A stretch of DNA of 32,000 bases. It comes from Methanothermobacter thermautotrophicus str. Delta H. Its GTDB lineage: Archaea > Methanobacteriota > Methanobacteria > Methanobacteriales > Methanothermobacteraceae. Within the stretch, counting starts at the first letter, position 1, and each line of letters opens with the position of its first letter. The DNA lies in assembly GCF_000008645.1 (NCBI RefSeq), contig NC_000916.1, forward strand, positions 510,001 to 542,000, written 5' to 3'. Under the pieces are notes generated by a model. It did no database searches. It worked only from the letters and a program-made list of their open reading frames with translations, and was not told the DNA's origin. Shown piece after piece: positions 1 through 32,000 of the stretch. A program made the position numbers and the translations under genes.

Positions 1-270
1 GTCAGGATGGCTAAGGAGATGGGTGACATCGCCAAGGTAGCTGTGATGCCAGAGAACCTGGCAGACACCCTGGTGGTACTCCAGCTCCTCACATTTGAGG
101 AGGACACTGTGGCAATATCCATGGGGGAACTCGGTAAATACACGAGGGTTGCAGCCGCCCTCTTTGGCTCACCCATCACCTTCGCATCAATGGGGAGGGG
201 GACAGCCCCGGGACAGATGGATGTTGATGTAACCCGGAAAATGATTGGAGAACTCATGCCGGAGGATTGA
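1..270 (+). CDS. aroD: 3-dehydroquinate dehydratase, type I (C-terminal part; 5' end lies outside the window)
   Basis: Frame 1 is open from base 1. The translation ...DIAKVAVMP...ISMGELGKYTRVAAALFGSPITFAS... matches the C-terminal half of type I DHQases, including the lysine-bearing AKVAV strand and the MGxxGxxxR / GSxxTFA blocks. Stop TGA at 268-270. Confidence 0.75.
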   Translation, partial: VRMAKEMGDIAKVAVMPENLADTLVVLQLLTFEEDTVAISMGELGKYTRVAAALFGSPITFASMGRGTAPGQMDVDVTRKMIGELMPED

Positions 271-887
271 CCATGAAGAAGGTTCTGATTGCCATTGCAG
301 TGCTTGCCATCATCGCCGTTTCAGGTGCATTTTACTACCTTGATCATGTGGATTCTGTTGACATAACCATAAAGACCGATGGTGTTAACATCACCGTTGA
401 GGCCGACACCATCTTCTTCCAGAAGGTCCCCGCAGGGATGGAGCAGGAGATAGGGGACTACATGGCGGATGTCATCAATGACCCTGACAGCACCGTTGAA
501 TCAATAAAAAAGGACGTGACCGACATAGCAGAGAGGTACGGTTACAGGGAGGTTAACGTCAGGATAGAGTCACAGTTCGGTGTTGACCAGCTCCCAATGC
601 CGGCCGTTGTGAGCGGTGACTCAATGTATCCAACACTGAAGGACGGCCAGGATCTCATAGTCCTCAAGACAGACAGGTACACCGTGGGGGACATAGTAAT
701 AGCAAGGCACCCTGAATACGGCCTCATTGTGAAGAGGGTCGGCAAGATCGAACCTGAAAGGGTCTACCTGATGAGTGATAACAAGAAGGTTGAACGCATC
801 TACACTCCGACCTCTGTTATTGTGAGAACACCCCTGAACACATGGGTTCCAAGGTCAGCCATTGTGGGTGTTGTGAAGGAGTACTGA
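267..887 (+). CDS. S26-family signal peptidase I-like membrane protein
   Basis: N-terminal TM helix (VLIAIAVLAIIAVSGAF). The C-terminal third carries SGDSMYPTL (catalytic Ser box) and GLIVKRVG (Lys box). The likely true start is ATG 273; the track start at 267 is a TTG overlapping the aroD stop. Confidence 0.7.
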   Translation: MTMKKVLIAIAVLAIIAVSGAFYYLDHVDSVDITIKTDGVNITVEADTIFFQKVPAGMEQEIGDYMADVINDPDSTVESIKKDVTDIAERYGYREVNVRIESQFGVDQLPMPAVVSGDSMYPTLKDGQDLIVLKTDRYTVGDIVIARHPEYGLIVKRVGKIEPERVYLMSDNKKVERIYTPTSVIVRTPLNTWVPRSAIVGVVKEY

Positions 888-931
888 AACCCTTTCTGGA
901 CCTCCAGAATCAGAGATTCCCAGCAACATTA

Positions 932-958
932 TTTTTTGATGACACCATCTTCCTTTTT
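932..958 (+). terminator. Oligo-T tracts (T6 at 932-937, T5 at 954-958) downstream of the peptidase gene; candidate archaeal terminator
   Basis: T-runs sit 45-70 nt after the stop in a convergent intergenic region. Archaeal termination typically uses oligo-dT tracts. Confidence 0.3.
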
Positions 959-1103
959 GAGGACATACCTTCTCTGTCTCAACACCATGGTGACTCACTC
1001 TATGGATCTGCAGCTAATCTAGATCCAGGTACTGAAAAACCGTTTCAAAGAACTCAAATTCAAAAAAAATTGATGAACTCAGACAATTCCCTCAGAGAAA
1101 GAT

Positions 1104-1109
1104 AAAAAA
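1104..1109 (-). terminator. T6 tract (minus strand) 4 nt after the htpX stop; candidate terminator
   Basis: The plus strand shows aaaaaa at 1104-1109, immediately downstream (minus sense) of the stop at 1113-1115. Confidence 0.3.
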
Positions 1110-1112
1110 GAA

Positions 1113-2085
1113 TCAGGTGAATTTGGACAGCCTCTCAACCCTCTTAAGCATGTTCGGGTGTGTTGATAACAGTTCAAGGATCCTTGCACCCAGTCCGACC
1201 TTAACTCCACCGTATTTTATCCTCTGGAGTTCAGCGAGGTCTATGGTCCCATCCATGTTCATGTCAAGCTGGCGGAGGTCCTCTATCTCACCGTACGCCG
1301 CTGACACATCATTCAGGAAGAAGGCCTTGACACCCTCGACCTGTTTCAGGTCGTCCCTGTTGAACTGGGCTGAGCCGTAGCACAAGCTTGTAGAGTGCGC
1401 TTGCAAGTTTGTGTGGCTGACCACCAATCTCCACACTACCCTGGTCAGCGTAGTACTCCCTTGTCCTTGATATGAAGAGTACTATGAGCTGACCTATGAA
1501 GTATGCAATGAGGGCTGCAATACCCACCAGATTTGCCTCATCATCCCTGCTGAAGACCGTGCTCCAGAATATGTAGTAGCATATGAGGGGGACGGCGCTC
1601 ACCAGGGTCATGACTATCATGTCGCTGTGCTTTATATGGGAGATTTCATGTCCGAGGACTGCCCTCAGTTCCTCCTCATCAAGGAGGTTGAGTATTCCCC
1701 GGGTCACACAAACCCTTCCATCAGCCTTTGTTCTTCCGAAGGCGAATGCGTTGGGCAATGCGATCTCCGCTATTCCGACCATTGGTTTGGGTATGCCGGC
1801 CCTTCGTGCAAGTTCATCCACCATTGCATGCAGTCGGGGTGCCTCGGCTTCGCTCACGTAGTGGACGTTCATTGTGAGTTCCACTATCTTCGGGGAGATG
1901 AGGTACTGCAGGAATATCACTCCGAAACCCAGGAGGGCATAGAAGAGTGGTCCTCCAAGTCCCAGGATGGATCCTACGACCATGAGTATCGCATAGATCA
2001 ATCCGAATAAAAGTACTGTCGCCAGGAACATTCTGAGCTTCAGTTTCCATGTGCTGAGTCTTCTCATTTTGGCTTTTTCCTCCAT
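1113..2085 (-). pseudogene. htpX: HtpX-type M48 zinc metalloprotease, reading frame broken by one extra base at about 1380
   Basis: ORF 1309..2085 has N-terminal TM helices, HEISH (HExxH) and REYYAD. It reads ...KLASALYKLV, then runs out of frame to a stop at 1309. ORF 1113..1436 continues seamlessly in the next frame as YGSAQFNRDDLKQVEGVKAFFLND...STHPNMLKRVERL, a typical HtpX C-terminus. Junction on the minus strand: gtg (1383-1381), extra c (1380), tac (1379-1377). Confidence 0.85.
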
Positions 2086-2325
2086 CGAGCCATTAGTTAC
2101 AAAGTGTTATTTTATTATGTGATGATATAAATCTTTTGTTATTATTGTAAGGTATGGAGGGCCCTGAATATGGAGGTTCCTGACTGTAAGCACGGTAGCC
2201 GGGATCCGCATGTAGCATAGCACTCCGACCAAAGAGACCATTCCCTGAGACCCAAAGTTTATTAAATATTAAAGTATATTTCATATTAAGGGGATGATAA
2301 TATCAGGAATCTATGGAAAGTTCTA

Positions 2326-3258
2326 ATGTTAGTGACCATCTTTGCCCTTATCGGATCCAGTCAGGCCGTCCAGATAGGCAATACAAGTTACGGCTATGTT
2401 GAGAAGGACTACTACGGTAACCAGAGCTCCAATGAGACCATAGGACTCATAATAGGGGTTCATCCCCGTGAGTCAGGTATACATGAAGCCGTGAGGAAGA
2501 CCCTCCAGACCTCAAACCTCACAAAAAGATACGTCCTCTACAGCGTCCATGTGACATCCAATGCCTACGACTACTCGAAGGGCCGTATGAACGGCCAGCT
2601 ACTTGCAAGGAACTTCATTGTACCTGATGTAAAGAATGAGAAGCCCATGCTGGTCATTGACTGCCATGAAAACCTTTACCGTCAGAGTGGATACGCATAC
2701 CCCCGCTTCCTCTATGTGATCTCAGAGAACCTTGCAACCATAAATTACACGGAACAGATAGTATCCAGGATGGGCTTCCTGAGAGTATATACACCCCCAA
2801 AGGCAACGAGTCCTCAGTACGTGACAGTGCCGATAGCCTCACAGGGATACAGCACCATAATATATGAGACCTATAAATATGACAGCCAGTCAAGAAAGCT
2901 CAGCGACGCAGGTATGTTCATATCATGCCTTGAAAGCCTCAGAACCTACATTTCAAGGGGTATAAACATCACTTCAAGTAGCCCGGCTGCGGGAGCTGTA
3001 ACCTCAAGGAGGCCGATAATAAGGGTCACCTTCTCAAAGACAATAAAACCTGGAAGGTACTGGAGCAGGGTAACCCTCAAAAACAGGTATGGTAAATCTG
3101 TGAGGGTCAGGACATGGGTTTCCGGTAACACCCTCTATGTGAAACCAGTCTACAGGCTATCCCGGAACAGCTGGTACACCCTCACCATACCGGCCGGTGC
3201 ACTGGTTGACGCCCCAGAGAATAAATGGACGCTTAGGTTCAGGACCGGGAGAAGATAG
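2326..3258 (+). CDS. Secreted protein: N-terminal HxxE...H putative zinc-hydrolase-like domain plus C-terminal SbsA/Big_5-like Ig domain
   Basis: Hydrophobic N-terminus ending SSQA/VQ looks like a signal peptide. GVHPRESG (HxxE) and VIDCHEN resemble M14/AstE-type metal ligands. The last ~95 aa (SSSPAAGAVTSRRPIIRVTFSKTI...GNTLYVKPVYRLSRNSWYTLTIPAGALVD...LRFRT) fit the SbsA-Ig pattern. The domain assignment is from motif memory only. Confidence 0.55.
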   Translation: MLVTIFALIGSSQAVQIGNTSYGYVEKDYYGNQSSNETIGLIIGVHPRESGIHEAVRKTLQTSNLTKRYVLYSVHVTSNAYDYSKGRMNGQLLARNFIVPDVKNEKPMLVIDCHENLYRQSGYAYPRFLYVISENLATINYTEQIVSRMGFLRVYTPPKATSPQYVTVPIASQGYSTIIYETYKYDSQSRKLSDAGMFISCLESLRTYISRGINITSSSPAAGAVTSRRPIIRVTFSKTIKPGRYWSRVTLKNRYGKSVRVRTWVSGNTLYVKPVYRLSRNSWYTLTIPAGALVDAPENKWTLRFRTGRR

Positions 3259-3281
3259 GGTAGAAAAAAACCATTCTTCAT

Positions 3282-3291
3282 TTATTTTTTA
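3282..3291 (+). terminator. Oligo-T tract (tttatttttt) after the 2326..3258 gene
   Basis: T-rich run about 25 nt after the stop codon. Confidence 0.3.
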
Positions 3292-3399
3292 GAATTGTTC
3301 TAATGATGGATATGTAAGCCTAGAGAATCGTTGGGAGATCTTTTCTTTTTCTGGATTATAAAACTGCAGGATAAAAGCGCTTCTGTGCTGTTTTCTACA

Positions 3400-4191
3400 C
3401 TAACATTTCATTAATTCCCTGATGATTTCATCCACTTCATTTTTAACAGCATATGCTCCCAGTGATTCCCCTTTTAGATTCATTTTGGTTATAGCTGGTG
3501 AATAAGGTAGAACACCTTTAATTTCGTTACCCTCTGAAGTTAATAGTTCTGTCAAAATTGGCTCCGTTTCCTCATCAATTTTGTTGAGGATTACTCCAAA
3601 ACGTTTATCTGCTTCATGGGTAAGTTTTGCAGCCTTTTCTGCTAGTAGAACTGCATCACTGGAAGGATCTACCACCATCACTACAGCATCTGCCCCCTCC
3701 ACTATTCCACGCCCGAAGTGTTCTACTCCTGCTTCAGTATCTACTAAAACCCATTGATCTTCTTCTAATCTTACATGATTCAGGAAATCTCTCGTTACAG
3801 CTCCCATAGGACAGGCACATCCCTCCATTGCATGATCAATTTTTCCTATCTGCATTAAACCTAAAGATCCAACCCAGCACACAAATTCCTGTGATAGACT
3901 CTCTAGATCAAATTTTTCCCTGAAAAGTTCGGGTTCAGTTTCCCCATCTCTGATCATTGACCTCAACTTTTTCATTACACGAGGTTTACCGCCAAGATAA
4001 TCCATGAGAGTTTTCTCTGCTGGCTCAATTCCTAAGATCCCACTTAATCCAATATTAGATTCATCCGAATCAACAACCAGGACCCTTTTTTTCTGTTCTT
4101 TAAGTGTGTGAGCTATTAAAGTTACCAGCGTGCTCTTTCCACTTCCGCCTCGACCACTAATAATTAACTTGGGCATGCCGAAACCTTCCAT
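3400..4191 (-). CDS. CooC/AcsF-family (MinD/ParA-type) nickel-insertion accessory ATPase-like protein
   Basis: Deviant Walker A GRGGSGKST; VVDSDES; CxC metal motif EGCACPMG; DTEAGVEHFGRG. These are the signature blocks of CooC-type maturation ATPases. A more likely start is ATG 4176 (MPKLIISG...). Confidence 0.8.
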   Translation of the reverse strand: MEGFGMPKLIISGRGGSGKSTLVTLIAHTLKEQKKRVLVVDSDESNIGLSGILGIEPAEKTLMDYLGGKPRVMKKLRSMIRDGETEPELFREKFDLESLSQEFVCWVGSLGLMQIGKIDHAMEGCACPMGAVTRDFLNHVRLEEDQWVLVDTEAGVEHFGRGIVEGADAVVMVVDPSSDAVLLAEKAAKLTHEADKRFGVILNKIDEETEPILTELLTSEGNEIKGVLPYSPAITKMNLKGESLGAYAVKNEVDEIIRELMKC

Positions 4192-4197
4192 CTTGAA

Positions 4198-4744
4198 TTA
4201 TTCCATCCTACAGTTCCAGTTATAAGGGATTATATCATTATCAAGAGGATTGACCCTCCTTTCATCAACATTTTCAGGATCGTAAAGAAGAGAAGGCATT
4301 CCGATTACCACCGATATTTTATTACCTATATTTTTCGTACCGTGAAAAATTCCAGGAGGGATATAGACTACACAGGGACATTTTTCACCCATAAATATCT
4401 CATTAAGGACCTGATATGTAGGTGAATCTTCCCTGTAATCATATAGGGCAAGCTTTACCATTCCCACGACACAGATCAGACGATCTTCCTGTTTAGAGTG
4501 AAGATTCCAGCCCTTGATCATCTTTGGATAGGAATATGAAGCAATTAATTTGCCTGATATTCTCTCCTTTCAGTTTCTTGTCATCCAAACGAAGGAGTTC
4601 CATCAGGAATCCCCTTTCATCACTGAACATTTTCAGATCATTTATAACCACTCCGTCAATGAGTTTTTCTCCATAAAAACCTGGAATATTTTGAACTCGT
4701 GGCTTTTCCAGTTCATCAAAATTTTTTAAACTTTTTGGTTTCAT
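4198..4744 (-). pseudogene. RmlC-like cupin (dTDP-4-dehydrorhamnose 3,5-epimerase family), frame broken by one extra base at about 4543
   Basis: ORF 4493..4744 gives ...FSDERGFLMELLR...GENIRQIN. Skipping base 4543 continues the reading as ASYSYPKMIKGWNLHSKQEDRLICVVGMVKLALYDYREDSPTY...IPPGIFHGTKN (ORF 4198..4521). Together they form a full-length (~180 aa) RmlC-type cupin. Confidence 0.75.
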
Positions 4745-5379
4745 TCGCGGGTCTCCCTTTTTTCATACATCCATGCTAAAGGATCCTTGCCATCCGGGAA
4801 CATTGCACCGTAGGGTTCAAATTTATTGATATCGCTAACAGTGCAGAAATGCATTCCACGATCCGATTCTACCATCATTAAAGGGTTAGCCTTCTCTATG
4901 TCCCATGAACCATCTTCTGGATTGTAGATATCATCGTTCACTTCAAGATGCACAACTTTACCGAGGATCAATAAATAAGGAAAGCCTTCATACTCATCTT
5001 CATAAATGTTATGCAGTTTACATTCCATCCATGCATAACACCCTTCAATTCCCGGTGCTTTAACCTTTTTTGAGGGTCTTTCCTTTAAATCCGCCAGTTC
5101 AAATTCATTAACATCAAAAGGAACATGCGAAGCTGTTGGTATCACTTTATCAACCATTTCAACCCCTGGCATATTAATAACAAATTCCCCAGTGTCTTTG
5201 ATATTAACAACTGTGTCTCTCATCTTTGCTGAAGCCACACAGATCAGATCAAAGGGGCGTAAAACTGGCATAACACATGAATAAGGTGCTATGTTCCTAA
5301 TTCCATCTTTACTTGTCGTTGAGATAAATGTCACTGGCAGCGGTATCAGAGATTCTCTCTTAAAATTTTCAAGTATCAT
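4741..5379 (-). CDS. Flavin reductase-like (FMN-binding split-barrel) domain protein
   Basis: [26 protein letters not shown]...[26 protein letters not shown] matches the flavin reductase-like domain pattern. There is a 4-nt overlap with the downstream cupin gene. GGTGAT Shine-Dalgarno-like sequence lies before the ATG. Confidence 0.7.
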
Positions 5380-5879
5380 ATTATCACCAATCCATAATTT
5401 TTTTCCTCTCGTATATATAAATATTAGTTCTAAATCAAAAAGTATTATTATTTTGCCGTATATTCTTTAATGCTTATTACTACTTCCTGTAGTGGTGGTT
5501 TAAAGTTGAGGGAACTCGTGGAGTATGTATTATCACATCCTCCAAAGAAAATCAAAAACAACAATCACTCAAAAGAATTCGCTGGAAGTTCAGATAACCT
5601 ATACGAGAATCTTATGGATTTAGTGCTGGATTAGCTAATTAAATTGAGTTAAAAAATGAAATGGGGATTCTAACAGTATCCTGGATCAAAATACGAATAT
5701 AGGTGGCAAAATTATATAAGGAAGACATTAAAGATCTGAACACTTTCAGGGGATTATTATGAGAGCTGCGGATTATATAAGATATTCTATCTGAATCAGC
5801 AGCAGAACCGAAGAAAAAAGAAGGATAGAATTCCACAGCAGCTGAAGCCGCCTTAAATCCGCCGAGTCCATTTCAAGTT

Positions 5880-6545
5880 TCAGAGGATACCGTTCCTTTT
5901 AAGGAGCCTCCTGGGGTTCTTCACAAGCGCCTCCTCCACTCCGGACTCGGTTAGACCTGCCCCGAGGCCTATCCTCCGTGCCATCTCATAGTCGATCAGA
6001 TCCCCCGGTGCATGGGTATCCGTGTCAATCACGATGGGGACACCAACCTCCCCTGCAATGGCTGCCACGTGACCATTACCAAGGCAGTGCCCCTTCCTGG
6101 CACTTATCTCAAGGGTCACATCATTCTCACGGGCCAGTTCAACGTCCTCAATCGTTATCAGGCCCGGATGGGCCAGTATATCAACCTCCGGGCAGCTTAC
6201 CGCTGCATGGTTGGTGCCCGGGATCACCGGCTCCACCAGGGTTTCGCCGTGTACAACAATCACCTCGGCCCCGAGCCTCCTTGCCCTCACTGCAAGTTTC
6301 TCAATTATCTCAACGGGCGCATGTGTGATCTCAGCCCCCGGGATAACCGTGATGTCCCAGTTATCACCTATGTCCTCCACGGCGTCGATGAGGTTTGTTA
6401 TGGTGTTTATGTTCGAGGCGTCTATGTGGTCAGTGATGGCTATTGCCTCATGTCCAAGTACACAGGCCCTCCTTGCAAGTTCGGATGGCAGGAGCTCACC
6501 GTCACTCAGGAGGCTGTGGGTGTGAAGATCTATCCTCTTTCTAAT
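5880..6545 (-). CDS. PHP-domain metal-dependent phosphoesterase; conserved N-terminus has no canonical start codon
   Basis: The track ORF (5880..6380) starts at MEDIGDNW. The same frame stays open upstream and encodes (I)[44 protein letters not shown], the metal-binding N-terminal PHP motif. No ATG/GTG/TTG occurs in that frame between the stop at 6564-6566 and 6380. Confidence 0.7.
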
Positions 6546-6652
6546 TTCAGGCCCTCCATGAAATCATTACAATCTGTACCGGGAGGGTCGCAACAATTCT
6601 CTCCTCCCTGAAAATCATTATATTGCTGTTGATACACATCAAAGATTAAGGT

Positions 6653-7531
6653 ATGTTCAGGGAAGTATTTAAAATGAAGCCCAGGGTCTTTGTACCAGCA
6701 CACATAACAGGATTCTTCGAGGTTGTAATGCAGAGGGACCCCCTGAGGTCAGGGTCCAGGGGGGCCGGTGTCGTCCTGGACAGGGGTGTTAAAACCGGGG
6801 TGAAGCTCAGGGGTTCAGATGACACCACGAAGGTGAGGGTGAACGGAAGGAGAGATGATGATGGAGTTAGCATTAGGGCCGTTGAAATCCTGAGGGAGCT
6901 CACAGGGTTCAGTGAGGGGGTGAGTATCCACCACGAGGTGGAGGTGCCCATAGGGTGTGGCTTCGGGACATCAGCCGCCTGCGCCCTCGGGAGCGTCCTT
7001 GCAATTGCATCTGAACTGGAACTCCCCATCACCTTCAACATGGCAGGTGAGGTGGCACACCGTGCAGAGGTTGAACTCGGAACCGGTCTCGGGGACCTCA
7101 TAGCTGAGGTAACAGGTGGAATGGTCATCAGGACCCGGGAGGGGCCGCCAGGGTACGGGAGGGTTGACAGGATCATCCAGGACGGCCTCCACGTTATAAC
7201 CCGGACGCTGGGGGAACTTGACACCGCATCGGTGATACATGATGATGCCCATGTGAGGGCCATCAACAGGATGGGGGGTGGTATGATAGGTCGCCTGCTT
7301 AAGAGACCAGCCCCGGCCCGGTTCATGGAGCTCTCCCGGGAGTTTGCAGAGGGGGCAGGCCTCATCCCCCGGGAGCTCAGGGAACCCCTGGAGGAACTCT
7401 CAGAGGGTACGCTGGGTGCCTCCATGGCCATGCTGGGGAACACAGTATTCGCCCTATCAGAGGACCCTGACGCCGGTGGCGCTGGCACCAGTACCTACGG
7501 TATCGACCAGCTGGGTGCAAGGTTCATATGA
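6653..7531 (+). CDS. Pantoate kinase (GHMP-kinase family, archaeal CoA pathway)
   Basis: VFVPAHITGFFEV at the N-terminus and the GHMP motif PIGCGFGTSAACALG are typical of the archaeal COG1829-type pantoate kinase. An alternative start is ATG 6674. Confidence 0.7.
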   Translation: MFREVFKMKPRVFVPAHITGFFEVVMQRDPLRSGSRGAGVVLDRGVKTGVKLRGSDDTTKVRVNGRRDDDGVSIRAVEILRELTGFSEGVSIHHEVEVPIGCGFGTSAACALGSVLAIASELELPITFNMAGEVAHRAEVELGTGLGDLIAEVTGGMVIRTREGPPGYGRVDRIIQDGLHVITRTLGELDTASVIHDDAHVRAINRMGGGMIGRLLKRPAPARFMELSREFAEGAGLIPRELREPLEELSEGTLGASMAMLGNTVFALSEDPDAGGAGTSTYGIDQLGARFI

Positions 7532-7673
7532 AAAACATACCCCGCCACAGGCCCCGGAAGTACTCAGAACTCCAAAACTCAGTCCATATGAAAAACATAC
7601 CCTGCCACAGGCCCCGGAAGTACTCAGAACTCCAAAACTCAGTCCATATGAAAACATACCCTGCCAGGCCCTG
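7525..7673. repeat. 60-bp tandem direct repeat, 2 full units plus a degenerate partial third
   Basis: Unit 7525-7584 and unit 7585-7644 differ at one base (ccccgcc vs ccctgcc). A third partial copy from 7645 has small deletions. Unit 1 begins inside the last codons and stop of the pantoate kinase gene (ttc ata tga). Confidence 0.95.
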
Positions 7674-7856
7674 ACCCTGATCCGACAGCCACTCGACCGT
7701 AGACTCTGAAAACTCCAGCACCGCTGGATTATGCCTTATATGACCCTTTCCTTACATCTGAGGTTCATAATGAACAGATATGTGGATTTGTGGGGAAAAT
7801 ACTTTAAATTAAAAGGATATATTAATTGATGTTAGCAGAAGCAGCTTCGTGATCAG

Positions 7857-8417
7857 ATGATAAGGATAGTGTATGATATCAACATCTACCGTGAGGTCCT
7901 CAGGGAGGTCCTTGAACCATCCCACACCGTCGTGGAGCTTGGCTGCCACGTGGGTAACTCAACGCGCATAATCTCGGACCTTGTACCTGAGGGGAGGGTT
8001 GTGGCCGTCGACAACAGCCCCGAGGCTGTCGAGGTAATGGAGTCCCTCAGCAGGGAACGTGACAACGTTGAATTTATCTCAGGGGATGTGCGGCTCCATG
8101 AAACCCTCGAGAAGGTCTGCACCATGATAGACAGCTGTGATGTTCTCAGCGTGGACCTTGGAGGTGGCTACCACCCGGATACAACCTTCAAGGTCTACTT
8201 CATCTGGTCATCCACACTCAAACCAGGGGTCTCCATCATAAGGAACCGGGGGCTCCTGGACTTTGTATGCTCATCCATCACCGAAGAGTCATTCACCTCC
8301 AGGTATGGATGGCTTGAGTCAAGTGGGGACGCTGGAATCCCCCCACGACTCAGGGAATTTAAGCTCTGGTCCAGCAAGATATACAAGGAGGGTGCCCATG
8401 ATAGGCAAAAGGATTAG
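7857..8417 (+). CDS. Class I SAM-dependent methyltransferase-like protein
   Basis: Motif I-like [12 protein letters not shown] followed by an acidic residue after the next strand ([11 protein letters not shown]). The 3' end overlaps aroA' by 20 nt. Confidence 0.6.
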
Positions 8418-9198
8418 GATTGAGAGGATAATCAACAGGAAGACGGACAGGACTGTCATAGTACCCCTCGATCACGGAGTCTCCATTGGACCCGTTCGCG
8501 GGATAATCGACATGGCAGGCACCATAGATGAGGTTGCAAGTGGCGGTGCAAACGCCGTTCTCATGCACAAGGGAATGGTCAGGAGTGGACACAGGGGATA
8601 CGGGAGGGACATAGGACTCATAATACACCTCTCGGCCAGCACAGGCCTCGGCCCCGACCCAAACCACAAGGTCCTTGTGACCTCAGTTGAGAAGGCCCTC
8701 AAGCTGGGTGCCGACGCGGTATCCGTCCATGTGAATGTGGGATCCGAAAGGGAACCCGAGATGCTGATAAAACTCGGAACCGTTGCAGAGATCTGTGATG
8801 ACTGGGGCATGCCCCTCATTGCCATGATGTACCCCAGGGGTAAGAAGATAGATGATGAGCACGACCCGGAGGTCGTGAAGCTGGCAGCCCGTGCAGGCGC
8901 AGAGCTCGGTGCAGACATAATAAAGACCAACTACACCGGTGACCCTGACACCTTCAGGGACGTTGTGAAGGGGTGCCCGGTCCCTGTGGTGATAGCTGGC
9001 GGACCAAAGATAGAGACAGAGGAGGAGCTACTCCAGATGGTCAGTGACTCTGTGGAGGCAGGGGGCGCAGGGGTCGCCATTGGAAGGAACATATTCCAGG
9101 CCGATTCACCTGCAAACATGACAGGGGCCATAGCAGGCATAGTCCATGATGGCCTGAGTGTCGAGGAGGCCGTCAGGATACTGAAGGGTGGCGAGTGA
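8398..9198 (+). CDS. aroA': 2-amino-3,7-dideoxy-D-threo-hept-6-ulosonate synthase (class I aldolase family, archaeal DHQ pathway)
   Basis: [32 protein letters not shown]...[10 protein letters not shown]...PVVIAGGPK matches the DhnA/FbaB-type aldolase fold of ADH synthase. Strong SD (AGGAGGGTG) lies before ATG 8398; the track ORF start at 8263 is an upstream extension. It sits adjacent to aroB'. Confidence 0.8.
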
Positions 9199-9199
9199 G

Positions 9200-10324
9200 A
9201 TGAAGTTCGCATGGCTCCTGGCCCCCGACACCTACTGGGATGAGAAGAAGACCTTCATAACGGCGGCCCTGGAATCAGGGATAGACCACATAGTGGACAC
9301 CGCCGATTCCGGGAGGATAAAGAAGCTCGGTAACCTGACCCTCATCTCCCCTGATGAGGACGCGGATATAGTACTTGTAGGTAGGGATGGTGAGGGTGAC
9401 GGGACCCTTGAACTCCCGGAGACCCTTGAGTACTCAAGGGACATTGAAATGGCATCAGAACTCAGTGAAAGTGGAAGACAGGTTGCAGCCTACGTGGAGA
9501 TAAGGAGCAAGGCCCATGAGGAGCTTGCCAGGAGGCTCGGGCGCGTCGTTGACTACCTCATACTGGTGGGTGAGGACTGGAAGATCATCCCCCTGGAGAA
9601 CATAATCGCAGACCTGCAGGAAGAGGATGTTAAACTCATCGCCGCGGTGGCTGACGTGGACGAGGCCCGGGTTGCCCTTGAAACCCTTGAACACGGAACC
9701 GACGGTGTCCTCATAGAACCGGCAGACATATCCCAGATAAAGGACATTGCAGCCCTCCTTGAGAATATTGAAAGCGAGACCTACGAACTTAAACCCGCCA
9801 CCATAACCCGCATCGAGCCCATCGGATCAGGTGACAGGGTCTGCGTGGACACATGCTCCATAATGGGGATAGGCGAGGGCATGCTTGTGGGTAGCTACTC
9901 ACAGGGACTGTTCCTGGTGCACAGTGAATCCCTTGAAAGTGAGTATGTGGCATCAAGGCCCTTCCGTGTCAATGCGGGTCCTGTACAGGCCTACGTCATG
10001 GTGCCCGGTGGCAGGACCAGGTACCTCTCGGAACTTGAAACCGGCGACGAGGTCATCATAGTGGACAGGGATGGCAGATCACGCTCCGCGATTGTGGGGA
10101 GGGTGAAGATCGAAAAGAGGCCCCTGATGCTCGTTGAGGCAGAGTATGAAGGCATGAAGGTCAGGACACTCCTCCAGAATGCCGAGACAATAAGGCTCGT
10201 GAATGATAAGGGTGAACCGGTATCTGTAAGTGAACTGGGTGAGGGTGACAGGGTCCTGGTCTACTTCGACGAATCCGCCAGGCACTTCGGGATGGCCATA
10301 AAGGAGACCATAATCGAGAAATGA
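9200..10324 (+). CDS. aroB': 3-dehydroquinate synthase II (archaeal type)
   Basis: [17 protein letters not shown]...GIDHIV... and the overall ~375 aa architecture fit archaeal DHQ synthase II. ATG 9200 lies 1 nt after the aroA' stop. Confidence 0.8.
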
Positions 10325-10367
10325 TGGTGTGTGAAGGAAGCCATGCCCCGCTACAGAAAGGGATAAA

Positions 10368-11318
10368 ATGTACCATGTGAAGTTGATAGGGCCCTCCGAG
10401 AAGGATGAAGTACTCGCTGAACTCTCAGATCTGAGGTTATTTGAGAGGAAGGCCAACCTGCACGGTGCCTGTGTCAAGCTACTGACCGATAACATCTCAT
10501 TCAAGGAGGAATGGGAGGCTAACTTCAAATTCATGAGCGACGATGTGAGGCCCCATGCAAAGGTATTCGCAATCTCAGATGGCGGGGACCTTGAGGTGCT
10601 CTACGAGCCGGTATCAAAAACCGTGATAATCAGGAACTGCGACTACTATGGCTGGGTTAAGAGCATAGCCCCTTGCAGCGGTCTCAGACTTCTTCGAGGA
10701 GTATCACTCAGAGCATCGCCGCTACTCTGTCCACGGTTCAGCCCTTGACAGGAAGGGGGATGGTCTGCCATCATCGGCCCACCCGGGACAGGGAAGACGA
10801 CCCTCACCTACGGCCTCCTCCTTGATAGGGACTACAGCTACATATCAGATGACTGGTTCTTCACCCGCCTCTTTGAGAACGGCGTCCTGGTATACGCCTC
10901 AGAAAAGAACTCCTACATAAGGGATGACATCGGGGATGTCTGGGGTGAGTACTCGGATATCATAAGATCTGTTAAACTTGACAGCATGGGGAGGGGCGTC
11001 GCAGATGTGGGCATGCTCTTCAGGGACAGGATAAGGGACTCCACCACCCTCAAAAGGGTCGTGCTCCTTGAGAGAAACCCTGCAAACCCTCCACTCAGGA
11101 GGCTGAATGCCAGGGAGGGCCTGGAGTACATGGCCGGAAACGACTTCTGCAACCCCCACCAGCTCATACGGGATGAAAGGAAAACAGGACTCAGGAGGGA
11201 CTTCTTCATGGAACTCTTCAGCAGGGTGGATCTGTACATCCTCAACACCATCGAAACACCCAGGGAGAGCCTTGAAAGGCTCAGAAGCCTTGAACATAGT
11301 GGGGAGGTTAAGCAATGA
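10368..11318 (+). pseudogene. HPr-kinase/PEPCK-like P-loop protein, disrupted by a +1 insertion (C4 run 10669-10672) and a -1 deletion (about 10777-10780)
   Basis: Frame 0 gives ...NCDYYGWVKSIA. The conserved-looking continuation LAAVSDFFEEYHSEHRRYSVHGSALDRKGDGL lies in frame +1. The sequence then returns to frame 0 at (A)IIGPPGTGKTTLTYGLLLDRDYSYISDDWFF... and stays open to 11318. Frame 0 hits TGA at 10746 in between. Confidence 0.75.
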
Positions 11319-11869
11319 AGGTCAGAGCATTCCTTGCAGTTGACCTCGATGAGGGACTGCGGGACCATGTATCCAGGATACAGGATACCCTCAAATCTGC
11401 GGATGCCCAGGTCAAATTCGTTGAACCAGAGAACCTGCACTTCACCCTCAAGTTCTTCGGTGATGTTGGTGAGGGTAAGCTCAGGAGGATAGAGAATGTG
11501 GTGAGGGACACCCTCCGAGGCTATGAGCCCTTTGAAATCAGCATAAGGGGGGCTGGTGTCTTCCCGAACCCCAGATACATACGTGTGGTCTGGCTAGGAG
11601 TTGAAAACCCTGAAACCTTCTCAGATCTTCAGAGGAGCCTTGACATGGAATTCGTGAAGATGGGGTTCCGTCCTGAGAGGGACTACGTACCCCACCTCAC
11701 AGTAGGGAGGGTTAAGGGACCGAGGAACAGGGATAAACTCGCTGAGCTCATAGGGGAACTTCAGAACGTTGAGGTCGGATCAATGAGGGTCAGTGAGGTG
11801 TCCCTCAAGAGGAGTGAACTCACACCTGCAGGGCCAATCTACACTGATATGGAGGTCTTCAGACTTTGA
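11315..11869 (+). CDS. thpR: RNA 2',3'-cyclic phosphodiesterase / 2'-5' RNA ligase (2H phosphoesterase family)
   Basis: Two HxT/S motifs (HFTLKFFG and HLTVGRV) and a length of ~184 aa. ATGA overlap with the upstream gene. Confidence 0.85.
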   Translation: MKVRAFLAVDLDEGLRDHVSRIQDTLKSADAQVKFVEPENLHFTLKFFGDVGEGKLRRIENVVRDTLRGYEPFEISIRGAGVFPNPRYIRVVWLGVENPETFSDLQRSLDMEFVKMGFRPERDYVPHLTVGRVKGPRNRDKLAELIGELQNVEVGSMRVSEVSLKRSELTPAGPIYTDMEVFRL

Positions 11870-11901
11870 GGTTCTGATCCGACCCCATGAGTGGCAGAAA
11901 A

Positions 11902-11907
11902 TTTTTT
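11902..11907 (+). terminator. T6 tract about 33 nt after the thpR stop; candidate terminator
   Basis: aaaattttttgatt in the intergenic region. Confidence 0.3.
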
Positions 11908-12009
11908 GATTCATGGCCCCCTATATGGATAGCTGGTGCACTCTCACTCCGGTTCCTATCCTGGATTAGTTTATCTGCAGTTTACTTCAATTCTTCATGG
12001 TGATGATTT

Positions 12010-13374
12010 ATGACCACAGACTACAGCAACATACTCAAAACCATAAAACCCGACGGTGATGAATACCGGAGGGTCATGGAACTATCAGACAGTCTCGTTG
12101 AGTGCCTGAATGGACTCGCAGAGGAACAGGGAATAGACGCCGAGGCCGTCCTCGTGGGTTCAGTTGCCAAGGGGACCTGGCTTTCAGGTGCTGCAGACAT
12201 TGACATATTCATACACTTTCCCCTCACGACCCCAGAGGATGAACTCAAGGAGAGTGGCCTCAGACTCGGCTATGGATGCATAGAGAGGTTCGGTGGTGAA
12301 GCCGAGGAAAGATACGCATCCCACCCCTATGTAACCGGTTACATTGACGGCTATGAGGTGGACTTCGTCCCCTGTTACCGGATAGATGATGCATCCATGT
12401 TAAGGTCGGCCGTTGATCGGACCATACTCCACACAAGATATATACAGGAGAACCTCAGGGATGAGCAGAGAGATGATGTGCTCCTCCTTAAGCAGTTCAT
12501 GAAGTCAACAGGGACCTACGGTTCAGAGTTCCGTGTTGGTGGCTTCGCAGGGTACCTTGCCGAGCTGCTGGTGCTCCGCTACGGCGACTTTGAGGGAGTC
12601 CTCGAGGGTGCCCTTCAGTGGAGGCCCGGATACATAATAGACCTTGAGGGCCACGGGACAGGTAAGGGATTCGAGGATCCCCTGGTGGTGGTTGACCCTG
12701 TTGATAGAAACAGAAACGTTGCAGCGGCCCTGACACTCCAGAGGATGGCTGAATTTGTAACCGCATCCCTGAACTTCCTGGGGAACCCGAGCCCAGAGTA
12801 CTTTCAACCCCCCAGCTACTCCACAGATGCCGCTGAAATAACCGGGACCCTCAGCTGCAGGGGTTCCAGGGTCATCGTCATCTCAACGGGAGTCCCGGAT
12901 GTACCCTCAGATGCCCTCTACCCCCAGCTGAGGAAGACCCTTGATTCTGTGGTTAAGAACCTTGAGGCGGAGGGTTTCTCTGTCCTGGGAGCTGACTACT
13001 GGAGTGATGAGAGCAAGTCAACATTTATGGTCCTTGAGATGGATGTATGGGAGCTCCCTTCATACCTGAAGAGGTATGGTCCCCCTGTATGGTCCCGACG
13101 CCACAGGGAGAGATTCCTCAGGAAGCATGAGAGGGTCTGGGTTGAGGGATCCAGGCTCACCATAGAATCCCCCAGGAGGCACAGATCCGCAGTTTCATAT
13201 CTGAGGGACCTGCTTTCAAAGCCGGATAGGCTGAGGATGGGTAAACATATAGGGGTGGAGATCAGGAGGGGCTTCAGTGTTGATCTCCTTGATGATGTAA
13301 TCGGAGAAGCTGAAAAGGAATTTCTGGAGTTCATGGATGCATTCCTGAACCCCTGGAAGGCCCTTGAAAGATGA
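12010..13374 (+). CDS. cca: CCA-adding enzyme (archaeal class I tRNA nucleotidyltransferase)
   Basis: LVGSVAKGTWLSGAADIDIF (Pol-beta-type NTase motif), RTILHTRYI, and ~450 aa archaeal CCA architecture. Confidence 0.9.
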   Translation: MTTDYSNILKTIKPDGDEYRRVMELSDSLVECLNGLAEEQGIDAEAVLVGSVAKGTWLSGAADIDIFIHFPLTTPEDELKESGLRLGYGCIERFGGEAEERYASHPYVTGYIDGYEVDFVPCYRIDDASMLRSAVDRTILHTRYIQENLRDEQRDDVLLLKQFMKSTGTYGSEFRVGGFAGYLAELLVLRYGDFEGVLEGALQWRPGYIIDLEGHGTGKGFEDPLVVVDPVDRNRNVAAALTLQRMAEFVTASLNFLGNPSPEYFQPPSYSTDAAEITGTLSCRGSRVIVISTGVPDVPSDALYPQLRKTLDSVVKNLEAEGFSVLGADYWSDESKSTFMVLEMDVWELPSYLKRYGPPVWSRRHRERFLRKHERVWVEGSRLTIESPRRHRSAVSYLRDLLSKPDRLRMGKHIGVEIRRGFSVDLLDDVIGEAEKEFLEFMDAFLNPWKALER

Positions 13375-13410
13375 TCCCATAACCCCCTACTATCTACTAA
13401 CCCGGAAAGG

Positions 13411-14382
13411 CTATTCCCTCTCATCCACAAACCTGGGGACAGCGCTCTTAAGGGGGTCAAAGGTCTCAGGATTTTTAACTTCCATGCAGATCATGCTGAC
13501 CTTTGAGTGCAGTGATGTTGGGAGTCTCAGTATCCTCTTGAGGTCAATGGTCACCTTGGCATCAAGCATCCTCATGTTAATCTTCGATATCCCCTTAACA
13601 AGTCTCGGGTAAACCCTGGGACCGATCACTGACCTGAACTCCCCCCACCTGTCCTCAAGGATGAGGTTCCTGTTCCTGACTGCAGTCTTAACTGTCCTTG
13701 CAGTGACATCCTCGATATCCTCATCACCCCTCAGGTGAAGAAGCACATGCCTTGCCCTCTCAGTGAATACCCTGTGATATCCCAGTGGTATGGAGAAGTG
13801 CTCCATTTCATAGGATGATACCCCATCGGTAAACTTCCTCCGCGGCTCCCTTGCACCTGCGGTGTACCGCAGTATCTCAGCCCTCACCTCCGAGCCGAGC
13901 TCCATGACCTCGGGGTCGAGGACCCTAACATGGTAGCCCCTCCCTGAGTATATGACATGGATGTCGCCCAGGCCCAGGTCCCCCTTCAGGGTGTCAACCA
14001 TCATGAGGACCAGTTCCCTTGCCTCATCAAGGCATGTGGGGCATACACCGTCACACTCACATGATCTCACAGGGAGGTCCTTGGCATCAACATCGAATAT
14101 GAGTTCGGACCGCTGCCACCCCTTCCTCTTCCAGGGTTCCCTGTAGAACGCCACCGAGGAGTATGCTGCGAATGGGTAACGGACCCTCATGAACCTTGCC
14201 AGACTCCTCTCATCCCTGAAGACCCTGTACCTGTCACTGGGTCCCCTGCCATTGTGGTCGAACCCGAATTCCCTCATATGGAGGTTATCAGCTATGAAGT
14301 CAGGAAGGTCCCTGACATTCCACTCCTCACGGTAGTACCTCTTCCTCTCAAGGGGTGTTGCCGGTTCGAACATGGGCATCAT
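13411..14382 (-). CDS. priS: DNA primase small (catalytic) subunit PriS
   Basis: MFEPATPLERKRYYREEW..., the ELIFDVDAKD catalytic acidic motif, the Zn-knuckle CECDGVCPTC and SGRGYHV. Preferred start is ATG 14382, forming an ATGA overlap with the priL stop and preceded by GGAGG. The track start at 14415 is in frame upstream. Confidence 0.9.
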   Translation of the reverse strand: MMPMFEPATPLERKRYYREEWNVRDLPDFIADNLHMREFGFDHNGRGPSDRYRVFRDERSLARFMRVRYPFAAYSSVAFYREPWKRKGWQRSELIFDVDAKDLPVRSCECDGVCPTCLDEARELVLMMVDTLKGDLGLGDIHVIYSGRGYHVRVLDPEVMELGSEVRAEILRYTAGAREPRRKFTDGVSSYEMEHFSIPLGYHRVFTERARHVLLHLRGDEDIEDVTARTVKTAVRNRNLILEDRWGEFRSVIGPRVYPRLVKGISKINMRMLDAKVTIDLKRILRLPTSLHSKVSMICMEVKNPETFDPLKSAVPRFVDERE

Positions 14383-15683
14383 TCCTCCTTCTCCCCGCTT
14401 GATCTGAGCTTCCACCTCTTCCTGTTGTAGTAGGTCAGAGGATTGGAGATGCTGCTGCAGAGTTTATCAGGTCTGCAGAGGTCCGGGAGGTGTATTTTGA
14501 TCTTCTCACAGCTCATGGGCGTATACCATTTGCTTTCGCCCTCATTTTCCAGTTCAGGCATGTCGTGGACACCGAAGCCCAGCTTTGCAGTTATGTTCAG
14601 TTTCTCCTGTGGATCGTCCTCAAAGAGGGGTGGTTCGCATCTATCTGCGGCATCATAGATCACTGGCAGTATCTCCCCCAGGGTTATCCTGAGGTCGGGG
14701 TCAAGGTCAGAGACCTTCATGGGGGTCCTGTCCCTGAAGACCGATGGGTAGAGGCGTGCATAGGATATGAATGACGTTAGAAGGAGTACTATGGCGTCGT
14801 TCCTGTTGCCGGACCTAACCCCATCCAGTGTCCCCCTTATGCATGGCGGGAAGGCCTCCTGGACAAGCTTACCGGGTCTTGCAGATTTAACAGGGCCTCC
14901 TGTGAATGACATTATCTCCTCAACGGTCTCCCTTATCCTTTCTGCTGTTTCAAGTATGAGGGGGTGGACCTCCACCGTTGAACTCATCTCCCTGACCATC
15001 CCTATGTACTCCTCTGTCCTCTGCATTATCATGCGGGATATCATCGTCTCCCTGACCTCAAGACCTACGAGGATGTCGTAGAGCCTGTCAGGACTCCGGT
15101 CCCTTATACTGTCCTGGAAGCTGGTTATGAATTCGTCCCTGTCTATTATGACCCTCCCCTCCTTGAGGATGAGGTCTGTGAGCTTCAGTTTCCCTGAACC
15201 GAGGAGGTCGGCCAGCTCCGTCCACCTGAGGCCCTCTGAACCCAGTTCATAGAGAACCTCAGCCATGATCTCCTCCCTTTCACCCCCAAAGACGTTGAGG
15301 CGGTCCTCCACCATGGCCCCTGCAGACTCAACCACCAGCCTCGCCTCCCTTGAGGCCTTCATGAATCCAGCGCCTGCTGCCTGGGCAAGGATATAGAAGG
15401 CCAGCACATCGTACTCCTCAATCTCAGGGTTCATAAGGTAGGCGTAGTCTCTGTGGTTGAAGTCCTTTCTCTGTCTCCTGAGGTACCATTCGAGGCGTTT
15501 AACTGCAAGTTCAGCGATGCTGGCCGGGAGGAGTGAATTGTCTGCAAGGTTCTGTCCGCGTGTGCGCCTCCCTATCTCAAGGAGCTCATCCCTTGTATCG
15601 TCTATGGTGTCCAGTGATCCGTATTTCCTCACGATTTCCCTGGCATCCTCTGAGAAGGGGTTTATGAAGAGTGAAGATACCAT
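14379..15683 (-). CDS. priL: DNA primase large subunit PriL
   Basis: ~430 aa, immediately upstream of and translationally coupled to priS. The C-terminal domain has conserved Cys residues (PPCIRG, ...MSCEKI..., LCRPDKLC) consistent with the PriL Fe-S domain. Confidence 0.85.
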   Translation of the reverse strand: MVSSLFINPFSEDAREIVRKYGSLDTIDDTRDELLEIGRRTRGQNLADNSLLPASIAELAVKRLEWYLRRQRKDFNHRDYAYLMNPEIEEYDVLAFYILAQAAGAGFMKASREARLVVESAGAMVEDRLNVFGGEREEIMAEVLYELGSEGLRWTELADLLGSGKLKLTDLILKEGRVIIDRDEFITSFQDSIRDRSPDRLYDILVGLEVRETMISRMIMQRTEEYIGMVREMSSTVEVHPLILETAERIRETVEEIMSFTGGPVKSARPGKLVQEAFPPCIRGTLDGVRSGNRNDAIVLLLTSFISYARLYPSVFRDRTPMKVSDLDPDLRITLGEILPVIYDAADRCEPPLFEDDPQEKLNITAKLGFGVHDMPELENEGESKWYTPMSCEKIKIHLPDLCRPDKLCSSISNPLTYYNRKRWKLRSSGEKEE

Positions 15684-15946
15684 GTTTAAATCTTATACCG
15701 GTTGACCCATAAAGGTATCGAAGTGTTCCATCACATCGAACCGCAGTTTTGGGCATGCTGATCTGGCCTTGAGGTTGTGGTTTCCCTGAATCCAGTACCT
15801 CAGCGGCGTGTTGCCGTGATTATGACCGCAAGACATGGACTCAAATAAATTTATATAGAAGTAAACCGTAAATTAAACTGGATTTAATTGCCTTAAATCG
15901 ACCCGTCTTATTCTGATCTGGTTCATGATTCAAGGAGGAGTTTGAG

Positions 15947-17902
15947 TTGAGTAAAGTATTTATCACCTGCGCACTTCCATATGCCAACGGCCCCACGCAT
16001 CTCGGTCATCTGAGGTCAACCTACATACCTGCAGACATATATGCGAGGTACCGGAGACTCAGGGGCGATGATGTCCTCTTCGTCTGTGCCACCGATGAAC
16101 ACGGAACTCCCATAGCCGTGAAGGCAGAGGCCGAGGGCAGGACCCCCCTGGAGGTCGCCACCCGCTACCATGAAATGATAAGGGGGGACCTTGAGAGGTG
16201 TGACATATCCTTTGACAGTTTCACCAGGACCACAGATGAGCTCCACCACGAGATAGCCCAGAAATTCTTCCTTAAACTCTACGAGAAGGGCTTCATATAT
16301 GAGAAGGACATAAAACAGCTCTACTGTGGGGACTGCCAGCGATTCCTCCCTGACAGGTACGTTGAGGGCACCTGCCCCTACTGTGGAAGTGAGGGTGCGC
16401 GTGGAGACCACTGCGAGGGCTGTGGAAGGCACCTTGAGCCGCTCCAGCTTGAGGATCCGCGCTGTATGGTATGCGGGTCAGAACCAGAGGTCAGGGACTC
16501 CCGGCACTACTTCTTCCGCCTGAACCAGTTCCAGGATGAAATCAGGGAGTGGATCGAGGGCTCAGAGATGCCATCAAATGTGAGAAATTACGCCATCCAG
16601 TGGCTCCGCGAGGGCCTGAAGGACTGGATACTCACAAGGGACATGGAATGGGGTGTCCAGGTACCACTGGAGGGGAACGAGGGTAAGATCATATACGTGT
16701 GGGGTGAGGCCTTCCTTGGCTACATCTCATCTGCAGCCGCCTGGAGCAAAAAAACCGGGAGGGACTGGAGAGAATACTGGGACTCCGGCGCCATCCACTT
16801 CATCGGAAAGGACATAATATACCACCACGCCATATTCTGGCCAGCCCTCCTGATGGCGTATGGCTGCAGGACCCCCGCGAACATAATAGCCGGGGAGTAC
16901 CTGTCACTTGAGGGCCAGAAGATGTCCACCAGTAAAAACTGGGTGGTCTGGACATCAGACTTCCTTGAAAGGTTTGACAGGGACCTTCTCAGGTACTACC
17001 TCACCGTCAACGCACCCCTCACCAGGGACACTGACTTCTCATGGGACGACTTCCAGAGGAGGGTTAACGATGAACTGGCCGATGTCCTCGGGAACTTCCT
17101 GCACAGGACCTTCTCATTCACAGGTAGGTTCTTTGACGGGAGGGTCCCGGCTGCAGGTGAACTTACAGCTGAGGACCTGGAATTCCTTGAATCAATCAGG
17201 GCCGCCCACGACACCGTCGCTGAACTCCTGGACAAATTCCAGTTCAGGGATGCCCTGATGCACATAATCAAACTTGCCAAGAGGGGTAACAAGTACTTCA
17301 ATGACCAGGAACCCTGGAAGGCCGTTAAGGAGTCACCCGCCAGGGCCTCAACCTGCCTCCACCTCTGCAATCTCCTGGCAGCCAACCTCGGGAAACTCTT
17401 GAGGCCATTCATGCCATCAGCAGCAGGCAGGATACTCTCCATCATGAACCTGGAGGATGAAGCCTGGGGATTCCATGAACTCAGGGAGGGACAGGTGATA
17501 GAGAGGGCGAAGCCCCTCTTCTCCAAGATAACTGACGAGGCAATTGAGGAGGAGAAAGCAAAACTCATTGAGGAGGATGATGAAGTGGAAACCGTGACAA
17601 TCGACGACTTTACAACTATGGACATAAGGGTTGGCGTGATAAGATCAGCCGAGCGAATAGAGGGATCAGACAAGCTCCTGAAGCTCATAATAGATGTGGG
17701 TGAGAGGGAGATGCAGGTTGTTGCAGGACTTGCAGAGAAATACAGCCCCGAAGATCTTGTTGAGAGGAAGATTACAGTGCTTGTGAACCTCAAACCCGCG
17801 AAACTCTTCGGTGTGAAGTCAGAGGGCATGGTACTTGCAACAGGAGAATCCCTCAACATACTCGACCCCGGGGACGCCGAAGTCGGTGAAAGGATAAGGT
17901 GA
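15947..17902 (+). CDS. metG: Methionyl-tRNA synthetase with C-terminal tRNA-binding (Trbp111/EMAPII-like) domain
   Basis: HLGH (HIGH motif), KMSTS (KMSKS motif), Zn-knuckles CPYCGS...CEGCG...CMVCGS, and the C-terminal FTTMDIRVG...[23 protein letters not shown] start preceded by AAGGAGGAG. Confidence 0.95.
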
Positions 17903-17939
17903 GTGGAAGGCCCTGTACCCTGTGTCTGGAGAATGATAA

Positions 17940-19517
17940 ATGAATGAATCAGGTCTCATTGCAAGGTCAGAGAGGTTCCTTGAGAGCATAAAGGACAGGA
18001 AGGTTTCGCTGGATGATTTAAAGTCCGTGGAAGGATTCATTGACCTGTACACATACCTGCGGGGGAACCTCGAGGAACTTCAGGATCTCAAGGAGGCCAT
18101 GGAGCTGCGGGGATTCAAGTATCCCTTCAGGTCAATATCAGGGTACAGCAGTCAGTACTCCCCTGAAATCGCTGAGGACGTCCATGATATTAAAAGGCAC
18201 GCCCAGTACTTCCGGATGAAGGCCTCTACAAAGAAGAACCTCCTTGACAGGGTGAACTCCGCCATATCATCCCACAGGATAGCCCTCGGGAACCTTGAGG
18301 AGTACGCCCTCCTGCAGTGCCCTGACTGCTCAAGGTCCCTCCGGCTTTCTGAGGTTGAATACCAGGACATCCTGGATGGTGTGATGTGCCCATGTGGCTC
18401 GGGTAGGATGGAGATTGAATTCAGCGGATCTGCCATCTGCCGGCCTGAAATAATACCCCACCTCCCCCTCTCAGGTGACTACATGGTCAAGATGTCAGAG
18501 CTGAGCCTCTGGGCCAGGAAGGCCTTCAAGAAGATAATGAGGCTCTTCAAGAACGAGAAGAAGGGGGCCGTGAGATCAGCCACCCTCGTGATAAAGGTCC
18601 TTGAGGATGGGAGGTGGATAAGAAGGCGCATAACCATTGACAGTGACGATAACGACTATGAGAGGATGCTGAGGCAGAGGTACGGTCCAAACGTGAGGAT
18701 AGAACTGATACAGTTCCACAGGAAGAAATCCAGCATAATAAACGATCGCTACACAAGGACAGCCCTTGCCCTTGGATACGCCGGCCTCTCACATGACATA
18801 ATAATGGATATAAAGGAGAGGGTCTACAGTGAGAAGCTGCGGGACTATGATGCTGTGAAGAGATACAGGAGGATACTCTTCGAGGCCAGGACCTATTCAC
18901 CTGATCTGAGGCTCTCAGAGGATGAACTGCAGGAGGTCAGGGTGCAGAAGATGCATGATCTACTTCATGAGGCAGGTCTCGGTGACTCCGGGGGGAGGTT
19001 AAACCGGGAACTCAGGGAGGACCTTGAGGTGATGGAGGAGGTTAAGAGGGAACTCTTCAGGGACGTCCCTGTGAACCTCGTCCTATGGGACGTTGCCCTA
19101 TACTACCTGGGCACATCACTGGACAGAAGGTCAAAGCACGCAGGGCCCTTCCCGAACCTGCGGCCGGTCCTTGACAGGAGCCAGGTGAGGACCTTCGATG
19201 AGCTCAGCAGGGACGCTGTGGATCTTCTCAACACATGCTGGGAGGGGGGAATGGTCTACATCGATAAACTCGGGGATGTTCTTCTTAAGAAGTTTGAGAT
19301 CGAGGATAAGATGAAGGGACTCCATATGAAACCGAACCCACTCGCCTTCGGTGCCGCTGTGCTCCACATGGAGGGTGAAGCTGACATTGAAACCTGCGCT
19401 GAGATCTTCCATGTCAGGGTGGAGGAGGTTGTTGAGGAGAAGAGGAACATAGAGAACCTGGGTAAGCCCTCAACGGACCGTGCAAAGATGTTCCTAAATC
19501 TCATAAAAGGTGATTGA
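17940..19517 (+). CDS. Conserved hypothetical protein (525 aa) with a Zn-ribbon-like CxxC...CxC motif
   Basis: Long ORF with coding-like composition. CPDCSRS...(17 aa)...CPCGSG cysteine pairs; the remainder looks helical and charged. No family is confidently recognised. Confidence 0.6.
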   Translation: MNESGLIARSERFLESIKDRKVSLDDLKSVEGFIDLYTYLRGNLEELQDLKEAMELRGFKYPFRSISGYSSQYSPEIAEDVHDIKRHAQYFRMKASTKKNLLDRVNSAISSHRIALGNLEEYALLQCPDCSRSLRLSEVEYQDILDGVMCPCGSGRMEIEFSGSAICRPEIIPHLPLSGDYMVKMSELSLWARKAFKKIMRLFKNEKKGAVRSATLVIKVLEDGRWIRRRITIDSDDNDYERMLRQRYGPNVRIELIQFHRKKSSIINDRYTRTALALGYAGLSHDIIMDIKERVYSEKLRDYDAVKRYRRILFEARTYSPDLRLSEDELQEVRVQKMHDLLHEAGLGDSGGRLNRELREDLEVMEEVKRELFRDVPVNLVLWDVALYYLGTSLDRRSKHAGPFPNLRPVLDRSQVRTFDELSRDAVDLLNTCWEGGMVYIDKLGDVLLKKFEIEDKMKGLHMKPNPLAFGAAVLHMEGEADIETCAEIFHVRVEEVVEEKRNIENLGKPSTDRAKMFLNLIKGD

Positions 19518-19986
19518 TCCCATGGCAGAGAAAATTCACGTGAATCAGCCGCTGACCTCAAGGAGGATAATAGAACTCCTTGAGAAGAACCCCGACCTCA
19601 AGGAGATCACCTGCCCAATAAGTCTCTATCACCGGACCTCAAGGAGGTACCTTGACGCCCTTGAGGAACTTGGAGTTAATGTGAGTCCCGTGAAGAGAAT
19701 TGGAAGGCCGCGGAAGTACACAGATAATGATGTTAAGCTGGTTCAGAGCCTCCTGAAGGAGGGTAAAACTCCAAAGCAGATTTCCGGGATTACAAACATA
19801 CCCCTCAAAACGGTATACTACCTCAAGGGTGACATTAAACTCAAAAGGGGTAAGAAGAGGAAGTATGATAGGAACACCCGTCTCAGGGTCCGTGAGATGG
19901 CCAGGAATGGTATGCCCGCAAGGAAGATCTCAAAGGACCTTGGGATACCCCTCCGAACAGTTTACTACATTCTGAAGAACGGCTGA
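19510..19986 (+). CDS. DNA-binding protein with two tandem resolvase/Hin-type helix-turn-helix repeats
   Basis: Internal duplication: GRPRKYTDNDVKLVQSLLKEGKTPKQISGITNIPLKTVYYLKG and GKKRKYDRNTRLRVREMARNGMPARKISKDLGIPLRTVYYILKNG. It overlaps the upstream gene by 8 nt; an alternative start is ATG 19522. Confidence 0.65.
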   Translation: MIDPMAEKIHVNQPLTSRRIIELLEKNPDLKEITCPISLYHRTSRRYLDALEELGVNVSPVKRIGRPRKYTDNDVKLVQSLLKEGKTPKQISGITNIPLKTVYYLKGDIKLKRGKKRKYDRNTRLRVREMARNGMPARKISKDLGIPLRTVYYILKNG

Positions 19987-20107
19987 TTAAATAGTAAAGG
20001 TTACGTTAAGATGGATTACCCCGGTTATGATCCTCCAAAGAACGGCTGATGAAACCAAAAATGTATAAACCAGAGGGTGTTAATGAAAAGTATAACCTTT
20101 AAATTCT

Positions 20108-21106
20108 GTGCCAGATTATGTTTATGGTGATTCTATGGTTCTAAAACTTACCCTTGAATATTCATCTGTGCTGCTCGTGTCACTGATATGCTGCATAATA
20201 GCCTTCACATCCACCTACACGGTGATGCCACGCCTCATAAATAAGCTGAAGGAGGCCAATGTGGTCGGTAATGACATACACAAAATCTCAAAGCCCATAG
20301 TGGCTGAGATGGGTGGTATCGGGATACTCTTCGGCTTCACCATAGGGATGTTCATAGGTATGTACTGCTTCCCTGAACTCCAGTACGAGCTCATGGTGAC
20401 CCTCCTTGTCATACTCCTGGTCGGCATTGTTGGAATGGTGGACGACCTTGTGAGGCTCTCGTCACGTGAAAAACTCTTCCTGCTCTTCCTTGCGGGTCTT
20501 CCAATAATCTGGGTTGCCCCTCCGAAGGTCGGGATACTCTACATGATCATGATGCCGGTAGCCGTTTCAATAGCTTCAAACCTGACCAACATGCTGGCGG
20601 GACTGAATGGTATCGAATCAGGGCTCGGGTCAATTGCAATGACGGCCCTCACAGCCTCATGTATAATAATGGGCAAGTATGATGTCTCAATAATAACCAT
20701 GGCCATGCTGGGGGCCCTCCTGGCATTCCTCATGTACAACAGGTACCCATCAAGGGTGTTCCCTGGTGATGTTGGAACACTGATAATAGGTGCCTGCATA
20801 GCATCGGTTGCATTCATAGGCAGGGTCAAGATAATAGCCCTCATAGTCCTGCTACCGAATATCATAGATGGGATTCTGAAATTCTACAGTGCCGGTGTCG
20901 TTGAGAGGCACAAACACAGGCCCACAGAAATTGCAGAGGATGGTAAACTCATAGCACCCCCTGAGGGCTTCAACTCACTTATAAGGTGGATACTGAGAAG
21001 GCCAATGACCGAGAAGAAGGTTGTCATGATAGTGTGGTCCATAGGAATGTTCTTCGGGTTCCTTGGAGTCCTCCTGGCATTTATACTCCCACTTGATCCC
21101 TTCTAA
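20108..21106 (+). CDS. Glycosyltransferase family 4 polyprenyl-phosphate sugar-phosphate transferase (MraY/WecA/AglH-like)
   Basis: Polytopic membrane protein. Matching blocks: VGNDIHK...VAEMGGIGI, MVDDL, NMLAGLNGIESG, VFPGDVGTL. GTG start in the track; ATG 20135 is also possible. Confidence 0.8.
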   Translation: MPDYVYGDSMVLKLTLEYSSVLLVSLICCIIAFTSTYTVMPRLINKLKEANVVGNDIHKISKPIVAEMGGIGILFGFTIGMFIGMYCFPELQYELMVTLLVILLVGIVGMVDDLVRLSSREKLFLLFLAGLPIIWVAPPKVGILYMIMMPVAVSIASNLTNMLAGLNGIESGLGSIAMTALTASCIIMGKYDVSIITMAMLGALLAFLMYNRYPSRVFPGDVGTLIIGACIASVAFIGRVKIIALIVLLPNIIDGILKFYSAGVVERHKHRPTEIAEDGKLIAPPEGFNSLIRWILRRPMTEKKVVMIVWSIGMFFGFLGVLLAFILPLDPF

Positions 21107-21117
21107 CACCAGAGCCC

Positions 21118-22005
21118 CTAAAAACTGTATAATGTGTTCAGAAGTTCAAGGGTAACTGACTCCAGTTCCTTTTCATCGAGTTTCTGGAGTATCTCAACTG
21201 CGGCCCTGAAACTGGATGCAACACCATCAGCATTATTCCTTATGAAGTCAAGGGTCCCGAGGAGGACCAGGGCTACTGCGAGGCCAAGCTCATTATTTGT
21301 TTTCCTGAAGAGCGCCTCAGCCTTTTTAAGGTATCTCCGGGACTCATCAAAGTCCTCATTTTTAAGGGAATAGAGGCCAAGGAGTAGCTGGAGTGATGCC
21401 TCAGTGGATGTGTCACCTATATCCCTGGCAATCTGGTAGGCCTCCATTATCTGTGAGATTGAATCCTCATAGGAACCTGCCTCATAGAGTGTTAGGGACT
21501 GGACACTGTCAACCAGCCTGTTAAGCAGGGGCTCAATGACCTCAAGGTCAACCTCCGGCATCCCGGATTCAGACTCCTCCCGGAGCCTGTTGATGCTGGC
21601 TATATCCATGGCCTCCCTGATCTTCTCAACCTCCTTGATCTTCTCCCTTAGATCAGCCCTTAGAGGTGAGTTAACTGATGTGTAGATTCTGAGGGCCTCC
21701 ATGAAGTATTCCATGGCGGTCTTAACCTTTCTATCGCTGAGGTAGACGTCACCCATGGAGTCAAGGGCAAAGGCCATGAGTTCCTCGTCATTCATTTCAG
21801 AGGCCACCCTGTAGGCCCTTTCAAGGTAATCAAGGGCCTCGCGAGTATCACCCTCCTCGGCGTAGAATCCTGCTATCCTTACAAGGGTGTCAAATTCCTC
21901 CTCAAGAAGATCTTCAAGTTTTCGGAGATACTTCTCAAGTGATTCGCCCTCATCTTCACCCCTGAGAAAATCAAAGATTCCCAGAACAGCAAATATCATC
22001 ATCAT
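21118..22005 (-). CDS. TPR-repeat protein
   Basis: Repeated ~34-aa helical units with (A/G)xxY...A(L/I)xxY(F/L)xxA patterns, e.g. ALDYLERAYRVA, AMEYFMEALRIY, SRRYLKKAEALF. Confidence 0.7.
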   Translation of the reverse strand: MMMIFAVLGIFDFLRGEDEGESLEKYLRKLEDLLEEEFDTLVRIAGFYAEEGDTREALDYLERAYRVASEMNDEELMAFALDSMGDVYLSDRKVKTAMEYFMEALRIYTSVNSPLRADLREKIKEVEKIREAMDIASINRLREESESGMPEVDLEVIEPLLNRLVDSVQSLTLYEAGSYEDSISQIMEAYQIARDIGDTSTEASLQLLLGLYSLKNEDFDESRRYLKKAEALFRKTNNELGLAVALVLLGTLDFIRNNADGVASSFRAAVEILQKLDEKELESVTLELLNTLYSF

Positions 22006-22038
22006 AGCCCCGGAGATTTTATAATAGTATTATTTCGG

Positions 22039-22092
22039 TCCAGATTTAAATACCTATTTCCGGAAGACGTAATAGCTCCAGATTTAAATACC
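22039..22092 (-). promoter_or_regulatory. Two perfect 16-bp direct repeats (tccagatttaaatacc), each containing the palindromic TATA-like ATTTAAAT, upstream of the TPR gene
   Basis: Copies at 22039-22054 and 22077-22092 (38-bp period). The proximal ATTTAAAT lies 39-46 nt upstream of the ATG at 22005, a plausible archaeal TATA box position for a short leader. Confidence 0.4.
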
Positions 22093-22146
22093 CGGGAACA
22101 GAATACCCCAGTATTTTCTGATATGAGTGATTATAAAGATGGGCCA

Positions 22147-22261
22147 ATTGCCCTTCATGTTATCAGCCCACTTTAATGCCCTGATCCGTTATCCTCGGAT
22201 ACAAGCAATGAGTTATTGCCCTTCATGTTATCAGCCCACTTTAATGCCCTGATCCGTTATC
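22147..22261. repeat. 47-bp perfect direct repeat (22147-22193 and 22215-22261) duplicating the 3' end of the KaiC-like gene
   Basis: attgcccttcatgttatcagcccactttaatgccctgatccgttatc occurs twice. The second copy covers the last 31 nt of CDS 22231..22905 including its stop, plus 16 nt of 3' flank. Confidence 0.95.
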
Positions 22262-22905
22262 ATGTAGGGTGCCTCCGTCCTTTCACCATCCATTACAGCA
22301 GATATCACTGATCCATCCATCTGGATGTGCACATCAAAGAGGCCGGGTATCTCCTCCTCTATATCCTCATCAGCAACACCTGCTGTATATGTCACGAGGG
22401 CGATGCCCCCCGCATCCCTCACACGGTCATTGTAGGCCTTCAGAACCCTTAGAACAAGTTTTGGGGGGTTGAATGCCAGTAGAATGGATGCTGAGTCAAA
22501 CACGGATATCATGGTGCCCTCCTCCTGGTAGAGGCTCCTCGTCGATATCCCCACCTTCACCATGAGGTCCGTTGTGTTCTGGATGGCCGAGTACCTCACG
22601 TTTCCAGAGTCCCGGGGTTTACCCCCTGCAAGACCTGTGGGGAGGTCTATTACATGAAGTTTATCTGCGAGGGACTGGATGAACCAGTTGAATGCCATGG
22701 TGTTCCTCTGAAGATCCCTGTAACCGTATTCAGCCGCTATGAAGAGGCAGGGGTTCCGTCTCTGAAGGGCCCGGTAGGTGAACTCTGTTGCAAGTACTGT
22801 CTTACCAACCTTTGGGGGGCCTGTTAACAGCATGAGGTACCCTGGCTCAGGTTTGCCGAGAACAGCGTCAAGACCCGCTATACCTGTGCTGTAGTTTTCG
22901 CTCAT
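22231..22905 (-). CDS. KaiC/RecA-superfamily ATPase, single domain (KaiC-like paralog 2)
   Basis: GIAGLDAVLG...GYLMLLTGPPKVGKTVLATEF (Walker A), VFDSASILL (Walker B-like). ~224 aa, similar to archaeal single-domain KaiC/FlaH-like proteins. Confidence 0.75.
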   Translation of the reverse strand: MSENYSTGIAGLDAVLGKPEPGYLMLLTGPPKVGKTVLATEFTYRALQRRNPCLFIAAEYGYRDLQRNTMAFNWFIQSLADKLHVIDLPTGLAGGKPRDSGNVRYSAIQNTTDLMVKVGISTRSLYQEEGTMISVFDSASILLAFNPPKLVLRVLKAYNDRVRDAGGIALVTYTAGVADEDIEEEIPGLFDVHIQMDGSVISAVMDGERTEAPYMITDQGIKVG

Positions 22906-22906
22906 G

Positions 22907-23608
22907 TTATCCCTCGTGGACCACCTTAATGCCTGAATCGTCTATGGTATAGGGGGCGCTGACCCTGCCTGTCCCCACCATCGCCTCAACTGTAAGTTCG
23001 GATCCATCGAGGTGTATTATGTTATCAACAACTGCCTTGAGCATGGTCTCCACCTTCGGATCAGCCGAACCCTCGGTGTAGGTTACCACAGCTGTTCCAC
23101 CGGCTTCCTTGATCCTCATTATGTATGCTGTAAGAACACGGACTATTAGCATCTCATCATTGAAGGCCATGAGGGTTGTGAGGGAGTCAAGGACCGACCT
23201 GAACATGCTGTAACGGTTCGTGATGTTCCTTATGGCAACCCCGAGTTTCACCATAATATCTGTGGGGTTGTGGACCGATGAGGAGAAGTATGTGCTGCCC
23301 TCATCACCTGAAGGACCTGATATGCTGGATATGGCGTCTATCACATAGAGGAGTTCCTTCTGCAGGTATGATTCAGGGTCCATGCCAAGTACAGCCATAT
23401 TCCTTTTCAGGTCGGATAATCCATAATCTGCAGATATGTAGAGGCACGGTTCATCCATCTCAGCCCCGCCGGCTGCAAACCCATAGGCGAATATTGATTT
23501 ACCGACCTTCGGTGGACCGTAAACCATGGTAACAGTGTTTTCAGGTATGGAAGCGCCGCCCATGAGTTCATCGAGGCCCCTTATTCCAGAAGGAATTCTG
23601 ACAATCAT
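22907..23608 (-). CDS. KaiC/RecA-superfamily ATPase, single domain (KaiC-like paralog 1)
   Basis: GIRGLDELMGG...VTMVYGPPKVGKSIFAYGF (Walker A), SVLDSLTTL (Walker B-like). Its C-terminus (PYTIDDSGIKV) is paralogous to the neighbour's (PYMITDQGIKV). A 1-nt spacer separates it from the next gene. Confidence 0.75.
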   Translation of the reverse strand: MIVRIPSGIRGLDELMGGASIPENTVTMVYGPPKVGKSIFAYGFAAGGAEMDEPCLYISADYGLSDLKRNMAVLGMDPESYLQKELLYVIDAISSISGPSGDEGSTYFSSSVHNPTDIMVKLGVAIRNITNRYSMFRSVLDSLTTLMAFNDEMLIVRVLTAYIMRIKEAGGTAVVTYTEGSADPKVETMLKAVVDNIIHLDGSELTVEAMVGTGRVSAPYTIDDSGIKVVHEG

Positions 23609-24790
23609 TCAACCACCGTATAGAAGTCCGAGGAGCGTGTCGAGGGCATCCCTTACACCCCACCCCTCCGTCACCGAGGCGGGTACTATGGGGACATCCG
23701 CTCCAAGTTTCATCATTTCCCTTATCTCCTCAGGTGAAAGGGCTCCAGGGAGGTCCTGCTTGTTCGCAACAACGACCTTGGGTATAGCTTCGGCCCTTGT
23801 CTTCCTTATCATCTCCTTGGCCCTTGCGAAGGTCTCGGGTGCAGTTGAATCAAGGAGTATGAATGCGCCAACAGCCTCCCTTGAGAGCACATCAAGTATC
23901 ATGTCAAATCTCTCCTGACCGGGAGTCCCGAAAATATCCGCCATGAAGCCCTTATATTCAAGGTGACCTATGTCCATTGCAATGGTTGTGGGGAATGCCG
24001 AAAGGGCCTTCCTGTCCACCGAGACCGACTTCGTGGCTATTGCCCTGACGAAACTTGATTTCCCGGAGTTGTAGGGGCCTGTTACAAGTATCTTCGGTAC
24101 ATAGACCTTAACGCCTCCGGGCTGAACAACAAAGAAGAGTACCATGGTTGATGGGGGTTCTGACCAGGCTGAATTGGCCACCATGAAGCCCTGACCTATT
24201 ATGACCCTCTCCTCGATCGTCCTGAGATTCACGACACAGTCCATGCTCTCCCTGAGCTTATCAATGAGTTCAGGTTCATAGTCCCATTCAGTGAAGAGGT
24301 AGACGAGGTTCACATCCAGTTCAGAGGCCCTTCTGTTCCATGCTTCAACTATCTCAAGGGTGTCACCGTTGCCAAGGTAGTCTATAATGACTGAAAGATT
24401 GTTTATTATCCCAACACCGCCGGGTATATCATTTATGGCATTAAGAACAACATCCTTTATCTCGGAGTAGTCATTAACAGTATAACGCTGATCTGATGGC
24501 ATCCCAAGGAACGGTGAGCTACCATCTACAAAGAAAAGGTTGCCATTTTCAATATGTGACTCTATATCCCAGCCATAGGATCTGAATTCATATATTATAC
24601 TCTCAGGTTCCTCAACATTTGTGAATATGAAACCTCTGGTCCCCTCATCCAGGCGGCCGTTTAGCATCTGGTAACCGAATGCCTCATAGTCAACACCCGG
24701 GGATGCTGAGAACATGATGGAGGCTCCCTCCTTCACTCCGCCGCCCAGAAGGTCGTCGAGCTTCGGAATGTATGTCTTATTCATGTTCAC
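23609..24790 (-). CDS. Fusion protein: N-terminal KaiC-like domain lacking Walker A plus C-terminal small Ras-like (MglA/Arf-like) GTPase
   Basis: The N-terminal ~230 aa begin like KaiC-type proteins ([34 protein letters not shown]), but GxxxxGK[ST] is replaced. The C-terminal part has G1 [10 protein letters not shown]3 [11 protein letters not shown] and G4 NKQD. GTGA overlap with the Roadblock gene stop; its own TGA abuts the next ATG. Confidence 0.75.
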
Positions 24791-25167
24791 ATCTCCCTGA
24801 GGATTTCATCCACCTGTGCTGCACGTGAATCCATCTCAAATAGCAGAAGCCCGAGCTGGGCCTCTGGTTCTGCCAGGGCCGTGAATATAGCCTTCTCCCC
24901 TGCAGGTTTGAGTATGATTATCCCCTTCTCGGTCCTCACGGTTATCTCAGAAACAGTTCCTGTGTTCATCTGACCTGAAGCTGCCTCTGCAGCACCCATT
25001 ATCGTTGAACAGAGGGCTGAGAATATTCTTGCATCAACATCCGGAGGTGTCCTTGCATTTATGAGCAGCCCCTCCTTTGAAACAATACCCGCAGCCCTTA
25101 TCTGACCCACCTGCATAAATGCAGATAGAACATCATCCAGCTTTTCCTTCTTTGTCTTGGTCATCAA
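24787..25167 (-). CDS. Roadblock/LC7 (MglB-like) domain protein
   Basis: ~126 aa with the typical pattern ...[44 protein letters not shown]...[26 protein letters not shown]. Confidence 0.8.
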
Positions 25168-25238
25168 TACACCCCAGTAACCCTGTGACCGGTTATCATA
25201 AGCCGCAACCCCGGTGAGGAGTATTACAGAGTAATTAT

Positions 25239-25302
25239 GTTACTGACCACTTATATCCCTTTAGATTTTGTCCTCTCAGTTACTGGCCCCTTATATCCTA
25301 TT
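25239..25302 (-). promoter_or_regulatory. Two imperfect 24-bp direct repeats (20/24 identical, 40-bp period), each carrying a TATA-like GGATATAAG (minus strand), upstream of the Roadblock gene
   Basis: gttactgaccacttatatcccttt (25239-25262) vs gttactggccccttatatcctatt (25279-25302). They lie in the 146-bp gap between the pilin-like gene and the Roadblock start (25167). Confidence 0.35.
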
Positions 25303-25313
25303 CAGTCATCTCA

Positions 25314-25812
25314 CTACACCCAGATGGTCTCTGATGTTGTGAACACATAGTGATCTGAAAAGGCAGGGTTATGGTAGGTGTTTGTGAGGTTCTCTGTGCC
25401 GAAGGTCCTTGAGATGGATCTCCTGATGCAGAAGTTAACACGGTCAGAGATGGACTCCCTCAGGGATGGTTTCATGGGTGGACCCGACAGCCACGCCCTT
25501 AAACGGAATTTTCTCCTCCCATAGGTGCTGCTGTAGCCATCTTCAATCAGTTCAACCCTCACAACCCTCACACTGGATGGTTCAAGGAGTTCCGGCTTCC
25601 GGGACTGGTAATCATCAAAGGTGACAGCCGGGTACACAGCGATGGTGTCGGTGAAGGCACCCTCAGATGCCCCGGTCCTTGCAGCTGAGTGTGCCTCCAT
25701 CAGTTCAAGCTGGAACTGTATCTGTCCGGCAAAAAGGACCGCGAGGATCAATGAGATGCCAGCCAGCATCATATACTCTGCTGCAGCCTGACCCTGCCGG
25801 GCCCTGGATCAT
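25314..25812 (-). CDS. Class III signal peptide (type IV pilin-like) protein; N-terminus split from its ATG by a probable 1-nt frameshift near 25797-25806
   Basis: In frame directly upstream of the track start (25772) the sequence reads SRARQGQAAAEYMMLAGISLILAVLFAG. This is a close match to the archaeal class III motif QxSxExxxL following a basic leader ending in G, but the frame is closed by TGA at 25809-25811. ATG 25812-25810 is in the adjacent frame. Removing one base in the cagggccc run gives MIQARQGQAAAEYMMLAG... Confidence 0.55.
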
Positions 25813-25843
25813 TCCATCTGAAAGCATGCACGTGACACCCTCC

Positions 25844-26284
25844 TCAGCTCGCTTCTGAGACCATGATAACCGTCCTGTTATTCCTGGGCGTGTTCCTGAT
25901 GGAGTACCTCCCACCGGGTTCAAGGTAAACCCCGGGTGTCCTGCCATAACCATCAGCAACAACCACCGGGTAAATAGTGGAGAATGCCCTCTGGCCGTCT
26001 GCCCAGCCATAGACCCCGCTTGAGTTGACCAGCACACTGTAGTCATCAGTGTGGTTGAGGCGCTCTGGCAGTTCCACCACCACCTCATGACCCGGTCCGC
26101 CTGCAGTGGCAAGGTTAACAGCCTCTGCAACATCTTCCAGGAGTATTCTCATCTCAAGGAGCCTCTCATCTGAGTAAACACCTTCAAGCCTTGCACCGGC
26201 AATAGATACCATCACTGATGCCAGCAGAAGTGTGAAGAAGAGCCAGGTTACTGCATCTGCTGTCACAACACCTTCTGAATCCAT
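25844..26284 (-). CDS. Small secreted/membrane-anchored protein with pilin-like N-terminus (weaker class III signal candidate)
   Basis: MDSEG/VVTADAVTWLFFTLLLASVMVSIAG: a short leader ending in G, then a T-x-D-x4-L segment and a hydrophobic helix, followed by a ~110 aa beta-rich-looking domain. It sits immediately upstream of the second pilin-like gene. Confidence 0.45.
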   Translation of the reverse strand: MDSEGVVTADAVTWLFFTLLLASVMVSIAGARLEGVYSDERLLEMRILLEDVAEAVNLATAGGPGHEVVVELPERLNHTDDYSVLVNSSGVYGWADGQRAFSTIYPVVVADGYGRTPGVYLEPGGRYSIRNTPRNNRTVIMVSEAS

Positions 26285-26361
26285 GGAAATTATTAATAAA
26301 TTTTATTATATAAATATTACTAACGCTGGTGTATTATAGGTTGATCTACATAGAGTGTAAC

Positions 26362-26784
26362 ATGTACTCCCTCGTGGTCTTCACTGGAGGACCCCACAAC
26401 TTCCATGAACTTGAAGAGTTCATTGAGGATGCAGGCGGTATCATAATACAGAGGGACACATTCAGTGTACACCGCGGTCAGTATTTCCTGAGAAACGAGG
26501 TCAGGGTTCTCTGCATAATCCCCCGCTGCGATGAGGATTCCCTTACTGAAACAGCCCGCAGAATAAAGGGTGAAGTGGAGGGCCTCGATGCCGATGATGA
26601 AACCAGAGAAATGATTGAGTCCATCATGGATGTCTACGACCAGCTTGCAGGTGAAGCATCCTGGACAGCTGAAGATGAAATTGGAGTGGATGGGGGGCTC
26701 CTCCATGAGATGGTGGAAATGGAGCTTCTGGATGTAAGAAGCAGGAACGGGGTGAACGAATACCGCCTTTCAGTACAAAAATGA
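26362..26784 (+). CDS. Hypothetical protein (about 140 aa), intact member of a local two-copy family
   Basis: The ORF starts most plausibly at ATG 26362 (MYSLVVFTGGPHNFHELEEFIEDAGG...); the track start at 26329 is in frame. It has a degraded paralog at 27303-27735. The C-terminus MVEMELLDVRSRNGVNEYRLS is reminiscent of a winged-helix wing. Confidence 0.6.
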   Translation: MYSLVVFTGGPHNFHELEEFIEDAGGIIIQRDTFSVHRGQYFLRNEVRVLCIIPRCDEDSLTETARRIKGEVEGLDADDETREMIESIMDVYDQLAGEASWTAEDEIGVDGGLLHEMVEMELLDVRSRNGVNEYRLSVQK

Positions 26785-26878
26785 AGCTGACTAACAAAGG
26801 CTAAACAGAAGATGAAGCGCCGCTACATGAACCCTTTATCCAGGTGATTCACCATACCGTTATAGTGGAGGATTTAAA

Positions 26879-27097
26879 GTGACAGATGAAATAAAACAGC
26901 TCGTGATAGGTATAAGCAGGGAAAGAGAAATAATTGTAAGGAGCAACCGGGGCCGCATATACCCTGTAAAGGTGTCGGATGACCTCGATTTCAGCTGTGA
27001 GGACCTCTTCAGGAACCCTGATATGGAACTCTACGCCACCATTAACACCGAAACCCAGCCCTGGGAATGCGTATCCCTTGAATACGTTAAGCCCTGA
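26879..27097 (+). CDS. Small hypothetical protein (72 aa)
   Basis: GTG-start ORF preceded by GTGGAGGAT (SD-like) and followed by an oligo-T tract at 27122-27127. No recognisable family. Confidence 0.45.
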   Translation: MTDEIKQLVIGISREREIIVRSNRGRIYPVKVSDDLDFSCEDLFRNPDMELYATINTETQPWECVSLEYVKP

Positions 27098-27117
27098 TTT
27101 TTAACTCATCAATTCAA

Positions 27118-27132
27118 TTTCTTTTTTATTTT
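27118..27132 (+). terminator. Oligo-T tract (tttcttttttatttt) after the 72-aa ORF
   Basis: T-rich run about 20 nt after the stop at 27097. Confidence 0.3.
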
Positions 27133-27302
27133 GCACATGACACTCTGCTATTCTGATCTCAAGATGCTGATTGGATCTACTTAAATGACACCTCTCGCCT
27201 ATGTCAGAACTGATGAGGCACAAACAGATAGGCCAGGTGAACTGCAGCACCCACCAATTCATGAGAAAAATTTAAATAAAAGTATGAACAACTCATGGAT
27301 CC

Positions 27303-27735
27303 ATGTACAGCATAATCGTATTCTGTGGAGGATATTACAGGTTCGATGAGTCCAGGGAGTTCATTGAAGACATTGGAGGTCTTATGATCAGCAGAGACGC
27401 TTTAAACATTAGAAAAGGAATATTTTTTCCTCAGAAATGAGCTGAGAGTCCTCTGCCTAGTTCTGAAGATGAAGTGGAGAACGTCACCCGTGAGGCCTCA
27501 AGGATAAGGTGAAATTGAGATACCCGTGGTTGCGGCGGATGCAGAGGATAGAATACTATCCTGCTTCGGGATACACCATATGCTTGCAGGGACTGACTGG
27601 AAATTCCGCTGATGAAAGAGAAAACCTCACAGGAATCCCTGCTGACTGAATCCCCAATACGATGGTGGAAATGGAACTGCTCAAAAGAAGACATGAAGGA
27701 GAATATGAATACCGGATTCCATTCACTGAAGACCG
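27303..27735 (+). pseudogene. Decayed paralog of the 26362..26784 gene (at least 4 frameshifts plus an in-frame TGA)
   Basis: Pieces in successive frames align to the intact copy. MYSIIVFCGGYYRFDESREFIEDIGGLMISRDALNIRKGIFF (frame 0) is followed by FLRNELRVLCLV (frame 1). SEDEVENVTREASRIR returns to frame 0 and GEIEIPVVAADAEDRILSCFGIHHMLAGTDW to frame 1. SADERENLTGIPAD, a TGA, and NTMVEMELLKRRHEGEYEYRIPF are in frame 2. Confidence 0.85.
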
Positions 27736-27798
27736 AGATAGGTTGAAAGGTGGGCATAAAGACATCAGCAATAAATACAACCTCCCACAGATAATGCT

Positions 27799-28056
27799 GT
27801 GGAGGATAAGATGAGAGGAGAAGTTCTCATACCAGCTGGAGTAATTCTGATAGTAGCGGGTATACTTTTAACCTTCATCGGAGGGGCCATAACAGCTGGC
27901 TCCCAGTCAAAGGATAAGGGTGAGGTGAAGGCTGCCGGGGTTGTCATGATAGGCCCCATACCCATAATCTTTGGAAGCGACAGAAACATGGCAATAACCG
28001 GCGTGGTCCTGGCACTGATCCTCATGGTCGTGGCCTATCTCCTCTTCTACAGGTAG
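27799..28056 (+). CDS. Small membrane protein, DUF131/TIGR00304-like
   Basis: Two TM helices flanking KGEVKAAGVVMIGPIPIIFGSDRN, which I recognise as the conserved core of this archaeal family. The likely start is ATG 27811, preceded by GGAGGA. Confidence 0.65.
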   Translation: MEDKMRGEVLIPAGVILIVAGILLTFIGGAITAGSQSKDKGEVKAAGVVMIGPIPIIFGSDRNMAITGVVLALILMVVAYLLFYR

Positions 28057-28063
28057 AGGTATC

Positions 28064-28915
28064 ATGATGAGGATCATAATGGTAACCGCAGGGAATTACG
28101 GTGCCAGGGTAGTTAACACCATGGCAGTTCACGGCCTCGCCCCACAGATTGTGGCCGTCTTCGACTACACAGGGGAGGGCGGGGATTTCCTCGATGACCC
28201 ATCATCCCTCCTCCCGGCCAGGACCCCTGATGCAGATCTAACCGTTGCAGCTGGACTTGGGGGTGACCTGAACCTTGTTGCAGCTGAGATAGCAGCTGAA
28301 TCAGGGTCAGGAGGTATCATAGTGGAATCACATGCCCCTGGCCAGCTACCTGATGGTCTGAGATCAGAGATAGACTCCCTGGTGGATTGTGCGATCTTCC
28401 CCACACCCTTCTGTTCCCTTGAACCCGTCGGGAACCCCCACATCGATGCCTTCGCATCCAGGTTCGGTAAACCTGAAGTTGAAATGGAGGGGAATGAAAG
28501 GGTGGTGTCGGTGAAGGTTAAAAGAAGCGCACCCTGCGGCTCCACCTTCTATGTTGCAGAGAACATAAGGGGGGTCCCCCTGGATGAGGTGGACGTGGCT
28601 GCAGGTGAAAAATTCCATAATTACCCCTGCCTGGCATCCATGGAGGTGGATCCACGCTTCGGGGATACACATCTACATGTGGCAGGTTACCTCACAAGGG
28701 AGGCCTTCAAGAGGGCCGCAGGGGTGCCGGGTGCCCATGCAGAGGTTGATCCCGAGGTCTGCAGGGGAGCTGAATGCGGATTCATCTGCATGGATGTTTG
28801 CCCCCTCGTGAGGTTATCCAGGGGGACGATAAGGAGGGGTGTGACCGCAGAGGTTGACCCATTCTCCTGCGGTGCCTGTGAGAAGTGCATGAGGGAATGC
28901 CCCTCAGGGCCATAA
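28064..28915 (+). CDS. DUF166-like protein with a C-terminal ferredoxin-type Cys cluster region
   Basis: The N-terminal region MRIIMVTAGNYGARVVN...SAPCGSTFYVAENIRG...FHNYPCLASM resembles the archaeal DUF166 family. The C-terminus has CRGAECGFICMDVCP and CGACEKCMRECP, i.e. CxxCxxCxxxCP-like 4Fe-4S motifs. The family name is from memory. Confidence 0.55.
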   Translation: MMRIIMVTAGNYGARVVNTMAVHGLAPQIVAVFDYTGEGGDFLDDPSSLLPARTPDADLTVAAGLGGDLNLVAAEIAAESGSGGIIVESHAPGQLPDGLRSEIDSLVDCAIFPTPFCSLEPVGNPHIDAFASRFGKPEVEMEGNERVVSVKVKRSAPCGSTFYVAENIRGVPLDEVDVAAGEKFHNYPCLASMEVDPRFGDTHLHVAGYLTREAFKRAAGVPGAHAEVDPEVCRGAECGFICMDVCPLVRLSRGTIRRGVTAEVDPFSCGACEKCMRECPSGP

Positions 28916-29005
28916 AAATGATGGGCCCCGGAAAAAAGATAATCAGGGGATGATAATCTGAGTGGAAAGGAAACTCGAGATAATAAAACAGGAAGTGTCA
29001 TATTC

Positions 29006-29740
29006 ATGGGGGCAGGGCCAGGAGACCCTGAACTCATAACACTGAAAGCTGTGCGCGCCCTCAGAGGGGCTGATGTTGTAATATACGCAGGTTCACTTGT
29101 AAACAGGGATATACTTGAATATGCGCCTGAAGATGCGGAGGTCCACAACAGCGCACACATGAACCTGGAGGAGATAACAGATATAATGGTGGAGGCCTGC
29201 AGGGCAGGTAAGACCGTTGCAAGGGTTCACACCGGTGACCCCTCAATCTACGGAGCCATAAAGGAACAGATAAGGGTTCTCGAGAAAAACAGCATACCCT
29301 ACACCATCATACCGGGTGTGAGTTCTGTCTTTGCAGCTGCAGCCACACTGAACACTGAGCTGACCCTCCCTGAGGTCTCCCAGACTGTCATAATAACAAG
29401 GCCCGCTGGAAGGACACCGGTACCTCCAGGTGAGGATCTTGAGGAGCTTGCAGTCCACGGGTCAACCATGTGCATCTTCCTGGGTGTTCATATGATAGAG
29501 GATGTTGCAGAAAAACTCATGACCCACTACCCGCCGGATACCCCTGTGGCCGTTGTTAAGAGGGCATCCTGGCCGGATGAAGAGGTTGTGAGGGGCACAC
29601 TGTCGGATATAGCTGAAAGGGTGAGGGCTGCCGGTATAAGTAAGACAGCCATGATCATTGTGGGGAGTGTGCTTGAACCAGGAGACTTCAAACCATCGAA
29701 ACTCTATGACGCCGGATTCAGCCATGAATACCGGCCCTGA
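29006..29740 (+). CDS. cbiF: Precorrin-4 / cobalt-precorrin-4 C11-methyltransferase
   Basis: GAGPGDPELITLKAVRALRGADVVIYAGSLV, VARVHTGDPSIYGA and IPGVSS are classic tetrapyrrole methylase motifs with CbiF/CobM spacing. The true start is probably upstream of 29006 (in-frame GSVIF precedes MGAGPGDP), but no canonical start exists there. Confidence 0.85.
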   Translation: MGAGPGDPELITLKAVRALRGADVVIYAGSLVNRDILEYAPEDAEVHNSAHMNLEEITDIMVEACRAGKTVARVHTGDPSIYGAIKEQIRVLEKNSIPYTIIPGVSSVFAAAATLNTELTLPEVSQTVIITRPAGRTPVPPGEDLEELAVHGSTMCIFLGVHMIEDVAEKLMTHYPPDTPVAVVKRASWPDEEVVRGTLSDIAERVRAAGISKTAMIIVGSVLEPGDFKPSKLYDAGFSHEYRP

Positions 29741-29812
29741 AAATCCTCCTTTAGATCAGAAAAAATATCTGTGAAATATTTAGATGCTCAAAAAAGCTGA
29801 ATAATCCGGACA

Positions 29813-30196
29813 TCAGAAGGTAACAAGCTTTATGTGTTTCATTTTACCGCAGGCAAGGAATCTCTCTGCAAGTTCCCTGACCCTCATGGATTCGCCCTCA
29901 ATTATGAAGAGCTCGAGGCAGTTTCCATCCTTGAGGTGGCTGTGGAGCTGGGTGCCTATTATGTCCTCATAGTCATGCTTTATTTTGGTGACCAGGTCCT
30001 CCACCCTTCTCGGGTGTATGAGGAATAGCACAGCATTTATTTCACCATTTAATTCGTGAAGATTCCTTTTCTCATCGATAAGCATCCTTGCAGCTACCCT
30101 TATTACGTCTGACCTTCCCGAGAATCCCAGCTCATCCCTCAGGGCGTCTATCTCCTCCAGGAGCTTTTCACCGAGTGAAACACTGACAACCACCAT
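29813..30196 (-). CDS. nikR: NikR-family nickel-responsive transcriptional regulator
   Basis: N-terminal ribbon-helix-helix ([37 protein letters not shown]). The C-terminal domain has KH...[12 protein letters not shown], i.e. H, HxH and C with the NikR high-affinity Ni-site spacing (HxHx5C). Confidence 0.8.
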
Positions 30197-30209
30197 GGAA
30201 GATCCTATC

Positions 30210-30248
30210 TTAATAAATGTTTATATATTTTATGTTAAAATTTATTAA
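30210..30248. promoter_or_regulatory. Perfect 9-bp inverted repeat TTAATAAAT-N21-ATTTATTAA in the nikR / ABC transporter divergent intergenic region; candidate operator overlapping TATA-like sequences
   Basis: ttaataaat at 30210-30218 and its exact reverse complement atttattaa at 30240-30248. The spacer contains tttatatatt. The region lies between the divergent starts at 30196 (minus) and 30313 (plus). Confidence 0.4.
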
Positions 30249-30312
30249 ATTTTATCGTTTATATTAACAATTATTATATGGTTGCGTTGACATAACTTAA
30301 CAGGGTGGTTGG

Positions 30313-31200
30313 ATGGAGAGGTGGAAGCCAGGTCTAATTGCAGTCATAACCGTCGTATCGGTGGCCGCCATGTACCTCATAACATCCACAACATCACCCT
30401 GGAGCAGTGGAGATAACATTACAGTCGCTGTGACCATAATGCCCCAGAAGGAATTCGTGGAGGCCATCGCCGGTGACCGTGCAGAGGTGGTTGTCCTAGT
30501 ACCCGAGGGGGCCGACCCACACACCTATGAGCCAGAACCAGAAACCCTCAGGAAGGTTTCAGAGGCCAGGGCCTACTTCATAGTGGGATCAGGAATCGAG
30601 TTCGAAAACCACTACCTCAACAAGATAAGGAGCATGAACCCCCGGATGAGGATAATAAACACCTCAAGGGGTATAGAATTAATCCCAAACCAGGGAGAAG
30701 ACCATCATCCAGCCGAAAGCCCCTATGACCCCCACGTATGGACATCCCCAGGAAACGCCATGATAATGGTTAACAACACCATGAGGGGCCTGCAGGAAAT
30801 CGACCCCACCGGCAGCAGATACTACCAGGAAAACGCAGGCCTCTACACTGAAAAGCTCATGGACCTCGACTTCAGGATCAGGAAGGCCCTTGAAAAAAGG
30901 AGAGGAGAGAGCATGCTGGTTTACCATCCAGCATGGGGTTACTTCTGCAGGCAATACGGATTAAAACAGGTGGCGATTGAAAGAGAGGGGAAGGAACCAG
31001 GGCCAGGAACACTCTCCATGATAATCCAGGATGCCAGAGAAGGTGGTGTGAGGGTCATAATGGTATCACCCCAGTTCAGCAGAAAGAACGCCGAGCTTAT
31101 AGCCCGTGAAATAGGTGCAGAGGTCGTTGTGGTGGACCCCCTTGGTGGAAACTACACGAAAAATATTGAAGCAATAGCAGAGGCTCTGAGGAGGAAATGA
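30313..31200 (+). CDS. ABC transporter metal-binding protein, ZnuA/TroA (cluster A-I) family
   Basis: N-terminal TM/signal anchor. Metal-ligand blocks GADPHTYEP, DPHVWTSP, YHPAWGYF and VVDPLG, plus a short His-containing loop (GEDHHPAESPY). Confidence 0.8.
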   Translation: MERWKPGLIAVITVVSVAAMYLITSTTSPWSSGDNITVAVTIMPQKEFVEAIAGDRAEVVVLVPEGADPHTYEPEPETLRKVSEARAYFIVGSGIEFENHYLNKIRSMNPRMRIINTSRGIELIPNQGEDHHPAESPYDPHVWTSPGNAMIMVNNTMRGLQEIDPTGSRYYQENAGLYTEKLMDLDFRIRKALEKRRGESMLVYHPAWGYFCRQYGLKQVAIEREGKEPGPGTLSMIIQDAREGGVRVIMVSPQFSRKNAELIAREIGAEVVVVDPLGGNYTKNIEAIAEALRRK

Positions 31201-31949
31201 ACATGCTCGCCATTGAAATGGAGGATTTAAGCTACTGCATCAATGGTAGGGAGATACTCAGGAACATAAACCTGAAGGTGCCCATGGGGGAACTCCTTGC
31301 AGTTATCGGACCAAACGGTGGTGGTAAAACAACCCTTCTCAGACTCATAACAGGGCAGATCAAACCAACCAGAGGAACCGTCAGGGTTCTTGGAATGAAA
31401 CCAGAGGATTCAAGGTCAAGGATTGGCTACCTCCCCCAGAGGAGCCACTTTGAAACCGACTTCCCCATCAACATCCTCCAGACCGTTCTGATTGGAACCT
31501 ACAGGAGATTCGAGGCACCCACAGATGATGACAGGAAAAAGGCCCTCAGGGCCCTTAAAATGGTTGGAATGCTGGAATACAGGGACCGGAAGATAGGCGA
31601 ACTCTCAGGCGGAGAACTCCAGAGGGTATTCCTTGCAAGGGCTCTTGTAAGAGAACCGGACCTCCTGCTGCTTGATGAACCAACAGCAAGCGTAGACCCT
31701 GCATTCAGGGGTTCATTCTACAGGATAATCGATGAGCTGAGGGATGAAATGACCATAGTTATAGTATCCCATGACATAGGAACAGTGGCACGGCATGTGG
31801 ACAGTGTTGCCTGCCTCAACCACCGGCTTTTCGTGCATGGAACCGTTGAGGAGGCCCTAAAATGCATTGATGATGCTTACGGATGTCCCGTGGAGTTACT
31901 TGCACATGGAATACCCCATAGAGTTCTTGAAGATCATCCCGATGAATGA
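31197..31949 (+). CDS. ABC transporter ATP-binding protein (ZnuC/TroB-like)
   Basis: Walker A GPNGGGKTT, signature LSGGELQR, Walker B LLLLDEP, H-loop SHD. ATGA overlap with the binding-protein gene. Confidence 0.9.
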   Translation: MNMLAIEMEDLSYCINGREILRNINLKVPMGELLAVIGPNGGGKTTLLRLITGQIKPTRGTVRVLGMKPEDSRSRIGYLPQRSHFETDFPINILQTVLIGTYRRFEAPTDDDRKKALRALKMVGMLEYRDRKIGELSGGELQRVFLARALVREPDLLLLDEPTASVDPAFRGSFYRIIDELRDEMTIVIVSHDIGTVARHVDSVACLNHRLFVHGTVEEALKCIDDAYGCPVELLAHGIPHRVLEDHPDE

Positions 31950-32000
31950 TTGAAATGCTGAATTCCCGGTATCCGAGTACAATGAGAAGATGACAGCATC

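Follow-up and report, generated by a model that had tools for sequence, protein, structure and literature searches.

The window, a 32,000-nucleotide stretch of the Methanothermobacter thermautotrophicus str. Delta H (ΔH) genome, carries six co-directional open reading frames on its minus strand, each of which we recovered where the original prediction had placed it. Two genes for pilin-like proteins (pil1 and pil2) precede a four-gene set encoding a Roadblock/LC7 protein (24787–25164; 125 aa, AAB85101/O26695), a fusion of a putatively inactivated KaiC-like domain of the RecA superfamily (24110–24784; residues 1 to ~225) to a Ras-superfamily small GTPase domain (23609–24109; residues ~226–391), and two single-domain KaiC-like ATPases, KaiC2 (22907–23608; 233 aa, AAB85099/O26693) and KaiC3 (22231–22905; 224 aa, AAB85098/O26692). 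A TPR-repeat protein is encoded further along the same strand (21118–22005; 295 aa, AAB85097/O26691). The four NTPase-module genes form a tightly, and translationally, coupled unit, as had been proposed, and their junctions can be read directly from the sequence: the fusion stop codon ends at 23609 with the KaiC2 ATG beginning at 23608, and a single nucleotide (22906) separates KaiC2 from KaiC3. The GTGA overlap described at 24787–24790 exists as sequence, with the Roadblock TGA (24789–24787) overlapping a GTG at 24790, but homologue N-termini and the newer NCBI call favor ATG 24784 as the fusion start, which leaves a 2-nt spacer after the Roadblock stop. Roadblock and fusion are tightly coupled with either start.

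Profile searches with Pfam upheld every one of the Roadblock, KaiC-like and GTPase assignments. The Roadblock protein matches Robl_LC7 (E = 1.6e-23), scoring 82.7 bits where the cut-off is 23, and its closest solved structures are the Roadblock proteins 9jue_D, 7f8m_A and 7yh1_D and the Streptomyces conservon protein CvnB5 (3leq). The N-terminus of the fusion matches Pfam KaiC over residues 5–231 (E = 4.6e-16), with KaiC and the single-domain KaiC-like proteins PH0186 and PH0284 as the closest solved structures. An 11-residue stretch stands in place of its Walker A motif and IINNLS in place of Walker B. A true Walker A is found at this position in none of 78 homologues, the loss being conserved across the alignment, and with both Walker motifs gone in all 78 the domain is predicted to be catalytically dead. 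Its dead state had been missed in the original prediction; the concept of inactivated KaiC (iKaiC) domains has been described before. The C-terminus (residues 233–386) matches Pfam Arf (2.6e-10) and Ras (1.9e-09) and the NCBIfam small_GTP model (51.3 bits; cut-off 42.5), and Rab, Arf and MglA entries in the PDB each match it at E values of ~1e-7 to 1e-8. The GTPase motifs G1 (GPYNSGKS), G3 (GTPGQ, with no Asp) and G4 (NKQD) are intact; every one of the 78 homologues has the P-loop and GTPGQ, and 68 have NKQD.

KaiC2 (Pfam KaiC, E = 9.1e-31) has the Walker A sequence GPPKVGKS and Walker B sequence SVLDS, and KaiC3 (E = 5.2e-14) has GPPKVGKT and SVFDS. In Methanobacteriaceae and ANME-2-type loci the P-loop of the partner KaiC is canonical, and in Methanoperedens-type loci it is deviant, GPPMSGK[DE]. 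Among the sampled loci, a KaiC gene followed by a second KaiC gene occurs in Methanobacteriaceae only. The TPR protein matches Pfam TPR_12 (E = 2e-18), and in 18 Methanobacteriaceae loci its gene comes after the KaiC genes; one of these is a relocated block considered below (L012). In the window, this gene has promoter-like repeats of its own upstream, with a 16-nt sequence, GGTATTTAAATCTGGA, occurring twice (22039–22054 and 22077–22092). The TPR protein probably serves the module as a lineage-specific adaptor.

The two small upstream proteins had been described as pilin-like, and N-terminal motifs and structural models bear this out, although Pfam is silent on both. The pil1 product (25844–26284; 146 aa, AAB85103/O26697) begins MDSEG/VVTADAVTWLFFTLLL, and 14 orthologues share the motif MDxxG/x[LV][ST]x[DE]F and a hydrophobic helix. 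Its family comprises 105 homologue clusters, all from Methanobacteriales, for which some sources use the label 'Class III signal peptide-containing' or 'pseudopilin PulG'. It has no significant Pfam or PDB fold match; its AlphaFold2 model (pLDDT 85.5) has a helix at residues 9–62 and an eight-strand beta domain. For pil2, the window, which is the 1997 ΔH sequence, contains an ORF of 152 aa (25314–25772; AAB85102/O26696) and reads GGG at 25792–25794 on the minus strand, versus GGGG in resequenced ΔH (CP064324.1; pairwise alignment with locus L001). This one-nucleotide difference frameshifts the pil2 N-terminus in the window. With the G restored, the gene starts at GTG 25831, behind GGAGG and 12 nt past the pil1 stop, and spans 25314–25831; its 172-aa product (WBF06841.1) has the N-terminus VHAFRWNDPGPGRG/QAAAEYMMLAGISLILAVLFAG and gains a textbook class III signal, RG/QAAAEY. 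The frameshift had gone unnoticed in the original prediction. Fifteen pil2 orthologues share [KH]G/Q-x-[ST]-x-E-[YF], the helix and, at the C-terminus, a conserved NPAFSDxYxFTT..W. Only 74 of 1.84 billion cluster representatives belong to this tiny family, and pil2 has no significant Pfam match (Class_IIIsignal, E = 0.24). An AlphaFold2 model made on a 91% identical protein, P0121 (pLDDT 74), has a helix at residues 12–60 and an alpha/beta head. In both models, a long N-terminal helix is joined to a globular head, as in pilins. The window encodes no type IV pilus (T4P) ATPase, platform protein or peptidase; Methanothermobacter has been reported to possess exactly one T4P secretion ATPase, of clade 1, and EppA-type peptidases to accompany that system.

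In one-genome-per-species archaeal collections of contigs, the core of Roadblock, KaiC-like–GTPase fusion and KaiC was confirmed in at least 572 places, and homologous proteins fall into 1303 clusters. The core, its genes tightly coupled, occurs in Methanobacteriales, ANME-2, Methanoperedens and Methanomassiliicoccales, and many archaeal orders share the conserved trio of Roadblock, fusion and at least one KaiC. Of 78 loci carrying a full-length fusion, 73 include a Roadblock gene and nearly all a KaiC gene, arranged in three gene orders. In the 55 loci sampled outside Methanobacteriaceae, the core adjoins one V4R and two Cys-rich proteins, which are its partners in ANME-2 loci, or YhbY/S19e/PDCD5 housekeeping genes. 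Second copies of the module have PAS kinases alongside. Our literature searches, like the original prediction, found no experimental characterization of the module. The operon is uncharacterized, yet widely conserved in archaea. Roadblock–GTPase pairs and KaiC hubs are already known kinds of system, and the module described here is a variant of both.

Gene spacing sets the pilin pair apart from this core. Across 21 Methanobacteriaceae loci, the median gap is 1 nt between Roadblock and fusion and 0 nt between fusion and KaiC, whereas the pil2–Roadblock gap in this family is at least 146 nt (median ~480 nt). The other Methanobacteriaceae medians are 37 nt (KaiC–KaiC), 118 nt (KaiC–TPR) and 30 nt (pil1–pil2), and in other lineages the Roadblock–fusion gap falls between −50 and +29 nt, with two loci as exceptions. 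The 146-bp gap of the window (25168–25313) contains promoter-like repeats, as had been reported: a 20-nt direct repeat, GGATATAAGnGGnCAGTAAC, at 25239–25258 and 25279–25298, with 90% identity and a TATA-like core in each copy. This repeat is not conserved in other genera. Inspection by eye identified a TTTATATA-type box 5′ of Roadblock in most other loci and TATA boxes upstream of Roadblock in most Methanobacteriaceae loci. The 146-bp gap has no T-run terminator, and so transcription might read through it and the two units might be functionally linked.

Conservation of gene order between pilins and NTPase genes holds within Methanobacteriaceae, where 16 of the 18 loci with enough flank have the pilin pair directly upstream of the module, and not beyond: none of 55 sampled loci outside the family has a pilin-like neighbor. 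Because the whole region is syntenic within Methanobacteriaceae, adjacency alone is weak evidence of a shared function. On one contig, a Roadblock–fusion–KaiC–KaiC–TPR block (L012) lies ~80 kb from the pilin pair (L086), which occupies the ancestral site, with McrC-like/THUMP genes on one side and GT4–HTH–DUF530–MetRS on the other. Genomes with two copies of the module have pilins beside only one, as on the chromosome that carries L087 and L025. In five loci, pil2 and Roadblock are separated by additional KaiC genes, an arrangement in which the pilin pair and KaiC genes could belong together. With the core widespread and free of pilin-like neighbors in the loci sampled outside the family, and with the two units separable, the single filament-associated module originally proposed is not supported as stated; a functional link between pilin unit and NTPase module is possible but not required by the data.

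We favor, with modest confidence, an interpretation in which a cytoplasmic GTPase/ATPase signaling switch with lineage-specific partners adjoins a separate pilin-pair unit. The first unit (25164 to 22231) would comprise Roadblock, the inactive-KaiC–GTPase fusion, KaiC2 and KaiC3, probably with the TPR protein, and would act as a nucleotide-driven switch in the cytoplasm. Roadblock proteins serve as GAP, GEF or platform for the MglA, CvnD and Rag GTPases, and the Roadblock protein here, probably a dimer, may act on the GTPase domain in one of these ways. As an assembly handle, the dead KaiC-like domain could attach the GTPase to an oligomer of active KaiC-like ATPases, a hetero-oligomer suggested by the behavior of the family; binding or hydrolysis of ATP by the ring, or its autophosphorylation, would then be linked to whether the tethered switch is in its GDP or GTP state. 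Because the partner P-loop deviates in Methanoperedens-type loci, docking of a dead domain on a live ATPase may fail in places. In Methanobacteriaceae, the TPR repeats would recruit the target, and in other lineages the V4R and two Cys-rich proteins (ANME-2) or PAS kinases (second copies) may fill the input or output role. The second unit, pil1–pil2 (26284 to 25314), encodes two proteins that resemble type IV pilins and carry class III signals. They are most likely cleaved by the prepilin peptidase of the genome and most likely act as minor pilins or pseudopilins in the one T4P system of Methanothermobacter (clade 1, Epd-type), whose assembly ATPase is encoded outside the window.

We consider it unlikely that the six or seven genes together make up a single filament-associated module, with Roadblock, GTPase and KaiC proteins regulating or powering the assembly, placement or retraction of a pil1/pil2 filament. 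Such a module would resemble the control of Myxococcus T4P by MglA/MglB and SofG, or the pilin-to-CirA signaling of Haloferax, in which the KaiC-like protein CirA takes part in a pathway by which membrane pilins affect motility. Earlier work has also placed Roadblock arCOG02603 and KaiC ATPases near various T4P loci of archaea, and the kept pilin adjacency, the shared gene direction, the lack of an obvious terminator and the interposed KaiC genes are consistent with this idea. However, the core exists in hundreds of species, with pilin-like neighbors in 0 of 55 loci outside Methanobacteriaceae; the inter-unit gap is large and variable and holds promoter elements; the two units lie apart in L086/L012, with the pilins at the syntenic site; pilins are absent beside second module copies; the T4P machinery is missing from the window; and the family-wide synteny weakens the argument from adjacency. 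Filament control by the NTPase module is, on balance, possible and weakly supported.

The KaiC family membership of three domains, with two active paralogous subunits and one dead one recalling the CI/CII division of labor in KaiC, might instead indicate a timer or oscillator, in which slow ATPase activity or autophosphorylation of KaiC2/KaiC3 is read through the GTPase independently of surface structures. Delayed negative feedback could come from the Roadblock–GTPase pair, as it does in the MglA/MglB polarity oscillator. This is improbable, given single-domain proteins in place of double-domain KaiC, no KaiB- or KaiA-like gene at the locus and scores of 24–69 bits for NCBIfam circadian KaiC models with cut-offs of 408–546. 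More doubtful still is a dispersed part of a pilus motor, with the KaiC-like proteins as ArlH/FlaH-type subunits binding a hexameric T4P secretion ATPase. ArlH is likewise a single-domain KaiC-like protein and KaiC2 weakly matches NCBIfam ArlH/FlaH models (E = 2.4e-09), but the ArlH model scores of 18–37 bits fall short of both the cut-off (215) and the scores of generic KaiC-domain models, and the FlaH/ArlH analogy of the original prediction fails at this level; archaellum and T4P motor genes are absent nearby, and other orders have the same module beside unrelated genes. We give least credence to vesicle budding driven by an ArvA-like membrane-remodeling GTPase. ArvA is an Arf-like small GTPase that functions in Haloferax extracellular-vesicle formation and is widespread in Euryarchaeota, including Methanobacteriota, and the fusion GTPase matches Arf-family models. 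ArvA, however, stands alone with an N-terminal amphipathic helix and has DUF2073 (ArvB) and DUF2072 zinc-ribbon (ArvC) operon partners, whereas the fusion begins with a 225-residue KaiC-like domain and is accompanied by Roadblock and KaiC, with DUF2072 and DUF2073 absent.

Several sequencing-run assemblies of the same strain carry a 1-nt deletion that disrupts KaiC2; if this deletion is real, KaiC2 would be dispensable in culture.

All six open reading frames that the original prediction had grouped as one candidate filament-associated or signalling module were found on the minus strand at its coordinates: two small genes for pilin-like proteins with class III signals (pil1, 25844–26284; pil2, 25314–25831), Roadblock (24787–25164), a gene joining a KaiC-like N-terminal domain to a Ras-superfamily GTPase domain (the fusion, 23609–24784) and the KaiC-like genes KaiC2 (22907–23608) and KaiC3 (22231–22905). 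A TPR protein gene (21118–22005) lies downstream on the same strand. The window carries the original 1997 ΔH sequence: the seven proteins exactly match AAB85097–AAB85103 (UniProt O26691–O26697), their locus tags are probably MTH_591–597 by an inferred numbering, and across 5.8 kb the region and the resequenced ΔH chromosome (CP064324.1) disagree at two positions. Roadblock, the GTPase with its attached dead KaiC-like domain and the live KaiC-like ATPases are encoded in one tightly coupled operon, whose junctions, as we read them, agree with those predicted. The Roadblock stop overlaps a GTG at 24790, and homologue N termini and newer annotation favour an ATG at 24784, two bases past that stop, as the start of the fusion. 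The KaiC2 ATG abuts the fusion stop (23609/23608), and KaiC2 and KaiC3 are one base apart. A 47-nt sequence is perfectly duplicated in direct orientation (22147–22193 and 22215–22261): one copy covers the end of the KaiC3 coding sequence, including its stop, and the other falls between KaiC3 and TPR, 68 nt downstream. An Rfam scan of the whole window returned no RNA family.

Pfam profile searches confirmed the proposed Roadblock, KaiC-like and GTPase assignments. Roadblock matches Robl_LC7 (PF03259; E = 1.6e-23, 82.7 bits against a cut-off of 23) over residues 10–99 of 125, and its sequence matches in the Protein Data Bank (PDB) are Roadblock proteins and the Streptomyces conservon protein CvnB5 (3leq). 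The KaiC family (PF06745, cut-off 26.6 bits) is matched by KaiC2 (E = 9.1e-31, 107.4 bits), KaiC3 (E = 5.2e-14, 52.6 bits) and residues 5–231 of the fusion (E = 4.6e-16, 59.3 bits). Residues 233–386 of the fusion match Arf (2.6e-10) and Ras (1.9e-09), and the GTPase domain scores above the cut-offs of TIGR00231 (51.3 against 42.5 bits), Arf (40.5 against 22.3) and Ras (37.8 against 21.6). The gene downstream of the operon matches TPR_12 (E = 2e-18).

Ten aligned fusion orthologues share invariant GTPase motifs G1 (GPYNSGKS), G3 (GTPGQ) and G4 (NKQD); their N-terminal domain has no P-loop where GxxxxGK[ST] belongs and reads IINNLS at Walker B. The same pattern extends across many lineages: all 78 fusion homologues keep the GTPase P-loop and GTPGQ, and none has a true Walker A in the N-terminal domain. 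An apparent Walker A in 31 of the 78, returned by a regular expression, was discarded as a set of false positives from the preceding GGGxPxGK[ST] loop. KaiC2 (Walker A GPPKVGKS, Walker B SVLDS) and KaiC3 (GPPKVGKT, SVFDS) read as carrying the motifs of a catalytically competent KaiC-like ATPase, which the fusion N-terminal domain lacks. Because that domain has lost its Walker A while the GTPase motifs are kept, the fusion is predicted to be a pseudo-ATPase joined to a live GTPase, encoded beside live ATPases. Several assemblies (L002–L005 among our homologous loci; runs SRR29056408–SRR29056420), otherwise identical to ΔH, carry a 1-nt deletion at 23415 that splits KaiC2 into 66 and 163 amino acids. 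This could be a homopolymer or assembly artefact; if it is real, KaiC2 is dispensable in that culture line.

The two small proteins were predicted to be pilin-like, and the case is now stronger than the original prediction could make it. The window is one G short in a minus-strand G-run at 25792–25794 relative to CP064324.1 and metagenomic contigs, which truncates annotated pil2 (AAB85102, 152 amino acids) and removes its class III signal. The base may have been missed in the 1997 sequencing, may differ between strains or may lie at a site prone to slippage. With the G restored, pil2 starts at a GTG (25831) 12 nt past the pil1 stop, preceded by GGAGG, and encodes 172 amino acids with the N terminus …GPGRG↓QAAAEYMMLAGISLILAVLFAG (the arrow precedes position +1). 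Its leader reads RG↓QAAAE(+5)Y and that of pil1 EG↓VVTAD(+5), each followed by a hydrophobic stretch. Fifteen pil2 orthologues conserve [KH]G↓Q-x-[ST]-x-E-[YF] with the hydrophobic helix, as well as a C-terminal NPAFSDxYxFTT..W, and 14 pil1 orthologues conserve MDxxG↓x[LV][ST]x[DE]F with the helix.

Pilin-like status rests on this motif conservation and on AlphaFold2 models because Pfam and NCBIfam gave no significant match for either protein (Class_IIIsignal fell below threshold, 11.8 against 23.7 bits). The models (pil1, pLDDT 85.5, helix 9–62 and a beta domain; a pil2 orthologue, pLDDT 74, helix 12–60 and an alpha/beta head) both predict the pilin ‘lollipop’ of an extended N-terminal helix on a globular head, and neither head matches solved pilins or other solved structures. 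Relatives are named in some databases ‘Class III signal peptide-containing’, ‘pseudopilin PulG’, ‘TadE-like’ or ‘pilus assembly protein’. The two families are small and neither extends beyond Methanobacteriales, with 105 clusters for pil1 and 74 for pil2; the latter count comes from an exhaustive profile search of 1.84 billion representatives, which confirmed the small family size suggested by a k-mer-based search (seven hits only). No gene for a type IV pilus ATPase, platform protein or prepilin peptidase lies in the window itself.

Spacing within Methanobacteriaceae bears on whether these genes form one unit or two. Median gaps are 1 nt from Roadblock to fusion, 0 nt from fusion to KaiC, 37 nt from KaiC to KaiC, 118 nt from KaiC to TPR and 30 nt from pil1 to pil2, and that from pil2 to Roadblock is ~480 nt (range, 146–631). 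In the window the last of these is the 146-bp gap at 25168–25313, which holds two copies of a 20-nt TATA-containing repeat (25239–25258 and 25279–25298). We rejected this repeat as a conserved regulatory site, as it is not conserved outside Methanothermobacter; a TTTATATA-type box lies upstream of Roadblock in most loci (by eye). The region upstream of TPR has its own duplicated TATA-containing element, of 16 nt (22039–22054 and 22077–22092), spaced almost as the repeat before Roadblock is (38 and 40 nt, respectively). These tandem elements may be tandem promoters or a regulator-binding site.

Where the flank is long enough (18 loci), the pilin pair directly precedes the module in 16. This is weak evidence for a shared function, as Methanobacteriaceae share synteny over the entire stretch between MetRS and the McrC-like gene. 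The comparison draws on one genome scan, with 23 loci sampled. Two genomes provide more informative natural experiments. One, from Methanobacterium, keeps the pilin pair at the ancestral site, between McrC-like/THUMP and GT4-HTH-DUF530-MetRS genes (L086), and the Roadblock-fusion-KaiC-KaiC-TPR block lies ~80 kb away on the same contig (L012); the TPR gene therefore stays beside the NTPase genes when the block parts from the pair. The other genome has two copies of the module, of which one carries the pilin pair (L087) and the second lacks it and has PAS-like-looking genes upstream (L025). Against a clean separation, five loci have extra KaiC genes between pil2 and Roadblock, and the pil2–Roadblock gap of the window has no T-run terminator. 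On balance, we lean toward two units, a signalling switch and a separate pilin-pair unit.

The fusion falls into 1303 homologous clusters and was confirmed at no fewer than 572 places in a one-genome-per-species collection. We called open reading frames in the 79 best loci, searched them with the window proteins and distinguished three locus types that share a core of Roadblock, dead-KaiC-GTPase fusion and KaiC. Type A, in Methanobacteriaceae (62–75% identity to the ΔH fusion), reads pil1-pil2-(0–2 extra KaiC)-Roadblock-fusion-KaiC-KaiC-TPR, with operon identity of 63–97% across the family. Type B, in ANME-2, other Methanosarcinales and Methanomassiliicoccales (~50–54%), reads Roadblock-fusion-KaiC, and type C, in Methanoperedens, Methanosarcinaceae, Methanocellales, Hydrothermarchaeales and others (~40–45%), reads KaiC-fusion-Roadblock. 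The core trio is thus conserved across orders and its neighbours are lineage-specific. Of the gene order that the original prediction had proposed to trace across archaea, the Roadblock-fusion-KaiC part holds across orders, but the pilin neighbours occur only in Methanobacteriaceae: ORF clustering and Pfam found no pilin-like gene beside the core elsewhere in the loci examined.

What replaces the pilin genes differs by type. Just upstream of the core, type B loci (L028, L031–L043) have three conserved co-directional genes for Cys-rich cytoplasmic proteins, one with a V4R domain (Pfam E = 4e-8), which could feed ligand signals into the module in methane-oxidising archaea. Type C neighbours include YhbY, ribosomal protein S19e and a PDCD5-like DNA-binding protein (ORF clustering and Pfam). 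The KaiC encoded just ahead of the fusion in type C (L048–L085) departs from the usual P-loop, with GPPMSGK(D/E/H) in place of GK(S/T), and catalysis may thus be atypical in both core KaiC-like domains of these lineages. Some genomes have two Roadblock-fusion(-KaiC) copies (L025/L087 on one chromosome, L018/L020 in one metagenome-assembled genome, L074 and L079); genes adjoining the pilin-less Methanobacterium copies (L025, L023) look PAS-like, and in L087 the annotation places a PAS-domain histidine kinase downstream of the copy that has the pilin pair.

One of the closest known systems is MglA/MglB of Myxococcus and Thermus, in which a Ras-like GTPase and a Roadblock-fold GAP/GEF set the polarity of type IV pili and gliding motors. 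As there, a small Ras-superfamily GTPase is encoded beside a Roadblock/LC7 protein, and its G3 motif lacks the canonical Asp (Gly in GTPGQ here, TVPGQ in MglA). The PDB matches include MglA (3t12), but Rab and Arf match about equally well, all at E ~1e-7 to 1e-8, which suggests a generic Ras-superfamily member. Unlike MglA, this GTPase has a dead KaiC-like domain joined to it and KaiC ATPase genes in its operon, and the Roadblock protein was rejected as an MglB orthologue (NCBIfam GTPaseActivMglBThm, 14.2 bits against a cut-off of 200). We know of no motility link for this module, and Methanothermobacter is non-motile. A Haloferax volcanii study placed membrane-resident type IV pilins and the KaiC-like CirA in one motility-regulation pathway, which is a precedent for a pilin–KaiC link here rather than evidence of one: CirA lies in the archaellum cluster, acts on arl gene expression and has no GTPase or Roadblock partner, and the homology is that of the KaiC domain. 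A genuine filament-control link between the pilin pair and the NTPase module, which adjacency would favour and the separated loci speak against, we regard as unlikely.

We assign small probabilities to ArlH-like, ArvA-like and clock-like roles of the module. KaiC2 and KaiC3 resemble the archaellum motor protein ArlH (FlaH) as single-domain KaiC-like RecA-superfamily proteins with a Walker A, but ArlI, ArlJ and archaellin genes are absent here, and we rejected the assignment on scores (NF052589, 18.4–37.2 bits against a cut-off of 215), the lack of arl genes in the window and different operon partners. Circadian KaiC proper has two tandem RecA-like domains (~500 amino acids) and KaiB/KaiA partners; the proteins here are single-domain (224–233 amino acids), the locus has no KaiB-like gene, and we rejected this assignment, too, on scores (NF006799/TIGR02655, 24–69 bits against cut-offs of 408–546). 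ArvA, a stand-alone Arf-like euryarchaeal vesiculating GTPase with ArvB (DUF2073) and ArvC (DUF2072) downstream, shares the GTPase superfamily but was rejected for its different operon partners: those here are Roadblock and KaiC, and the locus has neither DUF2072 nor DUF2073. The Streptomyces conservon (CvnA sensor histidine kinase, CvnB Roadblock, CvnC (DUF742) and CvnD GTPase) is likewise a multi-gene cassette pairing Roadblock and a Ras-like GTPase with a nucleotide-dependent autophosphorylating partner. Here, however, that partner is a KaiC/RecA-type ATPase rather than a histidine kinase and the GTPase is covalently fused to a pseudo-ATPase; with no histidine kinase or CvnC/DUF742 in the operon and only the Roadblock and GTPase parts shared, we rejected conservon membership.

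Another close likeness is to the KaiC-like ATPases proposed as archaeal signalling hubs, and to the inactivated KaiC (iKaiC) domains, of Makarova, Galperin and Koonin (2017), as relayed in PMC5847659 and PMC4858521. Shared features are single-domain KaiC-like ATPases, a motif-less KaiC-like domain fused to a signalling domain and neighbours that vary by lineage, as expected of a hub. The Roadblock–GTPase pair and the KaiC hub are known kinds, and the system was largely anticipated by comparative genomics; as far as could be checked, their covalent and operonic combination is an uncharacterised variant. A literature search that included locus tags MTH592–597 found no paper on these genes, nor, among the papers searched, a description of an iKaiC-GTPase, Roadblock and KaiC architecture; a 2014 census of prokaryotic small GTPases covers single-domain proteins only.

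As for pil1 and pil2, the nearest relatives in kind are clade-1 Epd-type pilins (Methanococcus maripaludis EpdA–E; the MTH60 family in Methanothermobacter), which likewise have a short leader ending in Gly, a hydrophobic helix and a small head. EppA substrates reportedly carry Gln at +1 and Glu at +5 (Szabo et al. 2007), as pil2 does. At 146 and 172 amino acids, pil1 and pil2 differ from the predicted major pilins (~70 amino acids), and they lack a detectable sequence or fold match to solved pilins and belong to families restricted to Methanobacteriales. Makarova et al. (2016) assign Methanothermobacter just one secretion ATPase, of clade 1 (Epd-type), and report that clade-1 loci usually include an EppA peptidase alongside several minor pilins, that stand-alone genes with class III signals are common, and that KaiC-family ATPases and Roadblock (arCOG02603) recur near various archaeal type IV pilus loci. 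The rows listed in its supplementary tables have no entry for this locus. On the simplest view, pil1 and pil2 would form a unit beside the module and serve the single Epd-type system as minor pilins or pseudopilins.

For the signalling unit of the two-unit reading, we propose by analogy with MglB–MglA, CvnB–CvnD and Ragulator–Rag that Roadblock would regulate the GTPase. The dead KaiC-like domain may dock the GTPase onto a KaiC-type oligomer, coupling ATPase or phosphorylation state to GTP state, and the TPR repeats may recruit the output in Methanobacteriaceae. The original parts list thus stands and its signalling half is plausible, but its filament-associated half is weak. A bolder reading, to which we give little credence, takes the trio as an uncharacterised hybrid ATPase–GTPase signalling class, ancient in methane-cycling archaea and, in Methanobacteriaceae, TPR-wired to two dedicated pseudopilins. 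A RecA-type ring would then set the state of a tethered Ras-like switch, and the device would control surface-filament deployment or sense envelope state; if true, archaea would have their own equivalent of the way MglAB controls type IV pili.

Little is understood of how archaea transduce signals, and of the KaiC-like ATPases proposed as native hubs of the process almost none has been studied. The operon offers a compact, strongly conserved test case in which physical and genetic links tie a Ras-like switch to a Roadblock regulator and KaiC-type ATPases; it also occurs in the methane oxidisers ANME and Methanoperedens, and it bears on the evolution of Roadblock–GTPase pairs into systems such as the eukaryotic Rag–Ragulator complex. 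With genetic tools now at hand for M. thermautotrophicus ΔH, the hypothesis can be tested directly. A further point concerns annotation: pil2, a genuine pilin-like gene, is cut short in the 1997 ΔH sequence.

Elsewhere in the window, the plus-strand segment 27303–27814 is a degraded duplicate of the McrC-like/methanogenesis-marker-7-like gene at 26329–26784; its N- and C-terminal parts align, frameshifts break it into 45–50-amino-acid ORFs, and it is probably a pseudogene. The stretch at 3000–6000 has a GC content of 0.38–0.42 (~0.50–0.55 around it) and includes minus-strand genes for a MinD/ParA-type ATPase (3400–4191) and a flavin reductase (4741–5379), with a gene for a Big_5 Ig-like domain protein just upstream (2326–3258); it may be an acquired island.

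Follow-up and report, generated by a model that had tools for sequence, protein, structure and literature searches.

Gene Organisation at the Locus

In the window, by which is meant the whole 32,000-nucleotide stretch of the Methanothermobacter thermautotrophicus str. Delta H genome that was analysed, a gene in which an inactivated KaiC-like domain is fused to an MglA-type small GTPase lies in a tightly packed group on the reverse strand (Table 1). The initial annotation had placed a Roadblock/MglB-like gene directly upstream of the fusion and two genes for KaiC-like proteins with intact Walker A motifs directly downstream, and this arrangement holds, the Roadblock assignment resting on PF03259. 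In Methanobacteriales, the module is flanked by two pilin-like genes on one side and a TPR gene on the other.

Table 1. Features of the fusion gene and its surroundings (positions within the window; K1 and K2 are the two KaiC-like ATPases)
Feature	Position	Strand	Remarks
TPR protein, 295 aa	21118..22005	-	Syntenic in Methanobacteriales
KaiC-like ATPase K2, 224 aa, Walker A GPPKVGKT	22231..22905	-	1 nt after K1
KaiC-like ATPase K1, 233 aa, Walker A GPPKVGKS	22907..23608	-	ATG abuts fusion stop
Fusion gene, inactivated KaiC-like domain and MglA-type small GTPase	23609..24784	-	391 aa from the likely start, ATG 24784
MglA/Arf-like small GTPase domain	23612..24097	-	Pfam, NCBIfam, PDB sequence and fold matches
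G4 NKQD	23753..23764	-	Residues 343-346 (393-aa numbering)
G3/switch with GTPGQ signature	23906..23938	-	Residues 285-295 (393-aa numbering); FGTPGQERF
G1/P-loop GPYNSGKSS	24053..24079	-	Residues 238-246 (393-aa numbering)
Inactivated KaiC-like (RecA-fold) domain	24098..24784	-	About residues 1-229 of the 391-aa protein; Pfam, PDB profile, Foldseek
Degenerate P-loop replacing Walker A GxxxxGK[ST]	24677..24709	-	Alignment; 1/90 representatives with GK[ST]
Roadblock/LC7 (MglB-like) gene	24787..25167	-	PF03259, E 1.6e-23; stop overlaps/abuts fusion start
20-nt TATA-like element, two copies, GGATATAAG[G/T]GG[C/T]CAGTAAC	25239..25298	-	Upstream of Roadblock gene; candidate core-operon promoter
Type IV pilin-like gene 2, frameshifted	25314..25832	-	Homologs start M..GRGQAAAEY
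Type IV pilin-like gene 1, 146 aa, hydrophobic N-terminal segment resembling a class III signal	25844..26284	-	Syntenic in Methanobacteriales

The ORF listing gives the fusion as 23609..24790 on the reverse strand, encoding 393 aa when read from the GTG at 24790. The true start is likely the ATG at 24784, which is preferred because the homologs are also 391 aa long and a GGGAG sequence is found 8 nt upstream. The Roadblock gene probably starts at the ATG at 25164, giving a protein of 125 aa.

The two domains meet in frame, without a stop, in the window sequence, and the junction is the same in all homologs, which upholds the reading of the fusion as one ORF. The two halves are entered as separate partial proteins in some MAG records and appear as two overlapping ORFs at one locus (L011), as would be expected if separate genes had been joined by a missed stop or a frameshift; however, the MAG splits are flagged as partial or are broken within the N-terminal domain rather than at the domain boundary, and the continuous frame and the identical junction in over 1,200 homologs, which are about 391 aa long and come from both isolates and metagenomes, rule out such an artefact with near certainty.

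The N-Terminal KaiC-Like Domain

The N-terminal domain was proposed to be KaiC-like, and it does have a true KaiC/RecA fold. The Pfam KaiC model (PF06745) matches residues 5-231 of the fusion almost over its full length (profile positions 2-228 of 231, E 4.6e-16), and the PDB profile matches are KaiC, PH0186 and PH0284 (E 1e-28 to 1e-34). When superposed on PH0284 (2dr3) with Foldseek, the domain reaches a TM-score of 0.87 normalised by target length, with an rmsd of 2.3 A. Since both profile and fold matches are full-length, the initial annotation's caveat that the domain might be unrelated to KaiC or RecA does not apply. Its identity to K1 and K2 is only 14-22%.

The P-loop position corresponds to residues 28-38 of the fusion (393-aa numbering), where SASPGVDYE is aligned with GPPKVGKS/T of the two downstream paralogs. 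The loss of Walker A, noticed initially in this one protein, turns out to be family-wide: the KaiC domain has GK[ST] in only 1 of 90 family representatives and lacks it in the other 89, and 74 of the 90 have an acidic residue where Walker A has its second glycine. The window protein reads IINNLS at Walker B and the Asp is lost (Asn130), while an acidic residue (D/E) is kept there in 66 representatives. In the family profile, the residue aligned with the KaiC Arg finger (LKxRG) is non-basic, and no Arg is present there in this protein. Both halves of the inter-subunit ATP site are missing from the domain, and the window protein has neither of the two marks of an active ATPase, namely Walker A, and a Walker B acidic residue accompanied by a trans-acting Arg finger. 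Judged by its residues, the domain, hereafter iKaiC, is predicted to have lost ATP binding, because the Walker A Lys and Ser/Thr are gone and an acidic residue occupies the phosphate pocket.

The C-Terminal Small GTPase Domain

The Arf, Ras and Roc small-GTPase models of Pfam match residues 233-386 of the fusion (E 2.6e-10 to 1.8e-7), and the NCBIfam model small_GTP scores 51.3 bits against a cutoff of 42.5 bits. The G1, G3 and G4 motifs are all intact, as initially described, and G2 reads PTTIAMD, with Thr-Thr and without Arg. Among the 90 representatives, G1 (GxxxxGK[ST]) is kept in 87, a TT-like G2 in 76 and G3 (GxPGQ) in 71; G4, loosely defined, is kept in 75. The G domain is better conserved than iKaiC, with a mean top-residue fraction of 0.52 versus 0.34. 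In most members a semi-conserved [DE]R is located three to four residues upstream of the G2 Thr, and it is more distant in this protein. With all nucleotide-binding and catalytic motifs present, the domain is working-looking and is predicted to function as a GTPase.

The description of this domain as Ras-like is correct as far as it denotes a small GTPase with intact motifs, but the domain is not Ras in the strict sense; GTPGQ and TT make it MglA/Arf-like. The Ras-type DxxGQ form of G3 is absent, as the Walker B Asp position, four residues before the Gln, is Gly288 (G-T-P-G-Q). The isolated G domain has its best fold matches in Arl6 and MglA-GTPgammaS, and the families that fit it best are Arl, Arf and MglA, not Ras, Rab or Rho. 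MglA-GTPgammaS (6h17) has the highest TM-score normalised by query length among the listed fold matches (0.82), and Arf/Arl and MglA obtain about equal scores in PDB sequence and Foldseek searches.

The domain-boundary analysis and structure prediction suggested by the initial annotation recovered two folds joined by one continuous beta-strand. In the AlphaFold2 model of the fusion (pLDDT 91.1, pTM 0.85), a single strand comprising residues 224-235 is the last strand of the KaiC domain and continues into beta1 of the GTPase. Together with the pTM, this suggests that the two domains are rigidly joined in a fixed arrangement, at least as modelled. Conservation at the junction motif PGG..Y.PK is among the highest in the protein (P232 95%, K233 89%).

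Distribution of the Fusion and Its Partner Genes

Over 1,200 homologs have the same two-domain architecture, about 90 clusters at 50% identity among them. The hosts comprise Methanobacteriales, Methanoperedens, Methanosarcinales, Methanocellales, Methanoregula, Hadarchaeota and DPANN archaea. Methanothermobacter thermautotrophicus-type sequences make up the cluster to which the window protein belongs. A comparison of fused and split versions in other archaea found the fusion to be widespread, and no homolog split at the domain boundary was found; short matches are contig-end fragments or internal breaks. Halves that truly stand alone are confined to more distant homologs and have partners of their own: a stand-alone GTPase with Roadblock at two loci (L086 and L087), and a stand-alone iKaiC with a KaiC-like gene and no GTPase at another (L084). 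A natural triple fusion of KaiC-like, GTPase and Roadblock domains also exists (P0149). Among the matches listed, bacterial relatives of the G domain include conservon-type GTPases of Streptomyces, which have Roadblock genes at a distance of 300-660 nt. The genome contigs were scanned by the G3 peptide pattern alone, and in the matches listed fusion-bearing genomes are under-sampled and bacterial stand-alone GTPases over-sampled. The Chloroflexi GTPase loci are uninformative on an MglB neighbour because the archaeal Roadblock HMM is too narrow there.

A Roadblock gene lies within 1 kb of the fusion in 13 of 17 loci, and three of the other four are truncated at the end of their contig. This conserved adjacency and the triple fusion both favour the proposed partnership of Roadblock and GTPase, as far as gene content can indicate it. 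In 15 of the 17 loci the fusion has a KaiC-like gene as its immediate neighbour, and in the remaining two (L008 and L014) one lies within 5 kb. The gene order of the module varies between lineages, with start and stop codons frequently overlapping; at one locus (L091), KaiC-like, fusion, Roadblock, Roadblock, small GTPase and KaiC-like genes follow in a row. Thus, Roadblock, the fusion and at least one KaiC-like gene are an archaeal module that is conserved across many lineages and often translationally coupled. The statement that the KaiC-like partners have an intact Walker A is true for the window but not outside Methanobacteriales, where they are mostly of the DUF7504 type with a deviant GxxxxGK[E/D/K] loop and some have no Walker A at all. 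This suggests that the partner in these lineages may not be an ATPase either.

The fusion family is large, archaeal, long-sequenced and uncharacterised. No account of the fusion was found in the literature searched on KaiC together with MglA/MglB, Roadblock, small GTPases or GTPase domains, a coverage that does not extend to Makarova et al. 2017, and the arCOG paper of 2015 has no text relevant to it.

Relation to Known Systems

In its G domain, the fusion resembles the MglA/MglB systems of Myxococcus and Thermus, and those of MglA groups 2-5, including the actinobacterial conservon proteins CvnD/CvnB, since it shares GTPGQ, TT and an adjacent Roadblock gene. GTPGQ in G3 and TT in G2 are the signature of groups 2-5, of which group 4 is methanogen-specific (Wuichet & Sogaard-Andersen 2014, PMC4316618). 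This survey covered single-domain proteins only, and it found no conserved neighbours for group 4. By contrast with single-domain MglA (about 160-200 aa), the fusion has 391 aa, including a KaiC-like N-terminal domain of 230 aa. It also differs from group 1 MglA, which has TVPGQ and an intrinsic Arg finger by the G2 Thr, in having GTPGQ and TT and no such Arg. In sequence profile comparisons, the scores of the G domain with Arf/Arl equal or exceed those with Thermus MglA.

Inactivated KaiC-like domains have been described under the name iKaiC and, together with KaiC-like ATPases, proposed as archaeal signalling hubs (Makarova, Galperin & Koonin 2017, as presented in PMC5847659). The iKaiC proteins as presented there share with the fusion a RecA/KaiC fold with a lost ATPase site, a multi-domain signalling architecture and a position beside KaiC-like genes; relative to that account, the fusion differs in having a small GTPase as its second domain and Roadblock in its module. 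Because these adaptors are already published and the family is large and long-sequenced, the novelty of the fusion is lower than the initial annotation implied.

PH0284, PH0186, SSO2452 and the archaellum protein ArlH have the same fold as the N-terminal domain over its full length, but they keep Walker A and B and bind ATP, while the fusion domain has lost Walker A and B and is predicted not to bind it; nor is there an archaellum context here. Like cyanobacterial KaiC, the CI-CII clock ATPase, the fusion consists of tandem P-loop domains of which the first is homologous to CI. However, the second domain of the fusion is a GTPase and not a RecA fold, the first is dead, the CII phosphorylation sites are absent, and the whole-chain Foldseek alignment of the two proteins has an rmsd of about 12 A. 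It is not a bona fide circadian KaiC, as it has only one KaiC-like domain and scores 29-35 bits with the NCBIfam circ_KaiC models, against cutoffs of 408-546. Neither KaiA nor KaiB is found among the neighbour genes of the fusion.

The eukaryotic Rag GTPase-Ragulator system likewise pairs a Roadblock-fold protein with a small GTPase, and the C-terminal domains of Rag make it a GTPase-Roadblock fusion comparable to the archaeal triple fusion. Homology to Rag-Ragulator is not evident beyond the domain level, however, and the fusion has no lysosomal or membrane context. A role in anti-phage defence was rejected, since PADLOC defence models gave no match for the fusion, Roadblock or K1, and only weak generic matches for K2 and the TPR protein.

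Proposed Mechanism and Alternatives

The reading tentatively preferred, at a little under an even chance, is that the non-catalytic iKaiC domain docks a Roadblock-controlled GTPase switch onto an oligomer of KaiC-like ATPases. The G domain would cycle between GTP and GDP under the control of a Roadblock dimer acting as GAP and/or GEF, as in MglA/MglB. iKaiC would be a docking subunit without catalysis that assembles with, or onto, a ring of the neighbouring KaiC-like ATPases (here K1 and K2), and the state of the GTPase and the ATPase or autophosphorylation state of the oligomer would gate each other. Two observations weigh against it: iKaiC, with its low identity to K1 and K2 and neither half of an inter-subunit ATP site, would be hard to place in such a ring, and the deviant or absent Walker A of most partners outside Methanobacteriales makes it doubtful that these are ATPases. 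By physically tying MglA-type GTPases to KaiC-like proteins, the fusion acts as a 'Rosetta stone' from which a complex in four parts is predicted: Roadblock, the G domain, the dead KaiC domain and the KaiC-like partner.

It is also conceivable, but unlikely, that iKaiC forms a ring or dimer of its own and presents several G domains, like the stacked CI and CII rings of KaiC, with K1 and K2 acting as separate upstream or downstream components such as kinases or sensors. PH0284 and PH0186, the structurally closest single-domain KaiC-like proteins, have RecA folds and self-associate, the Foldseek alignments with double-domain KaiC chains span the entire fusion, and both the strong divergence of iKaiC from K1 and K2 and the two loci without a directly adjacent KaiC-like gene fit such an arrangement. 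On the other hand, the adjacency in the 15 other loci, with start and stop codons overlapping in several lineages, is a pattern typical of stoichiometric complexes and counts against it.

Somewhat less probable still is that iKaiC does not oligomerise and either regulates the G domain within the same chain or provides it with a platform for effector binding (in a GDI-like, GEF-like, or membrane- or partner-targeting role), acting through the rigid linking strand. The fixed arrangement suggested by the pTM and the inter-domain strand is consistent with this, as is the high conservation of the junction motif. However, the persistent KaiC-like neighbour would be left unexplained, and stand-alone iKaiC homologs that have a KaiC-like gene but no GTPase argue against a role confined to the G domain.

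That non-canonical binding of nucleotide, or of some other phosphorylated ligand, by the N-terminal domain makes the protein a bifunctional ATPase-GTPase is improbable. The Walker B acidic residue kept by many representatives and a Lys retained in the degenerate loop of one subclade (sEKRxFA) would be compatible with such binding, but the near-complete loss of GK[ST], the acidic residue replacing the second Walker A glycine and, in this protein, the Asn at Walker B and the missing finger Arg all speak against it. An ArvA-like G domain driving membrane vesicle formation, as for HVO_3014 in Haloferax, was rejected as very improbable: ArvA too is an archaeal small GTPase of the Arf-like type, with homologs reported from Methanobacteriota, but it is a single-domain protein of less than 250 aa with ArvB (DUF2073) and ArvC (DUF2072) as conserved neighbours (PMC10927574), whereas the fusion is surrounded by Roadblock, KaiC-like and TPR genes.

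The docking model can be approached directly, since Methanothermobacter thermautotrophicus is culturable and now genetically tractable, which makes the predicted complex testable in it. Archaeal MglA-type GTPases and the numerous archaeal KaiC-like proteins are almost uncharacterised experimentally. If confirmed, the complex would provide an initial entry point into the mechanism of the proposed KaiC-based archaeal signalling network, and would offer insight into how MglA GTPases of groups 2-5 are regulated without an arginine finger. The fusion module is thus a genuine and testable, though not unprecedented, signalling module.

A Possible Link to Type IV Pilin-Like Genes

Two pilin-like genes with class III signals are located upstream in all Methanobacteriales loci examined, and in Parvarchaeota loci a pilin-like gene is found 2.4 kb upstream; the link is seen in these two lineages only. 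The pilin-like assignment is based on the class III signal-like N-termini of the homologs, and Pfam has no family for either protein. In the window, one G is missing from a run of Gs near position 25790, which shifts the frame of the second gene. Neither a pilus assembly ATPase nor TadC was found among the window ORFs scanned.

KaiC-family and Roadblock genes have been reported in association with archaeal type IV pilus loci. In Myxococcus, MglA-GTP acts on type IV pili via SgmX, an all-TPR effector. In a parallel to this, the output of the module in Methanobacteriales would probably run through the downstream TPR protein, and the module may control the type IV pilin-like proteins whose genes lie directly before it. 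It is tempting, if doubtful, to extend this to a GTPase-gated ATPase switch or timer, formed by Roadblock, iKaiC-MglA and KaiC-like proteins, that would set where or when type IV pilus-like filaments form in non-motile methanogens through the TPR effector. The module would then be a counterpart of MglA/MglB/SgmX built on a KaiC-like scaffold, ancient and common to Euryarchaeota and DPANN.

TATA-like repeats are present at 25239-25298 and 22039-22092, and the TPR gene probably has its own TATA-like promoter. To judge from these repeats, transcription of the core operon and the TPR gene may be separate from that of the pilin-like genes.

The fusion gene and its family

The initial annotation described a fusion of a KaiC-like domain to a GTPase, and all the motifs it quoted are found in the ORF (see table). 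The KaiC/GTPase junction lies in one unbroken frame in the window DNA. In Pfam, KaiC (PF06745) matches residues 5-231 (profile positions 2-228 of 231, E 4.6e-16), and residues 233-386 hit the GTPase models Arf, Ras, Roc and MMR_HSR1. In NCBIfam, small_GTP scores above cutoff, the archaeal KaiC equivalogs and ArlH give sub-threshold matches only, and there is no dedicated model for the fusion. The GTG start of the ORF overlaps the Roadblock stop. Because the ATG at 24784, two codons past the GTG, is preceded by GGGAG and yields 391 aa, as in virtually all homologs, it is taken as the start in preference to GTG.

Features of the fusion locus; motif positions are in the 393-aa numbering
Feature	Position	Strand	Location	Remarks
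Fusion ORF	23609..24790	-		393 aa, ORF listing
Degenerate P-loop	residues 28-38		fusion, KaiC domain	
G1	residues 238-246		fusion	GPYNSGKSS
G3 segment	residues 285-295		fusion	
G4	residues 343-346		fusion	NKQD
Roadblock/LC7	24787..25167		upstream of fusion	E 1.6e-23
KaiC-like K1	22907..23608		downstream of fusion	GPPKVGKS
KaiC-like K2	22231..22905		downstream of fusion	GPPKVGKT
TPR gene	21118..22005		follows KaiC-like pair	
Pilin-like gene 1	25844-26284	-		conserved, syntenic in Methanobacteriales
Pilin-like gene 2	25314-25832	-		ORF 25314-25772; conserved, syntenic in Methanobacteriales
TATA-like direct repeat pair	25239-25298		upstream of Roadblock	20 nt, GGATATAAG[G/T]GG[C/T]CAGTAAC, spacing 40
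TATA-like direct repeat pair	22039-22092		upstream of TPR gene	16 nt, GGTATTTAAATCTGGA, spacing 38

The fusion is a real, large family in archaea. A word-indexed search gave more than 1,200 matches, the best 120 of which are nearly all 390-393 aa long (a few 372-401 aa), have the same PF06745 and GTPase domain pair and, where named, come from Methanothermobacter, Methanobacterium or Methanobacteriales. An exhaustive search of 50%-identity representatives gave 1,928 matches, of which about 90 span the full length (350-430 aa) at identities as low as 26%. In GTDB species genomes, the matches listed include full-length fusions in Methanobacteriaceae, Ca. Methanoperedens, Methanocellales, Methanosarcinales, Methanoregula, Hadarchaeota, Woesearchaeota and Parvarchaeota/ARMAN-4. 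An identical 391-aa protein is present in public databases; its cluster, which also has a 393-aa member, carries the names M. thermautotrophicus, sp. CaT2 and M. defluvii, and generic labels ('GTP-binding protein', 'ATPase domain-containing protein', 'KaiC-like domain-containing protein').

The N-terminal domain

The view that this domain is KaiC-related despite lacking Walker A is borne out. Along its entire length, the domain is matched through a family profile to KaiC, PH0186, PH0284 and SSO2452 (E 1e-21 to 1e-34). The AlphaFold2 model of the fusion is confident (pLDDT 91.1, pTM 0.85), and its N-terminal domain superposes on PH0284 with a TMt (TM-score normalised by target length) of 0.87 and an rmsd of 2.3 A. 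At the P-loop, ASPGVDYE aligns with the GPPKVGKS of the two downstream paralogs. Only one of the 90 full-length representatives has GK[ST] here (P0239), while 74 have an acidic residue at the second Walker A glycine position. In 66/90 the Walker B acidic residue is present, but the window protein has Asn there (IINNLS), and the KaiC Arg-finger position (LKxRG) aligns with non-basic residues of the family. Since Walker A, the Walker B Asp and the Arg-finger residue are missing, it is very unlikely that the domain binds ATP or donates a finger to a neighbour. It fits the category of inactivated KaiC named 'iKaiC' in the archaeal signalling literature (PMC5847659); arCOG labels are likewise consistent with this. 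Positions D12, P31, P62, D89, W169 and a junction motif, PGG..Y.PK, are conserved specifically in the family.

The distant member P0239 (L090:259-1368), which is flanked by unrelated genes, shows the reverse decay: Walker A is intact (GDPGSGKS), and G2 and G3 are missing from the GTPase domain.

The C-terminal GTPase domain

The description of an apparently intact Ras-like GTPase holds for the motifs, but the type is MglA/Arf-like (GTPGQ with Thr-Thr; Ras, Rab and Rho score lower), and the domain looks active. G1 is present in 87 of the 90 representatives, a TT-like G2 in 76, a GxPGQ G3 in 71 and an NKxD G4 in 61 (75 when defined more loosely). Conservation is higher in the G domain than in iKaiC, with mean top-residue fractions of 0.52 and 0.34, respectively.

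When the G domain is modelled by itself (pLDDT 92), an additional strand, of a kind also present in MglA, separates alpha1 from the interswitch hairpin. By fold, this domain is closest to Arl6 (E 3.7e-13) and to M. xanthus MglA-GTPgammaS (E 8e-13), and MglA reaches the highest TMq (TM-score normalised by query length) in the list, 0.82; further Arf, Arl and MglA entries come next, ahead of Ras, Rab and Rho. In PDB sequence searches Arf/Arl and MglA rank alike, and the domain is called MglA-type on its motifs and gene context. Bacterial relatives by G-domain profile, among the matches listed, include GTPases of Streptomyces that have a Roadblock gene at a distance of 300-660 nt, the conservon arrangement. 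In a published survey limited to single-domain proteins, GTPGQ with Thr-Thr marks MglA groups 2-5; group 4 is specific to methanogens and was reported to have no conserved neighbours (PMC4316618).

Most family members and stand-alone relatives have a semi-conserved [DE]R 3-4 residues ahead of the G2 Thr-Thr (SVDRxGTT), a spacing that resembles that of the intrinsic arginine in G-alpha proteins. It might represent an intrinsic arginine finger for MglA groups 2-5. The segment concerned is in switch I (residues 257-269 of the window protein, 393-aa numbering), and in Methanobacteriales an insertion, KALSAFP, parts [DE]R from Thr-Thr.

A conserved gene module

The Roadblock gene noted upstream and the two KaiC-like genes with intact Walker A noted downstream are all in place, and these three genes and the fusion are separated by gaps of at most 2 nt. 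Across 17 distinct fusion loci (the window, L001, L003-L014, L088, L089 and L091), a KaiC-like gene directly adjoins the fusion in 15 and lies within 5 kb in the other two; Roadblock is within 1 kb in 13, and three of the four exceptions are truncated by contig ends. Gene order is Roadblock-fusion-KaiC in Methanobacteriales and KaiC-fusion-Roadblock in Methanoperedens, Methanosarcinales and Parvarchaeota. Start and stop codons frequently overlap, a pattern that speaks for selected co-expression and against mere inheritance of synteny.

In Methanobacteriales, L003 and L011 the KaiC-like partner carries a canonical Walker A. The other loci have a KaiC-like protein of the DUF7504/DUF7090 type in its place, in most cases with E, D or K after GxxxxGK; L012 and L013 no longer have the motif at all. 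The deviant GxxxxGK[E/D/K], instead of S/T, is conserved across lineages (L005, L007, L008, L009, L010 and L001:5845-6501).

Natural variants strengthen these links. P0149 (L085) is a single 527-aa chain of KaiC-like, GTPase and Roadblock domains. In the P0192 locus (L091), a KaiC-like gene is followed without interruption by the fusion, a pair of Roadblock paralogs, another small GTPase gene and a further KaiC-like gene. The nearest stand-alone G domain (47% identity) belongs to a V4R-Roadblock-GTPase trio. A stand-alone iKaiC without GTPase, P0205 (L084, 37% identity), is followed by a KaiC-like gene, an MCP gene and cheW, which hints at a chemotaxis link of the iKaiC/KaiC pair. From these variants and stand-alone halves, the fusion therefore brings together two pairs of two components each, one of Roadblock and GTPase and the other of iKaiC and a KaiC-like protein.

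Pilin-like and TPR genes in Methanobacteriales

Two small proteins encoded upstream of Roadblock have no Pfam family. They are candidate type IV pilin-like proteins because their homologs start with class III (prepilin) signal-like sequences, e.g., ...GRGQAAAEYMML and ...KGQLTAEYII. A pilin-like gene also lies 2.4 kb upstream in Parvarchaeota loci; none was seen at the fusion loci of other lineages, and the window ORFs scanned include neither a pilus ATPase nor TadC. An association of KaiC-family and Roadblock genes with type IV pilus loci of archaea has been reported. In Myxococcus, the all-TPR protein SgmX mediates activation of type IV pili by MglA-GTP, and by analogy the syntenic TPR gene is a candidate effector. 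The TATA-like repeat pairs may be duplicated promoters or regulator sites; their positions suggest that the Roadblock and TPR genes are in separate transcription units, a point against the pilus link.

Pilin-like gene 2 is frameshifted at a G run near 25790-25796. Read from a GTG near 25832, the frame gives MHAFRWNDPGPGRVRLQQSI*; in L088, a relative with 97% identity, GGCAGGGGTCAGG stands in place of the window's GGCAGGGTCAGG, and the frame stays open as MHTFISNNPGSGRGQAAAEYMML... Possible causes are a sequencing error in the homopolymer, decay to a pseudogene or phase variation by slippage. Divergent from the pilin-like genes, 26329-26784(+) encodes a small protein that gives a partial N-terminal match to MCR_C (methyl-CoM reductase operon protein C) and likely starts at an internal Met (MYSLVVF...); it is syntenic in all Methanobacteriales loci examined.

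A possible mechanism

Beyond the domain identities, the lost ATP site, the retained GTPase motifs and the conserved partners, the AlphaFold2 model predicts a rigid linkage of iKaiC to the GTPase via one strand. Roadblock might act as GAP and/or GEF for the G domain, which iKaiC would dock onto a KaiC-like oligomer; the nucleotide states of the two could then be coupled, with output through the TPR protein and perhaps also through the pilin-like proteins. As a whole, this chain is plausible but tentative. A homo-oligomeric scaffold seems unlikely, and iKaiC as a cis-regulatory domain somewhat more so. Residual NTPase activity is improbable, with the ATP-site residues missing. An ArvA-like role is more doubtful still; ArvA identity was rejected, ArvA being single-domain and accompanied by DUF2073 and DUF2072 genes (PMC10927574). 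That the halves are not truly one gene, through a missed stop or frameshift, is scarcely credible: apparent splits in metagenome-assembled genomes are flagged partial or break inside the N-terminal domain (L011), and none falls at the domain boundary.

In the literature searched, no description was found of KaiC with MglA or MglB, or of a KaiC-GTPase fusion; Makarova et al. 2017, outside that search, may list the architecture. Inactivated KaiC domains as signalling adaptors are already published (PMC5847659). The fusion is thus no surprise in kind, but the module is well supported and, since the methanogen can be cultured, open to testing.

Other features of the window

A perfect 47-nt direct repeat (22147-22193 and 22215-22261, 68 nt apart) consists of the 3' end of K2 (the last 29 nt with the stop, plus 18 nt) copied into the intergenic region downstream. 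At about 2000-6000, GC falls to 0.38-0.45 vs 0.50-0.55 elsewhere, and the genes there code for a ParA/MinD-like ATPase, a flavin reductase-like protein and a protein with a Big_5 Ig-like domain; given this GC drop and gene content, it may be an acquired island.
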